Virus record (IMG/VR): IMGVR_UViG_3300020474_000001
Coordinates: 62,001 to 126,000 of that record
DNA: 64,000 nucleotides
Direction: 5' to 3' (one strand)
In this document: piece by piece, positions 1 through 64,000 of the stretch
Numbering within the stretch: the first letter of the stretch is position 1
Layout of the letters: each line of letters starts with the position of its first letter
Program-made: the position numbers and the translations under genes
The notes under the pieces: generated by a model
What the model was told of the DNA's origin: nothing
Database searches by the model: none
Seen by the model: only the letters and a program-made list of their open reading frames with translations

Positions 1-1803
1 AGATACTCCAATTTCTTCATACAGATTGTTTGATCCGCTGAAAGTCACGTCTTCAGAACTAGTTGAAGAATCTTCAGTTTCCTCACTACTACTTTTAGTA
101 CTACGTCTGTTTTGTCTACGCTTATTCCAATTTGTAGAATTTGTAGAATTATCGCCACCTCCAGAATCGTCACTAAGAAGATCATCATCACGACGATCGA
201 AATAAACCCTAAGAAATTGTTCCCTAAAAATATTCTTTATAATATCACTAGTATATAACTCGGATATCTTTTCTTCACTAAGGAGATTATAATCCCTAAA
301 CATCAATAATAAACCGCTACTTATATTTTCATAATCTCTACCAACAATATTCTCATTATCTTTTTCATCAATAAAAGATTTTGCAGCTACTGTTAATATT
401 GGTCCAAAATATTTCATTGAAGAAACATCATTATATTTTTTAAGATCTTCAGAGTCAATATTAGATTCTTTTGAGAAGGAATATGGTTGAGGATCAATTA
501 TATTTGCACGAACATAATCACTTTTAATATCAGGAGTATCATCAGAAACCTCACCACCTTTGCTTCTAGCTTCAGTTCTAGAATCAAGTTTGACTTTTTT
601 ACCACCAAATATAGAATCGTATATAAATCCACCAAGAGACGCTCCGCCTTGACCGCCAAGATACATTCCTATCGCAGTTCCTACGCCTGGAATAGGAATC
701 AATGACCCCAGCAAACCACCTACCCAAATACCTATACCAGAACCAATTCCACGAAATGCTGCTTTACCTACTGGATCTCCAGCCGCCCAGGATAATACAA
801 ACTCCATAAGACCACCAATAAATGGTAGGTTTCTAACAATAGGTTTGAGTATTCCTGCAGCTGCTTTAATTGATTTTGCTGCGCCTCTTTTACCAAGAAC
901 CTTTACCGCAGCATTTCTACCAAAGTTGGAGATAGAAGATCTAGCATACTTGCCACCCAAACTCTTAACTGTATCAGAACCAAACCTTTGTATGGCAGCA
1001 TTTTTACCAAACCTAGAAGCATATCTTCGTGTGGCATCAACCGACACAGATCCTCGTTTAGCTCTACCAGGTCCTGATACTGACGGTCTATTTGAATTCT
1101 GTTTAGGTGGTCTAGTAGAAGCTGCAAGTAACCCAACTACAATAGCACCATTTAGAAATGTATTTAAAAGAGAAGATACCTTATCAAAATTTTCTACCCC
1201 ATCCTCTCCAAATAAATTTCCAACAATCCCACGAGTAAAATCATATGCTCTGTATCCAAAGTCAACAAGATTTACCAGTCCACTTAATATTCCCTTGCCT
1301 ATAGCATAACCACCAGAGACAAGAAAATTTACTGCAGGAGTAGCAATATTAACAATATTCGTGAGGTATGGTAAGAATTCAAGAAGTTTATAAATTAAAA
1401 ATCCAGAAGTAACATTAGCCAAAAACCCAAATAAAGAATCCCCTATGCCAAGATTTGGAACTTTAATTGGATTCTTTTTAATTATATTTTTAACAGAATT
1501 TTCAAAAGATTTTTCTCTTTTCGATCTAGTTATTCTTTCCTGATTTTGATTATTCTTTTTTTGAGATTCTTTTTCTATCTTTTTTTTCTTAGTATAGTAA
1601 TCTTTTCTTAAAACCAATACAGAAGAAATTTCTTGAGTAGTATTCAGAATTGGTGGAAGTATATTTTCTACAGATGTAAGTGTCCCTCTGATAGTATTTC
1701 CACTTAAAGGACTACTATTGATAATATTATTGCTAAGATTTCTATCTGTAGGTCTTGGTGTATACACACCCGTGCTACTAATGTTGCCTGTAATTCTAGC
1801 CAT
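1..1803 (-). CDS. Tape-measure/baseplate-hub-like structural protein (partial, runs off the left edge)
   Basis: Not in ORF track. ATG at 1803 (MARITGNISST...), no stop in the stretches read by hand down to position 1. Gly/Ala-rich hydrophobic stretches (IPIPGVGTAIGMYLGGQGGASLGG); lies downstream of gp26/gp51. Confidence 0.6.
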   Translation of the reverse strand, partial: MARITGNISSTGVYTPRPTDRNLSNNIINSSPLSGNTIRGTLTSVENILPPILNTTQEISSVLVLRKDYYTKKKKIEKESQKKNNQNQERITRSKREKSFENSVKNIIKKNPIKVPNLGIGDSLFGFLANVTSGFLIYKLLEFLPYLTNIVNIATPAVNFLVSGGYAIGKGILSGLVNLVDFGYRAYDFTRGIVGNLFGEDGVENFDKVSSLLNTFLNGAIVVGLLAASTRPPKQNSNRPSVSGPGRAKRGSVSVDATRRYASRFGKNAAIQRFGSDTVKSLGGKYARSSISNFGRNAAVKVLGKRGAAKSIKAAAGILKPIVRNLPFIGGLMEFVLSWAAGDPVGKAAFRGIGSGIGIWVGGLLGSLIPIPGVGTAIGMYLGGQGGASLGGFIYDSIFGGKKVKLDSRTEARSKGGEVSDDTPDIKSDYVRANIIDPQPYSFSKESNIDSEDLKKYNDVSSMKYFGPILTVAAKSFIDEKDNENIVGRDYENISSGLLLMFRDYNLLSEEKISELYTSDIIKNIFREQFLRVYFDRRDDDLLSDDSGGGDNSTNSTNWNKRRQNRRSTKSSSEETEDSSTSSEDVTFSGSNNLYEEIGVS

Positions 1804-1804
1804 T

Positions 1805-3712
1805 CTACATCACCCCAAGAGTCTTGAGTTTTCTTGAAGAAATAAAAGATGCATCCAGCATTTCAATATCGTTAGCAACTTCATCAGATGAAGGGATTAC
1901 AACTTGACCAGTATCACCTTCAGAAATAAATGTAACGACTGGTTCGCTCTTCACGGGTGGGTTTGGTATTAATGCACTTGAATTTTTACTTGCAAAAGAA
2001 GTGCCATCATCATACATGTTAATAATATTTTCAATATGATGGACAGCACCACGTTGGACAGCTTCGTTTGGAACAATTACATGCGCTTCACCTGGCTGAA
2101 CATTAAATGTATATTGTTGTCTATCTATAGTTGCACCTGGGATATCTATACCAGTATCCTCCTTTATCATATTGATTCTATCATTCCCAGTATCAGAAAC
2201 ACTGTTGAAGTATTTGTCTGTTTTGAAAGTATCTCCACTATAAGTATTGTTAAAGTAATTATTATTTTCAAGTAAATCTCTAAAATAATTATCAGTTTTA
2301 AAAGTATTCTTATCAGTGGTACGATTTATTATAGTATTCAAAACATTATGAACCACATTTGAACTATAATCATTTTCAGTTGATGTTGATGCGTCCATCA
2401 CAGTATCACGCATCGGAATATCAATTATAGGATCTACCTTGGGCATATTAAAAGAAGGAGAGATATTCAATCCCATCATAGAAGGATAGTTGAATTGATA
2501 CTTATCCTTACCTATAACACCGCCAGAAGCAGCATAATATACATTACCCTTAATCTTTGGTTTATTTGCATTTGGAGACCCATCCTCATTGAACTCTAGG
2601 GGATCTCTACCAGTCTCTAGTATGGCTTTATCACGAGCCTTCTCTGTTAATACAATCTCACCATCTGTTAACCAACCTAAATTCTTATCTTTACCTTTCT
2701 TACCCCTTACAACTCCACCTTCTTCAGCATCAAACATTTTCATATTGAGCATATCAGAATTGTTCATTCCTCCATTAAAAAATGCTGCCCCAATAGGATC
2801 TGCAGCAAACCCACCAAAATCAAGAGCATCATCAAATTGATTAGTTCCTGGGGAAGATTCTGGATCACTAGATGGAGAATTGATCATTTCACTGGACAAT
2901 GCAGAAGAAACTGCAGCGCCAGCAATCAAACCACCTCCCAATACAACAGCAGGAGACTTTAGTAAATTCCCAGCACCTAGTAAAAGTTTTTTCTTATTTA
3001 AATTAGCTATGCCACGTATTAAGGCAGCAACTGCTCTCACTGTTAGAGAAGTTATTGAGCGAATAAATTTACCAAAAGATGTGCCAAATAAAATATAGCT
3101 ACCAATTATTGCTGGCCACCAATCTTTTAGAAATCTTAATATATTACCGAGTTTACGTTGATTTTTTGGATCACCCATCCAGTTCAGTATATCAACAAAT
3201 ACCTTTCCAAGGAAAACATTCATAACATAATCAATGATTGTATCTAGAATGCTTTTAACAGGAGCTAACATACGCTTGCCTATTGACGTGAATAGGTTTA
3301 CCTTTTTCTCTGCATTATTCTCCCTAACTTCTCTTTCAGAATTTTCTTTATTTCGACGTTGCCTTGCTGCATTATTTTTTTTATCTTTGTTATCATCCCC
3401 CTTTTCACTTTCAAAATCTTTCTTCAGAATTTCCAATATAGCAATAGTGGACTGGTTGATATTTTCAAGCGTACTCACAATTGAATTAAAATCAACTTTC
3501 TTAACTGAAGTAGAAGTAGAACTGCCCGTTGAAGTATTGCTAGGAGTATTAGTAGGCGCAGGATTTTGATTAGTTCCCATAAACTTACCAGGGTTTATGG
3601 GATCCTTATTCTGACCAGTATACACATCAACTTTACCAGCAATTATATCATTCAAATATTGCTGAGCTTGTTGTCTTCTTGATGGGTCCATCCTACCACG
3701 TCTTCTAGCCAT
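1805..3712 (-). CDS. Baseplate hub / tail-length determinant-like structural protein
   Basis: 635 aa; coiled coil followed by amphipathic helices; directly after gp51 as in cyanomyophages. Confidence 0.55.
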   Translation of the reverse strand: MARRRGRMDPSRRQQAQQYLNDIIAGKVDVYTGQNKDPINPGKFMGTNQNPAPTNTPSNTSTGSSTSTSVKKVDFNSIVSTLENINQSTIAILEILKKDFESEKGDDNKDKKNNAARQRRNKENSEREVRENNAEKKVNLFTSIGKRMLAPVKSILDTIIDYVMNVFLGKVFVDILNWMGDPKNQRKLGNILRFLKDWWPAIIGSYILFGTSFGKFIRSITSLTVRAVAALIRGIANLNKKKLLLGAGNLLKSPAVVLGGGLIAGAAVSSALSSEMINSPSSDPESSPGTNQFDDALDFGGFAADPIGAAFFNGGMNNSDMLNMKMFDAEEGGVVRGKKGKDKNLGWLTDGEIVLTEKARDKAILETGRDPLEFNEDGSPNANKPKIKGNVYYAASGGVIGKDKYQFNYPSMMGLNISPSFNMPKVDPIIDIPMRDTVMDASTSTENDYSSNVVHNVLNTIINRTTDKNTFKTDNYFRDLLENNNYFNNTYSGDTFKTDKYFNSVSDTGNDRINMIKEDTGIDIPGATIDRQQYTFNVQPGEAHVIVPNEAVQRGAVHHIENIINMYDDGTSFASKNSSALIPNPPVKSEPVVTFISEGDTGQVVIPSSDEVANDIEMLDASFISSRKLKTLGVM

Positions 3713-3881
3713 TAGATTGCTGTCGTTTTTGTTCTTCTTCTTCCAGATGTTGTTGCAATAACATCACATAAACGTCACGCTCCCATGGCATCATATTTTC
3801 AATTTCAGTCAATGAATATTTATGATACTGCATTAAAGAAAAATTAAGTTTAAAATAACTAATTAAATTCATGTGTACCAT
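3705..3881 (-). CDS. gp51: Baseplate hub assembly catalyst gp51 (58 aa)
   Basis: Hand-translated: MVHMNLISYFKLNFSLMQYHKYSLTEIENMMPWERDVYVMLLQQHLEEEEQKRQQSNG; characteristic YSLTEIENMMPWER motif; follows gp26. Confidence 0.85.
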   Translation of the reverse strand: MVHMNLISYFKLNFSLMQYHKYSLTEIENMMPWERDVYVMLLQQHLEEEEQKRQQSNG

Positions 3882-3883
3882 TC

Positions 3884-4603
3884 CTAGGCGAAAAAAGATG
3901 CAAGTCCCTCCAATAAAACTTCACTCTCAACTTTTGTTTTTGGATTCCTAATTGTAATCGTATGAGATAATTTTGGCATCGTCTCAAAGAATTTCTCAAT
4001 AGATTTAAACTGAGATGAATTCATGGACTCAAGAAATTCAAGCATTTCTTTCTTAGTACAATCTGAAGTAGACCAAGCTTCCTCTTCTGTAAAGATAGTC
4101 CCTATACATGATGCAATCAATTCAAAAGACTTTTCCATAGTATTTTTCTTAGTAAAGTCAAAGTTATTTTTTACAAACTGATCTAGAGATGGATATTTCA
4201 TCTGCAGCATTATATTTTCATCGACTTTTATCTGATCGGTATGCTCATCATTTTTCTTAACCTTGATATCATCTAAGTTAAGTTTGACATTTACTTCAGT
4301 CTCCTCATCATCTGGACAAATCAGGTTGACTTCGATTTGTTCTCCCACAGATTTACCACGAATATTTAAAAACAAATATTCAATATCAAATGTCGGAAGG
4401 TCCTGAACCTTTATGCCTGATGTTAGAATACAATTCTTTATCACATTTTTAATACCGGTGGTAATCTGCTTCATATCCTCGCTCTCAAGAGCAATGATTA
4501 AAAGCTTTTCTTCCTTGACAAGGAAAGGTCTATATTCAATAGTTTCTCCAGTTGAAGGCAATTCAAGTTCATATGTCGGAGCAACAATTTTTGGTAATGG
4601 CAT
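3884..4603 (-). CDS. gp26: Baseplate hub subunit gp26
   Basis: MPLPKI..PTYELELPS..YRPFLVKEEK..FDIEYLFLNIRGKSVGE. Confidence 0.9.
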   Translation of the reverse strand: MPLPKIVAPTYELELPSTGETIEYRPFLVKEEKLLIIALESEDMKQITTGIKNVIKNCILTSGIKVQDLPTFDIEYLFLNIRGKSVGEQIEVNLICPDDEETEVNVKLNLDDIKVKKNDEHTDQIKVDENIMLQMKYPSLDQFVKNNFDFTKKNTMEKSFELIASCIGTIFTEEEAWSTSDCTKKEMLEFLESMNSSQFKSIEKFFETMPKLSHTITIRNPKTKVESEVLLEGLASFFA

Positions 4604-4643
4604 AATAACCTATAGATATGTTCAGTATGATTATTTAGTTGTG

Positions 4644-5441
4644 TCAGATACGATTTCCTTCGCGATCAGAGACTACTCTTCCTGTAGCATCTCTAAGTGG
4701 TTCTGACAATGGTCCCCTATAACCAGTAGCATTATCAGTTGAAATAAATCTTTCATCTTCTCCATTTGTGTTACCAACAATTGAATCGTTAATTTTAGAT
4801 GATCTCTTTTGTTCTTCAGGTAATGATTCTTGTTTTGAAGTTAGTTGTTGAAGATTTTTATTTGAAATGGCATATCTTGAATATGACATTGTTACAACAC
4901 ATTTCAATAAAGAAGAAGTATTGTAACTAATAGGCATTGAATTTATACTTAGTGGAAATGCATCAAAAAAGCTATATTCTAATCGTGCAGTATGTGTACC
5001 ACTTTTATTAATATCCCTTTCAAATTTATAAACTTTAAATTCATTCCTATAATACCTCGGATACTGCATTCTATATGCCGTAGCAGTATATTGAGAAATA
5101 TAATCCATCCAGTATTCGAAGTAAATTATTGGACCATATAGATCAGAATCCACGTAAAATTCTAATTCTATTTTATTATCAAACTGTCTCCTGTGTGCAT
5201 GAAATTCAGATACTCCAGTATGATCATTCATAATCTCATGTGTCATGAGACTTGATCCAGGTAGAGATGCAGATGAGCACAAAATACTAATAGATTCCTG
5301 ATCTACTTTAACTTTAACTTTACCATCGATAAATTTTCTCACTTTATCTGGAAGAGGTATATCAACCTTGTAAAGTGATGTTAGAGATGGACTGAGAATT
5401 GTATTCTTTAAGTCAGCAATACTTTTCTTTTTAATTGACAC
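4644..5441 (-). CDS. Tail-tube/baseplate tube initiator-like protein (gp54/gp19 fold)
   Basis: LCSSASLPG, FEYWMDYI and DAFPLSINSMPISY motifs typical of the T4 tube-fold family; synteny. Confidence 0.65.
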   Translation of the reverse strand: MSIKKKSIADLKNTILSPSLTSLYKVDIPLPDKVRKFIDGKVKVKVDQESISILCSSASLPGSSLMTHEIMNDHTGVSEFHAHRRQFDNKIELEFYVDSDLYGPIIYFEYWMDYISQYTATAYRMQYPRYYRNEFKVYKFERDINKSGTHTARLEYSFFDAFPLSINSMPISYNTSSLLKCVVTMSYSRYAISNKNLQQLTSKQESLPEEQKRSSKINDSIVGNTNGEDERFISTDNATGYRGPLSEPLRDATGRVVSDREGNRI

Positions 5442-5477
5442 TGCTAAATATTTTTTTAGAATGTTTATATACTATGT

Positions 5478-5918
5478 ATGGGAGAAAGTAAGAAAAGTAT
5501 TTACCGACCTTCATTTCCTCAAAAATATAATGGAAATGTGAGCAATATTATCTGTAGAAGTAATTGGGAAAGAAAGTTTTGTAAATGGTGTGACACAAAT
5601 CCAAATATATTAGAGTGGAGTTCAGAAGAATTATGGATTCGTTATATATCACCAGTTGATAATAAATCTCATAGATACTTTCCAGATTTTATAATTAAAG
5701 TTAAAGAATCTGATGGGAAAGTTAAAAGGTATTTGATTGAAGTAAAACCAAAGAAACAAACAAAGCCACCAGTGCAAAAGAAGAAATCTAAAAAATCATA
5801 TATCTATGAGTGTACAACCTATGCAGTGAATCAAGCGAAGTGGAAAGCAGCAAAAGAATGGTGTGATGATCGCAAAATAGAATTTAAACTTATCACAGAA
5901 GAAGAATTAGGTCTATGA
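5478..5918 (+). CDS. gp4: Head completion nuclease gp4
   Basis: RSNWERKFCKWCD, HRYFPDF, EVKPKKQT, NQAKWKAA. Confidence 0.92.
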   Translation: MGESKKSIYRPSFPQKYNGNVSNIICRSNWERKFCKWCDTNPNILEWSSEELWIRYISPVDNKSHRYFPDFIIKVKESDGKVKRYLIEVKPKKQTKPPVQKKKSKKSYIYECTTYAVNQAKWKAAKEWCDDRKIEFKLITEEELGL

Positions 5919-6433
5919 ATTTCTTTAAAGAAATAAACAGAGCCACTATAAGAGGATCATATGATAGGGCTGTTCAAATCACAAAAGCAGTTAGAAGAAG
6001 TGTAAGGGGATTTGTATCTAATAGAAAGTTAGGAGAAATTTCAAATACATCGGTTCCAACAGAACATGATATTCTAACAAAAAATAAAATCCTCCCAGTT
6101 ATCGATGATCTATTAAATGATAATATGTCGATAGATCAAAGAATGAATTTACTATTGAAAACACTTGGGACAGAAAGACAAACCTATTTTCCACAGATTG
6201 GTAGATATTATACTTATAAGTATGTGATAACAACAAAGCAAGAGAAGTGGGACTATCATCCTTTGATCATTTGCAATGGATACACAAAATCTGGATGGAA
6301 AGGTATCAGTATGCACTGGGATGAATTTAGAGATTACTCATTCAAAGGACTACAAACTCCTCTATATGAAATTTATGATGAAGAACTTAAATATATTATT
6401 GACGTAGACTACATGAAAATTGTATTTTCATAA
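5915..6433 (+). CDS. DNA end protector gp2-like protein
   Basis: PQIGRYYTYKY...WDYHPLI..GISMHW resembles the gp2 core; lies between gp4 and gp48. Confidence 0.55.
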   Translation: MNFFKEINRATIRGSYDRAVQITKAVRRSVRGFVSNRKLGEISNTSVPTEHDILTKNKILPVIDDLLNDNMSIDQRMNLLLKTLGTERQTYFPQIGRYYTYKYVITTKQEKWDYHPLIICNGYTKSGWKGISMHWDEFRDYSFKGLQTPLYEIYDEELKYIIDVDYMKIVFS

Positions 6434-6462
6434 GATAAATAAATAAAAAAACTCATATCCAA

Positions 6463-8040
6463 ATGGCAAAGAGAAGCGTTGGAGAAAAAATAGATGTCCA
6501 AAGATTTGGATATGAAAGAGCGAGTGGATTGGACTTTGTAAAAAACGATGATCGCACATCAACAATATCATATGGAGATGGTGACAACAAGGAAACGAAA
6601 AAACTAAGTCTTGTTGTAACTCCTGAGATGGAGGTAGAAGAGGTGGATGCAGATGGAAATCCAACAAAGTTAAAACCAACAGGAAAACAAACTACAGTAA
6701 TTTATGACTGTGAAACTTATACTCAAGAAGGAAATAGAACTACAGGTGACCAGATTAAACAGAGGGCAGTAAGTCAAGAAAACATTGATAATGGTAAGTG
6801 TACAAAAATAGCATCTAAAACAACAAATCCAGAAAAAATTGGTGATACTGTAAATCCAGATTATAATGAAGAGACAAACAATAGATGGATTGTAGAAGAG
6901 GGTGTAGATATTCCTGAGCGTTTAAAGGATGAATTAGAAGCAGGAGGAACTACTACTGCATCTAGAAGTGTATCAGACTCCGAAAGGAAAATTAAAGAAG
7001 GAGACCGTAGAGTACGAGCAGAAGAACTAAAGAGTGATGATCCACTGATAAAAGCTACTGCTGAGGCACTGGAGGCACTGAAAGAAAAGGGAGAGTTGGA
7101 TCAAACTAGTGGTGGTCTAACAACAGCAAATACTAATGGTGTAGACGCTCTACTTAACGTAGGAAAAAAGAGAAGAGACAGTTATACAAATAGTGCGGGA
7201 ATATCATATCCAAAAGACTTAAAAAACCAAGACTATATCGAATTTAAAATTTATGAGTATAGTCCTAGAAAATTATCTACAACTAATACAAAGCAGGCTG
7301 GCATTGAAGACAGAACCCCAGCAACAAAAAGAGACGACAAGGGAACAATAAGATTACCAATACCAGGAAATATTCAAGATAGTAATGGAGTAGAGTGGGC
7401 AAAGGGAGATATAAATCCACTTCAAGCAGAAGTAGCAGCTGCTGCCTTAGGGTTTATTAGTGGTGGAGAAAATTCGGACACAGTGACGACGAACTTTAAA
7501 GAAAAAATAATGAACAATAAAATACTAGGAGATGCTAAAACTGTCACTGCAAATTTATTTACTGCAAGAGCGACTAAAACAAAAGGTCTCCTTAGTAGAG
7601 CAACTGGAGCAGTAATCAATCCAAATTCAGAACTGCTATTCAAGGGACCAAAGCTTAGAACATTCAACTTTTCGTATGAACTTTCTGCTAGAGATGAAGA
7701 TGAAGCTAAAATAATAGTAAATATCATTAGAGCATTTAAACAAGCATCCTCAGTACAAAAATCAAAGACGAGAATATTTCTAGGAGCTCCATGCACCTTC
7801 ACAATTAAATATAGGAATCCTGAAAATAAAGAACATAAATTTATTGGAAAAATAAAAGAATGTGCTCTAGTTAATATTGCAGTTAACTATGCACCAGCAC
7901 AATATTCAACATACAATGATGGATGTATGACAAAATACAATCTAACTTTACAATTCCAAGAACTTGAACCAGTACATAATAGTGATTATATGGAATGGGA
8001 TGAGGAAAATAAAGATAACATAAATTCAATAGGATACTAA
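6463..8040 (+). CDS. gp48: Baseplate tail tube cap gp48
   Basis: C-terminal LPIPGNIQD, INPNSELLFKGPKLRTFNF, LQFQELEP. Confidence 0.85.
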   Translation: MAKRSVGEKIDVQRFGYERASGLDFVKNDDRTSTISYGDGDNKETKKLSLVVTPEMEVEEVDADGNPTKLKPTGKQTTVIYDCETYTQEGNRTTGDQIKQRAVSQENIDNGKCTKIASKTTNPEKIGDTVNPDYNEETNNRWIVEEGVDIPERLKDELEAGGTTTASRSVSDSERKIKEGDRRVRAEELKSDDPLIKATAEALEALKEKGELDQTSGGLTTANTNGVDALLNVGKKRRDSYTNSAGISYPKDLKNQDYIEFKIYEYSPRKLSTTNTKQAGIEDRTPATKRDDKGTIRLPIPGNIQDSNGVEWAKGDINPLQAEVAAAALGFISGGENSDTVTTNFKEKIMNNKILGDAKTVTANLFTARATKTKGLLSRATGAVINPNSELLFKGPKLRTFNFSYELSARDEDEAKIIVNIIRAFKQASSVQKSKTRIFLGAPCTFTIKYRNPENKEHKFIGKIKECALVNIAVNYAPAQYSTYNDGCMTKYNLTLQFQELEPVHNSDYMEWDEENKDNINSIGY

Positions 8041-8041
8041 A

Positions 8042-8692
8042 ATGTCAAACTACTTTTCAAAACTACCAAACTTTGAATATGTAAGTCGTCTTCCTGACGC
8101 GAAGATATCTGACTATATTGCTGTAAAGAACTTATTTAAACGTGGAGCAATTCCAGAAGATATCTTAGATACTGTTGCACTATTCACCAAGTATCAGATT
8201 GTGGGAGATGATAGACCAGATAATGTAGCATTCTTCGAATATGGTGATCAGGATTTAGATTGGATCGTGCTGGCATGTAATAATATTATAAACATACAAT
8301 CAGAATGGCCTATGACACAGGAGGTATTTAATGATTATCTTCTAAGCAAATATGGGTCATATGAAAATATGAATCAAATTCATCATTATGAAACTGTAGA
8401 GTTAAGGACATTCGATGATTTGCTAATTCTTGAAGGTGGATTGATTGTAGACGAAGACTTCACATTCACACATAGTTACGGAGATATTCAAACACACTCT
8501 CCAGTGACTACTGTGACAAATTATGAATACGAAGAAATGCTAGAAGATAAGAAGAGATCTATATTTTTACTCAAACCAGAATATGTTGCAATCGTTAAAG
8601 ATGATTTCGAAAGTATCATGGGATATATGAAAGGTTCTGAGGGATATCTCAATAAAAATATGAAGAGAGGAGATAACATCAGACTCTACTAG
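8042..8692 (+). CDS. gp53: Baseplate wedge subunit gp53
   Basis: YFSKLPNFEY, RPDNVAF..YG...WIVL..NNI, IHHYET. Confidence 0.9.
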   Translation: MSNYFSKLPNFEYVSRLPDAKISDYIAVKNLFKRGAIPEDILDTVALFTKYQIVGDDRPDNVAFFEYGDQDLDWIVLACNNIINIQSEWPMTQEVFNDYLLSKYGSYENMNQIHHYETVELRTFDDLLILEGGLIVDEDFTFTHSYGDIQTHSPVTTVTNYEYEEMLEDKKRSIFLLKPEYVAIVKDDFESIMGYMKGSEGYLNKNMKRGDNIRLY

Positions 8693-8696
8693 ACAA

Positions 8697-8724
8697 TAAA
8701 AAACCACCCTTTCGGGTGGTTCAA
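8697..8724. terminator. Intrinsic terminator between convergent gp53 and gp32
   Basis: AACCACCC-TTTC-GGGTGGTT hairpin with an A-run on its left (U-tract on the minus strand). Confidence 0.8.
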
Positions 8725-8744
8725 CCTATTATTTATACACTTAA

Positions 8745-9683
8745 TTATGCATCAGCGAGTTTTTGGAAGTAACTCAGTGCATCATCTTCATCCTCGTCAC
8801 TAGTAGAAGTAGATTGAGGTGTGATATCAGTTGCATTGAAGTCATTCTCAACTGGTGCGGGTCGATCAAATTTTGGTTTGAAGGAACCACGACCTTCGCT
8901 TTCATCACTCAACTCCTCATCATAAACAGCAGGGCGGTTAACTGCTTTTTTAGCAAGAACTACATTCAAACGAGTCTGCAACTGTTCATATGTCTTGAAC
9001 TTATCAGGAGCAGTGATCTCTTCCAGGGAATACTCCTGGTTCCAGATTGCTTCCATTGCATCATCGTCATCAAGCAGAGGTTCAGATGCACTAAACTCTG
9101 ACTTATCGTAGTTCCAGTAACCATCCTTACGGACAATCTTCAGTTTGAAGTTTGCACCTTCCCAGAAATCAAAAGGATTGATGGGGGTTTCATCTTCAAA
9201 CTCTGGTTGCATGGCTTCCATGATCTTATCAAAGATCTTCTTTCCATACTTGAAGAGGAATACTCGTCCCTCATTTCCAGGATTTGATTTGTCCTGCACG
9301 ACATAGATATTGCTGTAATAGCTCAGCTTACGCTTCTGCTTACGAACAGTATCTTTATCGGATTCACTGCCGCTATTCCAAAGTTCACGATTGTATTCAC
9401 CAAGGGGATCTTTCTGACCAATGGTAGTCAGAGAGTTTTCAATATACCAACCACCAGGACCTTGGAATGCATGTGCATACATCTTTGCCCAAGGCAGTTC
9501 TTCCCCATCCGGCGGAGGAAGGAAACGGATAACGGCATAACCATTACCTGCTTTATCAACTTCTGGTTTCCAAAGACGCTCATCAGCGCCATTGCCAGAG
9601 TTATTCATTTTCTCTACTTCCTTTACCAATTTAGAAGTAAGGGAACCGAGACCGGACTGTTTCTTGAGATTTGCGAAAGACAT
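8745..9683 (-). CDS. gp32: Single-stranded DNA-binding protein gp32
   Basis: GNGYAVIRFLP, WYIENSLTT, YGKKIFDKI, NYDKSEF; acidic C-terminal tail. Confidence 0.95.
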   Translation of the reverse strand: MSFANLKKQSGLGSLTSKLVKEVEKMNNSGNGADERLWKPEVDKAGNGYAVIRFLPPPDGEELPWAKMYAHAFQGPGGWYIENSLTTIGQKDPLGEYNRELWNSGSESDKDTVRKQKRKLSYYSNIYVVQDKSNPGNEGRVFLFKYGKKIFDKIMEAMQPEFEDETPINPFDFWEGANFKLKIVRKDGYWNYDKSEFSASEPLLDDDDAMEAIWNQEYSLEEITAPDKFKTYEQLQTRLNVVLAKKAVNRPAVYDEELSDESEGRGSFKPKFDRPAPVENDFNATDITPQSTSTSDEDEDDALSYFQKLADA

Positions 9684-9725
9684 AGGATTTGGATTAGTTT
9701 GGATTTGGCTTGTGTTGACAAAGTT

Positions 9726-9754
9726 ATTCTACAGGTCTGAACCTGTTTCGTCAA
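9726..9754 (-). promoter_or_regulatory. Sigma70-like promoter for gp32
   Basis: TTGACG-17nt-TAGAAT on the minus strand. Confidence 0.65.
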
Positions 9755-10073
9755 TTTTACTTTTTAGTTTCTTTAGCATTTCCGTCATGTTGGAAAAGAC
9801 AACATTCATATCCATATCAGATGGCATACCTAGCATGGTTGCCGATTCAATAATCTTTTCCTTCATGACGATTGCATCTTTATCATCAGATAAACTTAAA
9901 CGAGTAAAGAGTATTTTTTGTTTCTCTAACAGATGTTCAAGTTTTTCTACATGCTGCATTTTGTCTTCTCTAGACATAGAAGAAAATCCAAATATATCAT
10001 TGTATATTTCTTCTTGAAGTTGACTTATGCGATGCATTTCTTCTCGAACAACTTCTGAATCAAAAAAACTCAT
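9729..10073 (-). CDS. DUF1825-like conserved cyanobacterial/cyanophage protein
   Basis: MSFFDSEVV...LLEKQKILFTRLSLSDD. Confidence 0.7.
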   Translation of the reverse strand: MSFFDSEVVREEMHRISQLQEEIYNDIFGFSSMSREDKMQHVEKLEHLLEKQKILFTRLSLSDDKDAIVMKEKIIESATMLGMPSDMDMNVVFSNMTEMLKKLKSKIDETGSDL

Positions 10074-10093
10074 TGTTCTACCCCCTTAAGGTG

Positions 10094-10363
10094 TCAAACT
10101 GCAGCAACTTCTTCGGTTACTGCTTCTGGTGCGTCAGTTGCATCTTCTGCAGATACTTCTTCGCCTTCTGGTGTTTCGACCTTGCTGTCCTCGATTTGAC
10201 CAAGAACTTCAAGTGCTCCGCTGATCTTGCCGTGCATGATGCGAAGACGCTCACATTCTTGCTCAAGCAGTTGCTTTTGGCTAGCAAATTGCTCGAATTT
10301 AGTTTCAATATCCTCTTTCTGCTTAGTGAGGTTTTCAATAACTTCAGTGTTTTCAAGTGCCAT
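10094..10363 (-). CDS. Hypothetical coiled-coil protein
   Basis: 89 aa heptad-rich with acidic tail; coupled to gp59. Confidence 0.6.
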   Translation of the reverse strand: MALENTEVIENLTKQKEDIETKFEQFASQKQLLEQECERLRIMHGKISGALEVLGQIEDSKVETPEGEEVSAEDATDAPEAVTEEVAAV

Positions 10364-10955
10364 GGATTACAATCTCCTTTAAAATAGTTTTATAATGAGT
10401 TGTGTTGATATTTAGGAAGGAAGAATACTTCCTTATTTTAAGACTTACGGATTCCCACACCGGGTCTTGGAGTTTAGTATCAAAGTCAGTTCGATACTCT
10501 AGTATTTTATCACATATCACAAGAGTTTCAAGTGATATGTCCCCACTCAAGTACATTTTAAGTATTAGTGGATGAGAGTTTGTTCTTGCAAATAATGAAT
10601 CTATATCAGAATTTGCAAGAATAGTTGACATTTCTTCTTTAAAAACATATGAAAGAGATTGTGTTCGCTTTTTCCATGATGTATAACGTTCTTCTCCTTC
10701 ACGGATCATTTCACCGATCCATAGTTTCCCAGGATCAGTGCAAGAAACAAAATTTGAAATAAAGAATTCTACGACTTCCTGATCACTTTTATTTCTTGCT
10801 AGTTTTTCAAACCAGAAACGGTCCTTTCGTTTATAAAATGTCTTTACTGTCGCACGAGTTTTACCACAATACTTGTGATAATCATATTTATCTTTGGTAA
10901 AGTGATTCTTCAGTGACAAATAGCATTTATATGCATCAAAGGGCATCATCATCAA
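10353..10955 (-). CDS. gp59: Helicase loader gp59
   Basis: YKCYLSLKNHFT..YDYHKY.GK, FYKRKDRFWFEKL. Confidence 0.88.
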   Translation of the reverse strand: MMMMPFDAYKCYLSLKNHFTKDKYDYHKYCGKTRATVKTFYKRKDRFWFEKLARNKSDQEVVEFFISNFVSCTDPGKLWIGEMIREGEERYTSWKKRTQSLSYVFKEEMSTILANSDIDSLFARTNSHPLILKMYLSGDISLETLVICDKILEYRTDFDTKLQDPVWESVSLKIRKYSSFLNINTTHYKTILKEIVIHGT

Positions 10956-11209
10956 AGGGGTAGTTTCGCTCTGGATGTCTTCTTTAAGAAGTTAAGTTCC
11001 ATTGCTTCATACTTAATTTTTTCTTTCAATGGTTTTGAAATTAGCTTAGGAACTGATTCAATATCAATATTATTTTGTTCACAAAAATGAACAATTGCAT
11101 CAATGTACTTCATATCAGAATTGCACTGCACAATCTGCTCTATTTCTTGAACAAACCTAGCTGAACTAAAAAATTTTTTTTCCAGTTCCTTTTCTAATTC
11201 ATTTGTCAT
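10952..11209 (-). CDS. gp33: Late transcription coactivator gp33
   Basis: YIDAIVHFCE..IDIESVPKLISKPLKEKIKYEA. Confidence 0.88.
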   Translation of the reverse strand: MTNELEKELEKKFFSSARFVQEIEQIVQCNSDMKYIDAIVHFCEQNNIDIESVPKLISKPLKEKIKYEAMELNFLKKTSRAKLPL

Positions 11210-11885
11210 TGGTTGATAGTTGAGTATTGTGTTGTACAAATTCTTTAATATACCTCACTAATAGTTTAATATACTCGTCTTTATTCCTTTTGTCAAATAC
11301 CTTAACATCACCACCTGGTGTAACCATGAGGGTAATCAGTTTTTTGACAGGAATACCAGTCATTTCATAATATGCGGAAGCATAAAACATCTCTTGAACA
11401 AAGTAATTCTCTAACCACTTTTCTGGTTTAATTTTATCAGATGTTTTGAAGTCAATGACTGCAAGTTCACCTTCATATTCTCCAATGCAATCAACTCTAC
11501 CTGCCAATCCAAGATATTCTGAGTAAAGAGTACGTTCGATTGCATGGATATTATCAATACGATCAAGATAAGGTTTTGCATGCGCAAACATAATTTTAGT
11601 GAGTGGCATAAACTCACTCCAATCCATTTCAAGATTCATCATATATGCCTGGGCAGCTTCATGAAAATCAGTTCCTCTTGTCGTTGCCCTCTTTGTGATC
11701 CGGTCTGCTTCTGCATCCCCAACTTTCTTACGCCAATTAATAAAGATCTGTCGATTATAAAAAGAAGTTACAGAAGTAATTGAAGGAACCCAATCGCCAT
11801 TTGGCAAATTATATAATCTCATCCCTGAGGTCTCTCTTTTTGTGAGTTCAATGTCACCTAGGTGATTATGATGAATGAAGTTCAT
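11199..11885 (-). CDS. PD-(D/E)XK exonuclease (Cas4/lambda-exonuclease-like)
   Basis: PSITSV, RGTDFHE, AGRVDCI..IDFKTS. Confidence 0.85.
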   Translation of the reverse strand: MNFIHHNHLGDIELTKRETSGMRLYNLPNGDWVPSITSVTSFYNRQIFINWRKKVGDAEADRITKRATTRGTDFHEAAQAYMMNLEMDWSEFMPLTKIMFAHAKPYLDRIDNIHAIERTLYSEYLGLAGRVDCIGEYEGELAVIDFKTSDKIKPEKWLENYFVQEMFYASAYYEMTGIPVKKLITLMVTPGGDVKVFDKRNKDEYIKLLVRYIKEFVQHNTQLSTNDK

Positions 11886-11940
11886 ATTGTAGGAAAGGTT
11901 CTTAATTATTATACACCTTGATGAGGAATAATACAAGTCA

Positions 11941-12996
11941 TTAATCTAATAAAGAGAACAAACACTGCTCTTCAATCCATGCATAAGTCTTTTTAATTCC
12001 TTCTTCAAGTGTCATTTGATAGTCCCAATCAAGTTCTTCACGAATTACATCATTATTTGAGTTTCGACCACGAACACCAGTTGGACCATCAATATGCTTT
12101 GTGGCTACATATTTCTCTGCGACCTTCGCAGTAGTCTCTACCAATTGATTAATTGTAACCATTTCTTCTGACCCAATATTTATAGGACCAATGAACTCAG
12201 AATTCATTAACCTTCGAGTTGCTTCAATGCATTCGTCAATGAACAGGAAGGAACGAGTTTGTAAACCGTCTCCCCACACCTCGATAACTCCACCCTGGTC
12301 CGGGAGGAAAGCGATCTTACGGCAGATTGCAGCCGGTGCCTTCTCTCTTCCACCGTCCCAAGTTCCTTCGGGACCAAAGATGTTATGGTAACGAGCGATG
12401 CGAACAGGAATATCGTAATTCCTGTTGTATGCAAGATAGAGACGTTCGCTAAAAAGTTTCTCCCATCCATATTCTGAGTCTGGTGCTGCTGGGTATGCTG
12501 ATTCTTCACGGCAATCTGGGTTATCGGGATCAGTTTGATTATACTCTGGATACATGCAAGCAGAACTAGAGTAGAATATCTTTGTTTTATTTAACACAAG
12601 ATAATCATTAAATAATCTTTGAGATTCAAGAACATTTAGATTGATCTGTGCAGAGTTGTTCATGATAGCAGCATCATGCTCACCAGTAAAAACAAAACCG
12701 GCACCACCCATATCAGCGGCAAACTGATAGATCTCATCAAAACTATCATGATATTGCTGGGGAACCTCAGTATAAAAGTTACCAAGATATCCTTTAAATC
12801 TAATTACCTTATCTACAAAACTAGCAGAACGAAGATCACCTAAGACGAATTCATTCGCTTCAGATTCACAAAACTCTGGTTTCTTTACATCAACTCCTCT
12901 TACCCAGTAACCTTCGGATCGAAGTCGCTTTACCATATGACTTCCAATAAATCCACCAGCACCTAAGACAAGTGCTGTCTTTACATATTCACTCAT
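11941..12996 (-). CDS. NAD-dependent nucleotide-sugar epimerase (GDP-mannose 3,5-epimerase-like)
   Basis: GAGGFIG Rossmann motif, AADMGGAG, SSACMYP, YGWEK (YxxxK), GREKAPAA. Confidence 0.88.
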   Translation of the reverse strand: MSEYVKTALVLGAGGFIGSHMVKRLRSEGYWVRGVDVKKPEFCESEANEFVLGDLRSASFVDKVIRFKGYLGNFYTEVPQQYHDSFDEIYQFAADMGGAGFVFTGEHDAAIMNNSAQINLNVLESQRLFNDYLVLNKTKIFYSSSACMYPEYNQTDPDNPDCREESAYPAAPDSEYGWEKLFSERLYLAYNRNYDIPVRIARYHNIFGPEGTWDGGREKAPAAICRKIAFLPDQGGVIEVWGDGLQTRSFLFIDECIEATRRLMNSEFIGPINIGSEEMVTINQLVETTAKVAEKYVATKHIDGPTGVRGRNSNNDVIREELDWDYQMTLEEGIKKTYAWIEEQCLFSLLD

Positions 12997-13017
12997 GATA
13001 ATTAGATTCCTCCAGAA

Positions 13018-13767
13018 TTACAATCCAAGTTCATGTTTTGCAACCAAATATTCCTTACAAAGTCCAGATCTTACGATGTCATCTAAACCAAATTCAATGA
13101 TATCCATAGATGGCATATTCCGAAGAATATTCATAAAGTCAATGATGCCATTCTTTTCATTGGTCTTAATCAAATCAGTTTGAGTTGCATCACCACAGAA
13201 CATGATCTTTGCATCCTCACCTACACGAGTGATTATACTATCTAACTCATGAAAGTTCAAGTTCTGGAATTCGTCGATAATCAAAATAGAACGATCAAGT
13301 GTAGTACCACGAATGAATGATGTGCTCCAGAAACTAATAGTCTCTTGTGCTTTCAAATTTCCATAAAGCATTTCAAAGTCAGCTTGAGTGGGAAGTTCAA
13401 ACATAAACTTTACCATATTCTTATAAGGAATTTGATAAAGAGAACTCTTGTCCTCATGATCACCAGGTAAGAAACCAATCTCACGAGTTGCTACAAGAGA
13501 CCTTACGATGTAAATCTTATCATATGGTGTATTTGGATTTAAAACGTCTCTGAGGGCATTGTAGAGGGTAATGAAGGTCTTTCCTGTACCCGCTGCACCA
13601 TATGCAATGATGTTTTGCCCCTTCTTATATTGTTCAAATAATTTTTCTTGATTTTCTGTCAAAGGTTCGACAGTTTTCATCAAGTCTGCATTAAGCGGTT
13701 TCTTCCTTTTCATCTGTCGATTACTCATTCCAAAAGGTGATACTGACTTTGAATTCCTCTTTGGCAT
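13018..13767 (-). CDS. phoH: PhoH-family ATPase
   Basis: GAAGTGKT Walker A, IGFLPG, RGTTL, IIDEFQN, GDATQTD. Confidence 0.95.
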   Translation of the reverse strand: MPKRNSKSVSPFGMSNRQMKRKKPLNADLMKTVEPLTENQEKLFEQYKKGQNIIAYGAAGTGKTFITLYNALRDVLNPNTPYDKIYIVRSLVATREIGFLPGDHEDKSSLYQIPYKNMVKFMFELPTQADFEMLYGNLKAQETISFWSTSFIRGTTLDRSILIIDEFQNLNFHELDSIITRVGEDAKIMFCGDATQTDLIKTNEKNGIIDFMNILRNMPSMDIIEFGLDDIVRSGLCKEYLVAKHELGL

Positions 13768-13816
13768 ACTCTTCTATCTGTTTGTTTAAAGTTGGGGGTG
13801 ATTGGAATGTTAGATC

Positions 13817-14059
13817 TTAATGTGGTCTAACATTTGAACCAGGCATTTTCCCAACCCTCCGCAACACATCATTGAATCCTGGATGAGACTTCTTCATCTT
13901 ATCCTGAAACTCTCCAACTTCTCCAACACCAGCAACACCAGCAGACCAATCCTTATCCCATTCTGGATTATCTTTTCTCCATTGATCATACTCACTCATT
14001 GTCATACGGAGCTCTTTTTTCTCTTTGCTCTCCTTATGAATTACAGGATACGTTGGCAT
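13817..14059 (-). CDS. Conserved cyanophage hypothetical protein
   Basis: MPTYPVIHK...WDKDWS; occupies the usual slot between thyX and phoH. Confidence 0.7.
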   Translation of the reverse strand: MPTYPVIHKESKEKKELRMTMSEYDQWRKDNPEWDKDWSAGVAGVGEVGEFQDKMKKSHPGFNDVLRRVGKMPGSNVRPH

Positions 14060-14083
14060 ACTCATTCTCCTTTGTCTAGTTAT

Positions 14084-14818
14084 TTATTCAAGTGTGATGG
14101 CAGATTGATCAAAGCATTCTGGACAATCTGGTTTAGCTTCCCAACCTAGTGCTTCAGCAACTTCAGGAAACTGACAGATAAAGATACACTTACATCCTTC
14201 TGCAATGTCCATGTGCTCCTTCTGTGTACCGTTTGCAGACCTTAAATTGATGTAATGTATCCAAGACCTTACTGAACCTGTCATATAGATCCTTGTAGGT
14301 GTTGCTAAGGGCAATGCAAACCTAGCACACTCTTTTGCAATTCCCTCATCTATCATCTCACGATACAAGTCCATCCCTTCACGAAAATGTTTCTGAATTA
14401 AAATCTCATATCGTTGTCTTGTAAATGGATCAATATCATCAATACTGTTCTGACGATTCTTTGTATCCTGCCTTCTCAGATCTGGAAGAGGAATATCCTG
14501 TGCTAACAATGAACTATCAGCATAGCGTTGTGAAAATTCTTGATATGTAAATGATCTATGACGTAGAATTTGAGCTGCTAATCCCCTAGTAGTGTTGATC
14601 TCTAGAGTCATACTTGCTTGCTCAAAGATCGACCAGTGTTCATGTTTGATACAGTATCTAAGAAGACCTGCAGAAGTATCAAAGTTTAATTGATTATTTG
14701 GGTTGCTTACACGAGCAACATATGAAATAACTTCTTGTGCTGTTTTTCCAAGAAGTTCACCTGCACCTTTAGTTAGTGCAATAAGCTTTACTTGATCAGT
14801 CTGGATACCCATCATCAT
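14084..14818 (-). CDS. thyX: Flavin-dependent thymidylate synthase
   Basis: RHRSFTYQEFSQRY ThyX motif, ARVS, HWSIFEQ; likely start at the MMM overlapping the upstream gene. Confidence 0.95.
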   Translation of the reverse strand: MMMGIQTDQVKLIALTKGAGELLGKTAQEVISYVARVSNPNNQLNFDTSAGLLRYCIKHEHWSIFEQASMTLEINTTRGLAAQILRHRSFTYQEFSQRYADSSLLAQDIPLPDLRRQDTKNRQNSIDDIDPFTRQRYEILIQKHFREGMDLYREMIDEGIAKECARFALPLATPTRIYMTGSVRSWIHYINLRSANGTQKEHMDIAEGCKCIFICQFPEVAEALGWEAKPDCPECFDQSAITLE

Positions 14819-14981
14819 CTCCTGTATACACTTCATCATAGTCACTAATGTAGTTTGCAATCTCTGCATACTGATCACTTTGTGGTTTATATGCATCAAC
14901 ATCAGAATAAACTTCTGACTTTAATACTTCCACAAGAGACTCTAAGTTTTTTATGATAAGCTTAAGCTTTTCTCTGTTCAT
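14796..14981 (-). CDS. Conserved cyanophage hypothetical protein
   Basis: 61 aa, LKSEVYSD...DDDGYPD. Confidence 0.7.
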   Translation of the reverse strand: MNREKLKLIIKNLESLVEVLKSEVYSDVDAYKPQSDQYAEIANYISDYDEVYTGDDDGYPD

Positions 14982-15004
14982 TTCTTATCAACTCTGGCAT
15001 AGTT

Positions 15005-15041
15005 ATTATAGACAAAAAAAGAGGGTCTGTCAAGACCCTCT
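15005..15041 (-). terminator. Terminator fused with a sigma70 promoter
   Basis: AGAGGGTCT/AGACCCTCT hairpin plus U-tract; TTGACA (15033-15028)-17nt-TATAAT (15010-15005). Confidence 0.85.
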
Positions 15042-15049
15042 GTATGAAT

Positions 15050-15277
15050 TTACCAATCTAGGTGCCACATATCTTTCGGACTTTTGCCCGTAGCTTTTTG
15101 GTAGAACCATTCAAGCGAGTTAACCATTACCCATTTCTGGTAGTTAACTCCGCGATAACAAAGATTCGCGTAAACATATTCTGGTTCTATTGGTCTATTG
15201 ACTTTTGTTGTTGCAAAATCCTTTGGTAATTGGTAATACATTAAGTTAGCTTCTTTGGGTGCATATAGCGATGCCAT
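15050..15277 (-). CDS. Small protein with a DUF4278-like YRGV motif
   Basis: NLCYRGVNY; the start may be the internal Met at 15241. Confidence 0.55.
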   Translation of the reverse strand: MASLYAPKEANLMYYQLPKDFATTKVNRPIEPEYVYANLCYRGVNYQKWVMVNSLEWFYQKATGKSPKDMWHLDW

Positions 15278-15329
15278 AAAAAAGACTCATCACTACAACC
15301 ATTGCAAGACTAATTTCTAATACAAGCAT
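15246..15329 (-). CDS. 27-aa single-TM microprotein
   Basis: MLVLEISLAMVVVMSLFYGIAICTQRS, preceded by a GGAGGA Shine-Dalgarno. Confidence 0.5.
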   Translation of the reverse strand: MLVLEISLAMVVVMSLFYGIAICTQRS

Positions 15330-15441
15330 TACTTCCTCCCTGGCAGTGTCCTGCCATGCAGATTTGTGCTCTCAAAAGTTTTTCCTCTTTAATTTTTTTC
15401 TGCTTAATGATCTCTAAAATATTGATAGAGACTTTTTTCAT
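15310..15441 (-). CDS. 43-aa basic microprotein
   Basis: MKKVSINILEIIKQKKIKEEKLLRAQICMAGHCQGGSNACIRN; ATGA overlap with the upstream gene. Confidence 0.6.
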   Translation of the reverse strand: MKKVSINILEIIKQKKIKEEKLLRAQICMAGHCQGGSNACIRN

Positions 15442-15611
15442 TTTGCTACCTCCACACCACGATACTTAAGAATTCTCTTAGGTTGTGATGCCTCACCAAG
15501 TACTTTATTAGTGTACTCTGTGCTGTCATATCCTACACCACGATATGTGGTGCTGTAACCGGAATTGCGGTTCTGAACATGAACATTGATGAGTTCTTGT
15601 AGTGTATTCAT
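15438..15611 (-). CDS. DUF4278-like small protein (57 aa)
   Basis: MNTLQELINV...TTYRGVGYD...LKYRGVEVAK with two YRGV motifs; CAGGAG SD; directly downstream of the aptamers. Confidence 0.75.
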   Translation of the reverse strand: MNTLQELINVHVQNRNSGYSTTYRGVGYDSTEYTNKVLGEASQPKRILKYRGVEVAK

Positions 15612-15645
15612 TGGTTTACTCCTGAAGTAGTTGGATTTTTAGGTC

Positions 15646-15824
15646 CGTTCCTTCAGTCGTTTGCGTCCCATTTACACTCAGGTGTTGCTTCCTTTACAGT
15701 CTCAATCACCTCAGACTTAATAATTTTACTTACACTACTACTTGCTTCAATACGTTGGATCACATCCTCAGCATCGGTGCAATGTATAGCAGAGTAGAGA
15801 AAAAATTCAAACATGGGATGAACG
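15646..15824 (-). ncRNA. Glutamine riboswitch-like aptamer 2 (glnA/Downstream-peptide class) with an ORF-sized P2 loop
   Basis: 5' CGUUCAUCCCA ... UGGGACGCAAACGACUGAAGGAACG 3'; P1 CGUUC/GAACG, P2 UCCCAU/AUGGGA. Confidence 0.7.
15653..15814 (-). CDS. 53-aa microprotein nested in aptamer 2
   Basis: MFEFFLYSAIHCTDAEDVIQRIEASSSVSKIIKSEVIETVKEATPECKWDAND; intact 162-nt frame. Confidence 0.7.
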   Translation of the reverse strand: MFEFFLYSAIHCTDAEDVIQRIEASSSVSKIIKSEVIETVKEATPECKWDAND

Positions 15825-15827
15825 CCC

Positions 15828-16064
15828 CGTTCCGCGACTTACTTGCGTCTCAAAGCAAATTACACTCACCTTCGACTTTGCTTCTAAGATATCTAATTAG
15901 AAATCTTTTGGAGCCATAGTCCAAATTATCATCTTCGATAATCTCTGCTGCTCTTTCTTGCCACCTTTCACATGGCATATGCCAGTTATAAGGTTTAGTC
16001 AAATGATCAGCGTGAGAAGCGAAAATTGTTAATCCGAGTAAGATAGTTTGCATTGGGATGAACG
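15828..16064 (-). ncRNA. Glutamine riboswitch-like aptamer 1 with an ORF-sized P2 loop
   Basis: 5' CGUUCAUCCC ... GAGACGCAAGUAAGUCGCGGAACG 3'; P1 CGUUC/GAACG; extended P2 UCCCAAUGCAAA/UUUGCUUUGAGA. Confidence 0.65.
15850..16053 (-). CDS. 67-aa microprotein nested in aptamer 1
   Basis: MQTILLGLTIFASHADHLTKPYNWHMPCERW...VEGECNLL; the ORF-track start at 16107 lies upstream of the promoter. Confidence 0.7.
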   Translation of the reverse strand: MQTILLGLTIFASHADHLTKPYNWHMPCERWQERAAEIIEDDNLDYGSKRFLIRYLRSKVEGECNLL

Positions 16065-16071
16065 TATGGTT

Positions 16072-16100
16072 ATTATAACCGTTACTAACTATATAGTCAA
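16072..16100 (-). promoter_or_regulatory. Sigma70 promoter of the riboswitch transcript
   Basis: TTGACT-17nt-TATAAT; predicted start about 1-2 nt before aptamer 1. Confidence 0.8.
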
Positions 16101-16107
16101 ATAGCAA

Positions 16108-16123
16108 TGTAACATACGATACA
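16108..16123. promoter_or_regulatory. NtcA binding site
   Basis: TGTA-ACATACGA-TACA, a perfect GTA-N8-TAC palindrome just upstream of the -35. Confidence 0.7.
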
Positions 16124-16125
16124 AT

Positions 16126-16807
16126 TTAATAATTTCTCCCATATCCACCAGATCTTCCTTTACTAGTGTTTCTTTGAGTCCTATTTGTGTGATTATAGTT
16201 ACCAGAAACTCTCATTCCGGAATTTTCTCCAGCAGGAGAAGGTATGTTTCTAAGACTTCCAGAACTCCCTCTAGTATCTCTAGGTTTAGATCCATATCCA
16301 GTATTCTTCTGAACCTCTACTTCCTTTCTCTGAGGTCTATCATCACTATTACTTGCCTTAGATTTTTTCTGCGCGTCCTTCAATTTTTTAATTTGCACCA
16401 TCGTGCTTACCTGGTCCTGAGGACTGCCACCTCTTTTTCTTCCAAGTGAAGCAATCCTCGACGAGATCTTGTCATTGCCACCACCCTTTCCCCAGAAAGG
16501 TTTTTTCTCCTCTACAATCTTTGGAGATGACCTACGCTTAGACACTGGAAGTATAGGCTTAGTCGGCAATCTAAGTTCAGGTGGTTTAAATCCAGAATAT
16601 TCTTTATCAGATGCTATGATTTTATTTTTAATCGCTTCAAAATCTTTTATCTGCTCTTTACGAGCAATATGATCCATTGGATCTAACTTTCTGTTCTTTA
16701 TCTCATTCATCTTTGCACATGCAACCTTACGGCCAGCAGTCCAATACTGCTGACCTGGGCACGTATATTTACTAGATTCCGAAATAAATTCCTTGAAGGT
16801 TCTCATT
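16126..16807 (-). CDS. Basic putative internal head protein
   Basis: MRTFKEFISE N-terminus, K/R/S/G-rich; ATAAATA late promoter at about 16828-16834. Confidence 0.55.
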
Positions 16808-16833
16808 CGCAAGAACATTACTTCAAGTATTTA

Positions 16834-17148
16834 TCAGTCTCTTTGTCTCCAATCATCAGGTTTATCTCGCTTAAACCAATCTTTAATGTCTTCTGCACCA
16901 TCAAATCCACTCTTGTAGTTAGATGGATCTGGATCGCCCAACCCCATTTTATTCATAAAATCATCCATAGATCCCTCTTGGATGTCTTGTGCTGCTTGAC
17001 GACGTGCTTTATTTAACCAGTCTCTAGCAGTGGTATGAGATTTGGCAAGCTTCTCTGCCCAGATCATATCCTCTAGAGGAACTTGTTGCTTGTTTGCAAT
17101 ACATTGGCATATTGATTCCAGTCTAAGGCGATACTGAGTTGAAAGCAT
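16834..17148 (-). CDS. Conserved cyanophage hypothetical protein
   Basis: MLSTQYRLRLE..IC..KPDDWRQRD. Confidence 0.75.
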   Translation of the reverse strand: MLSTQYRLRLESICQCIANKQQVPLEDMIWAEKLAKSHTTARDWLNKARRQAAQDIQEGSMDDFMNKMGLGDPDPSNYKSGFDGAEDIKDWFKRDKPDDWRQRD

Positions 17149-17149
17149 A

Positions 17150-17341
17150 TTAGTCTCGTAGTTTAAGTTCTAGGTCTTCTAATTTGTGATACTCTGCATG
17201 AGCTCGTTCTTGACGAGCGCATATAATATCTAGGATATCATTGACGATAATGTCATTATCGACATAATCATCAAGGTACTTGTCGATTGCTTCCTTTAAG
17301 TAGCGGTGTCTATGCCACTCAGGACTGTATGGTTTGTACAT
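17150..17341 (-). CDS. Conserved hypothetical protein
   Basis: MYKPYSPEWHR; 63 aa; upstream TTGACA promoter at about 17387-17392. Confidence 0.65.
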   Translation of the reverse strand: MYKPYSPEWHRHRYLKEAIDKYLDDYVDNDIIVNDILDIICARQERAHAEYHKLEDLELKLRD

Positions 17342-17388
17342 AATGAAGTCAATGTATGTTCATATCATAGGATGGATTTGCCTGTTTG

Positions 17389-17715
17389 TCAACGTTCTAT
17401 TTGTCCAATGGAATGATCTCCTGCTTTTAACATATCTATAATCTTATAGCAACCCAATTCTGGTCTAGATAGTCCACAAGTGCAAATATCTGCCATAGCG
17501 CTACCAGTTTCTGGCCAAGTATGAATAGATATATGACTCTCAGACAGTAGACCCAAAACAGTAACTCCTTGAGGATGAAACTTCTTGCTTACTGCAGAAA
17601 TCAAAGTTGCACGACTTGCTATAGAAGCTTCTGTAATTACTCGTTTGAGAAATATTTCATTATCTAAAAGTTCATATGGGCAATCATATAAGTTTAGCAT
17701 ATAATGCTTGCCCAT
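17389..17715 (-). CDS. speD: S-adenosylmethionine decarboxylase proenzyme
   Basis: F.PQGVT..LLSESHISIHTWPE pyruvoyl cleavage motif (E|S), DICTCG. Confidence 0.9.
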   Translation of the reverse strand: MGKHYMLNLYDCPYELLDNEIFLKRVITEASIASRATLISAVSKKFHPQGVTVLGLLSESHISIHTWPETGSAMADICTCGLSRPELGCYKIIDMLKAGDHSIGQIER

Positions 17716-17738
17716 TATAGGATGTCCTTTGTTCACTT

Positions 17739-18101
17739 TTATTTCTTTTTATCCTCCTTATTTTTAGACTTGTATCCCCACAACTTGGGACTTACAGATC
17801 CATATCCAAAATCAATTTTTTGAACCGCACCTACACCATATTTGTCGTAGTACATATCAAATAGTTCGGATGTCTTTCTGCATCGGACCAAATCAACATA
17901 CTCAATGCCGTCAACTTTATACCAAATTAACCTTGCATCTGTTGGATAATTTTTGTCATTAGCTTGATGAAGTGTAGTCTTCTCTAGAAGAACTTGGCAA
18001 CAATATACCTTTTCATCAATAAAAACTGATTCTACTGGTTGGAGATCTCCTTGCATATCATTTTCCTGTTGTAAGCTTGCTGTCATGAACGGCCACCCCA
18101 C
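17739..18101 (-). CDS. Conserved cyanophage hypothetical protein
   Basis: FDMYYDKYG..IDFGYG.VSPKLWG. Confidence 0.7.
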   Translation of the reverse strand: MGWPFMTASLQQENDMQGDLQPVESVFIDEKVYCCQVLLEKTTLHQANDKNYPTDARLIWYKVDGIEYVDLVRCRKTSELFDMYYDKYGVGAVQKIDFGYGSVSPKLWGYKSKNKEDKKK

Positions 18102-18652
18102 TGAATATCTGGATACGCATCCTGTACTAAAGCAGAAGTAATTTTGTATTTACTAGATAATTTTTTGTCCTTTACCAAGATTAGAATTTCAGCTTCCTTC
18201 GGATGGAGGCTTCTCAATATATTGATAAACATCATTTCACGACGTATTGTGGTCAGACTATCATTACCACCCTTTACAAAATTATAGAGATTTGCATATT
18301 CTCTACGCAGGGATGTTTTCGCTCTTCCATCTAAATCCTGACCAGTTGCTGATTCGCCACCTTTCGCTTCTCTAGCAATGTTCTCAGATAATGTTCCTGA
18401 GTATACTGTCTGATCTTCAATATCAGAATATGGGACATCTCCCTCAGGGAGAAGCGATACCACAGACTCATCAAAATTCCAAACAAAGATAATCTTTAAA
18501 GAATCGTGTTCATACTTTTGCAACAATTCTATTTTTTTCGCTTTTGTTCTTTGCTTAGAAACTAACTCTAGAATTTCATACAGAAATGGGTTAATAGGTA
18601 ATTCCTCAACCTTCTCTGTCTTCGTCTTCGTTGTCTTCATAACTGTTTTCAA
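18083..18652 (-). CDS. Conserved T4-like hypothetical protein
   Basis: WNFDESV.SLLPEG.VPY, RREMMFINIL..LHPKEAE. Confidence 0.75.
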   Translation of the reverse strand: MKTVMKTTKTKTEKVEELPINPFLYEILELVSKQRTKAKKIELLQKYEHDSLKIIFVWNFDESVVSLLPEGDVPYSDIEDQTVYSGTLSENIAREAKGGESATGQDLDGRAKTSLRREYANLYNFVKGGNDSLTTIRREMMFINILRSLHPKEAEILILVKDKKLSSKYKITSALVQDAYPDIQWGGRS

Positions 18653-18830
18653 ACCTCACTGCTAAAATTTCATCGGGAAGAATATTCCCATTTTCATCAA
18701 ACATCTCTGGATGGGTGTAAACTGGTTGTGACATATAAAAGTGTTCTTTAGCCAACCAACCTACTACTCCTCCAACAAAAAAGAACATAATAGAAACTAA
18801 AGTTCCGATTGTAAGAGATACTGCTAACAT
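18606..18830 (-). CDS. Small membrane protein
   Basis: N-terminal TM helix plus HPEMFDENG. Confidence 0.7.
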   Translation of the reverse strand: MLAVSLTIGTLVSIMFFFVGGVVGWLAKEHFYMSQPVYTHPEMFDENGNILPDEILAVRFENSYEDNEDEDREG

Positions 18831-18849
18831 TTTCCTTCCCTCCAGAGAG

Positions 18850-19089
18850 TTACTTTTTCCTAATGTCTAAGTAAAAGTTTAGATGAATGACACATTCTCT
18901 ACGGAAGAGAGAAATCATTTTACCAAACTTCATTTGAAGCGTCTTCGGTGTTTCTGATTTCTTCCCCCTTTGTCTTAAGAGCAATTCGACACCCCGATTT
19001 GTATGGGATTCGTAATTATTTAGTTTGTTTCTTTCGTCTTCCTGGCTTTCGCTCATGACTATACCTCCATGCATCTTCAAGTATACCAT
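18850..19089 (-). CDS. Hypothetical protein
   Basis: NRGVELLLR...FGKMISLFRRE; start uncertain. Confidence 0.55.
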   Translation of the reverse strand: MVYLKMHGGIVMSESQEDERNKLNNYESHTNRGVELLLRQRGKKSETPKTLQMKFGKMISLFRRECVIHLNFYLDIRKK

Positions 19090-19351
19090 AAAGATACTCT
19101 TTTATCTGTCTTGCTTTTGACTTTGACAGATACCCGTATGCTTCAACTAATTCTTTTTCGCCACCCTTCAAATAACCTTCTAATTGTAAAACGGTATCGC
19201 TCAAATTTGCTGCAGTAGAGCTTTCAATAAACTGCTCGACTTCATATCTCTTTACTTTATTTGATTTTAGATATTGATAAAAATCTAAAACATATCTGCC
19301 ATCGAAAGCATAGTCAATGGCAGTTTCGACTATTTGATAGGTGTCTTCCAT
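19016..19351 (-). CDS. Conserved cyanophage hypothetical protein
   Basis: 111 aa, VETAIDYAF...EAYGYLSK. Confidence 0.7.
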   Translation of the reverse strand: MEDTYQIVETAIDYAFDGRYVLDFYQYLKSNKVKRYEVEQFIESSTAANLSDTVLQLEGYLKGGEKELVEAYGYLSKSKARQIKEYLYGILEDAWRYSHERKPGRRKKQTK

Positions 19352-19590
19352 TAAATTAAATTTTGTTCTTGCAAATACTTAACAGTTTCTGTACACCCTC
19401 CAAGTTTTTCTTGATCATTCAATATAACTTGAGGGAATGTAGATCCCGATCCAAACTCTTCATAGAATTCTTCCCGAGTGAAATCTCTGTTAAGTTTATA
19501 TATGACATGTTTAAGTTCTACAAGTTGCATTACTTGTTGAATCTTAGTGCAGAATGGACATCCATCCTTAGAATAAATTAAAAAATTCAC
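19351..19590 (-). CDS. nrdC: Glutaredoxin
   Basis: CPFC active site, TFPQV, LGGC. Confidence 0.92.
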   Translation of the reverse strand: MNFLIYSKDGCPFCTKIQQVMQLVELKHVIYKLNRDFTREEFYEEFGSGSTFPQVILNDQEKLGGCTETVKYLQEQNLI

Positions 19591-20231
19591 TTTTTAACAC
19601 TCTCCCAATCCTTTTCAAAGATTTCCATACCCTTATCGGTAAGAATATGATCATACATCTGCTCAAGAATTTTAGGTGGCATAGTGCAAATATCTGCACC
19701 ATTATACCAAGACCGAATAGCACGTTGAACGCTACGAATAGAAGCAGAAAGAACTTTAGTTTCCATCCTATGAATCTGATATAGTTCAGAGATAGAACGT
19801 ACAACCTCCAGACCTGCCACTGACTGGTCGTCTAAGCGTCCTACAAAGGGCGAGACATATGTTGCCCCTGCCTTCGCTGCAAGGACTGCCTGAGAGGCAC
19901 AGAATATCAATGTGACGTTAGTGCGAATCTTTTCCTTAGAAAGCTCATTACATACTCGCAATCCTTCACGAGTGCATGGAACTTTGATTGTAGAAACAGA
20001 TCCAAACTTATCAACCAATCGAATTGATTCATCAAGCATTTCCTGAGCATTGCCCATGACTTCCATGCTGATGTCGGTAATACCAATATCTGCAATTTCT
20101 TGATATACATCATCTGGATTACGACCAGACTTCATGATCAAAGTTGGGTTTGTGGTAACTCCATCGACAAATCCAGTCTCGTAATACTTACGAATGACTT
20201 CAGTGTCTGCTGTGTCAAGAAAAATTTTCAT
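19587..20231 (-). CDS. talC: Transaldolase (TalC/FSA family)
   Basis: MKIFLDTAD, GVTTNPTL, IKVP Schiff-base Lys, YVSPFVGRLDD. Confidence 0.96.
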   Translation of the reverse strand: MKIFLDTADTEVIRKYYETGFVDGVTTNPTLIMKSGRNPDDVYQEIADIGITDISMEVMGNAQEMLDESIRLVDKFGSVSTIKVPCTREGLRVCNELSKEKIRTNVTLIFCASQAVLAAKAGATYVSPFVGRLDDQSVAGLEVVRSISELYQIHRMETKVLSASIRSVQRAIRSWYNGADICTMPPKILEQMYDHILTDKGMEIFEKDWESVKK

Positions 20232-20425
20232 AATTTTTTCAAATACTCCTTTTCTGATTTATACAAAAGTTTGTGGTCCTTATCAAGATATATCTGAATA
20301 CCTTGATAGAGGTCTGGAATTAACCACTGATCAACCCGATAGCAGTATTGCCAATTCGCTGGTTGAATACAGTTCATTATAACAACAGACCAGAAAGCAG
20401 TCAAGTGGTTAATGATCGTAAGCAT
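20228..20425 (-). CDS. Hypothetical protein
   Basis: 65 aa, coupled to talC. Confidence 0.6.
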   Translation of the reverse strand: MLTIINHLTAFWSVVIMNCIQPANWQYCYRVDQWLIPDLYQGIQIYLDKDHKLLYKSEKEYLKKL

Positions 20426-20600
20426 TTAATTTTTTTTTAGAATTGTTCCTGATTACCACTTTGGAATCGATGACCTCAACTTCGACATCATCATAGCAGT
20501 CCCAGCTAAGATCTTCCATCGACTTCATAATTTTTTCCAAAACTCCCTGGTTATACAGGATCTGTCTTGATTTTCTTTTTGAAATAGAATTACTGATCAT
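20409..20600 (-). CDS. Hypothetical protein
   Basis: 63 aa, overlapping both neighbours. Confidence 0.55.
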   Translation of the reverse strand: MISNSISKRKSRQILYNQGVLEKIMKSMEDLSWDCYDDVEVEVIDSKVVIRNNSKKKLNAYDH

Positions 20601-21135
20601 TCAAAAGTCCTCTTAATAAACAAGTTGCTTCGCTAAATCTATCTACATAATGGATTAATTCCATCTCGTCGTTATTTAAAAAACCATTATCCAACATTTC
20701 ATCCTCTAACCAATTCTTGAGTGTCCTCCACATTCTACCAACACAAATGATTGGCTTCTTTTCAATGTGATTTACCTGAACTAGTTGGTAAATCATTGCC
20801 ATTTCAAGAAGTGTTCCAATACCACCAGGACTGACAATGAAAGCATCACATCTGGAAAAGGTATCCAACCTTGTAAAGAAATCATCATGCTTTGTATACT
20901 CATGAACATACTCATTTACTTTCTCCTCGAACGGCAAATAAATCGCTTCTGCTTCTGATAGGTTGATGTCAATAGAAGATGCTCCTTTATTTGCTGCTTC
21001 CATTGTACCAGGTCCACCGCCAGTGACAACTACCCAACCATGAGATGCAAAATCTTTACCCATCTTTTCTACTGCTCCATACAATCCAGATTCTGGGTCT
21101 GTTCTGGATGAACCAAAAATTGCTACTTTTTTCAT
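20590..21135 (-). CDS. LOG-family (SLOG) nucleotide phosphoribohydrolase
   Basis: VAIFGSS, TGGGPGTMEAANKGA, F..R, PGGIGTLLE (PGGxGTxxE). Confidence 0.88.
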   Translation of the reverse strand: MKKVAIFGSSRTDPESGLYGAVEKMGKDFASHGWVVVTGGGPGTMEAANKGASSIDINLSEAEAIYLPFEEKVNEYVHEYTKHDDFFTRLDTFSRCDAFIVSPGGIGTLLEMAMIYQLVQVNHIEKKPIICVGRMWRTLKNWLEDEMLDNGFLNNDEMELIHYVDRFSEATCLLRGLLNDQ

Positions 21136-21205
21136 GCTTCTTTCAATTAAAAGGGGGGCATATAAAGACCCCTATTTCCAACTTATTTATTGATATTAAG
21201 ACAAT

Positions 21206-21229
21206 AAAAAAGAGACCCGAAGGTCTCTA
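21206..21229 (-). terminator. psbA terminator
   Basis: AGAGACC-TTCG-GGTCTCT followed by a U-tract. Confidence 0.85.
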
Positions 21230-21255
21230 TTTTGTTTATTCGGTTTTTAGGAAAC

Positions 21256-22335
21256 TCAACCGATGCTAGGAGCAGTAAGTGCCACAGGAGTGGACTCAGC
21301 AGTAGCAAGATCAAGAGGGAAGTTGTGTGCATTACGCTCATGCATAACTTCCATACCGAGGTTGGCACGATTCAAGACATCTGCCCAGGTGTTTACCACA
21401 CGACCTTGACCTTCAATAACGGATTGATTGAAGTTGAATCCGTTGAGGTTGAATGCCATGGTGCTGACGCCGAGGGCGGTAAACCAGATTCCCACGACTG
21501 GCCATGCTGCGAGAAAGAAGTGCAGTGAACGGGAGTTGTTGAACGAAGCATACTGAAAGATGAGACGACCAAAGTAACCATGAGCGGCAACGATGTTATA
21601 GGTCTCTTCTTCTTGACCGAACTTGTAACCATAGTTCTGAGATTCAGACTCAGTGGTTTCACGAACCAGTGAAGATGTAACCAAAGAACCATGCATTGCA
21701 CTGAACAGAGAACCGCCAAAGATACCAGCCACACCAAGCATGTGGAAGGGGTGCATCAGGATATTGTGTTCAGCTTGAAAAACCAGCATGAAATTAAAGG
21801 TGCCAGAAATGCCCAGAGGCATGCCGTCACTAAAACTTCCTTGACCAAAAGGATAGACGAGGAAGACTGCGGCAGCTGCTGCAACAGGTGCAGAGTAAGC
21901 AACACAGATCCAAGGGCGCATACCGAGACGGTAAGACAGTTCCCACTCACGGCCCATATAACAGAAGATACCGATGAGGAAGTGAAAGACAACCAACTGG
22001 TAAGGACCGCCATTATAAAGCCACTCATCGAGAGAGACTGCTTCCCAGATAGGGTAGAAATGAAGTCCGATTGCATTTGAAGAAGGAACAACTGCGCCAG
22101 AAATAATATTGTTGCCATAGATAAGTGAACCAGCAACAGGTTCACGAATGCCATCAATATCAACCGGAGGTGCTGCCACGAAGGCAGTGATAAAACAGAT
22201 GGTTGCTGCGAGGAGCGTTGGAATCATAAGAATTCCAAACCATCCAACATAAAGACGGTTATTTGTAGAAGTTACCCAGGAGCAGAAATCCTCCCAAGTG
22301 GTTGTCTGATTGCTTTTTAAAGTTGAAATAGTCAT
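21256..22335 (-). CDS. psbA: Photosystem II D1 protein (359 aa, intron-free)
   Basis: Complete D1 (NRLYVGWFG...[13 protein letters not shown]); true start MTISTL at 22335; Glu at D1-130. Confidence 0.99.
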
Positions 22336-22445
22336 TTGAAAAAGGGTAGGTAATAGTGCAGGGAACACTAATGGTGATATTTCCACGACACCCTCCATCG
22401 TGGATATTAGAGACGTGTTTATACACCCCATAGGTCTCGGTTGAT
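22336..22445 (-). ncRNA. PhotoRC-II-like structured psbA leader
   Basis: GAGAC...GTCTC stem and TCCACGAT/GTCGTGGA stem with a GAGGG loop, in the position of the cyanophage PhotoRC-II motif. Confidence 0.65.
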
Positions 22446-22497
22446 GGTGTATCATCGGATCAAGCAACTTCACATTTCTTAACCCGTTGATGTAACT

Positions 22498-22526
22498 ATA
22501 ATATCAAAGAACCCAGGTCTTGTCAA
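22498..22526 (-). promoter_or_regulatory. Sigma70-like psbA promoter inside a hairpin
   Basis: TTGACA-17nt-TATTAT, with the -35 flanked by AACCCAG/CTGGGTT. Confidence 0.7.
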
Positions 22527-22614
22527 CTGGGTTGTGCCAGTTAAAAAACTGAACATGTATCATTACGAACAGTCGTTATTATGCTAAATAGATATGTTCA
22601 CTTTGCGTAGGTAG

Positions 22615-23103
22615 ATGAAAAAAGCATTAGTTGCTTTCGCGATGTTAATGATGGCGGCACCAGCACATGCCGATATAGTTCATAAACTCACATCAAGCAT
22701 TCAATTAACAGTAAATGCTCCAGCAACACAGGTAGAAAGGATCGGAAGTAGCTTCTCGATTTCGGGCAATGGAGTTAGCACAACCGATGGTAGCACTGCT
22801 GGAACAATTTCCGCAGGAACAATCACTTCTGGAGTATATGCTCCTGGGACAATTGCTGCTACTCAACATACTAATGGAAACTCATTTAGTTTCTCGCAGT
22901 CATATACACAGGCTGATGCAGTCAGCACCTCTGCCCCAACAGTAGGCGCAGTCGGAAACTTCTCGACTCAGACCAGTACTGCCGCCGGAACTGCTGGAGA
23001 TCTAGCAGGTACAATTGGCACCACTGGTGCAATTACTGTGACTGCTGGTGGAGCCGGAACACTTGGAACCGGACAATTTGTCACTGAGCTCACCGTGAAA
23101 TAA
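22615..23103 (+). CDS. Secreted-type Gly/Thr/Ser-rich beta protein
   Basis: Signal peptide ending AHA; CTAAATA late promoter at about 22584. Confidence 0.7.
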   Translation: MKKALVAFAMLMMAAPAHADIVHKLTSSIQLTVNAPATQVERIGSSFSISGNGVSTTDGSTAGTISAGTITSGVYAPGTIAATQHTNGNSFSFSQSYTQADAVSTSAPTVGAVGNFSTQTSTAAGTAGDLAGTIGTTGAITVTAGGAGTLGTGQFVTELTVK

Positions 23104-23129
23104 GGAATCGTTTATGGAGAATACTAACC

Positions 23130-23600
23130 ATGATTTCTGGGCGGATAAAATTGAAGTATGTGATGATTGTGGTGGGTGCAAGTGCCATACTTGCGCCTGC
23201 CCAGGCGGTCCCCGTGGTCCCAAACTTCACCCAGGGCTCGATGACCAGCCACACGGAGACGACATCTAAAGTAACTGAAACTATAAATTCAATTGATTAT
23301 AATACAGGATGGCAATATACAGTAACTGGAACGAACGTGGACAATGGTGGAGAGGCATTAAATCCATCAAACATAAACAACAGTGTGATGGTAAATCCTC
23401 TTGGTGGAATCGAGGGGCAAGTATCGAGCACAAACTCTTCTGCCAATCTCGGACTTGTAAAGTACAAGATAACAACCCCAGGGGAAGCATTTCAGTTCAC
23501 TCAAACCTATCAAGGTCCGGGGATTTCCAATCAAACAATTATTCAAAGAGTAACCGAGGTCACAAGCGTAACAGATACAACAAGTGTCTTTACCCAATAA
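23130..23600 (+). CDS. Secreted-type conserved cyanophage protein
   Basis: Signal peptide ending AQA, then VPVVPNFTQGSM; Thr-rich. Confidence 0.7.
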   Translation: MISGRIKLKYVMIVVGASAILAPAQAVPVVPNFTQGSMTSHTETTSKVTETINSIDYNTGWQYTVTGTNVDNGGEALNPSNINNSVMVNPLGGIEGQVSSTNSSANLGLVKYKITTPGEAFQFTQTYQGPGISNQTIIQRVTEVTSVTDTTSVFTQ

Positions 23601-24598
23601 TTGCATTGCTAATAGCATCACCAGTGAGAGCGAACGTAGGTGGTGTATCAGCAACAGCAAACCCAATCGCGAACAGCTCTGGCTCAGTGACCAATCAAGC
23701 TATTCAGGTTTTACAAGGTCCATATGTAACAAATAGTTACGGAAATGGAATTAGTTGCCAAGGACCAACTGCAAATATAACACCATTTGTTACTCATAGT
23801 AGAAGTTATCAGCATCCGTTTGAGGGAATTTACTATGAACCACAATATGATGGCAGAGATGTGAAGGGACGGAAAGTAGAAATACAGCAGCAAGTTAAAA
23901 ACTACCCTTGGGAAGAATGGTATGACAATCGTACCTATATCTCAGATGGTAGTGATGGCAATGAAGTTGGAAGTGAGCAGAGATGGTTTCCGGATGGTGC
24001 TGATATGACAATTGTCGTAGAGGACATTCAACCGGATGGTATTCCAGATAGACCTGGCCGAGTGGTGTGGGATAAACCAGTAAGAACTGGTCAGCAAGAT
24101 AATCTCAGCACAAACATTGGATTATCTGCAACATTGTCCTTCCCTCTTGATGGTGGATTGCAGGAGCGTTGTAAAGCAGCAGCAGATACTCAAACCGCAT
24201 TAATGAGACAAACGGTTGCTAATAAAAGATTAGATTTTGAGATTGCTCGTCTTAAGAATTGTGGCGAATTATTAAAAGCTGGAATCAGTTTTCATCCAAA
24301 GAGTCCATATTATGTTATATGTGCTGATGTCGTAGTTCAAAATGTAAATACCATTCCACCACATAAACATAAAATTCCTAACGTTTCTTCTTCTTCGGGT
24401 CCTTCAAAGATGGCAGCCCCCGCTTCTCTCGATATCGGTTCGCAATCACCTCTTGGTGAGTCAATCTCCGGGGTTTCTTTCCCAATAAGGACTGGACCTT
24501 TGTCAGTGCCTTCTTCACAACAGGTTTCACCACTCTTAACAAAAGATCAGCAAGAGGTTTTGCAAATATTGCCGAAGACGTTGCCACAACAGCAATAG
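23309..24598 (+). CDS. Secreted-type conserved cyanophage protein (start uncertain)
   Basis: Signal-like KCLYPIIALLIASPVRA at about 23582-23632; SATANPIANSSGSVTNQAIQ; RLDFEIARLKNCG. Confidence 0.65.
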   Translation: MAIYSNWNERGQWWRGIKSIKHKQQCDGKSSWWNRGASIEHKLFCQSRTCKVQDNNPRGSISVHSNLSRSGDFQSNNYSKSNRGHKRNRYNKCLYPIIALLIASPVRANVGGVSATANPIANSSGSVTNQAIQVLQGPYVTNSYGNGISCQGPTANITPFVTHSRSYQHPFEGIYYEPQYDGRDVKGRKVEIQQQVKNYPWEEWYDNRTYISDGSDGNEVGSEQRWFPDGADMTIVVEDIQPDGIPDRPGRVVWDKPVRTGQQDNLSTNIGLSATLSFPLDGGLQERCKAAADTQTALMRQTVANKRLDFEIARLKNCGELLKAGISFHPKSPYYVICADVVVQNVNTIPPHKHKIPNVSSSSGPSKMAAPASLDIGSQSPLGESISGVSFPIRTGPLSVPSSQQVSPLLTKDQQEVLQILPKTLPQQQ

Positions 24599-25169
24599 AA
24601 GCAGTAGCAGTTACCGCACCTGCTGATGGAATATTACCTACGATTTGTTCGGTTATCCCAATATCTTCTGTAACCTGAATACACTCTCTGCCAACTAAAC
24701 GATAATCAATAACTTTTTGATCCCCTTTTACAAATCCTACAGGTTCCTTGAGATCTTGTGCTTCTGTAGGGCAGGGGATATCTTTATTTGGTGTGTTAGG
24801 AACAGCAGGTGTTTGTGGTGTTGGTGGGTCGGGTTGCTCAGGAGGTTCTGGTGATCTGACTGGAGGAACTTCCTGTGATTTTTTTTCAGTTTCATATTGC
24901 AATCTTCTAGCATCATAGTTAATTGGAGCAAAGCTTGGCATTTCTCCATCACAAAATACCCTTACCTGATCCGGGTCATTATTTGCCAAGTTAACATTTT
25001 TATCACTATCCTTATGAGATTCTACACATCCTGGCATATTAACAATAGGAATACCCACCTGTGATGTCACGGGTGGGTATATAGGAACAGCGATAGGGGG
25101 ATCTATCGCCCAAGTTGGAATTGAGTTAACACTTAAATCTCTTATGTTAATCTCAGGTATGTTTGGCAT
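24378..25169 (-). CDS. Pro-rich conserved cyanophage protein with a C-terminal membrane anchor
   Basis: PIVNMPGCVE, Pro-rich linker, hydrophobic TATASIAVVATSSA helix. Confidence 0.7.
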   Translation of the reverse strand: MPNIPEINIRDLSVNSIPTWAIDPPIAVPIYPPVTSQVGIPIVNMPGCVESHKDSDKNVNLANNDPDQVRVFCDGEMPSFAPINYDARRLQYETEKKSQEVPPVRSPEPPEQPDPPTPQTPAVPNTPNKDIPCPTEAQDLKEPVGFVKGDQKVIDYRLVGRECIQVTEDIGITEQIVGNIPSAGAVTATASIAVVATSSAIFAKPLADLLLRVVKPVVKKALTKVQSLLGKKPRRLTHQEVIANRYREKRGLPSLKDPKKKKR

Positions 25170-25414
25170 TACTTTTTCCAGCCACCTTTCAATACCCACT
25201 CATCATGATATTGATTCTTCCAGTTCTTACCAATTCCGTAAGATGGTTGAACTACTTGCTCAATATATCTTCTGTTCTCTTCCGCAACCTTAAGACTTTT
25301 AGTTTCTAAAGTTTTTAATCTGCCATCAACCTGGGATGCCCACCATATGGCACCACTAAGTTGAACCGCAAGGAATGAGATAACAGCAAATGGAATTTTA
25401 AGGTCTTTCATCAA
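25169..25414 (-). CDS. Small membrane/coiled-coil protein
   Basis: N-terminal TM plus coiled coil. Confidence 0.6.
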   Translation of the reverse strand: MMKDLKIPFAVISFLAVQLSGAIWWASQVDGRLKTLETKSLKVAEENRRYIEQVVQPSYGIGKNWKNQYHDEWVLKGGWKK

Positions 25415-25614
25415 TCTCCAAAGTATTTTTCAATTACAGAAATCCTTTCCTCTTCGTGAGCAATAATATCAATCTGCTCTTGAATAGCAGCAAGAACATC
25501 AGGATGCTCACCAATTCCAACAGGATTCTTGAGATAAATTTCAATATTCATTTTTGCTTTCTTAATTGCACCAAGAGAATTTAAAGTTAGTGCTTCTATA
25601 ATATCTCGTCTCAT
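25411..25614 (-). CDS. Conserved hypothetical protein
   Basis: NIEIYLKNPVGIGEHPDV. Confidence 0.7.
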   Translation of the reverse strand: MRRDIIEALTLNSLGAIKKAKMNIEIYLKNPVGIGEHPDVLAAIQEQIDIIAHEEERISVIEKYFGD

Positions 25615-25751
25615 AAGAAAAGTGCTCCAATCAGAAAACCTTTAGCGAATGTAACCCATGACATCTGATATCCACTCAACCCAAACTTTCTCTTAATAGG
25701 TCGGAATATTTTTTTACGATGCCACTTGAATAATCTTATGCCATACTTCAT
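25611..25751 (-). CDS. 46-aa basic microprotein with C-terminal hydrophobic helix
   Basis: MKYGIRLFKWHRKK...TFAKGFLIGALFL; ATGA-coupled at both ends. Confidence 0.55.
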   Translation of the reverse strand: MKYGIRLFKWHRKKIFRPIKRKFGLSGYQMSWVTFAKGFLIGALFL

Positions 25752-26203
25752 ACTAATGTCCCCTTTGCTTTACGAATTTCTCTTAACTCTTGGAAGTCTT
25801 TTTTCTTGGTTCCACCATCATATCCCCAAGCATATCCTTCCTCAATCATCAACTCATTCAACGATACTTCTGCATCTCCCATATATAACCAACCAAGAAG
25901 GCGACCGTACTTACCCATACCACCAACAAGTTCAGTTCTAATAATGAGTTCATCATCCCCATTGATAGCTCCCTCTAGTTTTTCTTTCATCCAATTTGTC
26001 GCATCAATACCAAGCTCCTTTTCTTCAGGATCTCTAGTGCGCTTCTCTGGCGTATCTACACCAGCAATTCTAACCCTCTCCTTCTTGTATAAATCAAATC
26101 CAAGATCAATAGTGACATCAATAGTATCACCATCAACAACTCTGTTTATTTCTACTACACGGAAATTGTAGCAAGACTTTCTACTTGGCGGTTTTAAACT
26201 CAT
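25748..26203 (-). CDS. Thermonuclease (staphylococcal nuclease-like)
   Basis: VVDGDTIDV, RIAGVDTPE, GKYGRLLG. Confidence 0.88.
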   Translation of the reverse strand: MSLKPPSRKSCYNFRVVEINRVVDGDTIDVTIDLGFDLYKKERVRIAGVDTPEKRTRDPEEKELGIDATNWMKEKLEGAINGDDELIIRTELVGGMGKYGRLLGWLYMGDAEVSLNELMIEEGYAWGYDGGTKKKDFQELREIRKAKGTLV

Positions 26204-26337
26204 TCTTCACCTCCTTCATCATTCATCTCTTGGAATGCCATCCTTAATATATAGGCGACACAATAAGATACGCCAAATAGAAAAACAAGTAGACCAATAA
26301 TAATACTCCAAGTTGGAGAACCAAGACTTTCGTACAT
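26200..26337 (-). CDS. 45-aa single-TM microprotein
   Basis: MYESLGSPTWSIIIGLLVFLFGVSYCVAYILRMAFQEMNDEGGEE. Confidence 0.55.
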   Translation of the reverse strand: MYESLGSPTWSIIIGLLVFLFGVSYCVAYILRMAFQEMNDEGGEE

Positions 26338-26353
26338 ATTAAAAATGCAGCTC

Positions 26354-26590
26354 TTAACTATCTAGGGCATAATCCAATGCTTGCTTAGCACTATGTGTGA
26401 TTCTGATGACTTGCCTCTGTCTGACTACATGAAAACCAAGTAAATCTGCTTTGGGGTCTTCTGGCAATCCAAATGGTTGCACGAAATATAATCCAGCATG
26501 TGCTACACATCTCCAACCAATATCAACAAACCCCAATTCTCTCAACGCACATTCCAACTTGAGTGAGTAACATCCGTCCTCTAAGGTCAT
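26354..26590 (-). CDS. Conserved hypothetical protein
   Basis: 78 aa; ATAAATA late promoter at about 26613-26619. Confidence 0.65.
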   Translation of the reverse strand: MTLEDGCYSLKLECALRELGFVDIGWRCVAHAGLYFVQPFGLPEDPKADLLGFHVVRQRQVIRITHSAKQALDYALDS

Positions 26591-26611
26591 GTGGTGATAA
26601 CCGAACTAGAA

Positions 26612-26782
26612 TTATTTATCGTTAGGATAACTGGAACATAATTGTTCAGCCATTTTATCTCTTAGGGCATTAATCCTTTCATCATCATATTGTTGAAAGT
26701 TTCCTCTCTTTTCAACTTTCTTATAGTAGTGGAGAGCATTAAGGATTATAGTATAATCTTCTATTGTTAATTCAAAATTCAT
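26612..26782 (-). CDS. 56-aa hypothetical protein
   Basis: MNFELTIEDYTIILNALHYYKK... Confidence 0.55.
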   Translation of the reverse strand: MNFELTIEDYTIILNALHYYKKVEKRGNFQQYDDERINALRDKMAEQLCSSYPNDK

Positions 26783-26946
26783 TCTTCGGTCAAATCAATA
26801 GTAAAGTCAACATCAATCTCAAAATCAGAATCCATGTCCTTAAGTTTTACCTTGGGATCGTCTTCTACTTCAATATCTTCAATTTCAATTCTTTTAATCA
26901 TCTTATCATACTGATGATTTGCAAGATTATCTAAAAAATCATTCAT
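26779..26946 (-). CDS. 55-aa acidic hypothetical protein
   Basis: MNDFLDNLANHQY...; ATGA-coupled. Confidence 0.5.
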   Translation of the reverse strand: MNDFLDNLANHQYDKMIKRIEIEDIEVEDDPKVKLKDMDSDFEIDVDFTIDLTEE

Positions 26947-27063
26947 GGGTTTTTGGGGTCTATTCCTAAACTAATTAAATACTCAGTCCACCAATCTGGG
27001 TCTTTCTTGACCCTCCAATTAGGCACATCTTTTCCCTGATCAGAATAATGTCTGAACAGGACT

Positions 27064-27270
27064 TCATCGATAGTCTGTGCGATCTCCATATTCTTCATCC
27101 TCTTCGTCAAGGTCAGCATATGCGTTTTCCACATAGGGTCCTCGTTTCCTGAAAGGTTCTTTTCGAACATAAGATTGTTCTGAATTAACGGCTGAGATCC
27201 ATACAATGAATTTCATCAAGACAAAAATAACCACTAGTGGAGACAAACATAGTAATAAAGTATAGTTCAT
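27064..27270 (-). CDS. Small membrane protein
   Basis: N-terminal TM, acidic tail. Confidence 0.6.
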   Translation of the reverse strand: MNYTLLLCLSPLVVIFVLMKFIVWISAVNSEQSYVRKEPFRKRGPYVENAYADLDEEDEEYGDRTDYR

Positions 27271-27560
27271 ATAAAATCTCCAAAATAGTTTGGTTCTTCA
27301 TCATCATCCAAGTCGTCATACAATGAACATGGTTCTTCAAACAACTTATCCATTCTCAGTTGTTTTATCCTCTCCCTCAACTGTTTGTGTAGTTCTCTTT
27401 GATCGTCTTCGTTTAACATCTTTGTGTTTTGTGAATGGTTCCCAATGCTCCCAACCATGTTCATGGACAGCTGACATACCTAAAATAGGCACAACGACTA
27501 ACAAAAAGCAGAGAGCACCTAAAGTATATGAATTATTTAGCACCCAAGCAGAAAAATGTA

Positions 27561-28898
27561 TCATGATGGATAGTCCCAATTTGTAATGCCATCTACTTTG
27601 TGACTTGGTCCCCAAAGTCCTTCTTTATAAATGTAAGGCGTTGTTCTAATCTGGCAGTAGTCCCCAGTACACAACAAGTCATCAACAATCCTCCATGATT
27701 CTATCACTTCTTCGGAATGAACAAAGTGAGATTGATCTCCCTCAATCGCGTCATAAAGAAGTTTTTCATAACCATCAACACCCAACCAATCAGGATAGCG
27801 ATGAGTCAAAGTAGCTGATTCAACACCATCACCAAGTCCAGGAGACTTAACGTCTATACGAATATCAAGATGAGCATCTGGTTGAAGTCTCATTACAATA
27901 CGATCTTTTGTTTCTCCATCAAATAAACTAAGCGGAGGTGATTTTAGTTTAATCACAACTTCAACGCACTGATAAGGCATCTTCTTTCCTGTCATGAAGT
28001 AGAATGGAACACCTTTCCATCTCCAGTTATCAATATAAAGATCACCAGCAACAAAGGTTTGTGTCATTGACTCTGGAACAACACCTTGTTCATCACGATA
28101 TCCTTCATATTGACCCGTGATAAACTTCTTACCCAGTCTAGTTGCAGATAGGACCTTAACCTTTTCTCTACGAATCTCTTTTGCATCCATACGGCAAGGA
28201 GCTTCCATTGCAATCAACGAAAGAACCTGAAGCATATGATTCTGCAACATGTCTCTTACAACACCTGCAGTTTCATAGTATTGGGAACGTCCTTCACAAC
28301 CAATAGTTTCAGTAGCAAAGATTTGAACTTCTTCTATATAATCCCTGCTCCAAAGTGGTTCAAGAAGAATATTACCAAACCGAGTGGCAAGGATATTGTT
28401 AACAGTATCTTTACCGAGATAATGGTCAATACGATATACCTGTTTCTCGCGTAGATGTCTGCTAACCACTGACTGTAGATGATTAGCAGATTGAAGATCG
28501 TGCCCAAAGGGTTTTTCAATAACCACACGGGATGTTTCTGGATCGTCGAGGAGTTCTGTTCTTTTGAGACTTGTGATGGCATTTTCGTACCTCTCTGGGG
28601 GAACAGATAAGAAATAAGTTGTGTCATCTGTTTCTGGAAGATGATACAGACTTTCCGGGTCATCTAAATCACATGAAACATAGTCAAGATGATTAGTAAA
28701 TTCTTCAGGGTATTCTCCCAAACTTTTCAACCAATCATCTCTACTAGGATCTCTTCTGGAAGCACCTGTAATTAAAAACCTATGTGGAAGGAGATTTTTC
28801 TCCCACAGTTTATAAAGCGCAGGTATTAGTTTTCTTTTACACAAATCTCCAGTAGCACCGAAGATTACTATACCTTTAGTGAGCGGTTCCGTTTCCAT
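27561..28898 (-). CDS. zwf: Glucose-6-phosphate dehydrogenase
   Basis: IFGATGDL, EKPFG, RIDHYLGK, RDMLQNH; start METEPL. Confidence 0.97.
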   Translation of the reverse strand: METEPLTKGIVIFGATGDLCKRKLIPALYKLWEKNLLPHRFLITGASRRDPSRDDWLKSLGEYPEEFTNHLDYVSCDLDDPESLYHLPETDDTTYFLSVPPERYENAITSLKRTELLDDPETSRVVIEKPFGHDLQSANHLQSVVSRHLREKQVYRIDHYLGKDTVNNILATRFGNILLEPLWSRDYIEEVQIFATETIGCEGRSQYYETAGVVRDMLQNHMLQVLSLIAMEAPCRMDAKEIRREKVKVLSATRLGKKFITGQYEGYRDEQGVVPESMTQTFVAGDLYIDNWRWKGVPFYFMTGKKMPYQCVEVVIKLKSPPLSLFDGETKDRIVMRLQPDAHLDIRIDVKSPGLGDGVESATLTHRYPDWLGVDGYEKLLYDAIEGDQSHFVHSEEVIESWRIVDDLLCTGDYCQIRTTPYIYKEGLWGPSHKVDGITNWDYPS

Positions 28899-29004
28899 TA
28901 TATTTGTCTGTTTCGTAGTAGTTATTTTCACCTTTTCGTACCCCGAAATATATTGTGGATAGTACGAATGGTATTGCGACGATAAGAAGGACATTAGCGA
29001 ACAT
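28876..29004 (-). CDS. ndhP: NdhP-like small NDH-1 subunit (42 aa)
   Basis: MFANVLLIVAIPFVLSTIYFGVRKGENNYYETDKYNGNGTAH: single TM plus FG..YxTDxYxGNGxAH C-terminus characteristic of NdhP. Confidence 0.78.
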   Translation of the reverse strand: MFANVLLIVAIPFVLSTIYFGVRKGENNYYETDKYNGNGTAH

Positions 29005-30016
29005 GATGACCTCCGAACATAAATCTCATACCGTTTAGGATTTTGTTTGCGAATTCTCCGAGTCTCCTTGAATTAAATCGTTCAAATAGTGCTGCAGATA
29101 TAACAGGTGAGGGTACACCAAGATCCACAGCAGCGTGGACAGTCCAACGACCCTCACCACTATCGCTAACTCCCCCACCGAACTTGCTAAGCTCTCGATC
29201 GCTGCGTAGTACATCAGCGGTAAGATCAAGCAACCAAGACCCAACCACGCTACCACGACGCCATAACTCAGCCACTTCAGCACAGTCAATATCATAGCAA
29301 TAATCTGCCGGATTTTCCATCGGAGCCACCTCAGCATCACCCTCCTTGACATACTTACTCCCAGCATTTGCTTCATGCAGGATATTAAATCCCTCTGCGT
29401 ATGCTTGCATGATCCCATATTCAACTCCGTTGTGAACCATCTTTACGAAGTGACCCGCCCCAGGTCCACCACAGTGGAGCCAACCGTACTCAGCGGAAGT
29501 TGCACCTGAGAGAGGGTCAGTTCTGTCAACGGCCCCGATACCTGGTGCGAGTGCCCTAAAGATTGGAGAGCAAGTGGATACTGCGCAATTTGTACCGCCA
29601 ACCATAAGACAGTATCCACGGTCCAAACCATAAACACCACCAGAAGTGCCGCAGTCAATATATTCGATGCCCAAGTCTGCCAAGTATTCTGCCCGTCTCC
29701 GTGAGTCCTTAAAATTGCTATTGCCATGATCGATAACAATATCTCCAGGACCAAGTAGTGGTAATAAGTCATTAATAGTGTCCTCAACTAATTCTGCTGG
29801 AATGACGAGTTGAAATATTCCTGGGACCCCGTCAGATTTTACTACTTGAACAAGGCTTTCCAAAGAATCTGCAGCTGCAGTAATATACCCACTGTCCGCT
29901 GCTTCGCATGCTTTGGCATAGTTTCTTCTGTATCCATAGGTTTCAATTCCCTCCTTTAACATTCGACGAGACATTCCCTCGCCCATTCGTCCCAATCCAA
30001 TAATTCCTACTTTCAT
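28994..30016 (-). CDS. gnd: 6-phosphogluconate dehydrogenase (short type)
   Basis: GLGRMG, DCGTSGG, GHFVKMVHNGVEY, DSGEGRW. Confidence 0.97.
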   Translation of the reverse strand: MKVGIIGLGRMGEGMSRRMLKEGIETYGYRRNYAKACEAADSGYITAAADSLESLVQVVKSDGVPGIFQLVIPAELVEDTINDLLPLLGPGDIVIDHGNSNFKDSRRRAEYLADLGIEYIDCGTSGGVYGLDRGYCLMVGGTNCAVSTCSPIFRALAPGIGAVDRTDPLSGATSAEYGWLHCGGPGAGHFVKMVHNGVEYGIMQAYAEGFNILHEANAGSKYVKEGDAEVAPMENPADYCYDIDCAEVAELWRRGSVVGSWLLDLTADVLRSDRELSKFGGGVSDSGEGRWTVHAAVDLGVPSPVISAALFERFNSRRLGEFANKILNGMRFMFGGHHVR

Positions 30017-30267
30017 CCTTTTACCTCATTTTGAAAATATTCGGGGAGCGGACACCCCTTAAAATCGTTTACAGTATCAACTGCTAAAACAAACATACAT
30101 ACGAACCCCAGACAGAAAGCAAATAGCATCTGTGGAAAATTATAATTCCCCATATTTGCAGTTGGATCCGGTTCATCGTCATGCGGATGAATCATTTTAC
30201 TGATCTCTTCCGCCCTCTTTTTCCTTTCCTTTTCCTTCTCTTCTGGGGTCTTTGCCATTATTCCCAA
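30013..30267 (-). CDS. Small membrane protein
   Basis: HPHDDEPD plus TM helix. Confidence 0.6.
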   Translation of the reverse strand: MGIMAKTPEEKEKERKKRAEEISKMIHPHDDEPDPTANMGNYNFPQMLFAFCLGFVCMFVLAVDTVNDFKGCPLPEYFQNEVKG

Positions 30268-30413
30268 TCCATGGCAGTCATTGTTTTTGTACGAAGCTCA
30301 GTTAAAATTTCTTCGTATTCATTATACATTTTATCACCAACATAGTAATGCGATTGAACCTTTTCAATAGCTTCAATCATAATTTTATATTGATGTTTGT
30401 TAAACTTAGTCAT
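30258..30413 (-). CDS. 51-aa hypothetical protein
   Basis: MTKFNKHQYKIMIEAIEK...; fills the gap in the operon. Confidence 0.5.
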   Translation of the reverse strand: MTKFNKHQYKIMIEAIEKVQSHYYVGDKMYNEYEEILTELRTKTMTAMDWE

Positions 30414-30591
30414 GTGAATCATTCCTCATTAACTCTTCAATTCTTTTACGCATTCTTGCAATATCACGCTTGTGATCATTTTGTTTGTATCCATCCTTTT
30501 CATGAAGAATCATGTATCCATGATAATACATAGTAATTGCAAAAATAATTGCTAAAAAAATACCAACAATTTCTACAAAATCTACTGTCAT
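30406..30591 (-). CDS. Small membrane protein
   Basis: N-terminal TM. Confidence 0.6.
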   Translation of the reverse strand: MTVDFVEIVGIFLAIIFAITMYYHGYMILHEKDGYKQNDHKRDIARMRKRIEELMRNDSHD

Positions 30592-30845
30592 GATAGAGAA
30601 TTTATAAGTTCTTGTTTTATACCATCAATGACATTATGTATTACATTCACATCAAGTCCCATAAATGGAGGAATCAACCCAATAGCACGAAAGAAACCTT
30701 CAGCAAACAGGGCAAAAAATATGATTCCCAGAATCATACTAATCATAGAAGCATTGCGATTGTGCTTGTTTATGGCAAAGTCAATCATTGCTTGAACTTC
30801 TTCTTTAGTCGCATAATGATCCGACTGATTAAGATTACTGTCCAC
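30588..30845 (-). CDS. Small membrane protein
   Basis: AINKHNRNASMISM plus TM. Confidence 0.65.
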   Translation of the reverse strand: MDSNLNQSDHYATKEEVQAMIDFAINKHNRNASMISMILGIIFFALFAEGFFRAIGLIPPFMGLDVNVIHNVIDGIKQELINSLS

Positions 30846-30918
30846 AGGTTGTCTCCGATATCTAAGGATTAACTACTCATATTTATTTTATCATACCTAA
30901 CAATTTTTGCAATTTATG

Positions 30919-31431
30919 TTAGGATTTTGAATTAATCAATTCTATTGCATCATGCAATTCTTTTGAGTGATGCAATTCATCATTCAAAATCTCAAGGATC
31001 TTGTCGTCATGCCCATTGATAGCAAGAAACTTACCATAAGTTTCTGCTGCGTGAATCTCTACTTCGTAAGAGAGATGGTAAGCATTGCGAGGAGATACCC
31101 AATAATAAACCACGTTAACCCAATAGTAGATAAAGACGAGATGCTTGGCAACAAAACGATCGATATAATAAGTGTTGCCGCCCCGACTTTCCATGTACTC
31201 CAGATGCTCTGTTTCATTGACTGACTGTTCGAAGTGCTGTTTCATCAAATATAGATGTTCGGGACCACGAAGTCCCATAGATTCTCGAAAGTGCAAGACA
31301 CTTAAGAAAGCGAAATAAGGTGCCCGAGCAATTTCCTCAAGCACCCAGAAACGCTGAAAGTCGCGTCCCTCATAAAGAAAATCCAAAATTGCAACAGTGA
31401 TATTTAAAACAATACTGTTAAGTGTTTTCAT
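30919..31431 (-). CDS. ptox: Plastoquinol terminal oxidase (PTOX/alternative oxidase)
   Basis: RFWVLEEIARAPYF; diiron ligands NETEHL, EIHA, DELHH. Confidence 0.93.
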   Translation of the reverse strand: MKTLNSIVLNITVAILDFLYEGRDFQRFWVLEEIARAPYFAFLSVLHFRESMGLRGPEHLYLMKQHFEQSVNETEHLEYMESRGGNTYYIDRFVAKHLVFIYYWVNVVYYWVSPRNAYHLSYEVEIHAAETYGKFLAINGHDDKILEILNDELHHSKELHDAIELINSKS

Positions 31432-31438
31432 TTTACCT

Positions 31439-31516
31439 CTAATATGCGCTATTTAAACCCCATACCATCAAGAGTATTATGGGTCCATAAATTAAAACTG
31501 TCTTTAGGAATAACAT
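31439..31516 (-). CDS. 25-aa single-TM microprotein
   Basis: MLFLKTVLIYGPIILLMVWGLNSAY, between petE and PTOX. Confidence 0.45.
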   Translation of the reverse strand: MLFLKTVLIYGPIILLMVWGLNSAY

Positions 31517-31523
31517 TTTCAGA

Positions 31524-31856
31524 TCACTCAACATGAATTGTTCCAGTCATGCCTGCACCTTTATGTGGGGCACACCAAAAATTATAATCGCCAGCTTCAG
31601 AAAATGCAATCTCAAAGTCTTCACCTGGTAACATTACCAGGGCATCATGACTTAACTCTGGATGATCTTCCACAACTACATTGTGTGGTGGAAGCATATT
31701 ATTGATAAAATGAACTGTATCACCGGCAGAAATAGTAACCTCTGAAGGTTCAAATATAAGATTTCCGCTGGCACCCATCACCACATCTGCGGCAAACACA
31801 GGAGTAGCAAAAAATAGTGTAGCAATTAGTGCAAATAAAAACTTCATAATAGTCAT
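31524..31856 (-). CDS. petE: Plastocyanin
   Basis: Signal peptide; PHNVV; Cu ligands CAPH..AGM. Confidence 0.95.
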   Translation of the reverse strand: MTIMKFLFALIATLFFATPVFAADVVMGASGNLIFEPSEVTISAGDTVHFINNMLPPHNVVVEDHPELSHDALVMLPGEDFEIAFSEAGDYNFWCAPHKGAGMTGTIHVE

Positions 31857-31917
31857 ACAACTACAGTATCTAGTCGTAATATTTGATATAAATTATGAAT
31901 AGTTTTCAGTTCCTGAC

Positions 31918-32349
31918 TTACTTAAATGATGGATTTACAGGAGGTTCTCCATCCTTAGTTTCAAATTTTATTGGTGCCTGTTCTATGCGTATTGTCTGCG
32001 ATGGTGCAGTCTGAGAAGCAGCTTCAATAAGTCTCTCCATGTCTGCTTTAGTTACTCCACTACCGCTTCCACCATTGCCATTATTCTTCTTCGCTGTCTG
32101 GACCCCGAAAGTAGCTAAAACCCCAGTAAAAACCGAGGCTATGAAAGTCGGATCCAGCTTCTGTTCTGGAATTCCTAATGCAGGTGGCAATTTAATATAT
32201 GCCAGTGTAAGTATTCCTCCACTCCAAATCAGAATACCTAGACGAACAAATGTAGAGAGAATAGCGAGTTGCTCTTCTTTGTCATCCATTCCCTCTTTAA
32301 GTCTTTCGAGGAGACCCTTCTTCTCCTCTTCCCCTACTTTCTTTTCCAT
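31918..32349 (-). CDS. Conserved two-TM cyanophage membrane protein
   Basis: FVRLGILIWSG..DPTFIASVFTGVLATFG. Confidence 0.7.
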   Translation of the reverse strand: MEKKVGEEEKKGLLERLKEGMDDKEEQLAILSTFVRLGILIWSGGILTLAYIKLPPALGIPEQKLDPTFIASVFTGVLATFGVQTAKKNNGNGGSGSGVTKADMERLIEAASQTAPSQTIRIEQAPIKFETKDGEPPVNPSFK

Positions 32350-32359
32350 TTTATTTTTG

Positions 32360-32554
32360 CTATGGGACCAAACAATCCACAGTTATATTAGTAGAATGTA
32401 TTTTGTTGTAACGATCACAGAGTTCTTCACTTGAGACGTGTTCCCATTTATGATATGTGCTCTTTAAAACTTTGATATACTCTTGCCCATTGATACCACT
32501 GAGTTCAGTGGCAACGATGTTTTTGACAAGAACATCCCTTGTTAAATTAGACAT
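32360..32554 (-). CDS. Hypothetical protein
   Basis: 64-aa ORF. Confidence 0.55.
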   Translation of the reverse strand: MSNLTRDVLVKNIVATELSGINGQEYIKVLKSTYHKWEHVSSEELCDRYNKIHSTNITVDCLVP

Positions 32555-32659
32555 ACGATTGAATTGATTCCCAACAAAAAATTTAGTAATGAAATTTAAA
32601 AAAAAATTAATAAAATCGAAAATTTTTCTTGGCTGATCTCACATGGACATAATGTTCAA

Positions 32660-33337
32660 TTATTTAGGAATATATCCACTCTCAACCAACCATTTTTGGG
32701 TCAATGGAGTAGGTGAATATACTTCCCACATAGGTCCATTTGCGCATGCAGAGAGTGCTTTTTCAGTCATACCTTCAGTTTTACCTGCCCAAGTTGCTTC
32801 TGCTTCCCAAGGAACTGCGTGCGCAGGATATGTCTGTTCTACTATTTCTTGCCAAATTCTTGGCACAGATTCTGTAGGAAGTATGACTGCTATAATATTA
32901 TTTTTAATTGTTCCTGCCATACAATCTTGAGCTGCATGCCATCCTTCATGTCTGACTACTGACATCAATGTTGCTGGTCTACCCATATGAACAGTATTCA
33001 GAAAAAAGTTATTTCCTACTGTATGATACACACCTCTGTGACCCATTGGGAAATATCTAGGGTGCCCTAGAAACACTTTAACTCCGATTTTGGTAAGAGA
33101 GGACAGCATCCTGTCAAACTCATCAGCAATAAGAGAGTAATCAGAATTGGGATGAAACTTCTGCACATCAGAAATATTTTTAATTTGATGAACATCCCTT
33201 GTACACTCCCTTACTATCATACACCCTAAAGAATCGTATGTATGATATCCTTTTTTTAAATTTTCTTCTGCCTTTACTGGAACAGTCATACCATGAGCTG
33301 CACCAAAAAGCAATCCTGCAAGTATATATTTAATCAT
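32660..33337 (-). CDS. Secreted putative zinc metallopeptidase
   Basis: Signal peptide; RHEGWHAAQ (HExxH) with downstream EAEA. Confidence 0.6.
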   Translation of the reverse strand: MIKYILAGLLFGAAHGMTVPVKAEENLKKGYHTYDSLGCMIVRECTRDVHQIKNISDVQKFHPNSDYSLIADEFDRMLSSLTKIGVKVFLGHPRYFPMGHRGVYHTVGNNFFLNTVHMGRPATLMSVVRHEGWHAAQDCMAGTIKNNIIAVILPTESVPRIWQEIVEQTYPAHAVPWEAEATWAGKTEGMTEKALSACANGPMWEVYSPTPLTQKWLVESGYIPK

Positions 33338-33561
33338 AATAATGGCAATGCAGGTCCAGTTACGCTAGGCAGTTCTGGAATTGCACCCTCAACAGCTCCT
33401 GAAACAGAATCTGTTATCATCTCTGTGATCATATCTGTTGCCTTTTCTTTTGCCATATCCATAAGAGCAGTTCTATTGAGATAGACGTAAAGTCCTCCAC
33501 CAAGAATAGAAGCTGACATTATGAAAGATGCAAGAGACAGCACATTGAATAAAATTTTCAT
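33334..33561 (-). CDS. Small membrane protein
   Basis: N-terminal TM; 75 aa. Confidence 0.6.
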   Translation of the reverse strand: MKILFNVLSLASFIMSASILGGGLYVYLNRTALMDMAKEKATDMITEMITDSVSGAVEGAIPELPSVTGPALPLL

Positions 33562-33779
33562 TGTTCTGAGTAATAATTGTTCTTGAAATAATCTAAAATC
33601 CCATCACAATCATTATTACCTTGAGAGACCCAATCATGGGCACACTCATAAATTGCTTGACTCTTGTATTTAGACAAGCGACTAGAATTTAAGTCGCAAC
33701 CGTAACACTTTAACAAAATTGATAACGCCTCTCCACGAATTGCAAGGCGTTCATCGGTATACCTCCAATCTTCAGTCAT
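33558..33779 (-). CDS. Conserved hypothetical protein
   Basis: MTEDWRY...IYECAHDWVSQG. Confidence 0.65.
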   Translation of the reverse strand: MTEDWRYTDERLAIRGEALSILLKCYGCDLNSSRLSKYKSQAIYECAHDWVSQGNNDCDGILDYFKNNYYSEQ

Positions 33780-34083
33780 TTGCATCCTCACGAAATTGTC
33801 CAATACCAGTCCCAGATTGCCACAGTGGTGGTGAATTCCTTTCAATTGATGCCCAAGGAAGTTGTTGGGCAGTCATTCCATCTGAATATGCTCTGTACAT
33901 CAAATCATGAATATTATCAGGTTCCTTACTGTTTCCATTTTTGTCATAAACCTTTTTCATATCATTTTCAAATTTTTGAATAAGATAGTCCTTTGCTTCA
34001 TCAGAAATGACTGCTGGACCAAACCAAGGATCATCAGAAAGAACTCTGGGAGCAGGGACAGTTTTGTGTTGTTTGTTGTCCAT
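33772..34083 (-). CDS. Hypothetical protein
   Basis: LSDDPWFG; start MDNKQ. Confidence 0.6.
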   Translation of the reverse strand: MDNKQHKTVPAPRVLSDDPWFGPAVISDEAKDYLIQKFENDMKKVYDKNGNSKEPDNIHDLMYRAYSDGMTAQQLPWASIERNSPPLWQSGTGIGQFREDAND

Positions 34084-34084
34084 T

Positions 34085-34669
34085 TCAATACCTCTCAAGT
34101 TTGTTGTAGTATCCGTAAGCATATTTAGATCTATTTCCCTTAATTCCCCACCCCAACCAATTATATGCCGCTCCCATAAAATAATCGTTGTTGCCAATAG
34201 ACCGTTCAAACTTCTTTAGATTTCTTAAAAAAACTGGTTCGACAATCATATAACCAACCTGACATTCTAGTGAACTTGGATCACAGTTATTTTTTTGAGC
34301 ATATTCGCCCAACCCAAAGTATCTACTCGGAGTTGTCCACTGAATAATTCCATAACCACCTTTCCTGCAATTTTCGTAAGTAACTCTTGTTCCACCCTCA
34401 CAAATGTTTGCATTAAACCCACTCTCTTGCTTAATATTGCCCAAGATTACAGCAAGTGAATTTCTACTCTTTATATTAGTTTCTTCTTGCAGCTTTCTCA
34501 GCACAAACTTCTCTGAACTAGAGCAACTATCACATCTCCATCTAGGAGAGTATGTCTCTGCAGACAAACTTTTTGGCATCTCCTGAGAAGCAGTGATCTT
34601 GTCAGCACATGATGTCAGTACTATTGATCCCATTAGGATCATTAAACGAAAAAGCATTGCTTGATCCAT
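34085..34669 (-). CDS. Phage lysozyme-like (tail lysozyme 2 family) lipoprotein
   Basis: LGNIKQESGF catalytic Glu, GYGIIQWT; lipobox-like VLTSC. Confidence 0.7.
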   Translation of the reverse strand: MDQAMLFRLMILMGSIVLTSCADKITASQEMPKSLSAETYSPRWRCDSCSSSEKFVLRKLQEETNIKSRNSLAVILGNIKQESGFNANICEGGTRVTYENCRKGGYGIIQWTTPSRYFGLGEYAQKNNCDPSSLECQVGYMIVEPVFLRNLKKFERSIGNNDYFMGAAYNWLGWGIKGNRSKYAYGYYNKLERY

Positions 34670-34679
34670 ATCTCACCAA

Positions 34680-34714
34680 AGTATATGACAAAAAAAGAGG
34701 GGTGTCAACCCCTC
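34680..34714 (-). terminator. Terminator fused with a sigma70 promoter
   Basis: GAGGGGT/ACCCCTC hairpin plus U-tract; TTGACA-17-TATACT. Confidence 0.8.
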
Positions 34715-34727
34715 AACACACTTCTTA

Positions 34728-35111
34728 TCAGAAGTCAAATTTCACTCCAACTTTACCGCCCCAATCAATGATCTCATCGCCATCACTATCTTCGCCGTTG
34801 GTGATACCCGCAAGTTCACCATAGAGACCCAGGGAATCCGTAGCAGCGTAAGTTACGCCAACCTTGCCAGACAGTTCGGTCTCGGTGTCATCAGCTGCTT
34901 CACTATGAATAAATGAAGGGCCGCCTTGAACATAGAAACCAACAGCATCTCCAGCAGTGCCTTCGAATCCCAGGTGAAAATCTGTAACTGCACCGATGTA
35001 CTCGCCATCGGGATACGCAGCATTCGCTTCCACATTGATGTAGGGTCCAGCAACAGCAGATCCAGCTGACAGAGAAAGAGCAGCAGATGCTGCGATTAAA
35101 GATTTGAACAT
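34728..35111 (-). CDS. Small outer-membrane beta-barrel (porin-like) protein
   Basis: Signal peptide, alternating beta-strands, C-terminal GVKFDF BAM signal. Confidence 0.8.
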   Translation of the reverse strand: MFKSLIAASAALSLSAGSAVAGPYINVEANAAYPDGEYIGAVTDFHLGFEGTAGDAVGFYVQGGPSFIHSEAADDTETELSGKVGVTYAATDSLGLYGELAGITNGEDSDGDEIIDWGGKVGVKFDF

Positions 35112-35205
35112 TTAAATACCTCACTAGATAAAAAGAAATTAGACTTACTCAAATAATTGCGGAGGTTGTCTACAGTGGTTAGTATAATTGCTTACCTATG
35201 TTTTG

Positions 35206-36000
35206 TCAAGCTGGTTGGTTTGAACTTTCTGATACTCTAAACAAATAAGGATTATAGTCCATATACTCCTTGATATTGATATGTGGTCCATGCTTCTTCC
35301 AGAATCCCAGCAGAGCGTCATGAGATCCCCTGTGAAAGGTATTAATATGATCTTGGTGTATATTAGACCTAAAGTCTATATTATACAAGAAAATAGGAAA
35401 TGTAAAAGTTCTTCCAGATTCAAAAACTAAATCTTCAGATACTGCTCTAGGTTTTACTCCGTTATCAAGTTTAAATTTGTCTCCTTGAATATGGGTTTTA
35501 ATAATTTTCTCTGCATGATGTCGAGTAATTAGATACACTGCAGCAGAAAAATCATTAATAAATTTCAAGTGAAGTCTTGTGTGGATATCTCCTGTGCATA
35601 TTGTAGTTAATTGTATGCAGTCCCAGTACAATGGAAGATTGTCAATAATATCATTCCAACTGAAAGACCAAAACCCTGCGACTCCAAAGTTCACATCATC
35701 CTCAACAATCATGCAATACTCATCGTCAGTATTATCATAAAAGTCTTTAATAGCTTTTAGATGACTCATACAGCATCCAATCTCACTAGTTGTAACATTA
35801 TCTGGATATTTGCCACACAAAAATTGTTGGACATTTCCAACTCTCCCATCATATGCAGATACTCGAACATGATCATCGATTCCCCAATATGAAAACTGAT
35901 CTTCCATATATCTACGACGACGAACATCAGAATCGAGATTTATCCAATAAACCTTTGGGAGTCCATCTAATTTATAAGCGGATTTATTTTTATCCATCAC
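35206..36000 (-). CDS. Glycosyltransferase family 25
   Basis: YWINLD...RR..M, RVSAYDG, EIGCCMSH, IVEDDV. Confidence 0.85.
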   Translation of the reverse strand: MMDKNKSAYKLDGLPKVYWINLDSDVRRRRYMEDQFSYWGIDDHVRVSAYDGRVGNVQQFLCGKYPDNVTTSEIGCCMSHLKAIKDFYDNTDDEYCMIVEDDVNFGVAGFWSFSWNDIIDNLPLYWDCIQLTTICTGDIHTRLHLKFINDFSAAVYLITRHHAEKIIKTHIQGDKFKLDNGVKPRAVSEDLVFESGRTFTFPIFLYNIDFRSNIHQDHINTFHRGSHDALLGFWKKHGPHINIKEYMDYNPYLFRVSESSNQPA

Positions 36001-36728
36001 TTAAAATAATTAACAAGTTTTTCTCTATCATTTTTAATATGAGATAAAACAACTCTTAAGTCCTCTGGAAGATTTTCCCACAATTTTCTCATCTCTTGAG
36101 CTGCAGATGACTTATTATATGCAGTTCCTTTGTCATGTTCTACAACATGATTGTAATCTCGTATTACAGGACGTTTTTTTAAGAAGCATATCCCATTCAT
36201 AACTAGATCCCAACCCCAACCCATCTTCATTTGCTCGTGAGTCATAAATGAATCTAAATTACGAGAATAATACTCATCGATAATATCTCTATGAATAAAC
36301 CACACTGTTTCATCAGTGCATGCCACCATTTTTATATTAGGGTCATTAGCAACAATACCATTAATATCAGTATTTTCTGGAGTATACCAAATGTTAGTAA
36401 TATCTGGAGCATAGACACCCCAATCATAACTATCAAAGTAATGTATAGCATCTTTCACAAGAGTCTTGTAATTATCAAATACAGTATCTCCCTGACAATG
36501 CATCAAAACTTTCTTATCATCTCGGAATAGTTCTAGTGCTTTACGAAACTGAGATGTAAAATATGCCTCATCACCAAGATCAATCCATCCTTCACGAGTA
36601 TTATTATCATCGCTATTGATAACAAGAACATCATCAAAGATTTCTTTTAACTGATCTTCTATGACACATGTCTTCTCAAATTTATTCTTCCAGTTGAAAA
36701 TGAAAGGTTGTATATCTTTTATTTCCAT
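35997..36728 (-). CDS. Putative glycosyltransferase (GT-A-like)
   Basis: VINSDD, CQGD, GWGWD, VEH; inside the glycan operon. Confidence 0.5.
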   Translation of the reverse strand: MEIKDIQPFIFNWKNKFEKTCVIEDQLKEIFDDVLVINSDDNNTREGWIDLGDEAYFTSQFRKALELFRDDKKVLMHCQGDTVFDNYKTLVKDAIHYFDSYDWGVYAPDITNIWYTPENTDINGIVANDPNIKMVACTDETVWFIHRDIIDEYYSRNLDSFMTHEQMKMGWGWDLVMNGICFLKKRPVIRDYNHVVEHDKGTAYNKSSAAQEMRKLWENLPEDLRVVLSHIKNDREKLVNYFK

Positions 36729-37610
36729 TTAAATGTCAAATGCTTCTTCAATTATATCACAATAACCCATTTCCGTCATTGGTCGATGGTACATATCAAC
36801 AAAGTCCCTACATGCTTTTTTAGAAAAGTAGTTCTTCCAGTATCCAGTTTTCATCTTCGAGTAAAAATTATCACCGCTCTTCTTTTTATCTTTAGCAAAC
36901 TCTGATTGCTTTTTAAATCCTGCTAGAACATGACCACGATCTACTTGTAAGAAGTCGGAAATTATGTTTGAAGTTGACTCTTGATTGTTAACCAAATCTT
37001 CATACTTAATACTCAGAACAGGGACATCTGCAGAATCATAACTCTGAGCAAAACTACACCAAGGACCAGAAGTTACATAGAAATTATAAAATACTGTGCC
37101 GCTAGACGCAAACCGATATAAAACATCATCAAGACAAATTTTTTCCCTCAATGTATCAATTTTCATATCCTCCAAAAAATTGCCCCTAGTATAATCATAC
37201 TCTGGCATCAATCTATTAAGTGCTATAGCGGATACTTGAGGCAATCCACCATACTCTGCCCACTGAACCCTAAAGTAGTTCAATCCACTAAGAAGAGTAT
37301 CAAAAGGATTTCTAACAATTGTTATGACCTCACTAACTCCACCAAAATATGAGGTGCTAAGATTCTCCGAGTACAAATTATATTGATGAGATTTAACGCA
37401 AACTCTACTCCCCTCAAACAATGGATTTGAAGGAGGTACACTTTTCATTTGATAAACATCATAAAATTTTGAAGGAGAATTGGAATCACACTTATGAGAC
37501 CTATCACAATAATCCCAAGTAGGATCTACCTCTTTCCCAGCATAAAGAAAAGAATGTCCGATTAAAGTATTACCTGATTTTGGATATCCAGCAAATAGTA
37601 CTGTTTTCAT
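36729..37610 (-). CDS. PAPS-dependent sulfotransferase
   Basis: 5'-PSB AGYPKSGNT, VKSH, 3'-PB VRNPFDTLLS, KYEDL, GYWKNYFS. Confidence 0.85.
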   Translation of the reverse strand: MKTVLFAGYPKSGNTLIGHSFLYAGKEVDPTWDYCDRSHKCDSNSPSKFYDVYQMKSVPPSNPLFEGSRVCVKSHQYNLYSENLSTSYFGGVSEVITIVRNPFDTLLSGLNYFRVQWAEYGGLPQVSAIALNRLMPEYDYTRGNFLEDMKIDTLREKICLDDVLYRFASSGTVFYNFYVTSGPWCSFAQSYDSADVPVLSIKYEDLVNNQESTSNIISDFLQVDRGHVLAGFKKQSEFAKDKKKSGDNFYSKMKTGYWKNYFSKKACRDFVDMYHRPMTEMGYCDIIEEAFDI

Positions 37611-37630
37611 TGCACAATAAAAGATAAAAT

Positions 37631-37652
37631 AAAAGGAGAGATTTCTCTCTCC
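37631..37652 (-). terminator. Intrinsic terminator
   Basis: GGAGAGA-GAAA-TCTCTCC-TTTT. Confidence 0.7.
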
Positions 37653-37658
37653 ATGTGT

Positions 37659-37922
37659 TCAAAGATTTTTAGAACCTGATAGATTCTTTTGAAGGAGTTC
37701 TACAATTCTATCAACTCTCGCCTCCAGATCTGAGGTTCCACCAGAGGAAGTAGACTTTGCAGATTCAAGTGATTTTACTTTTGTTTCAAGAGTTTTTACT
37801 TTGCGAGAAAGTCTTTGAATTTCTCCGTTCAGAGTATCAATCTCACTTGTGGTATCAACCTTGACTTCGGGTTTTGGTTGAAGTTTGATTTCAGTTTTTT
37901 TGCTGTCCATTTTGAGTTTCAT
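37659..37922 (-). CDS. Coiled-coil hypothetical protein (late)
   Basis: Heptad repeats; perfect TATAAATA late promoter at 37933-37940. Confidence 0.65.
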   Translation of the reverse strand: MKLKMDSKKTEIKLQPKPEVKVDTTSEIDTLNGEIQRLSRKVKTLETKVKSLESAKSTSSGGTSDLEARVDRIVELLQKNLSGSKNL

Positions 37923-37970
37923 AATTCTTTGTTATTTATAAAAGGGTACTTGACTCCACCAGGGCAGGTT

Positions 37971-38246
37971 TCAGGTCACTCCGCGACCGCGAGCAGTAAC
38001 TACATCATCAGTTACATAGCATGGAACACCATCAGGATCTAACCAACAGGTGTAATCGTGATCTTCCATAGCAGTCATCAACTGCATTTCATTATCACAA
38101 AGATACATGTCTTTGTAACGTCCAGTGTAAGAGTCTACTTTCTGGATACGACAATCTGGTTTTCCATTAATTTCCAAGGTGCCAACTTGAATATAACGAT
38201 AAGGGAAACGCTCAAGGAGAATGGTGGGTTTTTTGATAAGTTCCAT
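37971..38246 (-). CDS. Conserved cyanophage hypothetical protein
   Basis: LERFPYRY..G.LEINGKPDCRIQK. Confidence 0.75.
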   Translation of the reverse strand: MELIKKPTILLERFPYRYIQVGTLEINGKPDCRIQKVDSYTGRYKDMYLCDNEMQLMTAMEDHDYTCWLDPDGVPCYVTDDVVTARGRGVT

Positions 38247-38462
38247 TCAATATGCTCCAACTGCTTGAAGATCTTCGTAAATATAATCAATCAGCATTTC
38301 ATAATCATCTTCTGGATCCCCAGAGAAAACTACTCCTTCTGATTGATAGTATTTCATAACTTTCTTGTAAAGTTTTGGATTCTTTACACCAAGGTGAACT
38401 TCTCCATTTGCTACCTCTCGGAGGAGGTTTACATCTTTCTTGAACTTTTCTACCAGTGTCAT
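38247..38462 (-). CDS. Conserved cyanophage hypothetical protein
   Basis: KNPKLYKKV..YY..EGV.F.GDPEDDY. Confidence 0.75.
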   Translation of the reverse strand: MTLVEKFKKDVNLLREVANGEVHLGVKNPKLYKKVMKYYQSEGVVFSGDPEDDYEMLIDYIYEDLQAVGAY

Positions 38463-38514
38463 TTTAAATGAATGTTGACTTTACTATTATAAAGGATGAC
38501 AGATTTACTGTCAA

Positions 38515-38587
38515 TGGGGGTCGCGAGGATCGAACTCGCCTTAGCCGAATTATGAGTTCGGTGCATTCACCAGATTGCTAGACCCCC
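38515..38587 (-). tRNA. tRNA with CAT anticodon (Met or Ile2)
   Basis: Acceptor GGGGGTC/GACCCCC, anticodon arm CCGAA-CTCATAA-TTCGG, GTTCGA T-loop. Confidence 0.85.
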
Positions 38588-38593
38588 AGAAAA

Positions 38594-38779
38594 TCATGAT
38601 GCTTCGTTGTGATCAGTATACATCTTGATCATATCAAAGTGATCTGCAGGGACCATAACTGCTTTGTTGTTATCTTCACCTATTATACCAAGAACTTCTC
38701 CATTTTCAACTCTTTGCATAAGTTCATCCCAGTTTTGTTGCCAATATTCTACTGTGTGAAACTCAATGTTTTCTTCCAT
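38594..38779 (-). CDS. Small Phd/YefM-fold-like hypothetical protein
   Basis: TVEYWQQNWDELMQRVENGE..I....AVMVP pattern. Confidence 0.55.
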   Translation of the reverse strand: MEENIEFHTVEYWQQNWDELMQRVENGEVLGIIGEDNNKAVMVPADHFDMIKMYTDHNEAS

Positions 38780-38799
38780 TTAAAAAGTCAATAAAAAAA

Positions 38800-38873
38800 T
38801 CGGGATGATAGGATTCGAACCTACGGCCACTCGCTCCCAAAGCGAGTGCTCTACCAAACTGAGCTACATCCCG
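38800..38873 (-). tRNA. tRNA-Pro(TGG)
   Basis: CGGGATG acceptor, TTTGGGA anticodon loop, GGTTCGAATCC. Confidence 0.93.
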
Positions 38874-38896
38874 ATAAAATGAGTATAAATCAAAAA

Positions 38897-39058
38897 TCAA
38901 GATTCGTCAAGACTATCATTCTCTTCTATTTCTTTTAGATCCTCTTCATTTAAAAGATCAATCCACTCCTCATCAGGAGTGAAGAGGATTGGACCCTCCT
39001 CAATCCTCTCCTGAAGTTCTTCTAATAAAGGATCTCTTTTTTCTTTATTGTTTTCCAT
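38897..39058 (-). CDS. 53-aa acidic hypothetical protein
   Basis: MENNKEKRDPLLEELQERIEEGP... Confidence 0.5.
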   Translation of the reverse strand: MENNKEKRDPLLEELQERIEEGPILFTPDEEWIDLLNEEDLKEIEENDSLDES

Positions 39059-39348
39059 CACAAATCAATATCCTTTTTTAATTGAGCAAAAGCATCTTGC
39101 CTACCTTTTATCATTCCCTCAATAAAACCTGCCCTTTTCTCCCAGGTATCTCCAGTATCTGATCCCCTCTTAGGATTAATACACCTATGATCACCCAACT
39201 TATTGCAAACTAATCCTGCAAGATCTTCTTCAGAATTTTCACTTGAAGCACCAGTTGCCCATACATGTTTTCCATTTAACCACACCGCTTCACACTTCTC
39301 ACATTGCTTTCTTTCCAATTTAAAATCAGAAAATTCTTTATCAGACAT
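39058..39348 (-). CDS. Conserved Cys-rich hypothetical protein
   Basis: CEKC..WLNG.H.W, DLAGLVCN..CINP. Confidence 0.7.
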   Translation of the reverse strand: MSDKEFSDFKLERKQCEKCEAVWLNGKHVWATGASSENSEEDLAGLVCNKLGDHRCINPKRGSDTGDTWEKRAGFIEGMIKGRQDAFAQLKKDIDL

Positions 39349-39553
39349 GATTTTTCTCCTGTTGAGATTTAAATTCCTTTCTATCCTTTTCCAGTTCCCT
39401 TTCAATCTTTTTCTTGAACATCCACAGTCTAAAGTTTAAAAAGGCATACCGAGTATTAAGGTCAATAAAAGCAATTAATCTCATAGTAGCATTATATCCT
39501 CCATCAAGCAATAATACAATAACGATTAAGACAAGCAGATAGAATAGTGTCAT
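39341..39553 (-). CDS. Small membrane protein
   Basis: N-terminal TM; CTAAATA late promoter upstream. Confidence 0.6.
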   Translation of the reverse strand: MTLFYLLVLIVIVLLLDGGYNATMRLIAFIDLNTRYAFLNFRLWMFKKKIERELEKDRKEFKSQQEKNHV

Positions 39554-39586
39554 ATAATTTAATTACTTGTAGATATTTAGTTGTAA

Positions 39587-39673
39587 CGGAAGAGAGAGGA
39601 TTCGAACCTCCGGAGGACTTGCACCCTCGCCAGTTTTCAAGACTGGAGCCATAAACCACTCGACCACTCTTCC
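39587..39673 (-). tRNA. tRNA-Ser(TGA)
   Basis: GGAAGAG acceptor, CTTGAAA loop, long variable arm. Confidence 0.93.
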
Positions 39674-39919
39674 TTATCGCTCTTCGAAATCAATACGACG
39701 AACTTTACGTTGTCGTCTTGCCTCCTGATAAGCAAGATCAGAAGCAGAAAGTTGATCACCAACCTTTTGCTTTGTATAGTTTAACATAACAACCTCATTT
39801 AAGTCAACTGCTGATACTTTATCTTCTTTGACTGTCATCATATTTTGACATCCACAAACCTGAGTTTTTGTATTACTTACTATTTCTGTATTACATACTT
39901 TGCATCTTACGATAATCAT
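39674..39919 (-). CDS. Conserved Zn-ribbon hypothetical protein
   Basis: CKVC...CGC, RKVRRIDFEER. Confidence 0.7.
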   Translation of the reverse strand: MIIVRCKVCNTEIVSNTKTQVCGCQNMMTVKEDKVSAVDLNEVVMLNYTKQKVGDQLSASDLAYQEARRQRKVRRIDFEER

Positions 39920-39943
39920 TTTTCATGGTCCTCCTATTAGGAA

Positions 39944-40015
39944 TGCAAGATGAGGGATTCGAACCCCCGACAACCTCGGTGTAAACGAGACACTCTACCA
40001 CTGAGTTAATCTTGC
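39944..40015 (-). tRNA. tRNA-Val(TAC)
   Basis: GCAAGAT acceptor, TTTACAC loop. Confidence 0.92.
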
Positions 40016-40018
40016 AAG

Positions 40019-40090
40019 CTGGCCCGGCTGGGATCGAACCAGCGACAACTTGATTAACAGTCAAGCGTTCTACCGCTGAACTACAGGCCA
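40019..40090 (-). tRNA. tRNA-Asn(GTT)
   Basis: TGGCCTG acceptor, CTGTTAA loop. Confidence 0.92.
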
Positions 40091-40109
40091 TTGTACTCCC
40101 CGAAGGGAA

Positions 40110-40181
40110 AGCGGAATACCGGATTCGAACCGGTGACGTTCAGCTTGGAAGGCTGACATTCTACCGCTGAATTAATTCCGC
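40110..40181 (-). tRNA. tRNA-Gly(TCC)
   Basis: GCGGAAT acceptor, CTTCCAA loop. Confidence 0.92.
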
Positions 40182-40222
40182 AGCGATATGGTAATTATAA
40201 AGTATTACCAAACCTTTGTCAA

Positions 40223-40693
40223 CTATTCAAAAATAAACTCTCTCCATTCTGATACTTTTGTTCTTTCCAATTCCAACATGACTTTGCTGAGTGGTGCTTT
40301 TGGTTTTGAGCGAAGTTTCATGTTTGTCTCGTGCAAATATTTATTACCCTTTGCAACATTACATTTATCACAACAGGCAACCAAATTATCCCAGGTGTCC
40401 CCACCACCTTTACTTCGTGGAATTACATGATCGATTGTTAAATTTCTTGTTGATCCACAATACTGACAAGAGTATCCATCTCTTTTATAAATCATATTCC
40501 TTGTCGGTGTAGTTTCAGAAAATCGTAAAAACGGTATTCTGACAAAATTGACAAGTCTAATCACCCTCTTCGATATGAGTTTTGCTTTTTCCTTAAACAA
40601 AAGAACTACAGCTCTTTTCCAATTTGTGAATTGAAGCGGTTCATAAGAACTATTCAGAACTAAAATCGTAGAGTGCGGTTCTACCATTTCCAT
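40223..40693 (-). CDS. HNH endonuclease (McrA/HNH_5-like)
   Basis: RDGYSCQYCG..LTIDHVIPRSKGG..WDNLVACCDKCNVAK. Confidence 0.92.
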   Translation of the reverse strand: MEMVEPHSTILVLNSSYEPLQFTNWKRAVVLLFKEKAKLISKRVIRLVNFVRIPFLRFSETTPTRNMIYKRDGYSCQYCGSTRNLTIDHVIPRSKGGGDTWDNLVACCDKCNVAKGNKYLHETNMKLRSKPKAPLSKVMLELERTKVSEWREFIFE

Positions 40694-40730
40694 AAGAATT
40701 CTTTCATCCTCAAATGTATTTATTGGGGAA

Positions 40731-40804
40731 CGACTCAGGTAGGATTCGAACCTACGACCGACTGCTTAGAAGGCAGTTGCTCTATCCAGCTGAGCTACTG
40801 AGTC
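40731..40804 (-). tRNA. tRNA-Arg(TCT)
   Basis: GACTCAG acceptor, CTTCTAA loop. Confidence 0.93.
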
Positions 40805-40812
40805 AAAAAAGG

Positions 40813-40886
40813 CGGGATAGATGGGGCTCGAACCCACGACCCCCAGCGTGACAGGCTGGTGCTCTAACCAACTGAGCTACTACCCC
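40813..40886 (-). tRNA. tRNA-Asp(GTC)
   Basis: GGGGTAG acceptor, CTGTCAC loop. Confidence 0.92.
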
Positions 40887-41111
40887 TTAACTGATTCCAT
40901 CATTCATGTAATCAACATAATCATTATACTGCTCCTCGCTGATCCTGTCAATAATAATGATCTCTTGCCCCTCTAAATCCATGTTCAACCACTCATGAAA
41001 CTCATCGACAATAGAAAGCTTGTCATAGATCTGATCAACGCAATCCATTTCATCGATACGATTCTTTGCCCATTTTACTGTATTGTCAACTAGATCTTCA
41101 GTCTTTTTCAT
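40887..41111 (-). CDS. Hypothetical acidic protein
   Basis: MKKTEDLVDN...EFHEW; the ORF-track N-terminal extension overlaps the upstream gene. Confidence 0.6.
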   Translation of the reverse strand: MKKTEDLVDNTVKWAKNRIDEMDCVDQIYDKLSIVDEFHEWLNMDLEGQEIIIIDRISEEQYNDYVDYMNDGIS

Positions 41112-41538
41112 AGTAGTCCTTTCGGAAGTACCTTGAGAGGATGTTGCTATTGTAGAACGCTGGTTCCCCTGTGTCAAGTGATTCTGTGAGGACCCCATTG
41201 ATGAATAACTGTCTCGTTTCCTCAAAATTAGTTCTTCCTGCCGTCTTATGTAATGAGAGAATGGTTCTACTAAAATTTTCCTTTCCAAATTTTTCAACAT
41301 CCTCTTTAAGTTCTGGGCAAGACCCATAGTATTTCCTCCAATCAGATTCTTTTTTTACTCTTCGTTTTTTTCCTGGCGGTTTTCTGAATGACCAAAAATA
41401 CTTTCTACCAATATATTTCCGTCCGTTTTGTATGTTTGTGATGAGATAAACAAAACCAAAATAATCCCCAATATCCTCCCCAGTAAAAGCCACACCATTA
41501 TATTGCCAAGGATTTTCATAATCAATATCTATACTCAT
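41098..41538 (-). CDS. GIY-YIG nuclease-like protein (T4 NrdA.1-like)
   Basis: GFVYLITN..NGRKYIGRK, DWRKYYGS, FYNSNI. Confidence 0.8.
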   Translation of the reverse strand: MSIDIDYENPWQYNGVAFTGEDIGDYFGFVYLITNIQNGRKYIGRKYFWSFRKPPGKKRRVKKESDWRKYYGSCPELKEDVEKFGKENFSRTILSLHKTAGRTNFEETRQLFINGVLTESLDTGEPAFYNSNILSRYFRKDYYEKD

Positions 41539-41683
41539 TTAGTAAATCTAACACCTTATTCATATATTTATGAGCAAATTTCTTTTCTCCTGGCCATACC
41601 GTTGATGGTTCTTCATCAATATCTTTCTTCAATTTTAGCATTTTTACAATGAACTCATCTCTAGTAAGCGGATTACGAGGCAT
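41522..41683 (-). CDS. 53-aa hypothetical protein
   Basis: MPRNPLTRDEFIVKMLKLK...AHKYMNKVLD. Confidence 0.6.
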   Translation of the reverse strand: MPRNPLTRDEFIVKMLKLKKDIDEEPSTVWPGEKKFAHKYMNKVLDLLNEYRY

Positions 41684-41802
41684 TTGTAATTCAAGCGTCT
41701 TATACTATTTAAGCAGCAAATTGATCATCTTTCAAGTTAGGTCTTGATTCTCCGATAATAGGAGTCAATGGTTCAATAGAATCCATCTCCTCCCATATCT
41801 CC

Positions 41803-42990
41803 TCAAAGCTTAAATCCTGAGAATGTGTCTTCTTTGACATCTTGGTTAAGTCCTCCGACAACATAACTTTCTACCTCCGTTTCTTGTGGTGCTACTTGAA
41901 GTCCTTTAGAAGAAATCCAATGCTGTGTCCATGGAAGTGGATTATTCTTTGCAGCAATATCATACTGCGGTCTCAAACCAATCGCTTTTAATCGACGGTT
42001 AGCAATCCACTCAACATACTTCTTAAGCAATTTATCATTAAGTCCAATCATACTACCGTCCTTAAATAGATATTCTGCCCATCTCTTCTCTTCATTAACG
42101 GCACGATCAAACATTTTATATGTCCAATCAGTTTCTTCTTCCATGATCTTCTTCATCTCAGGATCATCTCCTTGTCTCCACTTGTTGAGGATATTTTGAG
42201 TGATCGCAAGATGCTGGTTCTCATCTCTGGCGATAAGTGAGATAATTTTTGCGGACCCTTCCATAAGTTTAAGTTCGCCAAATGCAAAGCTGCAAGCGAA
42301 ACTAACATAGAAACGAATACCCTCTAAAATATTTACATTCGCCATTGCTCGGTAAAGCTTTCGTTTGATCTCATACCGTTCAACTTGACCAGTATAGTGA
42401 CCCTCAGCAGCAAGCTCCCACATGATGCCATTATCATATTGATGAGCACTCTGAATGAAGTCATCATATGCTTCTGTAACACTCTTGGCTCGCTCTAGAA
42501 TATGTTTATCAGTGACAATATGATCAAACACCTCAGATGGGTCAGAATAAATGTTTTTAATGACATAAGTATAGGAACGACTATGAATCATTTCCATGAA
42601 ACCCCAAGCTTCCATACAAGCCTCTAACTCTGGAAGAGAGCAGTATGGAATAAATGCCATTCCAGGACCACGTCCTTGAATAGAATCAAGCATAATCTGA
42701 TACTTCAAATTAGAAGTATAGATGTGCTTTTGCTCTGGACGAAGAGTTTGATAATCTCCACGATCTTTTTGTAGAGACACTTCCTCTGGTCTCCAGAAAT
42801 AACTCAATTGTTGAGTAGTGAGTTTATCAAATACTGGGTATTTGTATGAATCGTATCTTTGTACTCCTAAAGGTTTGCCTAGAAACATTGGTTGTTTCTT
42901 AATATTCACTTGTTCTGTGTTAAAAACTGTCATGCCTTTAACACCTGTTACATCTTCTACGGAAGAAACTTTAAACTGAACAGGATTCAC
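41803..42990 (-). CDS. nrdB: Ribonucleotide reductase class Ia beta subunit
   Basis: FWRPEEV, EMIHSRSY, LEGIRFY, RDENQH, VAPQETE. Confidence 0.97.
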   Translation of the reverse strand: MNPVQFKVSSVEDVTGVKGMTVFNTEQVNIKKQPMFLGKPLGVQRYDSYKYPVFDKLTTQQLSYFWRPEEVSLQKDRGDYQTLRPEQKHIYTSNLKYQIMLDSIQGRGPGMAFIPYCSLPELEACMEAWGFMEMIHSRSYTYVIKNIYSDPSEVFDHIVTDKHILERAKSVTEAYDDFIQSAHQYDNGIMWELAAEGHYTGQVERYEIKRKLYRAMANVNILEGIRFYVSFACSFAFGELKLMEGSAKIISLIARDENQHLAITQNILNKWRQGDDPEMKKIMEEETDWTYKMFDRAVNEEKRWAEYLFKDGSMIGLNDKLLKKYVEWIANRRLKAIGLRPQYDIAAKNNPLPWTQHWISSKGLQVAPQETEVESYVVGGLNQDVKEDTFSGFKL

Positions 42991-45268
42991 ACTCCCCCTC
43001 CTCTGATTGTAGTATATCGTTTACTAAATCTTTCAACTGTGGTTTTTCTACATCAATTTCATCTGATTTAAGATCATATGTATTTTGATAGTAAGAAGTT
43101 TTCCACCCATACTTATATGTAGTTAAAAGATCGGTTGCCATTTGAGAAACTGGAACTTCATTATCTGTATAATTTTCAGGATTGTAGCTCCAGTTACCAG
43201 ATATGGCTTGGTCAAAAAACTTTTGCATAACAGAAACTACATTAATATATCCTCTGTTATCTTTCATATCCCAAAGAAGTGTATAGTTATTCTTCAGGGT
43301 AGAATATTGTGGAACAATTTGTTTAAGAGGCCCCTTCTTTGATTTTTTAACGGACAAGTATCCTCTAGGTGGTTCGATTCCGTTTGTTGCATTTGACACA
43401 ACGGAACTGCTCTCTGATGGCATTTGTGCGGACAGTGTTGAGTGCCGTAAACCGTGTTCCAATATAGACTTTCTAAGACCCTCCCAATCATGCTCATACT
43501 TAATACTCGTAATTTCATCAACATCTTTTTTATATGTATCGATTGGTAAGATACCATCAGAATATTTTGTACGTCCAAAATTTTCACAATGACCCTTTTC
43601 TTTAGCAAGTTTATTTGATGCTTTAAGAAGAAAGAATTGAAAAGACTCTGACAATAAATGCACAGAATTCCAAGCTTCCTGAGAATCATAATTGAAACCC
43701 AACTTGGCAAGATAGTGCGCTAAACCAATAAAACCTATTCCAAGGGATCTACGTGCCTTTGTAGCGTCTCCTGCAGCCCTTACAGGATACTCTTGATAGT
43801 CAATCAGTTCGTCCAATGACCTTACAGAAAGTTCACACAACTCCTCCAACTCATCATCAGATTTTACTTTACCAACATTAATAGCAGAAAGAATACAAAG
43901 TGCAATTTCTCCAGACGGATCATCAATATGCTGGATTGGATATGTGGGAAGAGTGATCTCTTGGCAGAGATTACTCATCTCAATCTTATCCTTAAAAGAA
44001 GAATGAGAATTACAATGATCAATATTCATAATGTAAATACGACCAGTCTCTGCTCTCTCCTTTAAGATGTCTAGAATGAGTTTTTGAGCTCCGATAGTTT
44101 TTCTCGGAATAGACTGATCTCGCTCATAACCCACATATAAGCTATCAAATCTATCAGTGCCAAAAGAATCATGGAGACCAGGAACATCGTGCGGACTGAA
44201 GAGAGTAATTTCTTCATTTGAAATGAAACGCTCATAAAACAGTTTACTAATTTGAATACTATAATCTAACTTACGAACACGATTATCTTCTGTTCCCTTA
44301 TTGTTCTTAAGAACGATAATATCTTCTATTTCTTGGTGCCAGATTGGGAAGTGGACAGTCGCTGAGCCACCTCGAATTCCATTTTGTGTACAGCAGCGGA
44401 CAGTTGATTCAAACTTTTTAAGGAATGGTATAACACCTGTGTGTTGAACTTCGCCGCCTCGGATTTTACTGTTGATGCCACGGATTCTGCCTGCGTTGAT
44501 GCCGATGCCCGCCCTTTGTGCAACATATTTGCCAATAGCCATATCAGAGCTAAAGATGCTATCGAGGGTGTCATCAACATCAACAAGAACACAGCTAGCA
44601 AATTGTCGAAGTGGAGTTCGCACTCCTGCCATGATAGGTGTGGGAATGTTGATTTTGTGCTTGCTGATTGCGTTGTAGTATCGTCGGACATAGTCGAGCC
44701 TCGTTTCTTTTGGATAATCTGCAAAGATAGTCAAAGCGATCATCATATACATGAACTGAGGTGTCTCATAAACACCACCAGTACTGCGATCTTGTACTAG
44801 ATATTTATCAACAACTTGACGTAAACCAGCATAAGTAAACAAGAAGTCTCTATCGTGATCAATAAAAGTATCGACCTTTTGTATTTCTTCTTGAGAATAC
44901 TTGATGAAAATTTCCTTATCATAAACGTCGATTGACGTACAGTTGATAATATGATCTTCTATGGAAGGAAACTCTCTCATTTTCCCATACAACTGCTTTC
45001 TAAGAGAGAACAGAAGTAATCTAGCAGCAACGTATTGATAGTTTGGATGATCCAAATCAATCAAATCTGAAGCAGCACGAATGAGAATCTTTTGAATTTC
45101 TTCTGTTGTGATGCCATCATAAAATTCTATACCAGATTTCATCTCAACCTGACTCGCAGATACACCAGCAAGATTCTTGCAGGCTTCATCCACCATCAGA
45201 TGCATCTTGTCCAAATCAAGAATTTCAATTTGACCATTTCTCTTTTTAACTTTCAAGTTACTAGTCAT
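42971..45268 (-). CDS. nrdA: Ribonucleotide reductase class Ia alpha subunit
   Basis: ATP cone, QFASCVL, SNLCQEI, KTSYY, C-terminal CESC; no intein or intron. Confidence 0.97.
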   Translation of the reverse strand: MTSNLKVKKRNGQIEILDLDKMHLMVDEACKNLAGVSASQVEMKSGIEFYDGITTEEIQKILIRAASDLIDLDHPNYQYVAARLLLFSLRKQLYGKMREFPSIEDHIINCTSIDVYDKEIFIKYSQEEIQKVDTFIDHDRDFLFTYAGLRQVVDKYLVQDRSTGGVYETPQFMYMMIALTIFADYPKETRLDYVRRYYNAISKHKINIPTPIMAGVRTPLRQFASCVLVDVDDTLDSIFSSDMAIGKYVAQRAGIGINAGRIRGINSKIRGGEVQHTGVIPFLKKFESTVRCCTQNGIRGGSATVHFPIWHQEIEDIIVLKNNKGTEDNRVRKLDYSIQISKLFYERFISNEEITLFSPHDVPGLHDSFGTDRFDSLYVGYERDQSIPRKTIGAQKLILDILKERAETGRIYIMNIDHCNSHSSFKDKIEMSNLCQEITLPTYPIQHIDDPSGEIALCILSAINVGKVKSDDELEELCELSVRSLDELIDYQEYPVRAAGDATKARRSLGIGFIGLAHYLAKLGFNYDSQEAWNSVHLLSESFQFFLLKASNKLAKEKGHCENFGRTKYSDGILPIDTYKKDVDEITSIKYEHDWEGLRKSILEHGLRHSTLSAQMPSESSSVVSNATNGIEPPRGYLSVKKSKKGPLKQIVPQYSTLKNNYTLLWDMKDNRGYINVVSVMQKFFDQAISGNWSYNPENYTDNEVPVSQMATDLLTTYKYGWKTSYYQNTYDLKSDEIDVEKPQLKDLVNDILQSEEGECESCSV

Positions 45269-46230
45269 ATTTTTTTCCAAGTGTTAAATTTAACGAGAGC
45301 TTCGAGTCCTGAGTATATATTCGATTCTATCAGAGATTGAATATCGTGTCCAGATACCACCATATCATTTATGTCCTTCTCAACAATATTTGAAGGCCAT
45401 ATCACTATGGAGTCTCCGGATTCGATTGTTTTTCTAATTCTGGTGACAATCTCTCTATTCCGTGGTTCATTATCATAGATCCAGACAGGATTGCAAATAC
45501 CCCAACGGCGCACATCAGCATCAGCTCCGCACATAGCAATCGCGTTGCGAACGAACGTCGAGTCAAACGGACCTTCGGTAACGAATACATTTTTATCCTT
45601 TTGTACTTGATCAATCCCGTAGATTTTTGGTGAATCATCGTTTAGCATTATGGTGATGTACTTGATTGAGTCAGATCTTAAGGATCTACCTTGAAACCCA
45701 ATAAGATTTTTCTCAAAATATAGTGGAATTATTATTCTACTCTCTTTGTACAAGTTGTCATGATCTATATTGAAGGATCTTACAAACTCTGAAAAATCTT
45801 CTGCGTAGTAAAATTCCTTGGGATTTATCTTTCTTTTCTTTAAGTAATCTGATGCCACATCTACTTCAGAACAACGTGGTAGATTTACCTTCTTTTTAAA
45901 GACCGGTCTCTTGCATTCAAATTTAGGTTCTTCAACAATTGTGCCTTTCCCGGTAAACCCACCCTTAAATCTTTCCATAAGATATTGGCTATGGACTGCT
46001 GGATCAACTTTTTTTAAAAAATTATTAAAAGTTGTTGACGCACCACAATTATGACACTTATAAAATGCATCAGACTTTGCCCCGTAGATATACCCTCTGG
46101 CCTTTGATTTATTCTTCTTAGAATCTCCGCAAATAGGACAGCGGAAATTATAAAGATTTGGTTTAACCTTCTTAAACTTGTCTAGCCTTGAAGAGATGAT
46201 ACTGATGAATTTGGAATCAATATGATTCAT
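45265..46230 (-). CDS. gp61: DNA primase gp61
   Basis: RCPICGDS..CHNC Zn finger, TEGPFDS TOPRIM, KDINDM. Confidence 0.95.
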   Translation of the reverse strand: MNHIDSKFISIISSRLDKFKKVKPNLYNFRCPICGDSKKNKSKARGYIYGAKSDAFYKCHNCGASTTFNNFLKKVDPAVHSQYLMERFKGGFTGKGTIVEEPKFECKRPVFKKKVNLPRCSEVDVASDYLKKRKINPKEFYYAEDFSEFVRSFNIDHDNLYKESRIIIPLYFEKNLIGFQGRSLRSDSIKYITIMLNDDSPKIYGIDQVQKDKNVFVTEGPFDSTFVRNAIAMCGADADVRRWGICNPVWIYDNEPRNREIVTRIRKTIESGDSIVIWPSNIVEKDINDMVVSGHDIQSLIESNIYSGLEALVKFNTWKKI

Positions 46231-46252
46231 TAATTAAGTTTTCTCTTCTGAG

Positions 46253-46281
46253 ATTATAGCAAAGAACCTACGCTTGGTCAA
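46253..46281 (-). promoter_or_regulatory. Sigma70-like promoter for the primase-nrdAB operon
   Basis: TTGACC-17nt-TATAAT. Confidence 0.7.
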
Positions 46282-46429
46282 TATCCCAGTACTCCGCCAA
46301 TAATACGAAATTTCCATCCATTTCTGAATAATCAGATATCAAAGAAGTTATTACCGATGTCCACTTAACAACAACATTAGATGCCACTATCAAACAATAA
46401 TCCTGTTTTGTTTGATTTGACTTTTCCAT
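46268..46429 (-). CDS. 53-aa hypothetical protein
   Basis: MEKSNQTKQDYCLIVASNVVVKWTSV... Confidence 0.4.
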   Translation of the reverse strand: MEKSNQTKQDYCLIVASNVVVKWTSVITSLISDYSEMDGNFVLLAEYWDIDQA

Positions 46430-46433
46430 TTTC

Positions 46434-46814
46434 CTATCTCACTTGTTGTATTGTTGTTTGTGGTGGTGATGTTCGTATAATCCTTGGACCTATGATCTGT
46501 AAGACATTTAGTATAACCATTCCAGAAGCTACTACTCCCAAGGTTACCCATCTAAACTTAGATAAGGACTCTACCTTTGACTCTAAGGAATTAAAGTCTG
46601 CTTGCATCTTATCTACTAGTTTTAAGGTAGCATCAGACGCCTTTTCTCCTTCATCCAAGCGATTCTCATGTCTTTCCAAAATAATCGCAACCTTATTGCT
46701 ACTTTCTTGAATTGATGATACTGCTCTTTCTAACTTATCAAGCATCTCTTTCGAAAGATCCTCGTAGATTGATAATTTTGATTCTAAAACTTCTAGTTTT
46801 CCTAGACCGAACAT
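46434..46814 (-). CDS. Conserved coiled-coil protein with C-terminal TM
   Basis: LEVLESKLSIYEDLSKEMLDKLE...WVTLGVV. Confidence 0.7.
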   Translation of the reverse strand: MFGLGKLEVLESKLSIYEDLSKEMLDKLERAVSSIQESSNKVAIILERHENRLDEGEKASDATLKLVDKMQADFNSLESKVESLSKFRWVTLGVVASGMVILNVLQIIGPRIIRTSPPQTTIQQVR

Positions 46815-46815
46815 G

Positions 46816-47043
46816 TTACTTTCCTAAAGATTTGACCCATTTTTTATAATTAGATGGAACTTTTCTAAAGTCAGTTTTTCCTTTTTTTCCTCTAAATTTA
46901 ACTAATGGGTCATATCCTGCGACAGGACCTTTAGGATCAGAGTTTGACGAAAAACCAGCAGCACCAGGAGTACTTTGAGTAGTCATGCCACTCATCATCT
47001 CCTTCAAATTATTTATTATTTTATTATGGTTACGATCTGTCAT
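46816..47043 (-). CDS. Conserved hypothetical protein
   Basis: GPVAGYDP. Confidence 0.65.
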   Translation of the reverse strand: MTDRNHNKIINNLKEMMSGMTTQSTPGAAGFSSNSDPKGPVAGYDPLVKFRGKKGKTDFRKVPSNYKKWVKSLGK

Positions 47044-47416
47044 TATAAGACATCTCTAGTATTTGTAAGCAGTTTTTATCGACCGGAATATCATGTATAT
47101 AACACTTCGGATATTCCGGTAGACGATCCAAGAATATGATAAAAGTTTTCATGGTAGACCACATGTCCTCATCTATTTTAAAAAATAGCATAGGTGTAGC
47201 GGCCTCACCAAATATATTATATAAAACAATAAAGTGATTTATGATCAAGTGAGTTTTGAGCTCTCCCGTTTTGTTATATCTTTTCAACAACCTCTTGATG
47301 TATTTAAAGTGATTTAGATCTTTGTCAAAATCATCCTTAGTTACAGCCTGAGGGTTCTCATAATTTTTTATCGCAAACAGAAGAAAATTTTCTTCATTCA
47401 ACTCACTGAAAATCAT
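47030..47416 (-). CDS. Conserved T4-like hypothetical protein
   Basis: ELNEENFLLFAIKNYENP..DLNHFKYIKRLL..NIFG. Confidence 0.75.
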   Translation of the reverse strand: MIFSELNEENFLLFAIKNYENPQAVTKDDFDKDLNHFKYIKRLLKRYNKTGELKTHLIINHFIVLYNIFGEAATPMLFFKIDEDMWSTMKTFIIFLDRLPEYPKCYIHDIPVDKNCLQILEMSYNDRS

Positions 47417-47427
47417 ATATCATACTG

Positions 47428-47937
47428 TCAACTAGGTGGATATGCTGGATCATTACCAGTTGTTATTCCTGACATTGATACCAGGATTTCTTTCTTAACT
47501 CTCAATTCTCCCTGAGCATCTGTGTATGTTGTAACACCAACCCAGCCTACACCAGTTTCGTACTGAGTTCCAGTAGAAACACCATCCTTGTTTACACCGT
47601 AAACAAATGAATCGTAGTCGCTGTGAGTTTCATTAAAGTGTGAGTCAAGCACAGTAAACTTAGGACACTGGCTTACAGTGAATGGTTCATCAGCGATTGC
47701 TGCACCACTAAGTCCTGCAGTAGAATCAATCTTCAATTCGGTTGCACTTTCAATGCTGATAATTACAGCATCTCCAAAGTAAGTTGCACTACGATCACCA
47801 AAACGAATGACATCTCCAACTGCAGCTGAACCTGCATCCCCAAACGCTGTTCCACTTCCGGTTACAACGCCGGTATCATAATTTAAAGATACTGTTCCTG
47901 CAGAGGTAACAGCATCACTATTTCCCCAAAGTGCCAT
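47428..47937 (-). CDS. Virion structural protein
   Basis: MALWG..., GWVGVTTY..G.LRVKKEILVSM; late promoter upstream. Confidence 0.65.
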   Translation of the reverse strand: MALWGNSDAVTSAGTVSLNYDTGVVTGSGTAFGDAGSAAVGDVIRFGDRSATYFGDAVIISIESATELKIDSTAGLSGAAIADEPFTVSQCPKFTVLDSHFNETHSDYDSFVYGVNKDGVSTGTQYETGVGWVGVTTYTDAQGELRVKKEILVSMSGITTGNDPAYPPS

Positions 47938-47980
47938 ATGCTTGTCCTGAAAATAATTTTCTATTAGTATTTATCTTTTA

Positions 47981-48181
47981 TCATTCTTCTCTAGTTTTGA
48001 TTGCTTCTGCAACCGCTTCCAGAAGTTTATCATCCATATCAGTCTTAGTAAGCTTTACTGCCTTACCAAGAATAACCAGACAAATATCAATCAGCTTCTC
48101 CCCAAGTTCTTCATTTTCGGGAATTTGGGCAACTGCATCAGTAATAATTTTAGATGCAATTGGCAGCAAGAATGCAAACAT
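47981..48181 (-). CDS. Conserved small protein
   Basis: LLPIASKII...TKTDMDDKL. Confidence 0.65.
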   Translation of the reverse strand: MFAFLLPIASKIITDAVAQIPENEELGEKLIDICLVILGKAVKLTKTDMDDKLLEAVAEAIKTREE

Positions 48182-48242
48182 TGTTTTTACCTCAAGTACT
48201 ATATTCTATATAGTCGATTAATCTATTCTTGGAATATTTGCA

Positions 48243-50786
48243 TCAGTCCGTTCTGGTAGCACCACCTGGACCTTTACGAGGAGATGCATATGCATCTGCC
48301 ATCTTCTGGGTGTCTGTTCTAGTGTCCGGCTTAGGGGGAACTTTTGGTGTGTTACCCATTACTCTCTTGTTTGCTGCTTTCTTCTCCTCAGGTGTCAGTC
48401 TATTATAATCCTGAGAGATTTTCATCTGCTGATCAATCGACAGTTCCTCGGTGGCGGTAGAAACCTTTGGTTTTTTATTCGCAAATGAAGGCAAGGTCGC
48501 AATCCCCCTCTTCGTTGCTATCCTTTCACCATTTTCAACTCCTGTATCACCAGCTTTAGCAATTCTAAAATTTCTTTCGTTTTTCCTTGTATTCTGTTTT
48601 TGATCTATTTTTCCTTTATCAAAAGGAGAATCAACTTCCTCCATTGCATCTACCTTTTTCATCCCCCTCAATCTAGCAGCAGCAACCTTTCCAGATGGAG
48701 TTCCTGCACGATTCATTCCATCAATTTTTCTATTATAACTTGTCTTTTCTCTCTGCTTCTCCTTCTTATTAATATCTGCTTTTACTTTATCTGCAGATGG
48801 TGCATTTGATGATCTCTTCTTTGCTTCTCTTGTTTTTTGAACTTGAAAAGCACCCTGATTACCGTACTCTCTCCCCCTTCTTTCTTTAGATTGATTAGCA
48901 CCTTTTCTAGTTAAATTGTCACCACTCACAACCTTCTTTTCTCTTTTAATTGTAACATCATCTTCTGGTTTACCATCACCATGCGTATATGATTTGGATA
49001 CTACACGATACCCTTCATCTACTACGTAAGGAGAAGTAACCTCATATGCAGCCTTCATCCTTTCTTTAAGACGAATCCTCATATCATCCTCTCCCGTTTC
49101 CACCTGATTAGTCAGATGGTCAGCAGCCTTATATCGCTTATCACCTGATTTCAATCTCTGATAGGCAGGAGTGTTTCCTTTCTTATCGGCATTGGTAACA
49201 GTCATGGGAGTGTCTGTTTTCTTTTTAGGAGTGCCACCGTAAACTGCTTCATGAACATTCTCTTCCGTCGCTACTTTATTAGCAATCTTAGCAGCTTTCC
49301 CTGCCATCTTCACGCCTTCTCCAGCGCCTTTGGCAACTGCACCTGCAACCTTTCCTGCTTTCTTAAGAGTTTTACCCGTTTCGTTGGATAATTTCTTAGC
49401 AGTAGCCATTGCTTTATTGTGGCGTTCAATTCCTTTTACAACAGCATTTCCAACTCTATCGAGCAAACCTTTCCTTTTAGGTTGCTGCTTCTTAGCAGTT
49501 TTAACTGCATGTGCTCTAGCAGATTGACTCTTCAGGGCTGCTGCCATTCCTGATGGTTTGGAACTACCAGATTCTGAATCTCTTCTTGCCTGCTTCTCTT
49601 TACGAAGTCTCTTGATTGCTGATGTTCTAGCACCCCCTCTGAGGGAACCAACAGATTTACCAGTCTTGGTTACTGGTTCCACTCTAACACCACCTGCTCT
49701 TGCTTCTGTAAGAACTTCCTCACCAAGTTCATAAACATAATCTACAAATGATTCGAGACCAAGTTCCTCAATCAGAATTTCGATACCATCTTCATTAAGA
49801 CCTTCCTCAACGAAATATTCTGCTGCTGTATTTGCTACCCACTGAACCTCTTCATCATGCTGCAAAAAGTTTACATATTTCTCATGCTCTTTCTGCTTGA
49901 GTTTCTTTGAAGCAATCTTTCCAGCATCACGATTCAATCTTTGTTGTGGCGTAGGTTTTTCTCTATCTTCCCCTTCAGAAACCTCAGTGAATTCCAAAAT
50001 GGTCCCACCCAGATATTCAATACCTTCTTTAAAATCTGGATTTATTTTAATGATTGATGAATTATTTACTTGACCATCAGTGATCTTTTCTGAATTATTC
50101 TTCAGAGATTTTTTTTTTTCAACCTCTATAAGAATACCTTCACCTAAAGTTTCAGTTAATTCTGATCTCCAATCAGAGTATCCGTCCATCACATTACTAT
50201 CCCTCATCTTGTCAAAACGCTCTTTCTCTTTCTGGCGGGAGATTGCACTTACGATCTTGCCAGACTTATCCTGTGCTTTAGAACCTACCTCAGTAGACAG
50301 TCCTTTGCTAAGTGCATCACGACTTAGGTTACCTGCTCTACGATACATCGCAGTTTCTTTTTTCTTGTCGATAGGTTTGTAACCCTCTACCATATCACCT
50401 TCTGGTTCATGACTTGACTTTACACAATTAGGAACCGATCTACCATTCTTCATCTTAGTTCCCTTTGCCTTATAACCAGTCCAGCAAGATGGTTTATCCG
50501 GATCCATGCCAATATTTTTACGTGCTTGCTTCAGGCTAGCTTTTTTAGATTCATCAACTGGCTTTTTCTTACTCTTCTTTTTATCCTTATCCTTGTCCTT
50601 ATTAGGGAACTCACCATCTACTTCGCCTGGTTCATATCCGATGCCATCACCATCATCGTCCCACCAGCGTGGTTTTTTATTCGTATCCTTACTCTTTTTT
50701 TCATCATCTTTACACTTTTTCTCTTGAATATTATTCAAGTATACGCTAGATAGATCATTCAGATGCACAGTCATTTTGTCAATCAA
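48243..50786 (-). CDS. Large modular basic/acidic putative internal head protein
   Basis: 847 aa with alternating K-rich and E-rich blocks; CWTGY..VPNCV module; many L/I/V-x-E sites. Confidence 0.6.
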   Translation of the reverse strand: MIDKMTVHLNDLSSVYLNNIQEKKCKDDEKKSKDTNKKPRWWDDDGDGIGYEPGEVDGEFPNKDKDKDKKKSKKKPVDESKKASLKQARKNIGMDPDKPSCWTGYKAKGTKMKNGRSVPNCVKSSHEPEGDMVEGYKPIDKKKETAMYRRAGNLSRDALSKGLSTEVGSKAQDKSGKIVSAISRQKEKERFDKMRDSNVMDGYSDWRSELTETLGEGILIEVEKKKSLKNNSEKITDGQVNNSSIIKINPDFKEGIEYLGGTILEFTEVSEGEDREKPTPQQRLNRDAGKIASKKLKQKEHEKYVNFLQHDEEVQWVANTAAEYFVEEGLNEDGIEILIEELGLESFVDYVYELGEEVLTEARAGGVRVEPVTKTGKSVGSLRGGARTSAIKRLRKEKQARRDSESGSSKPSGMAAALKSQSARAHAVKTAKKQQPKRKGLLDRVGNAVVKGIERHNKAMATAKKLSNETGKTLKKAGKVAGAVAKGAGEGVKMAGKAAKIANKVATEENVHEAVYGGTPKKKTDTPMTVTNADKKGNTPAYQRLKSGDKRYKAADHLTNQVETGEDDMRIRLKERMKAAYEVTSPYVVDEGYRVVSKSYTHGDGKPEDDVTIKREKKVVSGDNLTRKGANQSKERRGREYGNQGAFQVQKTREAKKRSSNAPSADKVKADINKKEKQREKTSYNRKIDGMNRAGTPSGKVAAARLRGMKKVDAMEEVDSPFDKGKIDQKQNTRKNERNFRIAKAGDTGVENGERIATKRGIATLPSFANKKPKVSTATEELSIDQQMKISQDYNRLTPEEKKAANKRVMGNTPKVPPKPDTRTDTQKMADAYASPRKGPGGATRTD

Positions 50787-52017
50787 CTAACTTTTTCCTG
50801 TATTTATTTATAAAAATCTTAACACCTGCACTATCAATAGGTGGTTCATAATAATATTCATAATATTCACATACATCTCTTATCCAAGACTTAAACATTT
50901 TTTGCTCTTCTGTAACACAAATCAGATGATTAGTTCCTCTGCGAATAATCTCTCCAACTAAACCAGTATTCATATTCTGAACAGTGTCCCCGATATTATA
51001 AATTTCATCACCCAAGTACTTTTCCCTCAATATTTGCGGATAAAGCTTTGGAGCAACTTCCCACTCCTCAACAACTCTACCCTTAGCCTTCTGCTTTCTT
51101 CTATTCTCATCTTTCTTTTCTTTCTGCTTTTTAGTTCTCTTCGGAGATGCTGTCATACCCTGCTGAACAGCATCGAACAGTCCCATTGCATCTTCATCAT
51201 CAAGAGACTTAGGAGTTCCTCTGCGGAATGTTTTAAAATCATTATTCAAAACTGCTTTTCTCATCTTAGATGCAGACATACCTTCCACGCCTTCAGCATC
51301 AGCATCACGAACACCAGCAGATATCACACGAATCTGCTCAAAATTATATAAACTATTCTCCTCTTTACCATTGTACTTTTTCGCCAAACTCTCAAACTCT
51401 GCCTGACGATCAGAACCAACAACAATATTGATATTAACATATCCATCCTCAGCAGCGAGAACAAGGACATTGAAAATTGTATCCATCTTCTTGTCGTTAA
51501 TGATATTCTCCTCAAAATCTGGGAACATCTTCTTCATATACTGAACTTTGATGTTTGTGTCCAAAGGATTTTTCTTTGGATCCACAGTTCTAGATGGATA
51601 AATCTTTAGATCAGCATCAACAGAAAGTCTCTGTGCAGTTTTAAATAGACGCTCATGACCGATTGTTGGTGGATTGAACCGACCAAATACAATAGTAACT
51701 GTATCAGAAGTCTCTCCCTCACCAGTTGTAGTATCTTTGGTAGCACCCTTTGGTGTAGTAGGAGTAATTGCTTTTCTTTGCCTAGGTGCGGACTGCTGCA
51801 CTGCAGTAGCCCTCGACATCTGTGGCTGCTGCTCCTGCTTCTTCTCTCTGGGTGTCATGTAAAGAAGCTTTCCCTTCTCGGTTCTAGCAATGAGTTCACC
51901 GTTCACTGGGTTAATCCAACCTGCCTTCTGCCTATCATACACCAAACCCTTCTGCATTGCTTCCTTTGCAGCACCGGTTTTATTAGCTTCGACAAGAAAT
52001 TCTGTAAACCTTTTCAT
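50779..52017 (-). CDS. Cytidylyltransferase-like (HIGH) nucleotidyltransferase
   Basis: FGRFNPPTIGH, VVGSDR, MSASKMR; MKRFTEFLVE N-terminus; CTAAATA late promoter. Confidence 0.85.
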   Translation of the reverse strand: MKRFTEFLVEANKTGAAKEAMQKGLVYDRQKAGWINPVNGELIARTEKGKLLYMTPREKKQEQQPQMSRATAVQQSAPRQRKAITPTTPKGATKDTTTGEGETSDTVTIVFGRFNPPTIGHERLFKTAQRLSVDADLKIYPSRTVDPKKNPLDTNIKVQYMKKMFPDFEENIINDKKMDTIFNVLVLAAEDGYVNINIVVGSDRQAEFESLAKKYNGKEENSLYNFEQIRVISAGVRDADAEGVEGMSASKMRKAVLNNDFKTFRRGTPKSLDDEDAMGLFDAVQQGMTASPKRTKKQKEKKDENRRKQKAKGRVVEEWEVAPKLYPQILREKYLGDEIYNIGDTVQNMNTGLVGEIIRRGTNHLICVTEEQKMFKSWIRDVCEYYEYYYEPPIDSAGVKIFINKYRKKLVD

Positions 52018-52072
52018 TAATTTAACACTTCCCCCTATACTTGGTATTTAGTTAAATTAAAATTGAATAAAA

Positions 52073-52145
52073 TGGAGAATAGGAGACTCGAACTCCTGAC
52101 AGCCTGCTTGCAAAGCAGGTGCTCTACCAACTGAGCTAATTCCCC
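52073..52145 (-). tRNA. tRNA-Ala(TGC)
   Basis: GGGGAAT acceptor with G3-U70, TTTGCAA loop; own promoter TTGACA-17-TATAAT at 52156-52184. Confidence 0.93.
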
Positions 52146-52199
52146 GATATAAAATATTATAAGACCCTCAAGACTATCTGTCAAGAGGGTCTATCAATA

Positions 52200-53267
52200 T
52201 CAGTTGTATGCATTTACAATGGTATCAATATCTTCTCTATCAAGTTCGTTGACCATAAGCACTCTTGCTTCATCCAGAGATTCTGCGAAACCTTCAGTCT
52301 GAAGAAACTCAAGAACGAGATCATACTGATCATACTCTTCACTCATTCTCCTGGCAAGACCAGATGCACGATTAGCAACACTTGTTGCTGCTCTTCTAAT
52401 CATTCCCTTGAGACCACTCTTTGCCTGCTTTGCTTTTCCTGCTACAGCTTTCTCTGCTCTATCAGTTCCCCTTGCAGCTGACCTTGCAGCACTATTAGCA
52501 GCATCACCAGCTTTCTTTACAGTGCCACTTGCAGTGCTTTGAACCTTTTTACTTGCACTTGCAAAAGATTTTCCAGTTTTTTCAGCTGCTTTATTAAACT
52601 TATCACCAGCTTTGGAGATTGCACCTGAAACTCTCTTTCTGATATTATTGATCTTAATTCCTTTCTTTGGAGATAAAGATGAAGTTGGAGTATTTGGTCT
52701 ATCAGTTGCTCTTGGCTTGTATTTTCCACTAGCACTTACATTACCAGTAACTTTACTAACACTTTTCTTAACTCTAGATGATGATGCAAGTGCTCTACCC
52801 ATAGCAGCATTTTTACTCCTTCTCACCGCATCAGAATGATCACTATCAGTGGTCTTAGATGATTTGGCGGTCTTTGGAGATGGAGAAGGTTTAGATGCAC
52901 CAGCTAACCTTTGAGCTCTCATATCGGCCTGCTTTTGTGCCTTTTTGCTAAGTGGTTTCCCAGCATTTTTTTTCGCTTCCTCATCGTCCTGCTTGGCCTT
53001 CACCTGATCCTCGGATTCTGGATTCCTACTTCTCTTAGCCGCTCTTACTTTTTCTGTTATCAGGGACTCATCAAAATCTTCAAATGCTTCGTTAATATCT
53101 TCTAAAGTATATCCCTCTTCAAGAAGTTCTACTACAGCACCTTCAACGACAATATCGAGTTGCTCATCAGATAGCAACTCGATTTCTTCATGAATAAAAA
53201 TTGGTGAATTTTCCGGATATACTTCTCGATAAGCTTCCGTTAAGTGTCTAATCTGAGTAGAATTCAT
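52200..53267 (-). CDS. K/A/S-rich putative internal head protein
   Basis: HLTEAY N-terminus, acidic ends around a basic core; ATAAATA late promoter. Confidence 0.6.
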   Translation of the reverse strand: MNSTQIRHLTEAYREVYPENSPIFIHEEIELLSDEQLDIVVEGAVVELLEEGYTLEDINEAFEDFDESLITEKVRAAKRSRNPESEDQVKAKQDDEEAKKNAGKPLSKKAQKQADMRAQRLAGASKPSPSPKTAKSSKTTDSDHSDAVRRSKNAAMGRALASSSRVKKSVSKVTGNVSASGKYKPRATDRPNTPTSSLSPKKGIKINNIRKRVSGAISKAGDKFNKAAEKTGKSFASASKKVQSTASGTVKKAGDAANSAARSAARGTDRAEKAVAGKAKQAKSGLKGMIRRAATSVANRASGLARRMSEEYDQYDLVLEFLQTEGFAESLDEARVLMVNELDREDIDTIVNAYN

Positions 53268-53305
53268 TCTCTGATATGCCTTTAATTAATAAAAGTATTT
53301 ATGTA

Positions 53306-53551
53306 TCAAAGCTTTCCATCTACGACTGCATTACCAACAACTCTAGTGTATTTCTCTAGGGTTCCTTCCTGTTCACACTTTAAATGCCATCTACTCATAT
53401 CAAGAACAGCTTCAAAGGTTGCACCAGTAAGAAAATCTTTCTCCGTATCTTTTCTTACACTAGTAAACAATCCAAATCTTGTCTTGCGAATATAGAAAGC
53501 ATCATCAATCCAATCAACTTCTGTGATTTCGGGATGTTCAGTCTGCTCCAT
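53306..53551 (-). CDS. Conserved hypothetical protein
   Basis: MEQTEHP..WIDDAFYI..VVDGKL. Confidence 0.65.
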   Translation of the reverse strand: MEQTEHPEITEVDWIDDAFYIRKTRFGLFTSVRKDTEKDFLTGATFEAVLDMSRWHLKCEQEGTLEKYTRVVGNAVVDGKL

Positions 53552-53750
53552 TATCCTCCTTTTTATTAAATCCAAATGGTCCTTCTTTGTCTTCGAGGGC
53601 AACTTTGAGTGCGATCCCACCAACCGCTTCCATAACTCTGAGAATGTCTTCTGCTCTTGCTCCTTCACCAAGTTCTTTGGCAACATACCAATATTTAGGC
53701 CAGAATGTCTCTCCTGCCTTTTCATAATCTTCAAGTGTAAGTAGTTTCAT
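53538..53750 (-). CDS. Conserved hypothetical protein
   Basis: AGETFWPKYWYVAKELG. Confidence 0.7.
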   Translation of the reverse strand: MKLLTLEDYEKAGETFWPKYWYVAKELGEGARAEDILRVMEAVGGIALKVALEDKEGPFGFNKKEDNGAD

Positions 53751-53890
53751 TTTCCAACTCCATGATCAGGTGCTTCTTTTTCAAGTTTACGAATATCTTG
53801 ATGCAATCTTTCTACTGCCTTACGAGTTTCTTCAGTCTCTTCCCATTCCCAAGTATCTCCAGACTTGGTTACAAAAGTTCTTTTAGTCAT
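53747..53890 (-). CDS. 47-aa hypothetical protein
   Basis: MTKRTFVTKSGDTWEWEET...; ATGA-coupled on both sides. Confidence 0.55.
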   Translation of the reverse strand: MTKRTFVTKSGDTWEWEETEETRKAVERLHQDIRKLEKEAPDHGVGK

Positions 53891-54324
53891 AGATCCCCCT
53901 CCTTACGATTTTCAGAATAATGAACATCAAACTCTCCGCCAGGATAACGACCGACAAGTTTATCGACATTCATCTCAAGCACTTCATCGAATGTTGTATC
54001 CAGAGCAATACATGCTTGAGCAAGATACCAACATACATCTCCCAGTTCGCGCTTCATATGAAACACATTTTCTTCGGTATATGGTTTACCTTGGAATACA
54101 ATCTTCTTTACAATCTCAGTAAACTCACCAGATTCTGCACATAAACCAACAGCAGCAGTCATTAGTCGTTCTGGTTGTGCGCCATTACCAGAGAGTTCCT
54201 GAAGACGATAGATCATTGCTTCAGTGTCTTTAGATGGTTGACTGGTCACACCATCAACAAAATTTAGATACCTATTAGTATCAACTTTATGAGACATACC
54301 TTCTTTACTGATTGAAATAGTCAT
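53887..54324 (-). CDS. mazG: MazG nucleoside triphosphate pyrophosphohydrolase
   Basis: GLCAESGEFTEIVKK, ELGDVCWY, NVDKL..RYP. Confidence 0.92.
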   Translation of the reverse strand: MTISISKEGMSHKVDTNRYLNFVDGVTSQPSKDTEAMIYRLQELSGNGAQPERLMTAAVGLCAESGEFTEIVKKIVFQGKPYTEENVFHMKRELGDVCWYLAQACIALDTTFDEVLEMNVDKLVGRYPGGEFDVHYSENRKEGDL

Positions 54325-55700
54325 TAAAATTTGAACCCCTCAAATGATTTTTTGATTGTGGACTCTTCGTAACTATACTCTTCTTCTTCTCCTTTGTCAA
54401 GTATATCCTCCTGAGCACTCTGCTCACAATCATACAATCTCATCTTTGCACGATCAATACCAATCACAAATCTCTTGAAGAAATTGACATCGTTGTATCG
54501 ATTCTTCAACTGCTTTACCATAATTTGTCCGAGCCCCTCAAGCTCATCTGAAGAAATAAGGGCAAACATAAGATCAGCAGTAGCAGGGAGACCAAAGGAC
54601 TCACTAGTATCAGTAATGTCAACATCGGAGCTCCCATAGCCAGAACGAGTGGTCTGCGTGGCAGAAACGATAGGGACGTTTGCTTCAACAGCCAGTCCTC
54701 TAAGCTCTTCTGCAACCGACTTAATATAAGAATATGAATTGACATTGCCGTTTGAGCGATACCTGCTGGAAGCACATATATTAAGGTAATCAATGAAAAT
54801 AATATCAGGTCTAAATGACTTCTTAAGTGCAAGTTCGTTAAGAAGTGACTTAAAGTGTCCACTGTGAGCACTGGCTGTAGGATACTCTTTAATTATAAGT
54901 GTTCCCTGGGTTTTATTTGCTAAACTTGTTACCTTATTCTCAAACATTACTTTTGGCAATTTTGAGATTTCTTGAATGGGTACATTAAGGAGGTTCGCAT
55001 CAATTCTCTCTGCAATCTTTTCTTCAGCCATCTCAAGCGTAATGTAGAGAACGTTACTTCCTTGAAGGAGGACTGAAGAAGCAACGTGGCACATGAACAA
55101 AGACTTACCGACACCTGTACCAGCAAGAGCGACGTTGAGACTCTTGTTAACCAAACCACCCTGTGTAATTCTGTTAAAATATTCCAGATCGAATGAGATT
55201 CGGTCTTCCTTCTGTGTGTAAAACTTAAATCGCTCTTCATAATCGTTTAAATAATCGTGACCAATATTGGAATCAAATGACACTGCTAAGGCATCAGATA
55301 GGATACCAGGAATAGCATCTCTACCTTTCTGCTCATCACTTCCATCAGCGAGAGCAATTGATTCCATAAGTGCAAGATATATAGCACGATCTCGACACCA
55401 CTTTTCTGTAGTATCGATTAACCAATCATAATCTGTCGGTTCATCCTCCAAGTAGCTGATAAGTTTTGTCACCTCTTTAAACGAGGTGTCGTTGATATCA
55501 GTGCGCTTCTCTGCTTCAATACAAAGGACTTCCTTCGTACTCAAAGAATTATACTGATTGACATAATTAGAGATCTCTTCATAGACAACCTTTTGGTTTG
55601 AATCTTCGAAGTAATCTGATTTGATGAAAGGAATTACCTTTCTTAAATACTCTTCATTATATAATAGGTTTCTAAGAATTAGAACCTCAATTTTGTCCAT
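54324..55700 (-). CDS. gp41: Replicative helicase gp41
   Basis: AGTGVGKS, ITLEMAEE, IFIDYLNI, SATQTTR, KNRY. Confidence 0.96.
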   Translation of the reverse strand: MDKIEVLILRNLLYNEEYLRKVIPFIKSDYFEDSNQKVVYEEISNYVNQYNSLSTKEVLCIEAEKRTDINDTSFKEVTKLISYLEDEPTDYDWLIDTTEKWCRDRAIYLALMESIALADGSDEQKGRDAIPGILSDALAVSFDSNIGHDYLNDYEERFKFYTQKEDRISFDLEYFNRITQGGLVNKSLNVALAGTGVGKSLFMCHVASSVLLQGSNVLYITLEMAEEKIAERIDANLLNVPIQEISKLPKVMFENKVTSLANKTQGTLIIKEYPTASAHSGHFKSLLNELALKKSFRPDIIFIDYLNICASSRYRSNGNVNSYSYIKSVAEELRGLAVEANVPIVSATQTTRSGYGSSDVDITDTSESFGLPATADLMFALISSDELEGLGQIMVKQLKNRYNDVNFFKRFVIGIDRAKMRLYDCEQSAQEDILDKGEEEEYSYEESTIKKSFEGFKF

Positions 55701-56694
55701 AACTAAATTCCCTCTGTGCAATTTGTTCGAGTTGATCCATCACTTCTGGAGTGAAGTATTGTTCTGGGTCCTTATAAATTGCTTTTGCATAGACTTTTTT
55801 ACCATCTATCTCATATCGACCAGCAATGTTTTTCCAAAGTCCGCCAATCTCACCGAGTTCAAGAAGACCATAATATCGATCAAGACCACGCTCATCGTAA
55901 TACAAACGCACCGTAACATCTTTATTCTCCTTACTTAAACGCGACTTAGCAGTCTTTGCCTTGATAAGGTTTCCAACGACTTCCGTTCCATCCTTTTCTT
56001 TTTTCTTGCTGAGATAAATGATTGTAGAAGAAGCATACTTAAGTCCACTGCCTCCTCCCATTTCTTTTGTAGGAACATAAGATCCGATTACATCATAGGT
56101 ATGATTTGTGACGATTAAAGGAATTTTTGCTTGACCCAATTTAAGAGTCAGCATGCGGAATGCACCTTTAATAAGCTGAGATTTAGTCATGTCTCTAACC
56201 TGCTTATCATCAATAGCATCTTTGATTTCTTTTTCTGTAGAGAGCATTCCTAAAGAGTCTAGCACAAACATAACAGGTTTGCGTTCATCTTCAGGTTTTT
56301 TAAGATACATATCAACTGCTCTCAATGCCTGACTTCTAAACTGCTCAACTGTCACAACATTAGCAACTACGACACGATTTAGATCTAATCCCCTACCTGA
56401 GAGAAGAGACTTGTTAACAGCGGATTCAGTGTCAAAATATAAGCAATAACCATCAGGGTTAGAATCAAGGAAGTTCTTGACGACAGCAAGAGAGAAAAAA
56501 GTTTTTCCAGTACTAGACTCACCAGCAATGGCAGTAATCTTATTGCCAGATACGCCGCCAAAAATGGAACCTGAAACAAGTCCGTTAAAAATATACGAAC
56601 CAGTATCAACGAACTCTTCAGTTTCTTCAATATCGGATGCAAGTTTTGTGTACTCATTGCCGACCTCCTTAATAATTTCTTTCAGAAAATCCAT
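55687..56694 (-). CDS. uvsX: UvsX recombinase
   Basis: GESSTGKT, VLDSLG, MGGGSG. Confidence 0.94.
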   Translation of the reverse strand: MDFLKEIIKEVGNEYTKLASDIEETEEFVDTGSYIFNGLVSGSIFGGVSGNKITAIAGESSTGKTFFSLAVVKNFLDSNPDGYCLYFDTESAVNKSLLSGRGLDLNRVVVANVVTVEQFRSQALRAVDMYLKKPEDERKPVMFVLDSLGMLSTEKEIKDAIDDKQVRDMTKSQLIKGAFRMLTLKLGQAKIPLIVTNHTYDVIGSYVPTKEMGGGSGLKYASSTIIYLSKKKEKDGTEVVGNLIKAKTAKSRLSKENKDVTVRLYYDERGLDRYYGLLELGEIGGLWKNIAGRYEIDGKKVYAKAIYKDPEQYFTPEVMDQLEQIAQREFSYGQN

Positions 56695-56733
56695 TGCTTT
56701 ACCTCGAAAATATAATGTGGGTTTTGGGATTCA

Positions 56734-59229
56734 TCAACCAAAGAATGAATCTAGATTTACAGTTTTTTCAACTTTCCATCCTATAGAATCCAATATAGTT
56801 TTAAGTGGCTCAAGAAAAGACTTCTCAAATTGTAAGTCATAGTCAATATATTTGTCAATACCAAGCTCTTTTGGAAAGTCTTGAATGAAGGAAATAACAT
56901 TCTCCCTCAAAGTATTTGGTGTCTTCAAGTAACAAAACTTAATCTTCTCACCATTCTGAATTAGAGAGTATTTGTTATCCAACTTATTTTGTTTTATATA
57001 ATGATTGAATAGGAGTGCTCCACGAACATGAATAGGAGTTCCCTTTGTGTAGATATCTGATGATGATCTGTATTTTACAACATCAGATACGGATCTTGGG
57101 AATGAAATCTGCTCTGGTGGGAGTTTTTTAAAATCTTTACGACTACTCTCAATAAAGTCAATCACCTCATCTTCGGTGCCACTCATCATCAACTTGAGAG
57201 CATCCTTAATCATCTTACGACAAGGTGCTGGTGTAGAAGACTTCACGGCCTCAATACCCATCATCTTAAGTTTAGGTTCTTCGTAACGAACACCCTCACT
57301 ATCCCATACGTTTAGGATATATCGTTTCTTAGCAGTCCAGATACCGCGATCAGCGATATTCTCCCGCTTCATTTGCATCTTCTGGTCATATGCCGACACA
57401 TAGTCCGAAAGTTCCTCATAACACTTGTCGATATATGGTTCCAATTTATCACGGCAGACCATATCAAGTAAGTCCACAACTTTTGCTTTGTCGCTAGACC
57501 TATTAGCAAGAAATTTATCAACAAGAGGTCCAAGATTAAGATATATCGAATCAGTATCTGATGCGATGACATAATCCTCTTCTTTTGTTTGTAACAATTT
57601 ATTTAGGTATGCGTTCATTTTATTCTCAATCCAGCGGATACTTACCTGCCCAGATAGAGTAATTGCTTCTGCATTTGCTAGTTTGTAATACCTGAAGTAT
57701 TGATTACCAATAGCACCATAAGCAGAGTTAAGAGAAATCTTCTTCGCCATTTGAATGTTGTTGCATCTAGAGATTTCTTTCTCAAGTGCAACAGTAGGCG
57801 TCTTCTCATACTGCTGTTTGGCTGCAAGCATTTTCTTCTTAAAGATAACACGGTCTCCATACATCTTCTCCATCAATTCAGGCAAGAACCCACGAACATC
57901 TTTGCGGAACATAGCACCATTAGCACATACCGCATAGTCCTTATACATCTCAAAAGTAATGTCCTCATTCAGAATACGATCTACAGATACTGTAGGATGT
58001 TTCTCCTCAAGTAATGTCTCTGGTGAGATATTATATTGCATAATCAAGTGAGGATATAGTGAGTTCAAGTCAAAACTCACAACCCAATCATACTTACCAG
58101 GAATAGGTTCTTTGACATATGCACCAGCATACTTCTCGCTTTTCTCTGAAGAATTATTGGGAGGAATAACAATATTCCTTTTCTTCAAATAATTATAAAT
58201 GATATTGTCCCACATTCTTACCTGATAGAACACATCGATATAGTTGACTTTGGCAGTATATGCCATGGTGATTGCAAGTTCAATCAATTTCATCTTGTCT
58301 TCCAAGCGGTCAACAAGTTCTACGTCAACAATATTATATTCAATATACTTCTGCCACCCATGAGTATAAAAATCTTTAAATGTATCAAACTCTGAGTGAT
58401 CTAGTTTCTTCTGCCCAAGTTCAACTTCTGCAATATAGTCAAGACGATATGATTCTTGTGCTTTATAAGTAAACTTCTTATAAAGATCAAGATAATCCAG
58501 TTGAGTTATACCACCGATATCATAGATATAATTTTTTCTTCCCTGAATATATGTTTCTTTTTCTGATACCAAACCCCAAGGAGAGAAAGTTTTCATAGTC
58601 CTCTTTCCAAGAACTCTTTCCATCCTTCTACAAATATATGGAATATCATACAATTGAATATTCCAACCAGTCACAACGTCTGGTATGTCCAGCATCCATT
58701 CATTCAAAAATGAACCAAGAAGTTCACGCTCAGTTGGTTTATAGTGATATGTAACATTCTTTTGCTTATTATCAAATGGTTTTACTCCCCAGGTAGTAAT
58801 TTCCTTTGTGGCATAATTCTGCATTGTAATTGCAAGAATTTCCTCCGAGCAAGATTCAACGTCAGGGAATCCATATTCAGACGCAACTTCGATATCTATT
58901 GTTACTAACTTAATCTGTTTTGTATCAAACTTGATTTCTTCTTCCGGGTAATTTTCTGAAATATATTGGTAGATATATCTCTCATTACCATAGATATCAA
59001 ATCCATCTACATTCTCATACTTTTTATAAAATTCTCTACAGTCACGAACTGTCCCCGGATTTATTTCATCAACAAATTCACCAGTCAAAGTCTTATACTT
59101 AGACTTCTTGTTTGATTTTATATAAAGAGTAGGATTGAAGCTATCGCGAGAATGAAATCGTCTTCCATTTTCAACACCACGAACAAGGAATTCATTACCA
59201 ATCATCTGAACGTTTGTGTAAAATTTCAA
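56734..59229 (-). CDS. gp43: Family B DNA polymerase gp43
   Basis: DIEV exonuclease I, FDLNSLYP, KISLNSAYG, ASDTDS; uninterrupted. Confidence 0.98.
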   Translation of the reverse strand: MKFYTNVQMIGNEFLVRGVENGRRFHSRDSFNPTLYIKSNKKSKYKTLTGEFVDEINPGTVRDCREFYKKYENVDGFDIYGNERYIYQYISENYPEEEIKFDTKQIKLVTIDIEVASEYGFPDVESCSEEILAITMQNYATKEITTWGVKPFDNKQKNVTYHYKPTERELLGSFLNEWMLDIPDVVTGWNIQLYDIPYICRRMERVLGKRTMKTFSPWGLVSEKETYIQGRKNYIYDIGGITQLDYLDLYKKFTYKAQESYRLDYIAEVELGQKKLDHSEFDTFKDFYTHGWQKYIEYNIVDVELVDRLEDKMKLIELAITMAYTAKVNYIDVFYQVRMWDNIIYNYLKKRNIVIPPNNSSEKSEKYAGAYVKEPIPGKYDWVVSFDLNSLYPHLIMQYNISPETLLEEKHPTVSVDRILNEDITFEMYKDYAVCANGAMFRKDVRGFLPELMEKMYGDRVIFKKKMLAAKQQYEKTPTVALEKEISRCNNIQMAKKISLNSAYGAIGNQYFRYYKLANAEAITLSGQVSIRWIENKMNAYLNKLLQTKEEDYVIASDTDSIYLNLGPLVDKFLANRSSDKAKVVDLLDMVCRDKLEPYIDKCYEELSDYVSAYDQKMQMKRENIADRGIWTAKKRYILNVWDSEGVRYEEPKLKMMGIEAVKSSTPAPCRKMIKDALKLMMSGTEDEVIDFIESSRKDFKKLPPEQISFPRSVSDVVKYRSSSDIYTKGTPIHVRGALLFNHYIKQNKLDNKYSLIQNGEKIKFCYLKTPNTLRENVISFIQDFPKELGIDKYIDYDLQFEKSFLEPLKTILDSIGWKVEKTVNLDSFFG

Positions 59230-59266
59230 TGAAATTCCTCCAATAACATAGTTTAGTGTTTAAAAA

Positions 59267-59503
59267 TCAGTCGTCGTCATCGTCAGAAAAAAATGGACCA
59301 AAGATTCCACTGCTCCCCGGTTTTCTATTTTCAACTGTATCCAGTATACCATCCATAGATTTTACTGTTTCAATTTTTGAAATCATTTCTGCAATACAAG
59401 TGCATACCATAGGACGCTCTTGCCTAGCAGCAAACGCGAGTGCATTGCGAAGATTGAGTTCTGCTTCTTTGAGAGAATCTTCAACTGAATTAGATAATGC
59501 CAT
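59267..59503 (-). CDS. Conserved hypothetical protein
   Basis: MALSNSVEDSLKEA..LRNALAFAARQERP. Confidence 0.7.
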   Translation of the reverse strand: MALSNSVEDSLKEAELNLRNALAFAARQERPMVCTCIAEMISKIETVKSMDGILDTVENRKPGSSGIFGPFFSDDDDD

Positions 59504-59505
59504 AA

Positions 59506-59769
59506 TTACTTTGTTTCTTGTAGGTATTTTTCGAGGAGTGTTGGAGTCGGATCAGCAAGTGTAATGATCTTATCCGAACTGATCATGAATGTATTCTGCA
59601 TAGTAACTTCTACCATCCAAGGAGAGAGCATATTACCCTCACAAATTTCCATAGGATCGATCAACTTGCAGTCAGGTTCGCCAATGTCAGCACCAACTTC
59701 TTCGATCTTACTGATAAGTCTCTCACCGTTGGTGATCTGCATAATTTTTACTAGGTTTTCCATTGGCAT
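59506..59769 (-). CDS. Conserved Sm-fold-like hypothetical protein
   Basis: IGEPDCKLIDP..ISSDKIITLADP; its promoter lies at 59786-59814. Confidence 0.7.
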   Translation of the reverse strand: MPMENLVKIMQITNGERLISKIEEVGADIGEPDCKLIDPMEICEGNMLSPWMVEVTMQNTFMISSDKIITLADPTPTLLEKYLQETK

Positions 59770-59883
59770 ATTCAAGGTCAATAACAGTATAGCAAAAAAA
59801 TAGGGGGGCGTCAACTGGATTTTGCCAGTTGCCCCCCAGAGGCGACGATATTTAAAAGGTAGCCGCAATTATTTATTCGGTTA

Positions 59884-60954
59884 TCAATAATTTTCAATAT
59901 TTACAAAACGATATCCCCTAGCATAAGAATCATGCTTACCAATGACTTGAGGTATGCATCCCAAAATCTTGTAAGGAACTGACTTAACAGGGAGTTTCAG
60001 TTCTCCCATCGTCCAACCAGGAGCATAATCCTTCTCAACCATTAGGTAAGACGCATCCAGAAAAAATTTCACGTTATCTTGGAACTTTTCAATGTTCTTA
60101 CGTGCTTCTGCAGGAATGTGATTGTTTGAGAATAGAATAATCTCAATAGGAGAATCGTTTTTCACAATTGAAGGGAGAATATGCTGGCACCATGCACGAT
60201 ATGCATATGTATCACTATCAGCAGAAAGCAAAAATACAGTCTTGTTATCGACTTTCTTACCAGATTTCTCGCAATACGCTTCCCATTTCTTACGATCCTT
60301 AACATGAACTAGGGGATCACCACCAGCAACACCACGCTTAAGAATTGAATTAATAATCTTAGTGATATTGCCCGTGGAAAAACTTTTTTCAATATTCAAT
60401 TCATTGTGAAGATAATTCCGAATACCAACTTCGTTAAGAGCAAGTTCACCACACTTAATAATGTAAAGGCAACCAATGACAACCGACTCCATTGTTGCCG
60501 TAAAAGATGCTGGGTGACGCAAGTTTTGTGTTAGTCCATCACTGACGCGACTCTTTTCAGAATCGTCCTCAATGACATAATAGAAGGCAGGGATGAATTT
60601 TTCACCACGACGCTTCGCGGCGATGACTCTTCCACGACCATCTCGTGGTTTACCATCAGTTCCTATCATAGGAGGAACAAAGTCAGTATTGAATCCTTCT
60701 ACCTCATAGGTATTTTCAAAGGTTTCAATACGATCCCTGGTATTACCCTCTTCGCGGATACCAACGTTTTCCCACATGGGGTCGTTTTCATCTACAATGC
60801 TGAGGTCAAGAGATCCGATGTGAGAAAATTTTCCAGCAAGGATTCTAGGTGGCAACACCATTTTTTTTATGTAATCTTCCAGGTTAATCTCACCAACTCC
60901 ATTAAAACCAGGAATCTGATGAGGACCTTCGATGTGTGACATTTCGTAAGTCAT
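59884..60954 (-). CDS. Accessory protein with a ParB/Srx-like N-terminal domain
   Basis: PPMIG...DGRGRVIAAKRRG resembles the ParB-N motif; own promoter at 61018-61046. Confidence 0.5.
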   Translation of the reverse strand: MTYEMSHIEGPHQIPGFNGVGEINLEDYIKKMVLPPRILAGKFSHIGSLDLSIVDENDPMWENVGIREEGNTRDRIETFENTYEVEGFNTDFVPPMIGTDGKPRDGRGRVIAAKRRGEKFIPAFYYVIEDDSEKSRVSDGLTQNLRHPASFTATMESVVIGCLYIIKCGELALNEVGIRNYLHNELNIEKSFSTGNITKIINSILKRGVAGGDPLVHVKDRKKWEAYCEKSGKKVDNKTVFLLSADSDTYAYRAWCQHILPSIVKNDSPIEIILFSNNHIPAEARKNIEKFQDNVKFFLDASYLMVEKDYAPGWTMGELKLPVKSVPYKILGCIPQVIGKHDSYARGYRFVNIENY

Positions 60955-61095
60955 AAGAAACGTTTGCAATTTTGCTTTTGTTGAACTTCGCGGTGCAGTG
61001 CGGTGCGAGATATTCATATTATATAGGAAAACCCCAGGAGTGTCAATCACGTCCTGGGGTTCTGGTTTCCGACTTTTGAAAAGTTTGTTTCTATA

Positions 61096-61530
61096 TCAAA
61101 ACCAATCTTTACGAATATGATGCTCGGGAACGACTCGTCCCATCTCAATAGTCAGAAGCCCCTCCTCAAATTTAACTGATCTAACTTCCGTATCCTCTGC
61201 CATGGTCCAAGATCTTGTGAATGATCGTTGAGCCACTCCTCTATGGACATAGTTGGTTTCTGTTTCTCCGTCTTCTCGTTGTCCTTCAATGAAAAGTTTT
61301 CCATCTTGTGTGTAGACATTTACTTGTTCCTTTTTAAATCCAGCAAGTGCTAGTTCCAGTCGTGATTCCGTATCACTGACTTGGATCAGGTTATAAGGTG
61401 GGTAATTTGTCGTTGTTTCATGCAGAGTAAACAAACGATTAAAATACTCATCCATACCAATACTGTTTCTATTTATACGTTCCAACAGCTGATTCATGTT
61501 GGCAGCATTGTACCTCGTTAGGTCTCCCAT
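61096..61530 (-). CDS. hsp20: Small heat-shock protein Hsp20
   Basis: NYPPYNL, LALAGF, HRGVAQRSF, GLLTI. Confidence 0.95.
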   Translation of the reverse strand: MGDLTRYNAANMNQLLERINRNSIGMDEYFNRLFTLHETTTNYPPYNLIQVSDTESRLELALAGFKKEQVNVYTQDGKLFIEGQREDGETETNYVHRGVAQRSFTRSWTMAEDTEVRSVKFEEGLLTIEMGRVVPEHHIRKDWF

Positions 61531-61586
61531 TTGATAGCTCCTTAGTTAAGCGAGTTTGTGTTTTGTGGTCCCCGAAGGCAACCATC
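61531..61586 (-). promoter_or_regulatory. ROSE-like structured 5' UTR of hsp20
   Basis: GGTTGCC-TTCG-GGGACC hairpin, then CUCGCUU paired with the SD AAGGAG with a bulged G. Confidence 0.55.
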
Positions 61587-61644
61587 AATATTTATATTAT
61601 AGCATAAAAAAACGGGGTAGTGAACCCCGCATATTTTTGTTCGG

Positions 61645-62481
61645 TTATATCCTGTTGAAGAATGCGTCTAGCGTTCCATCACCTTTATTATATTTCTTCT
61701 CAATCACCCGCGTTAATCCCAATCGTTGTGTTGCAAAATCAATGTAATCTTTATCTATATCATATCCAATATAATCCCACCCAATATTGACTGCTGCAAC
61801 AGCAGTAGATCCTGTTCCCATAAACGGATCAAGAACTATACCAGATTGTTTTCCAGTTAATTTCAAGCAATCTTCAACTAATTTGACGGGAAATACTGCT
61901 GGATGCTTTTTATCTTCTCTCTTCATCCAAAGAGTTTCATATGGAATAAACCAACAATTACCTTTATCCCTAAGATTTGGTTTTGTATCATTCAAAGACT
62001 TACTGTGTCTCAGGTTTTCCTTGTAGTATTCATAAGGGACACCCACAGATAGACGATCTACATCTATACTACCATCTTTAGTAAAGTGGAAAAGATGTTC
62101 CCATGTTGGAGATAAAAATCTTTTACTGTTAATTGGTTTTGCATGACCACTAGTCTTACCATTTACATGAATAGACTTGACCCAATTAATATGATTTTGC
62201 AATATCCAATCCTGCCTAAGAGCAAGACCCACTTCCATGCCAATCCATGGATCAACATTAGAGTATCCCATATTGACAAATAAATGCCCATCATCTTTAA
62301 GAACTCGTTTTCCTTCTCGGAAGATTTCTACCAACCAGTCAAGATACTCCTGACGTGGTTTATTGTCATCATACTTACCGTATTTAATTTTAAGATTATA
62401 CGGAGGAGACGTAACGATAGCATCAATACTACTATCCTCCAGTTTTTTCATACCCTCTAAACAATCAAGCAAATAAAGCAT
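61645..62481 (-). CDS. Beta-class amino-DNA methyltransferase (probably N4-C)
   Basis: VTSPPY motif IV precedes DPFMGTGST motif I; HPAVFP. Confidence 0.9.
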   Translation of the reverse strand: MLYLLDCLEGMKKLEDSSIDAIVTSPPYNLKIKYGKYDDNKPRQEYLDWLVEIFREGKRVLKDDGHLFVNMGYSNVDPWIGMEVGLALRQDWILQNHINWVKSIHVNGKTSGHAKPINSKRFLSPTWEHLFHFTKDGSIDVDRLSVGVPYEYYKENLRHSKSLNDTKPNLRDKGNCWFIPYETLWMKREDKKHPAVFPVKLVEDCLKLTGKQSGIVLDPFMGTGSTAVAAVNIGWDYIGYDIDKDYIDFATQRLGLTRVIEKKYNKGDGTLDAFFNRI

Positions 62482-62902
62482 CACGATCTTTGAATGGAAT
62501 GGAACCTTTGACGTATTTGGTGAGATCAGATCCGCGTTTGAATACAACGCTAACCTTAGGAAATTCAACAACGTCACAAAAAATATAAATCATGCCAGTA
62601 GCATGTTCCCAAAGTTTTTCTTCATCCACATATCGACCAGCACCTTGCATCACACTAGGAGAGAACTTAGAACCACCCTTAGTAAAACACTTAGCATCAA
62701 ACAACTCTTTCATGTATTTGTAACGATGATCATACCCCCTACCATCTTCAAAGACAAGACCTTCAAACCACTCTTCAAGTTGCAATTCAAGAAACCTAGA
62801 TGCACAGCGACCATCAGTGAACAATCTATTCACACGTTCTTGAGATAAAGTGCCAAAAGATGCAGGGCACTCAAAATCATATACTTTATTGAGTTGTAGC
62901 AT
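62465..62902 (-). CDS. Putative PD-(D/E)XK nuclease partner of the MTase
   Basis: E..LE...GYDH...FDAKCF pattern; overlaps the MTase start. Confidence 0.45.
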   Translation of the reverse strand: MLQLNKVYDFECPASFGTLSQERVNRLFTDGRCASRFLELQLEEWFEGLVFEDGRGYDHRYKYMKELFDAKCFTKGGSKFSPSVMQGAGRYVDEEKLWEHATGMIYIFCDVVEFPKVSVVFKRGSDLTKYVKGSIPFKDRDALFA

Positions 62903-62925
62903 AAATTAAATCTCTTTACAAATTT

Positions 62926-62964
62926 ATTGTAGCAAAAAAAGACCTCCCAGTCAAGGGAGGTCTT
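62926..62964 (-). terminator. regA terminator fused with a sigma70 promoter
   Basis: AAGACCTCCC/GGGAGGTCTT hairpin plus U-tract; TTGACT-17-TACAAT. Confidence 0.8.
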
Positions 62965-63010
62965 CGGGTTTCCGACATTCGTAGAGTCTGCACGAAAGAC
63001 TCAAAAATAT

Positions 63011-63442
63011 TTATACACTTTCTTCCTGAGGTTTGGTTTTTTTCCCAATATTATATTTCTGCTCAAGCACCCAATCTGGTTTGTCTTTATAAGCTAAAAC
63101 TTTAATCTGATTCAAAGGTGCAATGTCAGCGATTGCATCTTCACTTGATACTTGAACAAGACCCCAATCAGAAATAAGTTTAATGATTCTATTACGTCTT
63201 TGCACATCGTTAATAGTAAGGTTTGTATTCTTACCGTCAAGAGCAAACAACTCTTTAAAGTGAACGATAAAATACCTTCCCTGCTTATGAAGGATATGAC
63301 AAGATTGATATAACTTCTTTTCTTTTCTCGAAGCAACACCTATTCTCGTCAAGGTCTCTCTAACTTTCAAAAAGTCATCAGGTTCACTGAGAAAGATTTC
63401 AACCATCTTATCTTGTGACCAATCATATATTGGTTCAGTCAT
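63011..63442 (-). CDS. regA: Translational repressor RegA
   Basis: DDFLKVRETLTRIG..LYQSCHILHKQG.YFIVHFKE. Confidence 0.96.
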   Translation of the reverse strand: MTEPIYDWSQDKMVEIFLSEPDDFLKVRETLTRIGVASRKEKKLYQSCHILHKQGRYFIVHFKELFALDGKNTNLTINDVQRRNRIIKLISDWGLVQVSSEDAIADIAPLNQIKVLAYKDKPDWVLEQKYNIGKKTKPQEESV

Positions 63443-63822
63443 TTCATTCCTCCAATTTCAAGTTTTTTCTTTATATAACTAAGTTGTTCTTTGGTGAGGA
63501 TCTTCAACGCTTGAAATGCTTTCTCATTACTATAACCATAGTATTCTTTTACACATTCTAAGTCTTGAATGGAATCCTTTCGGATCCAAGGAGAGAATCT
63601 CTTCCTTTTCCTCAAACTATTTAGATAAAAAGAATATTGCATATCTTTCTGTAAAAATGAATACTTATTCATTTCATTGGCAAACATGACACAATCAATG
63701 TGGCCAGACAAACAACGATTAACGATATATGGAGGGTAAGAGCTAATGTTTTCACTTAAGTCAGTTTTCGTAAAATTGATCGATTGTAACCAGTCTTTCA
63801 GTTCTGGATTTATTTGGTTCAT
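63439..63822 (-). CDS. gp62: Clamp loader small subunit gp62
   Basis: YPPYIVNRCLS, LRKRKRFSPW, YYGYSNEKA. Confidence 0.92.
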   Translation of the reverse strand: MNQINPELKDWLQSINFTKTDLSENISSYPPYIVNRCLSGHIDCVMFANEMNKYSFLQKDMQYSFYLNSLRKRKRFSPWIRKDSIQDLECVKEYYGYSNEKAFQALKILTKEQLSYIKKKLEIGGMK

Positions 63823-64000
63823 AGTTAAAAAGTAGAAGTTCTTTACGTTCTTTTTGATCTCGCATATATTCTCCAACAGACCTCATTGTATATGTGAGGT
63901 CGAACTCTCCTGTTTTGTATCCTTTAAATCGTTCTTTAATAAGTTGAGACGAATTGTAAGAAATAAGTTGAGGACCAGCAGAGCTAGAGCAAGAGGAAGC
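63761..64000 (-). CDS. dam: DNA adenine methylase (Dam), C-terminal part
   Basis: Hand-translated ...QLISYNSSQLIKERF...YTMRSVGEYMRDQKERKELLLFNYE; usual position before gp62. Confidence 0.7.
   Translation of the reverse strand, partial: ASSCSSSAGPQLISYNSSQLIKERFKGYKTGEFDLTYTMRSVGEYMRDQKERKELLLFNYEPNKSRTERLVTIDQFYEN

Follow-up and report, generated by a model that had tools for sequence, protein, structure and literature searches.

Does a short stretch of a marine cyanophage genome, in which an NtcA-type box, a promoter, pieces of a glutamine riboswitch and several very small genes follow each other, form one nitrogen-sensing unit, and how are the sensor and the genes arranged in it? The locus lies on the minus strand of a 64,000-nt stretch (positions 62,001 to 126,000 of IMG/VR record IMGVR_UViG_3300020474_000001), referred to as the window. 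The initial annotation had described a TGTA-N8-TACA palindrome 7 nt upstream of a TTGACT-17-TATAAT promoter, with the predicted transcription start right at the first of the glutamine aptamers, followed by six micro-ORFs, two of them with YRGV motifs, and a terminator. This observation was confirmed, as every listed feature is present on the minus strand, although two of the six ORFs do not follow the aptamers but lie inside them. Its interpretation, a phage module that reads the host nitrogen status at both the DNA and the RNA level and may modulate glutamine synthetase (GS) or lysis timing, was only partly supported.

The box, TGTATCGTATGTTACA, is located at 16123-16108. Seven nucleotides downstream follow TTGACT (16100-16095), a 17-nt spacer and TATAAT (16077-16072), an 11/12 match to a sigma70-type promoter, and after another 7 nt CGUUC, the first strand of the aptamer, starts at 16064. 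On its own the palindrome is not significant in the window, with 2 matches against 1.0 expected and at least 2 matches in 26 of 100 shuffles. However, two comparisons show that it is not a chance occurrence. Of 44 promoter-like sites in the window only this one has such a box upstream, and GTA-N8-TAC occurs at fixed offsets in 77 of 113 related upstream regions, where about 0.023 per region is expected, and in 168 of 241 in a larger set. The promoter is conserved as well, with the pattern TTGnnn-16..18-TAnnnT matched in 98 of the 113 relatives.

In agreement with this promoter, contigs from four metatranscriptomes cover only 15064-16074. They end at 16068 and 16074, and the depth is zero across 14700-15004 and 16103-16500, which places the start site at about 16065-16074. 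However, the RNA contigs are assemblies from mixed communities, and those reaching the 5' end come from close relatives (6-26 differences). At the other end the unit is closed by an intrinsic terminator (15041-15010), a G+C-rich 9-bp stem at 15041-15020 plus a T run to 15010; the RNA coverage stops at 15064, 23 nt short of the hairpin.

The geometry of the box is non-canonical. It is centred near -50.5, with 30-31 nt to the -10 and next to a full consensus -35, while an NtcA-activated (class II) promoter has the box at -41.5, about 22 nt from the -10, and no -35, so this criterion is not fulfilled. Nor is it a clear repressor geometry of the gifA/gifB type, in which the operator overlaps the -35, the -10 or the start site: in the window the box ends 7 nt upstream of the -35, while in 38 related cassettes it overlaps the -10 or the start site and in 17 it lies at -55..-50, abutting or within 1-4 nt of the -35. 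Hence, the sign of control cannot be read from the sequence. The position, the 73 of 241 cassettes (about 30%) without an exact box, and the lack of significance in the window alone would also fit a box that binds another CRP-family or phage factor, or an inherited relic without regulatory effect in this phage. We consider this possible but less likely, since GTA and TAC are kept while the N8 varies (consensus TGTAtCA..TACA) and the offsets are fixed. Moreover, the box persists where the sigma70 promoter is replaced by a T4-late TATAAATA; there it sits on the start site, the same layout as in the host MED4 IF17-like gene (PMC6212724). GTA-N8-TAC is the marine NtcA consensus used for cyanophage genomes, and NtcA promoters were predicted with such a site in intergenic regions of T4-like cyanomyoviruses (Sullivan et al. 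2010, PMC3037559). Here, by contrast, the site is tied to one mobile cassette, lies next to a full sigma70 promoter or on a late-promoter start site, and is paired with a predicted glutamine sensor.

No contiguous aptamer exists in the window, and Rfam returned no glutamine family, neither at the gathering score nor at E<=10; the RF01739 gathering score of 35 bits is thus not reached. This is explained by inserts of about 190 and 330 nt, and the assignment rests on homology to ORF-less relatives. One of these, L094, scores 46.4 bits with the glnA-type (glutamine-I) model RF01739, in an arrangement in which the outer strands pair. By this alignment the leader is one glutamine-I three-way junction broken up by inserts. 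Outer P1 is formed by CGUUC (16064-16060) and GAACG, the latter part of the strand at 15654-15645 (GAAG of the E-loop, GAACG and a G), which matches GAAGGAACG of RF01739 exactly. The outer P2 helix (UCCCAAUGCAAA / UUUGCUUUGAGA, 16058-15848) closes a 187-nt loop and is followed by the junction strand CGCAAGUA (15847-15840), which the preceding A at 15848 completes to ACGCAAGUA and which was aligned to ACGGAAGUA of the RF01739 consensus in L094. The P1 strands and the ACGnAAGUA (15848-15840) and GAAG (within 15654-15646) junction strands of this class are thus present.

P3 is formed by AGUCG (15839-15835) and CGACU (15659-15655). It covaries across 190-430 nt, with 279 of 281 loci fully paired and four compensatory pair types: AGUCG:CGACU was found in 124 loci, AGUCA:UGACU in 66, GGUCG:CGACU in 47, AAUCG:CGAUU in 26, GGUCG:CGAUU in 8, AUUCG:CGAAU in 3 and AGUCU:AGACU in 3, and only 2 of 281 have a mismatch. 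Scans for variants at P3 positions 3 and 4 found none, which leaves these two pairs uninformative. At the far end of P3 lies a second, circularly permuted junction, GGAACGG-loop-CGUUCA-hairpin-GACGCAAA. Its P1' hairpin, GGAACGG-GG-CGUUC (15833-15820), pairs GAACG (15832-15828) with CGUUC (15824-15820) and is predicted by RNAalifold and RNAfold; the inner CGUUCA follows within 2-4 nt in 221 of 221 loci. The inner P2' helix (UCCCAU / AUGGGA, 15818-15666) is followed by the junction strand CGCAAA (15665-15660), and GACGCAxA precedes the P3 3' strand in nearly all of the 221 loci. The inner junction keeps the ligand-pocket nucleotides, which lie in the CGUUC/GAACG helix plus the CGC strand (PMC6698751), but lacks the E-loop strands and may not bind ligand. 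A two-piece glutamine RNA still binds glutamine (PMC6698751).

The hairpins around the two inserts are also supported by covariation, in 40 ORF-bearing relatives for the outer P2 and in 97 sequences for P2', and 0 of 1000 shuffles reach the observed pairing. In the window, pair probabilities are 0.72-0.99 for 8 of the 12 outer P2 positions and 0.73-0.95 for P2'. Thermodynamic folding predicts the long-range hairpins in 81% and 72% of relatives, against 36% and 20% when the interior is shuffled. However, the outer P2 of the window has a C.A mismatch at stem position 3, the only one among the 40 sequences, and the modelled double junction is 10 kcal/mol above the unconstrained MFE, a difference that ligand and tertiary energy would have to make up. 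RNAalifold on 41 natural ORF-less versions returned exactly P1, H1, P3, the inner hairpin and H2, with 9 compensatory pairs, and compact homologues appear in the RNA contigs as joints that skip 139-147 nt.

The reading of the initial annotation, and also the one we followed first (with the second aptamer of glutamine-II type), was two ordinary aptamers side by side, in which the first CGUUC pairs with the first GGAACGG and the second with the second, each with a long hairpin insert. Each half-set alone resembles an aptamer, tandem glnA RNAs were reported (Weinberg 2010, PMC2864571), and the forced side-by-side fold costs about the same as the nested one (-112.4 against -113.1 kcal/mol). Compact first halves in relatives score 25-29 bits with RF01739 and RF01704, but this is below the gathering scores (35 and 33 bits), while the outer arrangement reaches 46.4 bits. 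The 5' strand of P3 is joined to the first GGAACGG by a single nucleotide, which places that GGAACGG strand at the far end of P3 and not at the outer junction, and only the outer pairing brings AAGUA and GAAG together. Together with the P3 covariation and the RNAalifold prediction, this led us to drop the tandem model, which we now regard as unlikely. The criteria for the glutamine-II class, a pseudoknot with GGAACG in the loop of P2 and at least 33 bits, are not fulfilled either, with no RF01704 hit in the window; the helix first read as its P2 overlaps P3 and the E-loop strand and fits better as an anti-Shine-Dalgarno helix. As the P1 strands never vary, which CGUUC pairs with which GAACG follows from the P3 geometry and the Rfam match, not from covariation. 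A strand-exchange switch, in which the duplicated strands let the RNA toggle between nested and swapped pairings during transcription or on ligand binding, is therefore not separable by sequence. The inner strands are identical to the outer ones and invariant in 221 of 221 loci, more than a simple capping hairpin would need, the two forced folds have nearly equal energy, and the glutamine-II RNA exchanges strands in the crystal (PMC6698751). As the geometric argument against the swapped form while P3 is closed still applies, we consider this reading doubtful.

The two P2-type loops each hold a small ORF. ORF-A (67 aa, 16053-15850, phrog_6471) starts with an ATG at 16053, as the alternative 85-aa version from a TTG begins upstream of the transcript; its start and stop codons lie in the strands of the outer P2. 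ORF-B (53 aa, 15814-15653, phrog_504, T4-GC 430) has its start codon in a helix strand and its stop codon in the P3/E-loop strand; its last codons, WDAND-stop, are the aptamer core. The two are paralogues, their profiles aligning at 93.9% probability. It could be argued that they are structured spacer RNA that happens to be open, as the ORF ends are dictated by the RNA core, ORF-less versions exist, and no function or solved relative was found: Pfam returned nothing, PHROGs gave unknown function, and the Atlas gave only hypothetical viral proteins. This is improbable, since differences per site at codon positions 1, 2 and 3 are 0.41, 0.23 and 0.52 for ORF-B and 0.24, 0.18 and 0.44 for ORF-A, about 89 of the 95 ORF-B loci scored keep start and stop in fixed register, the PHROG matches are at about 1e-21, and amino acid identity is 36-59% across phage genera. 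Their translation is nevertheless inferred from the coding signal alone.

Downstream of the aptamer, CUUCAG (within 15627-15619), which overlaps the Shine-Dalgarno sequence AGGAG (15623-15619), can pair with CUGAAG (15656-15651), the last 2 nt of P3 plus the E-loop strand. All 6 positions are paired in 172 of 185 loci, with G:C exchanged for A:U, and CUAAAG always goes with CUUUAG (64 of 64). Another pairing in the MFE fold of the window, between GUUCAU and the AUGAAC start of the following gene, is less general, as only 114 of 185 genes start with ATGAA(C/T).

This following gene (57 aa, 15611-15438, phrog_5049) has two YRGV motifs and is a DUF4278 (IF17-like) ORF by homology: 35 of 36 homologues match PF14105 at E<=0.01 (best 1.7e-7), and YRG is present in all 97 distinct products, while the copy of the window scores 20.4 bits (E 6.8e-4) against a cut-off of 25.3. 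A search of the PDB with the DUF4278 profile gave no match. The next ORF (43 aa, 15441-15310), whose start overlaps the previous stop (ATGA), has tblastn hits in 5 related loci and no family match. A hydrophobic 27-aa ORF (15329-15246) has no tblastn hit, but small hydrophobic ORFs are found at the same place in S-BM1 and S-TIM54. The last ORF (75 aa, 15277-15050, phrog_6192), which may start at the internal ATG at 15241, has one YRGV motif and only a weak profile match to the DUF4278 set (68.7%), sharing only the motif.

The proposal that the DUF4278 peptides inhibit host GS or set lysis timing rests on analogy: DUF4278 forms part of IF17, the GS inactivating factor, and the same riboswitch-NtcA context exists in the hosts. 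However, the short IF17-like proteins of Prochlorococcus lack the C-terminal sequences crucial for the IF17-GS interaction in Synechocystis (Klaehn et al. 2018, PMC6212724). Nothing links the cassette to lysis; the antiholin look-alike of ORF-A scores 0.58, in a range often due to chance. On present evidence this proposal is doubtful.

Taken together, we interpret the locus, with a rough probability of 0.7, as a mobile nitrogen-status cassette of marine cyanophages, in which a host-type sigma70 promoter flanked by a conserved, putative NtcA box starts transcription 1-2 nt before a large double-junction riboswitch of the glutamine-I class. In this view, CU-GAAG pairs with CUUCAG without glutamine and masks the Shine-Dalgarno sequence of the DUF4278 gene, while with glutamine the junction would form and free it, making an ON switch as in the gifB leader. 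The AUGs of ORF-A and ORF-B would be buried once the hairpins close, and ribosomes reading these ORFs would have to unfold the sensor; their translation and sensing should therefore be mutually exclusive. The ORF-B stop lies 41 nt before the DUF4278 AUG, which would allow coupling. The analysis itself establishes the helices by covariation, the coding signal, the cassette boundaries and the RNA coverage, while glutamine binding, the ON logic, NtcA binding and its sign, and the function of every protein are inferences.

The Synechocystis gifB leader, a glutamine-I riboswitch, shares the core CGUUCA-P2-ACG(C)AAGUA-P3-GAAGGAACG, the three-way junction with E-loop strands, the position in the 5' leader of a DUF4278 gene and the inhibitory pairing with the ribosome-binding site, which suggests an ON switch; gifB and the MED4 IF17-like gene combine NtcA control at the promoter with a glutamine ON-riboswitch (PMC6212724). 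The cyanophage RNA differs in that its P2 loop holds a 67-aa gene and its P3 loop a second, permuted junction with another gene, that it measures about 420 nt instead of about 60, and that the Rfam model does not detect it. The marine picocyanobacterial hosts carry only the type II aptamer (PMC6212724). This glutamine-II riboswitch (Downstream-peptide motif, RF01704), upstream of IF17-like genes in Prochlorococcus and marine Synechococcus, shares the pocket nucleotides, the DUF4278 family with YRG motifs, the ecological setting and an NtcA site at the promoter (MED4), but its GAACG strand lies in a P2 loop (a pseudoknot), while here it follows P3 directly. Tandem aptamers, such as the glycine riboswitch and the tandem glnA RNAs, also have two ligand-pocket sets in one leader; here the two units are not side by side but share P3, one is circularly permuted inside the other, and both carry ORFs. 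In group I introns of T4-like phages a protein gene likewise sits in the loop of a helix, so that the RNA must fold around it, but the present RNA is not an intron or a ribozyme, its ORFs are not homing endonucleases, and their start and stop codons are part of helices or of the conserved aptamer core. A scan of genome contigs for the 3' core found 5 contigs, all in MAG bins or draft assemblies; the four with enough sequence carry the phage-type core, only two of them readable across the whole cassette, and no host copy of this exact core was found. We found no description of an ORF-bearing, shared-P3 double aptamer in the literature searched, which did not extend to Ames & Breaker 2011 and Ren et al. 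2015, so that an earlier account for tandem glnA RNAs is not excluded.

A more far-reaching and tentative reading is that of a ribosome-gated double glutamine sensor, in which glutamine would decide whether ribosomes make the nested peptides (low glutamine, open RNA) or the IF17-like peptide (high glutamine, closed RNA), and the duplicated P1 strands would allow exchange between a canonical and a circularly permuted junction that share a helix. If so, riboswitches would be widespread in cyanophages. A census of riboswitches found only two glutamine aptamers in cyanophage genomes and concluded that phages rarely use them (PMC5473149). The cassette is present in at least 100 sequenced cyanophage records, with ORF-B annotated as a hypothetical protein in nearly all the listed records, and in several hundred viral contigs; it is missed because genes sit inside the aptamer, and covariance models need insert-tolerant searches. 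For RNA biology, it offers a natural case of protein genes nested in riboswitch helices and of two junctions, one of them circularly permuted, sharing one helix. For phage ecology, it indicates, with NtcA and glutamine binding inferred from sequence, that cyanophages read the host nitrogen status, 2-oxoglutarate through NtcA and glutamine through RNA, to time a set of small proteins, one of which belongs, by homology, to the family that includes the inactivating factor of glutamine synthetase.

All elements of the unit read on the minus strand. The palindrome TGTATCGTATGTTACA lies at 16123-16108 and is followed, seven nucleotides downstream, by TTGACT, a 17-nt spacer and TATAAT (16100-16072), an 11/12 match to the sigma70 consensus. 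Seven nucleotides further on is CGUUC (16064), after which ORFs of 67, 53, 57, 43, 27 and 75 aa follow, and a 9-bp G+C-rich hairpin with a T run lies at 15041-15010. The window belongs to an uncultured marine T4-like cyanophage, with best megablast hits of about 78% identity (phages Bellamy and S-CAM3), and the stretch is present in marine DNA metagenomes. It carries thyX, a PhotoRC-II RNA (66 bits; 22369-22462, minus strand) and eight tRNA genes (38800-40886 and 52073-52145, minus strand), several of them preceded by consensus sigma70-type promoters. Upstream of the cassette, a 230-aa ORF rich in Lys, Arg, Ser and Gly (16126-16818, minus strand) has no Pfam or PHROG match and no counterpart in any related locus; the upstream neighbour varies between phages, being nrdB in Syn19, S-BM1 and P-RSM1.

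Taken alone, the palindrome is not more than chance, as the window holds two perfect TGTA-N8-TACA matches, the other at 7924-7939, against 1.0 expected. Overall there are 16 GTA-N8-TAC sites in the window against 9.1 expected. The comparative evidence is different. Of 44 promoter-like sites in the window, only this one has GTA-N8-TAC upstream. Among 113 non-redundant homologous upstream regions, 77 carry GTA-N8-TAC, where 0.023 per region is expected, and the offsets from CGUUCA cluster at -57..-61 (54 regions), -52..-54 (16) and -15..-23 (7). GTA and TAC are kept while the N8 varies, with the consensus TGTAtCA..TACA. The sigma70 promoter is conserved as well, with TTGACT in 63, TATAAT in 72, a 17-nt spacer, and the -10 lying 7-9 nt before CGUUCA. 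In a wider set of related cassettes the box was found in 168 of 241. In 23 of these 241 the sigma70 promoter is replaced by a T4-late-type TATAAATA, for example in the Syn19 locus (L123, 600-650) and in the related loci L012, L055, L059 and L105; in 17 of the 23 the box lies on the late start site, and in several it is a perfect 5-bp palindrome such as GTAGC-N4-GCTAC.

To examine transcription of the unit, contigs from four metatranscriptomes were mapped to the region. They covered 15064-16074 only, with zero depth on both flanks (14700-15004 and 16103-16500). As these are assemblies from mixed communities, they count as support and not as mapping of the start site. Contigs with 0-1 differences covered 15064-15694 and 15767-15939, while contigs of close relatives ended at 16068 and 16074, at the predicted start.

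A search with Rfam finds no glutamine riboswitch family in the window. The sequence nevertheless shows two 5' halves (CGUUCAUCCC) and two 3' halves (GACGCAA...GGAACGG), separated by the 67-aa ORF (ORF-A) and the 53-aa ORF (ORF-B), an arrangement that is explained by related phages. S-BM1 has a compact first element and the 53-aa ORF inside the second, while S-TIM54 has both ORFs inside. A pattern scan of viral contigs returned more than 120 such loci; in nearly all of them the second hairpin holds an insert of 150-210 nt, and in about a third the first hairpin holds an insert of 200-250 nt. The helices closing these inserts covary, with examples such as UCCCA/UGGGA, UCCUA/UAGGA, UCUUAUG/CAUAAGA and UCUCAUG/CAUGAGA, and none of 1000 shuffles reaches the observed pairing. 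Folding predicts these helices much more often than when the interior is shuffled, and RNA contigs of other organisms join the two halves with loops of 3-10 nt. In the window itself, the outer P2 helix (16058-16047 / 15859-15848) is the only one of 40 with a C.A mismatch at stem position 3, where a UGA stop meets UCCCA; an unusually long extension of the helix (12 positions, 10 paired) may compensate.

The topology of these elements is nested and not side by side. A natural version without either ORF, the related locus L094, scores 46.4 bits with RF01739, and the match runs from the first CGUUCA to the last GAAGGAACGG, with a P3 stem around the middle part. The P3 strands are AGUCG, directly after ACGCAAGUA, and CGACU, directly before GAAGGAACGG. 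Scans that forced a change at each P3 position gave 281 loci, of which all but 2 are fully paired; positions 2 and 5 each show G:C, A:U and U:A, while position 1 shows A:U and G.U. RNAalifold on 41 ORF-less versions returns P1, H1, P3, an inner hairpin GAACG:CGUUC, and H2. Only one nucleotide links the P3 5' strand to the first GGAACGG, and that strand must therefore sit at the far end of P3. The inner elements thus form a second, circularly permuted junction (GGAACGG, loop, CGUUCA, hairpin, GACGCAAA) that shares P3 with the outer one. The inner junction keeps the nucleotides that form the glutamine pocket in the solved glutamine-II RNA (C1, G2, the C17-G18-C19 strand and A37-G41; PMC6698751), but lacks the AAGUA and GAAG strands. 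Its CGUUCA follows the first GGAACGG within 2-4 nt in 221 of 221 loci. Contigs filed under Synechococcus, Verrucomicrobiales and Euryarchaeota MAGs and a Nonlabens draft assembly (loci L127, L128, L129 and L131) also hold the phage-type aptamer core, and L127 and L131 show the whole phage cassette; they may be phage contigs in MAG bins or assemblies, and two are about 190 kb long.

A candidate expression platform involves the 3' edge of the aptamer. CU(G/A)AAG, the last two nucleotides of P3 plus the E-loop strand, is complementary to the six nucleotides that end in the AG of the Shine-Dalgarno sequence AGGAG. The pairing is complete in 172 of 185 loci, and CUAAAG always goes with CUUUAG (64 of 64). 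This helix excludes the outer junction. The unconstrained fold of the window contains it, whereas forcing outer P1 and P3 gives the full double junction at 10 kcal/mol higher energy. The arrangement matches the ON-switch model proposed for gifB, where glutamine binding melts an inhibitory duplex (PMC6212724, PMC6698751). Many relatives (L001 at 1700-1760, L007, L022, L038 and other related loci) carry an extra conserved insert of about 45 nt (AAACGGAUCC...GAGAAGGUUAA) between the P1 3' strand and the anti-SD strand, which may be a further structured module of the expression platform; the window lacks it.

The nested ORFs are genes. Their variation by codon position follows 3>1>2, and their start and stop codons are fixed in register with the RNA. 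For ORF-B, the AUG is 4 nt after CGUUCA in 91 of the 95 loci scored, and the stop is the U(G/A)A of CU(G/A)AAG in 89 of 95. The stop of ORF-A is the UAA, UGA or UAG inside the 3' strand of its own helix, and the 5' strand compensates. ORF-A and ORF-B match phrog_6471 and phrog_504, respectively, at about 1e-21, and their profiles align at 93.9% probability with a shared Cys...EC frame. ORF-B (T4-GC 430) occurs in at least 100 phage records, including Syn19, S-SSM5, S-SSM7, P-RSM1 and S-SKS1, and is annotated 'hypothetical protein' in all but two of the listed records; even the compact first elements of those phages stay below the Rfam gathering scores. The last residues of ORF-B, WDAND, are encoded by the aptamer core, which is also present in the ORF-less versions. 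Searches of Pfam, PHROGs and the Atlas assigned no function to either ORF. ORF-A (15850-16053, minus strand) has a hydrophobic N-terminus resembling a signal peptide and two conserved Cys, and its nearest named look-alike in the Atlas, an RI-type antiholin, reaches a score of only 0.58, below the 0.9 lead threshold and in a range flagged as often chance.

Of the genes downstream of the switch, the first ORF carries YRG in all 97 distinct variants, and 35 of 36 match DUF4278, while the window's own copy is below the Pfam cut-off. The 75-aa ORF shares only the motif, and the 43-aa and 27-aa ORFs are weakly supported or unsupported. A 61-aa ORF (phrog_878) and thyX follow the cassette in most relatives (85 and 82 of the fetched loci). 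A perfect TTGACA-17-TATAAT promoter (12/12; 15005-15041, minus strand) leads into these two genes and overlaps the terminator, its -35 hexamer sitting in the terminator hairpin (loop and adjacent stem bases).

The initial annotation had described the locus as a nitrogen-sensing module with an NtcA box, a sigma70 promoter, glutamine aptamers and a DUF4278 micro-operon. What it observed is confirmed by our analysis. Its interpretation is supported in part. glnA RNAs in marine samples and a few phages (PMC2864571, PMC5473149, PMC9964418), NtcA sites in cyanomyoviruses (PMC3037559) and the trio of NtcA, glutamine riboswitch and DUF4278 in the hosts (PMC6212724) were already known. Protein genes nested in the hairpins of a riboswitch aptamer, a permuted second junction sharing P3, and the prevalence of this cassette in cyanophages were not found in the literature searched, although this did not include two key papers and the shared-P3 layout of 'tandem' glnA RNAs may have been noticed before. 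The cassette is of high interest to riboswitch and phage biologists.

Taken together, the analysis establishes that the promoter and box are conserved, that the transcript boundaries are plausible, that the helices exist and that the ORFs are coding, whereas the mechanism is inferred. By homology, glutamine binding to the outer junction would free the ribosome-binding site of the IF17-like gene. From the anatomy of the RNA, the nested AUGs would be buried once the hairpins close, and ribosomes reading ORF-A or ORF-B would have to unfold the sensor; ORF-B terminates inside the P3/E-loop strand, 41 nt before the DUF4278 AUG. In this view, translation and sensing should compete, and termination-reinitiation coupling is possible. 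Binding of NtcA to the box is likewise inferred; we consider it plausible and somewhat more likely than not, without the sequence indicating activation or repression. The class of box located on the start site mirrors the repressed host genes, while the class in this window, centred near -50.5 beside a consensus -35, fits neither textbook geometry. Repression would agree with an ON riboswitch, since both would then favour expression when nitrogen is plentiful.

What the first reader, a model, noticed from the sequence alone, without database searches (positions are those of the whole stretch)
15653..16053. The two nested microproteins look like distant paralogues (Cys-closed helical hairpin)
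Both have a hydrophobic N-terminus and exactly two Cys, 36 and 35 residues apart, with the second in an E-C motif (GEC, PEC). Counting from the first Cys they share I at +10, L/V at +16, K at +21, L/V-I at +24/25 and L/V at +28. Inference: the aptamer plus ORF duplicated as one unit and the proteins stayed under selection, possibly as exported or disulfide-bonded peptides or as a heterodimer.
Basis: partly seen in the sequence, partly recalled or inferred. Interest (0 to 1): 0.65.

Follow-up and report, generated by a model that had tools for sequence, protein, structure and literature searches.

The report
Paralogous microproteins nested inside riboswitch aptamers
Two tiny cyanophage genes, each sitting inside the hairpin loop of one of two back-to-back glutamine-sensing RNA switches, are confirmed to be distant copies of one two-cysteine helical-hairpin protein family of unknown function.

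Summary
ORF A (67 aa, 16053..15850, minus) and ORF B (53 aa, 15814..15653, minus) are real, protein-selected genes (PHROG 6471 and 504). All 187 distinct relatives extracted have exactly two Cys, 34-40 residues apart (34-36 in all but three). Window-level profiles show nothing (P 0.36). With the full diversity of ORFs at the two positions, hhalign gives P 5e-6 to 3e-6 (probability 86-89%), an ungapped Cys-to-Cys alignment, while shuffled and reversed controls score far lower. Free-standing relatives score on both family models.

Each ORF fills the variable hairpin of one aptamer of a tandem glutamine riboswitch, transcribed from a sigma-70-type promoter and followed by a DUF4278 (IF17-like) gene. 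Rfam misses these aptamers because the ORFs split them. In relatives either aptamer can be compact. The closing stems and the anti-Shine-Dalgarno helix covary.

"Duplicated as one unit" is unproven, because distant family members are ordinary free-standing genes. Export looks unlikely for ORF B, and an obligate heterodimer is contradicted by frequent B-without-A loci. Protein function remains unknown.

The parts
16072..16100 (-). Sigma-70-type promoter, TTGACT, 17 nt spacer, TATAAT. The predicted start lies a few bases before the first aptamer.
   Evidence: 11 of 12 consensus positions. The same TTGAC-N17-TATAAT arrangement occurs in 40 of 70 relatives scanned. RNA-library contigs cover 15300-16074 and none lie in 16082-16300.
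16051..16064 (-). Aptamer 1, 5' half: P1 strand CGUUC, then AUCCCAAUG, the 5' strand of the variable hairpin, which contains the ORF A start codon.
   Evidence: It matches the 5' consensus AUCGUUCAuCccc of RF01739, as aligned in compact relatives.
15850..16053 (-). ORF A, 67 aa: two-Cys helical-hairpin microprotein (PHROG 6471). It occupies the hairpin loop of aptamer 1.
15828..15849 (-). Aptamer 1, 3' half (GACGCAAGUAAGUCGCGGAACG). It starts immediately after the ORF A stop codon.
   Evidence: It is invariant in relatives. The stem across ORF A covaries.
15812..15824 (-). Aptamer 2, 5' half (CGUUCAUCC, then C and AUG), 3 nt after aptamer 1. The ORF B start codon lies in the hairpin's 5' strand.
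15653..15814 (-). ORF B, 53 aa: two-Cys helical-hairpin microprotein (PHROG 504). It occupies the hairpin loop of aptamer 2.
15646..15667 (-). Aptamer 2, 3' half (GACGCAAACGACUGAAGGAACG). It is dual-coding: it supplies ORF B codons D-A-N-D and the stop codon, which is why that C-terminus is invariant.
   Evidence: (W49 nearly invariant, D50 A51 N52 D53 invariant).
15619..15627 (-). CUUCAG, overlapping the GGAG Shine-Dalgarno of the downstream gene. It pairs with CUGAAG (15656..15651) in the aptamer-2 core, which contains the ORF B stop codon.
   Evidence: 148 of 157 distinct leaders are fully paired, and CUAAAG always occurs with CUUUAG (42/42). The helix is present in the minimum-free-energy fold.
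15438..15611 (-). Downstream 57-aa gene with two YRG motifs, DUF4278 (IF17-like): the gene the riboswitch is expected to control.
   Evidence: PF14105, E 6.8e-4, 20.4 bits, below the cut-off of 25.3. Relatives reach 28.1 bits. A gene of this type follows the tandem in nearly every locus whose downstream gene was extracted.

Best explanation
ORF A and ORF B are diverged members of one superfamily of microproteins. The shared layout is a short hydrophobic N-terminus, a first Cys, a helix-loop-helix of about 35 residues, and a second Cys. In T4-like cyanophages one copy lies in the variable hairpin loop of each aptamer of a tandem glutamine riboswitch, upstream of an IF17-like (DUF4278) gene. Shown here: the homology, protein-level selection, the nesting, covariation of the stems that close each ORF, and covariation of the anti-Shine-Dalgarno helix. 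Inferred: the start codon and upstream region of each ORF are the P1 and hairpin strands of its aptamer, so glutamine-stabilised folding should block their translation while freeing the Shine-Dalgarno of the downstream gene. Translating ribosomes should in turn prevent aptamer folding. A ribosome stopping at the ORF B stop codon, which lies inside CUGAAG, would also open the anti-SD helix. The proteins themselves are most likely small cytoplasmic binding or regulatory hairpins in which the Cys pair staples the hairpin or binds a metal. That last part is conjecture.
For: Homology:
- hhalign of 126 aptamer-2 ORFs (RNA-imposed tail trimmed) against the A family gives P 2.6e-6, probability 88.7%, over 44 ungapped columns from Cys to Cys. 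300 column shuffles had mean 8.5 and maximum 14.1 against a real score of 35.0; the reversed profile scored 9.8.
- Using only ORFs I extracted from the two positions gives P 5.4e-6.
- B-core alone gives P 2.9e-4.
- The A HMM scores aptamer-2 ORFs up to 16.2 bits, against a maximum of 7.2 for 5040 decoys, with both Cys in register.
- Free-standing relatives P0195 and P0199 hit the A profile (E 1.8e-5 and 1.5e-4 library-wide) and the B HMM (26.3 and 15.4 bits).

Cys: exactly two in all 187 ORFs.

Coding: entropy by codon position runs 3 > 1 > 2.

Fold.

Nesting and RNA:
- Motifs and architecture.
- Compact relatives score 33.7 bits on RF01739.
- Stem covariation: 0 of 1000 permutations matched the native value.
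- Anti-SD covariation.
- DUF4278 downstream, matching the known riboswitch-DUF4278 link (PMC6212724).
Against: - The two window proteins alone show no detectable similarity.
- The reverse test, B HMM against aptamer-1 ORFs, does not exceed decoys.
- Helical hairpins are a common solution for small proteins, and Foldseek finds nothing significant.
- No Rfam model hits the window or the whole phage genome, and even compact relatives stay just under the gathering score.
- Ligand binding by a split aptamer with a 150-200 nt loop is untested.
- The direction of regulation of the nested ORFs is inferred only. The stop-codon/anti-SD overlap suggests a coupling that could work the opposite way.
- No evidence bears on the Cys chemistry or on a binding partner.
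Confidence: 0.72

Rival explanations
1. The two microproteins are unrelated. The shared features (hydrophobic start, two Cys, amphipathic helices) are convergence imposed by small size and by living in equivalent RNA contexts.
For: There is no pairwise or shallow-profile similarity. Early profiles were marginal: P 0.017, with 10 of 300 shuffles as good. The B HMM does not pick out A sequences above decoys. The RNA does dictate some residues, namely the ORF B tail and the start-codon context.
Against: The signal grows steadily with profile diversity, to P of about 3e-6. Reversed profiles, which keep helical periodicity, score 9.8-12.3 against 30-35. The RNA-imposed tail was removed before testing. 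Intermediates score on both models. The Cys spacing is held at 34-36 in all but 3 of 187 ORFs.
Confidence: 0.12
2. The ORFs are not translated. The 150-200 nt inserts are structured RNA extensions of the aptamer hairpins, and the open frames are incidental.
For: The inserts sit exactly where the aptamer tolerates variable length. The whole leader folds better than shuffles (z -2.85). ORF A has no obvious Shine-Dalgarno sequence.
Against: Codon-position entropy runs 3 > 1 > 2 in both families. Length variation comes in whole codons. Amino-acid motifs are conserved down to 35% identity, and the frame was open in the 63 relatives aligned. Distant homologues are ordinary free-standing genes with their own terminators. 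PHROG families exist for both.
Confidence: 0.05
3. The microproteins are secreted. The N-terminus is a Sec signal peptide, and the mature 40-55 residue hairpin is disulfide-stapled in the periplasm or thylakoid lumen.
For: The A family has an uncharged run of about 11 residues followed by small residues such as A-S-H-A or T-L-A. One aptamer-2 variant (L133) has a canonical signal peptide with Lys2, a Leu-rich core and a T-Y-A site. The invariant Cys pair suits a disulfide. The nearest, non-significant fold match is a disulfide-stapled two-helix mini-protein.
Against: Only 1 of 61 (A) and 1 of 126 (B) have Lys/Arg in residues 2-5. 109 of 126 B-type ORFs carry Asp/Glu there, and their first Cys is already at residue 12. 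AlphaFold2 builds the ORF B N-terminus into helix 1 of the hairpin.
Confidence: 0.15
4. A and B work as an obligate heterodimer, with four Cys forming a shared metal or disulfide site.
For: They are adjacent, co-transcribed paralogues, each with two Cys.
Against: In an unbiased sample of 73 loci, 64 carry the B-type ORF but only 17 also carry the A-type ORF, and 1 carries A without B. Loci with A and a compact aptamer 2 also exist (L004, L016-L019).
Confidence: 0.08

Closest known systems
Glutamine riboswitch, type 1 (glnA RNA, RF01739) and type 2 (Downstream-peptide, RF01704), often in tandem and upstream of DUF4278/IF17-like genes (PMC2864571, PMC6212724, PMC6698751)
   Same: The conserved core is the same (CGUUCAYCC ... 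GGACGCAA ... GAAGGAACG). The tandem arrangement, the DUF4278 gene downstream and an anti-Shine-Dalgarno pairing that uses the aptamer's 3' core also match. Compact copies in relatives align end to end with both Rfam models.
   Different: In the window the variable hairpin of each aptamer holds a 53- or 67-codon translated ORF whose start codon lies in the hairpin stem. ORF B also ends inside the 3' core. No Rfam model detects these copies. Ligand binding was not tested.
PHROG 504 and PHROG 6471 (phage protein families of unknown function)
   Same: ORF B matches PHROG 504 (E 4e-21) and ORF A matches PHROG 6471 (E 1e-21) over their full length.
   Different: The two are catalogued as separate, unannotated families. 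This work links them as one superfamily and places them inside riboswitch aptamers.
ORFs housed in peripheral loops of group I/II introns (for example homing endonuclease genes)
   Same: A protein-coding ORF sits in a loop of a structured functional RNA, so the RNA must fold around it.
   Different: Here the RNA is a ligand-sensing aptamer, not a ribozyme. The ORFs are microproteins, not mobility enzymes. The start and stop codons are part of the functional helices.
Small cyanobacterial regulator proteins (IF7/IF17, CP12, PirA class)
   Same: Size of 50-70 residues, a link to nitrogen or redox control, carriage by cyanophages (CP12), and a Cys pair in the case of CP12.
   Different: No sequence similarity was found. 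This is an analogy from general knowledge and was not tested.
Z34C, an engineered disulfide-stabilised two-helix mini protein A domain (PDB 1ZDC)
   Same: It is the top Foldseek row for the ORF A model: two antiparallel helices stapled by a terminal Cys pair (rmsd 0.8 over 29 columns).
   Different: E 2.2 is not significant, and the protein is artificial. It serves only as a structural picture of a Cys-closed hairpin.

Membership tests
One superfamily containing ORF A and ORF B | Significant profile-profile similarity with controls | tested here: met
   P 2.6e-6 and 5.4e-6. Shuffles reached at most 14.1-18.1 and reversed profiles 9.8-12.3, against real scores of 30-35. B-core alone gives P 2.9e-4.
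One superfamily containing ORF A and ORF B | Both Cys conserved and aligned to each other | tested here: met
   exactly two Cys in 187/187 ORFs, with Cys1-Cys1 and Cys2-Cys2 in register.
One superfamily containing ORF A and ORF B | Same predicted fold between the Cys | tested here: met
   AlphaFold2 gives, for A, helices 28-40 and 46-57 (pLDDT 92-96), and for B, helices 2-24 and 30-43 (pLDDT 76-85). The models could not be superposed with the tools available.
One superfamily containing ORF A and ORF B | Intramolecular disulfide closing the hairpin | not testable with these tools
Glutamine riboswitch aptamer (RF01739 / RF01704) | Score at or above the Rfam gathering threshold | tested here: not met
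   There is no hit at E <= 10 in the window or the genome. Compact copies in relatives reach 33.7 bits against a threshold of 35, and 27.4 against 33.
Glutamine riboswitch aptamer (RF01739 / RF01704) | Conserved core nucleotides in the right order (CGUUCAYCC, hairpin, GGACGSAA, GAAGGAACG) | tested here: met
   Searches found two copies of each half, with 0.38 and 0.01 expected by chance. Compact relatives align end to end with both Rfam models.
Glutamine riboswitch aptamer (RF01739 / RF01704) | Variable hairpin stem supported by covariation | tested here: met
   native strand pairs are more stable than re-paired ones (-4.1 against -2.1 kcal/mol for aptamer 1, -5.7 against -4.9 for aptamer 2), and 0 of 1000 permutations matched. 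Examples are UCUCAUG/CAUGAG, UCUUAU/AUAAG and UCCCA/UGGG.
Glutamine riboswitch aptamer (RF01739 / RF01704) | Selective binding of L-glutamine | not testable with these tools
   This needs in-line probing or ITC on the full-length split aptamers.
Glutamine riboswitch aptamer (RF01739 / RF01704) | Location in the leader of a DUF4278/IF17-like gene | tested here: met
   literature.
Sec-type signal peptide (exported peptide hypothesis) | Positively charged n-region, hydrophobic core of at least 7 residues, small residues at -1 and -3 | tested here: inconclusive
   A has an 11-residue uncharged run but no Lys/Arg. B has an acidic residue at positions 2-5 in 109 of 126 and its Cys at residue 12. No SignalP was available.
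DUF4278 (PF14105), downstream gene | Pfam gathering score | tested here: inconclusive
   The window protein scores 20.4 bits against 25.3. The orthologue at the same position in L003 scores 28.1 bits. All five relatives tested have DUF4278 as their best family.

The most novel reading that the evidence does not exclude
Cyanomyoviruses widely carry 'split' glutamine riboswitch aptamers whose variable hairpin holds a translated microprotein gene. Ligand binding and translation of the nested ORF would then be mutually exclusive. One aptamer would switch the microprotein off and the downstream IF17-like gene on, and two paralogous microproteins would be wired this way in tandem. This would be a previously unrecognised riboswitch architecture. 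It would also mean phage riboswitches have been greatly undercounted, because covariance models cannot see aptamers split by ORFs.
Probability: 0.45. Interest if true: 0.85.

Novelty: new variant of a known kind. Interest (0 to 1): 0.7.

Why it matters
It joins two anonymous phage protein families (PHROG 504 and 6471) into one widespread two-Cys hairpin superfamily. It also ties them to a defined regulatory context: glutamine sensing upstream of a putative glutamine-synthetase inactivating factor. That context gives a concrete handle for finding their function during infection.

The context itself may matter more. A survey of riboswitches reported only two glutamine aptamers in cyanophage genomes and concluded that phages rarely use riboswitches (PMC5473149). 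Here the same aptamer cores occur in tandem in hundreds of cyanophage records (387 records matched the region). They go undetected because ORFs split them. If the split aptamers bind glutamine, this is a compact way to couple a metabolite signal to opposite outputs on nested and downstream genes.

Tried and rejected
- Pairwise BLASTP of the two window proteins gave no alignment.
- hhalign with close homologues only (Neff 1.6) gave nothing. It was not informative because the profiles were too shallow.
- I first read the abutting 3' half plus 5' half as a circularly permuted type-2 ('Downstream-peptide') aptamer in front of ORF B. I rejected this after reading the type-2 structure paper: both types start with CGUUC. 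RF01704 also gives no hit.
- BLAST single-linkage that included database representatives linked A and B at E 1e-6. The links ran through chimeric or read-through gene calls (P0154, P0196), so I discarded them.
- The RNA-imposed DAND tail inflates similarity among aptamer-2 ORFs, so it was trimmed for all later tests.
- Pfam, NCBIfam, PDB sequence search, Foldseek against PDB and the ESM Atlas features search returned nothing useful for function.
- The heterodimer prediction for A plus B returned 'no answer' (score 0.02, after two unreachable attempts). It counts neither for nor against binding.
- The host-genome scan for the A family found two hits, both on Prochlorococcus single-cell contigs. 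The one whose neighbouring genes I read (L224) is phage-like.
- The B family was not found in 301 genomes of that host family (positive control).
- The Ames and Breaker 2011 paper could not be read.

Full report
**What is there**

The window is part of a 207.7-kb T4-like cyanophage genome. It carries a PhotoRC-II RNA and eight tRNAs, the genome size comes, and its relatives are Synechococcus and Prochlorococcus myoviruses.

On the minus strand the finding's coordinates cover two ORFs. ORF A is 16053..15850 (67 aa) and ORF B is 15814..15653 (53 aa).
- Cys28/Cys64 in A and Cys12/Cys47 in B, 36 and 35 residues apart.
- The second Cys in G-E-C and P-E-C.
- Matching I, L/V, K, L-I/V-I and L/V at +10, +16, +21, +24/25 and +28 from the first Cys.

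**Are they genes?**

Both match phage protein families of unknown function over their full length. ORF B matches PHROG 504 (E 4e-21) and ORF A matches PHROG 6471 (E 1e-21). Pfam, NCBIfam and PDB sequence searches give nothing.

Close homologues are abundant in marine metagenomes. A profile search of 1.8 billion representatives finds 65 clusters for family A. In alignments threaded back onto DNA, variability by codon position runs 3 > 1 > 2 in both families: 1.14/0.69/0.48 bits for A and 0.94/0.69/0.42 for B. That is the signature of selection on the protein.

In cultured phages the genes are annotated 'hypothetical protein' (Syn10 CPUG_00199/198, Syn19_186/187). They lie between nrdB and the transaldolase gene.

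**The RNA context**

Each ATG is immediately preceded by CGUUCAUCC(C). Each ORF is followed, or in ORF B's case overlapped, by GACGCAA...GGAACG (0.38 and 0.01 matches expected by chance). These are the 5' and 3' halves of the glutamine riboswitch aptamer.

Rfam finds nothing in the window or the whole genome even at E 10. In relatives, however, either aptamer also occurs in a compact form with an 8-14 nt hairpin. Those compact copies align end to end with RF01739 (up to 33.7 bits, E 5e-4, threshold 35) and with RF01704 (27 bits). The ORFs therefore occupy the variable hairpin of two aptamers that abut with a 3-nt spacer.

This tandem is conserved in essentially all of about 180 related loci. 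A DNA-pattern sample that is blind to protein similarity gave 73 informative loci:

| Aptamer state | Loci |
|---|---|
| ORF in aptamer 2 | 64 |
| ORF in aptamer 1 | 18 |
| ORF in both | 17 |
| Both compact | 5 |

The stems that close each ORF covary (UCUCAUG/CAUGAG, UCUUAU/AUAAG, UCCUAUG/CAUAGG, UCCCA/UGGG). Native strand pairs are more stable than re-paired ones, and 0 of 1000 permutations matched them.

The last five codons and the stop codon of ORF B are the aptamer-2 3' core. This explains its invariant W-D-A-N-D tail.

CUGAAG in that core, which contains the stop codon, pairs with CUUCAG overlapping the GGAG Shine-Dalgarno of the next gene:
- 148 of 157 distinct leaders are fully paired.
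- The UAA-stop variant CUAAAG always occurs with CUUUAG (42/42).

The next gene is a 43-58 aa protein with two YRG motifs in nearly every locus from which it could be extracted. It belongs to DUF4278: 20.4 bits for the window protein and up to 28.1 bits in relatives. DUF4278 is the family known to be controlled by glutamine riboswitches (PMC6212724).

A near-consensus sigma-70 promoter (TTGACT, 17 nt, TATAAT; 16100..16072) sits just upstream of aptamer 1 and recurs in relatives. Contigs from four metatranscriptome libraries cover 15300-16074 and none cover 16082-16300. That is consistent with a transcript starting at the aptamer, but contigs cannot prove an RNA end.

**The paralogy question**

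With the window proteins alone, or with close homologues only, nothing is detectable. The signal rises steadily with diversity:

| Comparison | Result |
|---|---|
| First broadened profiles | P 0.017 to 0.004 |
| Same, empirical check | 10 of 300 column shuffles as good |
| A profile widened with the 65 representatives | P 0.0014; 1 of 300 shuffles as good |

The unbiased DNA-pattern sample then revealed very diverse aptamer-2 ORFs, including forms that look intermediate. One subgroup ends T-D-P-E-C and some of its members have an A-like N-terminus. One A-like protein with a canonical signal peptide sits in aptamer 2. After trimming the RNA-imposed tail:

- 126 aptamer-2 ORFs against the A family gave probability 88.7%, P 2.6e-6 and score 35.0 over 44 ungapped columns spanning both Cys. 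Column shuffles averaged 8.5 (sd 1.9, maximum 14.1) and the reversed profile scored 9.8.
- Using only ORFs that I extracted from the two aptamer positions gave P 5.4e-6.
- The strict B-core alone gave P 2.9e-4, with a shuffle maximum of 18.5.
- An HMM of family A scores real aptamer-2 ORFs up to 16.2 bits, while 5040 composition-matched decoys never exceed 7.2. The alignments put both Cys in register.
- Free-standing family-A representatives such as P0195 and P0199 also score 26 and 15 bits on the B model.

One test did not succeed: the B model does not lift aptamer-1 ORFs above decoys.

All 187 distinct nested ORFs have exactly two Cys, 34-40 residues apart; in 184 the spacing is 34-36. AlphaFold2 predicts the same unit in both proteins: Cys, 13-residue helix, 5-residue loop, 12-14-residue helix, then Cys 4-7 residues later. 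Confidence is high for the A core (pLDDT 92-96) and fair for B. I conclude that the two are homologous.

**What is not supported**

- *Duplicated as one unit* cannot be decided. Family A members always lie in aptamer 1 (59/59) and family B members in aptamer 2 (122/122), so the split is old and position-specific. But all seven loci examined for five distant members are ordinary free-standing genes with no aptamer halves (L101-L103, L228/L229, L231). Each aptamer also exists without its ORF. The family therefore predates or exists independently of the riboswitch, and capture into the hairpins is probably derived.
- *Export* is unlikely for B, which has an acidic residue at positions 2-5 in 109 of 126 and its first Cys at residue 12. 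It remains open for A, which has an 11-residue uncharged run but no basic residue.
- *An obligate heterodimer* is contradicted by the frequent B-without-A loci.
- *The disulfide* could not be tested.

**Most likely mechanism (inferred)**

Everything that a ribosome needs to start on ORF A or ORF B forms the P1 and hairpin strands of the corresponding aptamer. This covers the start codon and the 15 or so bases upstream, and for ORF B also the GGAG formed by the aptamer-1 3' end plus the GAG spacer found in most relatives (the window has GGG there). Glutamine-stabilised folding should therefore shut the nested ORFs. At the same time it should pull GAAGGAACG out of the anti-SD helix and switch the IF17-like gene on. 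Ribosomes on the ORFs should conversely keep the aptamers open.

One complication is that a ribosome terminating on the ORF B stop codon would itself melt the anti-SD helix. Positive coupling of ORF B to the downstream gene is therefore an alternative. Reporter assays can separate the two.

The proteins are most plausibly small cytoplasmic hairpin binders in the manner of IF7, CP12 or PirA. That is conjecture.

**Novelty**

Searches of the held literature found no description of ORFs nested in riboswitch aptamers or of these proteins. A riboswitch survey found only two glutamine aptamers in cyanophages (PMC5473149). The closest analogy is ORFs in the peripheral loops of group I introns.

The B family was not found in 301 sampled genomes of the host family (control). 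The two genome hits for family A lie on Prochlorococcus single-cell contigs, and the one whose neighbouring genes I read (L224) is phage-like; both ORFs are again nested.

Noticed in passing
window 15812..15824 and 16051..16064 (minus) versus 15606..15611: The 5' half GUUCAU is the exact complement of AUGAAC/AUGAAU, the first two codons (Met-Asn) of the downstream DUF4278 gene. That gene starts M-N-T-L in nearly all relatives. The minimum-free-energy fold pairs the aptamer-1 5' half with this start region, so an unfolded aptamer might also mask the downstream start codon.
   Followed up: partly
window 15825..15849 (minus) and relatives: The P1 3' strand of aptamer 1 (GAACG) and the P1 5' strand of aptamer 2 (CGUUC) are only 3 nt apart. 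They form a local hairpin in the minimum-free-energy fold. This inter-aptamer hairpin would compete with both P1 helices and could couple the two aptamers.
   Followed up: no
L087:917-1489: In one relative a 190-aa ORF matching PHROG 314 'homing endonuclease' (E 3e-8; no Pfam hit) is inserted between a compact aptamer 1 and the 5' half of aptamer 2. One search also lists an HNH endonuclease next to this region in phage Sf-FS3.
   Followed up: partly
L024, L045, L065, L066 (about 1440-1510); proteins P0196, P0154: In some relatives the aptamer-1 ORF has no stop codon before the 3' half. By reading the sequence, it appears to run through the inter-aptamer junction and to end 4 nt after the ORF B start codon. 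Database gene calls P0196 and P0154 are in-frame A-B fusions or chimeras that can falsely link the families.
   Followed up: partly
L224:1501-1704, L225, and representatives ending I-I-G-R-K: A subgroup of family A ends G-R-K-stop, encoded by GGACGCAAGUAA. In these the aptamer-1 3' core is dual-coding, just as the aptamer-2 core is for ORF B.
   Followed up: partly
Relatives, between the aptamer-2 3' half and the Shine-Dalgarno (for example L025, L027, L036; spacer 57-67 nt instead of 33-35): About half the loci carry an extra element of about 28 nt with its own small hairpin (GGAUC-ACCCGCAAGGGU-like) in the expression platform. The window has the short form. Its role is unknown.
   Followed up: no
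Downstream gene in relatives: Two forms of the DUF4278 gene occur at the same position. The window's form has no Cys. A more common form (M-N-T-L-T-I-I-K-K-Q...) often carries its own pair of Cys around the second YRG motif.
   Followed up: no
window 22369-22462 (-); 38800-40886 and 52073-52145 (-): A PhotoRC-II RNA (66 bits) and eight tRNA genes, typical of T4-like cyanophages.
   Followed up: no
window 15310-15441 (-): A 43-aa ORF with four Cys (C-M-A-G-H-C ... C) starts at the stop codon of the DUF4278 gene. It has no family match and was not examined further.
   Followed up: no

Follow-up and report, generated by a model that had tools for sequence, protein, structure and literature searches.

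Organization of the locus

The window analyzed in this work is the whole stretch of 64,000 nucleotides that spans positions 62,001 to 126,000 of the marine cyanophage record IMGVR_UViG_3300020474_000001. On its minus strand, region 16064-15645 contains every conserved nucleotide of the glutamine riboswitches, arranged as two halves in which the loops of the P2 hairpins are occupied by two small open reading frames, ORF1 and ORF2; a promoter lies immediately before the element and a DUF4278-like (IF17-like) gene follows it (Table 1). Related loci are designated by L and a number. The original prediction described two tandem aptamers resembling glutamine riboswitches, each with a gene inside its P2 loop, and as an observation it was confirmed, since all the coordinates and sequence strings it gave are correct. 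The string CGUUCAUCCC is found at 16064-16055 and again at 15824-15815, GAACG at 15832-15828 and 15650-15646, and ORF2 ends W-D-A-N-D-stop on UGGGACGCAAACGACUGA. The arrangement is far more than expected by chance, as within the 64-kb window CGTTCATC on this strand, GCAAGTAAG, and all but one GGAACGG occur only at this locus, and the same halves flank homologous ORFs, or short hairpins, in 151 distinct phage elements.

Table 1. Features of the element and of the downstream genes; positions are those of the window and all features are on the minus strand.
Position	Feature	Supporting observations
16072..16100	Sigma-70-type promoter, TTGACT-17 nt-TATAAT; predicted start 2-4 nt before the aptamer	11 of 12 consensus match; same promoter in the same place in L001 and L002; two metatranscriptome contigs end at 16068, with no coverage upstream
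16060..16064	Outer P1, 5' strand (CGUUC); pairs with 15650-15646	Invariant; partner inferred by exclusion from the inner-hairpin covariation, from the Rfam RF01739 alignment of ORF-free relatives and from RNAalifold
16047..16058	Outer P2, 5' strand (UCCCAAUGCAAA); contains the ORF1 AUG at 16053-16051	10 of 12 pairs with 15859-15848; positions 3-4 covary across 40 ORF1-bearing relatives
15850..16053	ORF1, 67 aa (phrog_6471), in the loop of outer P2; hydrophobic N-terminus, then a two-helix domain bounded by two invariant Cys	dN/dS 0.21; AlphaFold2 mean pLDDT 79; homologous to ORF2 (hhalign 93.8%, E=1.7e-7)
15848..15859	Outer P2, 3' strand (UUUGCUUUGAGA); contains the ORF1 stop UGA at 15852-15850	Stop-codon type covaries with the bases before the AUG: UAG with UCCUA, UGA with UCUCA, UAA with UCUUA
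15840..15847	Outer junction CGCAAGUA; CGC holds the ligand-contacting G and the long-range-pair C, AGUA is the 5' half of the E-loop	Matches the RF01739 consensus CGGAAGUA; residue roles from PMC6698751
15835..15839	Shared P3, 5' strand (AGUCG); pairs with 15659-15655	5 of 5 canonical pairs in 148 of 151 elements; double changes G-C to A-U at two positions; different P3 sequences that still pair in L188, L189, L176 and L182
15820..15832	Inner P1 hairpin GAACG-GGG-CGUUC	CAACG...CGUUG in 7 loci, none with a single change; AAACG...CGUUU in L189; present in the unconstrained MFE
15813..15818	Inner P2, 5' strand (UCCCAU); contains the ORF2 AUG at 15814-15812	6 pairs with 15671-15666; at position 4, C-G 84 times, U-A 21, U-G 4 and A-U 2, with 2 mismatches in 113
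15653..15814	ORF2, 53 aa (phrog_504), in the loop of inner P2; last six codons including the stop are the aptamer core	dN/dS 0.43; nearly all of the 111 distinct ORF2 proteins end in DAND or a one-residue variant
15660..15671	Inner P2, 3' strand (AUGGGA, 15671-15666) and inner junction CGCAAA (15665-15660)	As for the inner P2 5' strand
15655..15659	Shared P3, 3' strand (CGACU); overlaps the ORF2 codons for N and D and the first base of the stop codon	As for the P3 5' strand
15645..15654	E-loop 3' half GAA (15654-15652), G, outer P1 3' strand GAACG (15650-15646), and G15645, partner of the long-range pair	RF01739 consensus GAAGGAACG aligned this way in ORF-free relatives at 41.0 and 38.4 bits
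15619..15656	Putative expression platform; CUGAAG (15656-15651, including the ORF2 stop UGA) can pair with CUUCAG (15627-15622), which overlaps the Shine-Dalgarno AGGAG (15623-15619)	Helix in the MFE; UAA with U 41, UAA with C 0, UGA with C 63, UGA with U 29
15438..15611	DUF4278-like (IF17-like) gene, 57 aa; predicted regulated gene (phrog_5049)	Pfam PF14105 20.4 bits, E=6.8e-4, below the 25.3 cut-off; same gene follows the element in relatives
15020..15441	Rest of the probable operon: 43-aa ORF overlapping the DUF4278 stop (15441-15310), 75-aa ORF with one YRGVNY motif (15277-15050, phrog_6192), terminator-like hairpin (15041-15020)	Metatranscriptome contigs cover 15080-16068

Conservation and covariation of the RNA element

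In the 151 distinct elements each P2 is either a 10-30 nt hairpin or holds a homologous ORF, whereas the flanks are identical in both forms. The outer P2 is compact in 108 elements and ORF-bearing in 43, and the inner P2 is ORF-bearing in 140 and compact in 11. The isolates Syn10, S-TIM54, and Sf-CH1b, for example, carry both ORFs, whereas S-CAM22 has a compact outer P2. Marine metatranscriptome contigs were found that skip 144-147 nt of ORF2, one of them with a UUCG loop in its place. RNAalifold on a MAFFT alignment of ORF1-bearing units recovered a CGUUC/GAACG P1 but not P2, because the gaps were out of register; P2 was then counted in register with a script, and covariation was observed both in the compact forms and across the ORFs, such that the stop codon matches the bases preceding the AUG. 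The ends of each ORF form a more stable duplex with each other than with swapped partners (-16.7 against -10.4 kcal/mol, and -12.9 against -9.9 kcal/mol), although the pairing constraint outside the five core pairs is weak. P3 covaries too, with compensatory AGUCA/UGACU and AAUCG/CGAUU variants, and the anti-Shine-Dalgarno helix covaries with the ORF2 stop codon; these covariation counts and the associated Fisher tests are not corrected for phylogeny.

A search of the window against Rfam gave no hit at the locus, either at the gathering threshold or at E<=10, as the original prediction had anticipated from the long inserts. We then examined natural relatives with short P2 hairpins, and these pass the threshold of the Glutamine family RF01739 (35 bits) with 41.0 bits (L126, ORF-free element at 3879-3963), 38.4 bits (L136), and 40.3 bits (the inner unit of L182), so that the failure of the window copy is caused by the inserts of 150-200 nt and not by the core. 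Compact single halves, however, score below threshold (18.7-20.1 bits). All the nucleotides described for glutamine-I and glutamine-II as contacting the ligand, forming the base triple, or making the long-range pair (C1, G2, G18, C19, C39, G40, and G41; PMC6698751) are present in both cores.

A nested arrangement of the two cores

The interpretation offered in the original prediction was partly supported, and its assignment of the element to glutamine-riboswitch aptamers upstream of a DUF4278-like gene was upheld. It proposed two independent aptamers lying side by side, with P1 helices 16064-16060/15832-15828 and 15824-15820/15650-15646, each with a gene in P2 and linked by a pseudoknot between AGUCG and CGACU. 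Indeed, each unit has its own CGUUC...GAACG pair, this fold is thermodynamically equivalent to the nested one before P3 is counted (-112.4 against -113.1 kcal/mol), published surveys describe tandem glutamine riboswitches as separate units (PMC9481103), and it could exist as an alternative conformer. However, in the 7 loci with G-C to C-G changes, and in L189 with A-U, the changes in the first GAACG and the second CGUUC would put C.C and G.G (or C.A) mismatches in both P1 helices, whereas they are exactly compensatory in a local hairpin. In addition, the AGUA and GAA halves of the E-loop lie on different units and make a canonical glutamine-I junction only in the nested fold. The Infernal alignment of the ORF-free relatives L126 and L136 runs from the first CGUUC to the second GAACG with a 39-41 nt insert in P3, and RNAalifold finds the same nested fold unaided. 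We therefore consider the side-by-side model unlikely.

In the nested fold, the outer aptamer has its P1 formed from the two ends of the element, and its P3 is capped by an inner, circularly permuted aptamer whose P1 is closed by a 3-4 nt loop. The pairing of AGUCG with CGACU is real, but it is the shared P3 helix, completed by an AGUA/GAA E-loop, and not a pseudoknot. The inner P1 is demonstrated by the G-C, C-G, and A-U covariation, whereas the outer P1 is invariant, and its pairing rests on exclusion and homology rather than on covariation. Another circularly permuted reading, in which each 3' half pairs with the next 5' half as a self-contained aptamer, was rejected because the outer P2 strands covary with each other and not with the inner ones.

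The nested ORFs

The original prediction was supported in that whole, conserved ORFs lie in the P2 loops, start and stop codons lie in aptamer helices, and the C-terminus of ORF2 is encoded by the aptamer core. It might be argued that the ORFs are not translated and that their apparent conservation reflects structural constraints on the RNA in long P2 extensions, as no Shine-Dalgarno sequence precedes either AUG, both AUGs are paired, the dN/dS of ORF2 is fairly high, and there is no proteomic evidence. We regard this as very unlikely, since reading frames are intact in about 150 divergent copies with indels in multiples of three, the two Cys are invariant and Trp and Tyr nearly so, the dN/dS of ORF1 is low, the helical domain is predicted with confidence, homologs occur as ordinary genes in other contexts, and the pairing constraint outside the core pairs is weak. 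The profile search, made without two rows derived from GenBank records, found 347 representative clusters, whereas a word-based protein search gave only close phage relatives. Searches of the ESM Atlas and of the PDB with Foldseek gave no credible functional lead for ORF1, the best PDB hit having E=3.3 and an "antiholin" Atlas hit scoring 0.58, which is at chance level. The hydrophobic N-terminus and the Cys pair suggest export of the ORF1 and ORF2 products.

A second alternative is that the copies bearing ORFs are dead riboswitches, in which gene insertions into the hairpin loops inactivated an ancestral sensor and the conserved halves survive as promoter-proximal, intergenic, or recombination cassettes, or as plain long-range pairings that limit ORF translation to nascent RNA, as in MS2. 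This view is in line with the absence of an Rfam hit for the window copy, with the formation of the P2 stems in silico without ligand, with the existence of the ORF family outside aptamers, and with the acceptance of foreign DNA by the loops of this RNA, since what look like remnants of a homing-endonuclease gene sit in the inner-hairpin loop of L148, L155, and L169. Nevertheless, 141 of 151 elements carry at least one ORF, yet all keep every ligand-contacting base, and covariation is maintained in P2, P3, inner P1, and the anti-Shine-Dalgarno helix, whereas dead elements should decay. Moreover, phage S-TIM54 loses the WDAND coding through a premature UAG but keeps the RNA sequence, so that the constraint there is on the RNA. 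We consider this alternative improbable.

Comparison with other structured RNAs

The element shares with the glutamine-I riboswitch (glnA RNA, RF01739) the CGUUC/GAACG P1, a P2 closed by UCC/GGA next to the conserved A, the sequences of the CGNAAGUA junction and of the AGUA/GAA E-loop beside P3, a downstream gene that matches DUF4278 below the Pfam cut-off, and a putative translational anti-Shine-Dalgarno platform. It differs in that the junction reads CGCAA, as in class II, the P2 loops are far outside the length range of the family and encode proteins, and P3 is not a 3-bp hairpin; CGCAAGUA and GAAG are present and P3 covaries, but its two strands are about 180 nt apart and it is capped by a second aptamer instead of a tetraloop. 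The inner core lacks an E-loop in marine phages, whereas L189 has two. With the glutamine-II riboswitch (Downstream-peptide motif, RF01704), which occurs in marine picocyanobacteria upstream of DUF4278 genes, it shares the CGUUCAUCC...GGACGCA core and the GGAACGG strand with its long-range C:G pair. However, it has no H-type pseudoknot and no class-II P2, as no covarying stem flanks GGAACGG and the flanking AGUCG pairs with the distant CGACU instead. Scores against RF01704 are 20-34 bits for a cut-off of 33, at or below the cut-off in most relatives, and the only hit that passes (L136, 34.0 bits) overlaps a stronger RF01739 hit.

As in the tandem glycine riboswitch, two homologous predicted ligand-binding domains are physically coupled and feed one expression platform, but the glycine aptamers lie side by side and touch through tertiary contacts, whereas here the second aptamer is nested inside the first and the two share a Watson-Crick helix. 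Published surveys list tandem glutamine riboswitches as independent, pseudo-cooperative units and dropped candidates with intervening ORFs (PMC9481103); in the element described here, the strands of the two units pair with each other in inner P1 and P3, and only one anti-Shine-Dalgarno platform exists. Group I and II introns carrying homing-endonuclease or maturase ORFs in peripheral loops also accommodate a whole protein gene in a hairpin loop of a structured RNA, where folding and translation of the passenger compete, but here the host RNA is a predicted metabolite sensor and not a ribozyme, the ORFs are not mobility genes, and their start, stop, and last codons are part of the conserved core itself. 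In RNA phages, long-distance pairings gate translation, as in the MS2 maturation gene, where a start codon is paired to a distant downstream segment such that initiation is possible mainly on nascent or unfolded RNA; in the element of this DNA phage mRNA the pairing is a riboswitch stem whose stability should depend on a ligand.

Proposed function of the element

We propose, with reasonable though not full confidence, that the leader of roughly 420 nt (16066-15645) is one RNA device consisting of two glutamine-riboswitch ligand-binding cores joined end to end through the shared P3 in a nested "dumbbell". The outer core would be a canonical glutamine-I three-way junction, and the 3' strand of P3, the E-loop, and outer P1 would compete with the anti-Shine-Dalgarno helix, such that glutamine-stabilized folding most likely frees the ribosome-binding site of the DUF4278-like gene. 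This would be a translational ON switch, as shown experimentally for cellular glutamine riboswitches, which switch on this class of gene in cyanobacteria (PMC6212724). The two P2 loops hold paralogous small-protein genes, so in this view a translating ribosome must unfold the sensor and a folded sensor hides both AUGs. Our analysis establishes the anatomy, the covariation of both P2 stems, P3, inner P1, and the anti-Shine-Dalgarno helix, the homology to RF01739, and the purifying selection on the ORFs; on the other hand, glutamine binding, regulation and its ON direction, translation of the ORFs mainly from nascent or unfolded RNA, and a transient opening of the DUF4278 start by ribosomes finishing ORF2 on the anti-Shine-Dalgarno strand are inferred, as neither binding nor reporter data exist for this variant.

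The original prediction also inferred a reciprocal logic in which glutamine would turn the nested genes off and the downstream gene on, and this is partly argued against by our data. In the nearest-neighbor model the full aptamer fold (-113.1 kcal/mol) lies about 10 kcal/mol above the MFE (-123.4 kcal/mol), and both P2 stems also form in the anti-Shine-Dalgarno state, so that masking of the AUGs may not depend on ligand. In other lineages, the same small-protein family sits just upstream of the riboswitch (L188) or overlaps the stop codon of a DUF4278-type gene (L190 and L191), translationally coupled in the same direction, which suggests co-expression with DUF4278 rather than opposite regulation. 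A further reading, which is only a tentative possibility, is that one transcript alternates between two mutually exclusive roles on the same nucleotides: unfolded, it would be an mRNA for two small Cys-bounded proteins, and folded as a double aptamer at high glutamine it would hide their start codons and switch on an IF17-like putative glutamine-synthetase inhibitor. Ribosomes and glutamine would then compete directly for the core that also encodes the ORF2 C-terminus, and the phage could read host nitrogen status and translation capacity with a single RNA.

We found no published description of this arrangement, in a literature search that leaves aside whether a nested tandem form is mentioned by Ames and Breaker (2011). 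Riboswitch aptamers are treated as compact non-coding modules, and searches for them and for tandem arrangements discard candidates interrupted by ORFs (PMC9481103). The element indicates that an RNA with predicted ligand-binding cores can hold complete, selected protein genes in its loops and even share core nucleotides with codons, and that two aptamers can be fused through a common helix, one nested inside the other. It offers a natural system for studying competition between ribosomes and ligand on one RNA, points to phage manipulation of host nitrogen assimilation through IF17-like proteins, and implies that annotation by covariance models systematically under-counts riboswitches with long loop inserts. 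A scan of genome contigs gave 10 real hits, all on phage-like contigs, and 4 chance hits, with no evidence of the element in a cyanobacterial chromosome. The ORF-bearing arrangement is the prevailing form in a very abundant group of marine viruses; 387 GenBank cyanophage records match the region.

Organization of the element in the window

The element lies on the minus strand and starts almost immediately after a consensus sigma-70 promoter; the order of its parts and of the neighboring features is shown in the table. Two sequence blocks of the same kind each precede a small ORF, ORF1 and ORF2, and the second ORF is followed by a Shine-Dalgarno (SD) sequence and a DUF4278-like gene. The last codons of ORF2 read W-D-A-N-D-stop on UGGGACGCAAACGACUGA. 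The original prediction, that two glutamine-riboswitch-like aptamers each carry a whole gene within the P2 loop, held as an observation, and every coordinate and sequence string it contained was correct. In contrast, a search of the region with Rfam found nothing, even at E<=10. The window belongs to an uncultured T4-like cyanomyophage, whose nearest GenBank relatives are only about 78% identical, and contains a PhotoRC-II RNA and eight tRNA genes, which are typical of T4-like cyanophages.

Features of the element and other features of the window, with positions in the window
Feature	Positions	Strand	Details
Sigma-70 promoter	16100-16072	minus	TTGACT-17-TATAAT
First 5' half	16064-16055	minus	CGUUCAUCCC
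Outer P1	16064-16060 with 15650-15646	minus	closes the outer aptamer
ORF1	16053-15850	minus	67 aa, in outer P2; phrog_6471
First 3' half		minus	GAGACGCAAGUAAGUCGCGGAACGG, followed by a three-base linker
P3	15839-15835 with 15659-15655	minus	AGUCG/CGACU
Inner P1 hairpin	15832-15820	minus	3' strand of the first unit with 5' strand of the second
Second 5' half	15824-15815	minus	CGUUCAUCCC
ORF2	15814-15653	minus	53 aa, in inner P2; phrog_504
Second 3' half		minus	AGGAACGG, followed by the SD sequence
Anti-SD strand	15656-15651	minus	CUGAAG
Platform partner	15627-15622	minus	CUUCAG, overlaps the SD sequence AGGAG
DUF4278-like gene	15611-15438	minus	57 aa
DUF4278 start and P1 5' strands compared with it	15606-15611 versus 16059-16064 and 15819-15824	minus	AUGAAC and GUUCAU
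Small ORF	15310-15441	minus	43 aa, overlaps the DUF4278 stop codon (ATGA)
Small ORF	15050-15277	minus	75 aa, phrog_6192, single YRGVNY motif
Terminator-like hairpin	15041-15020	minus	
Sigma-70 promoter	TTGACA at 15033, TATAAT ending at 15005	minus	12 of 12 match
PhotoRC-II RNA	22369-22462	minus	66.3 bits
tRNA genes	38800-40886 and 52073-52145	minus	seven in a cluster at 38.8-40.9 kb and one at 52.1 kb

The two small ORFs found after the DUF4278-like gene include the phrog_6192 protein, whose motif is reminiscent of DUF4278 and which has a counterpart with YRGIHY or YRGVHY in the related loci L001 and L003 (L numbers designate the related loci that we retrieved). The terminator-like hairpin overlaps the perfect downstream promoter within 15005-15041, such that one operon appears to end and the next to begin within 40 nt.

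Compact and ORF-bearing forms among related phages

We found homologues of the region in 387 GenBank cyanophage records. In S-CAM22, the first unit is a compact RNA of 53 nt (CGUUCAUCC, a 20-nt hairpin, then GGACGCAAGUAAGUCGCGGAACGG) that gave weak but specific hits to both glutamine riboswitch families, whereas in Sf-CH1b, Syn10, S-TIM54, and the window the same position holds an ORF1 homologue. Two scans of IMG/VR gave 151 distinct complete elements, which fall into four combinations of compact and ORF-bearing P2.

State of the two P2 stems in the 151 distinct complete elements
Outer P2	Inner P2	Elements
compact	ORF	98
ORF	ORF	42
compact	compact	10
ORF	compact	1

The lengths are bimodal, and the 5' and 3' halves are identical in the compact and ORF-bearing forms. 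In addition, marine metatranscriptome contigs aligned to the window include variants that skip 144-147 nt of ORF2, one of which has a UUCG loop in its place.

Pairing of the P2 stems across the genes

In the compact forms, P2 covaries freely, as UCCC/GGGA, UCAGAG/CUCUGA, ACCC/GGGU, GCCC/GGGC, and UUCGCUAU/AUAGCGAA all occur. In the ORF1-bearing forms, the bases before the AUG track the stop codon: UCCUAUG pairs with CAUAGGA, UCUCAUG with CAUGAGA, and UCUUAUG with CAUAAGA, and the AUG itself pairs with the CAU located just before the stop. Counted in register, position 3 of the ORF1-bearing stem is C-G in 22 cases and U-A in 17 with one mismatch, and position 4 of the ORF2-bearing stem is C-G in 84, U-A in 21, U-G in 4, and A-U in 2, with two mismatches in 113. 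Each ORF's own ends make a stronger duplex than ends swapped between loci, -16.7 against -10.4 kcal/mol for ORF1 and -12.9 against -9.9 kcal/mol for ORF2. In S-TIM54, the UGG of WDAND is turned into UAG but GGACGCAAACGACUGAAGGAACGG is kept unchanged; the constraint on those bases is therefore on the RNA. In four loci (L030, L059, L113, and L149), the A after CGUUC and the C of CGCAA change together to G and U (CGUUCG ... UGCAAGUA), which looks like an A.C to G.U isosteric switch that extends P2 by one pair.

Nested arrangement of the two aptamers

We then asked how the two units are arranged, since the original prediction placed them side by side, with AGUCG of the first and CGACU of the second possibly forming a pseudoknot between them. 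Three independent lines agree on a nested topology. First, the AGUCG/CGACU pairing is real: 148 of 151 elements have five canonical pairs, AGUCA always comes with UGACU and AAUCG with CGAUU, G.U intermediates exist, and other lineages use different sequences that still pair. AGUA precedes AGUCG and GAA follows CGACU, so together they rebuild the E-loop plus P3 of the glutamine-I consensus (AAGUA-[P3]-GAAGGAACG).

Second, seven loci have GCAACG...CGUUG at the junction between the units, while the outermost CGUUC and GGAACG are unchanged. No locus has only one of the two changes, and the seven differ in linker, P2 state, and ORF2 subfamily; in L189, a locus from another lineage, the sequence is AAACG...CGUUU. 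These changes are compensatory only if the 3' strand of the first unit pairs with the 5' strand of the second as a local hairpin, whereas in the side-by-side model they would break both P1 helices. In three loci (L148, L155, and L169), 60-100 nt or more are inserted in the loop of this hairpin, between GGAACGG and the second CGUUC. In L148, the sequence just upstream of the second CGUUC ends a coding frame whose C-terminus (...LPIRKLAEVYQTSHTSIRRWKNSL) looked to us, by eye only, like a DNA-binding tail, possibly of a homing endonuclease, and S-TIM54 has an annotated HNH endonuclease gene directly upstream of the element (L003:544-1038). A third loop of this RNA therefore also accepts inserts.

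Third, on natural ORF-free elements the Glutamine model of Rfam passes its threshold (41.0 and 38.4 bits, GA 35), in an alignment that runs from the first CGUUC to the last GAACG and places a 39-41 nt insert inside P3. RNAalifold predicts the same fold unaided on 12 such elements. The window element is therefore built as an outer glutamine-I aptamer, with ORF1 in its P2, whose P3 is capped by an inner, circularly permuted aptamer with ORF2 in its P2. Both cores keep all nucleotides that contact glutamine or form the base triple and the long-range pair in the solved structures (PMC6698751). In L189 (720-1010), the design is fully symmetric, with AGUA...GAA on both strands of P3, giving an E-loop at each end, and CGGAAGUA in the inner junction, which suggests that the marine form lost one E-loop from a symmetric ancestor.

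Predicted expression platform

The anti-SD strand contains the ORF2 stop codon, the E-loop GAA, and the first G before outer P1, and is complementary to the platform sequence that overlaps the SD. The combinations of the stop-codon base and its platform partner across loci are as follows.

ORF2 stop codon and platform base across loci
ORF2 stop	Platform base	Count
UAA	U	41
UAA	C	0
UGA	C	63
UGA	U	29

The unconstrained MFE of the leader (-123.4 kcal/mol) contains this helix, the inner hairpin, and both P2 stems, whereas forcing the full nested aptamer gives -113.1 kcal/mol. That is the usual picture of a switch whose ligand-bound state needs the ligand and tertiary contacts. Cellular glutamine-I and -II riboswitches turn on DUF4278/IF17 genes at the level of translation (PMC6212724), and the same direction is the most economical reading here.

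The P1 5' strand GUUCAU is also the exact complement of AUGAAC, the start of the DUF4278 gene. Among loci L005-L124, codon 2 is AAC in 73 relatives and AAU in 7, although AAC is only 27% of the Asn codons in the long ORFs of the window; the window itself has AAU, giving a G.U pair. The MFE pairs 5' GUUCAU with this start region, which may be a second OFF-state pairing or only a codon-2 preference. In many relatives, including distant lineages (L002:1645-1700, L188, and L189 among them), an optional conserved module, ACGGAUCC-[short GNRA/UUCG hairpin]-GAGAAGGUUAA, lies between the aptamer and the SD sequence; its hairpin stem varies between loci while staying complementary, and it is absent from the window.

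The nested genes

Neither ORF1 nor ORF2 has a Pfam match. However, several lines of evidence indicate that they are real genes: dN/dS is 0.21 for ORF1 and 0.43 for ORF2, two Cys residues are invariant, and the two families are homologous to each other (hhalign 93.8%, E=1.7e-7). AlphaFold2 predicts a hydrophobic N-terminal helix and a confident two-helix domain, with no PDB fold match. All copies in the first 124 loci and the window lie between aptamer halves; the few exceptions are cut by contig ends.

An exhaustive profile search found 347 representative clusters, and of the best 148, 64 end in the aptamer-encoded DAND. We inspected eight others: one is nested in a different frame, with a C-terminus PRRK-stop that is read from CGGAAGUAA (L189); one lies just upstream and reads into the outer P1 and P2 strands (L188); two overlap the stop codon of a gene with DUF4278-type YRG motifs (L190 and L191); and four stand alone elsewhere in phage DNA (L193-L196). 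The family is therefore older than the nesting and is repeatedly linked to DUF4278, nesting being one arrangement among several and the commonest in marine cyanomyophages.

Proposed mode of action

The anatomy and the evolutionary constraints described here are what the analysis shows, whereas glutamine binding, the regulatory logic, and the translation of the nested ORFs described next are inferred. In the most likely reading, glutamine binding to the two coupled cores would stabilize P3, the E-loop, and outer P1, which would remove the anti-SD strand and switch DUF4278 translation on. As the AUGs of ORF1 and ORF2 are paired and lack an SD sequence, these ORFs would be translated mainly before their P2 3' strands are transcribed, or when the element is unfolded. 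A ribosome finishing ORF2 would sit on P3, the E-loop, outer P1, and the anti-SD strand, preventing sensing at that moment and transiently exposing the DUF4278 start. On present evidence the net logic may be either reciprocal, as originally proposed, or co-directional, but P2 formation in both predicted states and the co-directional coupling seen in L190 and L191 argue against a simple reciprocal switch. The original interpretation is supported only in part.

Comparison with published riboswitches

Glutamine riboswitches in cyanophages and tandem glutamine riboswitches are both known (PMC2864571, PMC9964418, PMC9481103). The survey of tandem riboswitches treats glutamine doublets as independent units and explicitly dropped candidates with intervening ORFs or gaps over 300 nt (PMC9481103). 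Our full-text searches, which did not extend to Ames and Breaker 2011, found no description of genes inside an aptamer or of a nested, shared-P3 pair. The element is a real, widespread, and well-constrained form of the glutamine riboswitch, as judged from sequence, with two features that to our knowledge have not been described: nested dual aptamers sharing P3, and protein genes in the P2 loops that share nucleotides with the putative ligand-binding core.

Occurrence in phage DNA

The element appears to be phage-borne; a scan of 185,579 species genomes gave only phage-like contigs. Contigs filed under a Flavobacterium isolate, Synechococcus and Prochlorococcus MAGs/SAGs, and a Euryarchaeota MAG carry this cyanophage element (L183, which is Nonlabens xiamenensis NODE_6 of 188 kb, L177, L187, and L184/L186). 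At 188-194 kb, three of them are the size of a cyanomyophage genome, and they are probably phage DNA that was mis-binned or co-sequenced.
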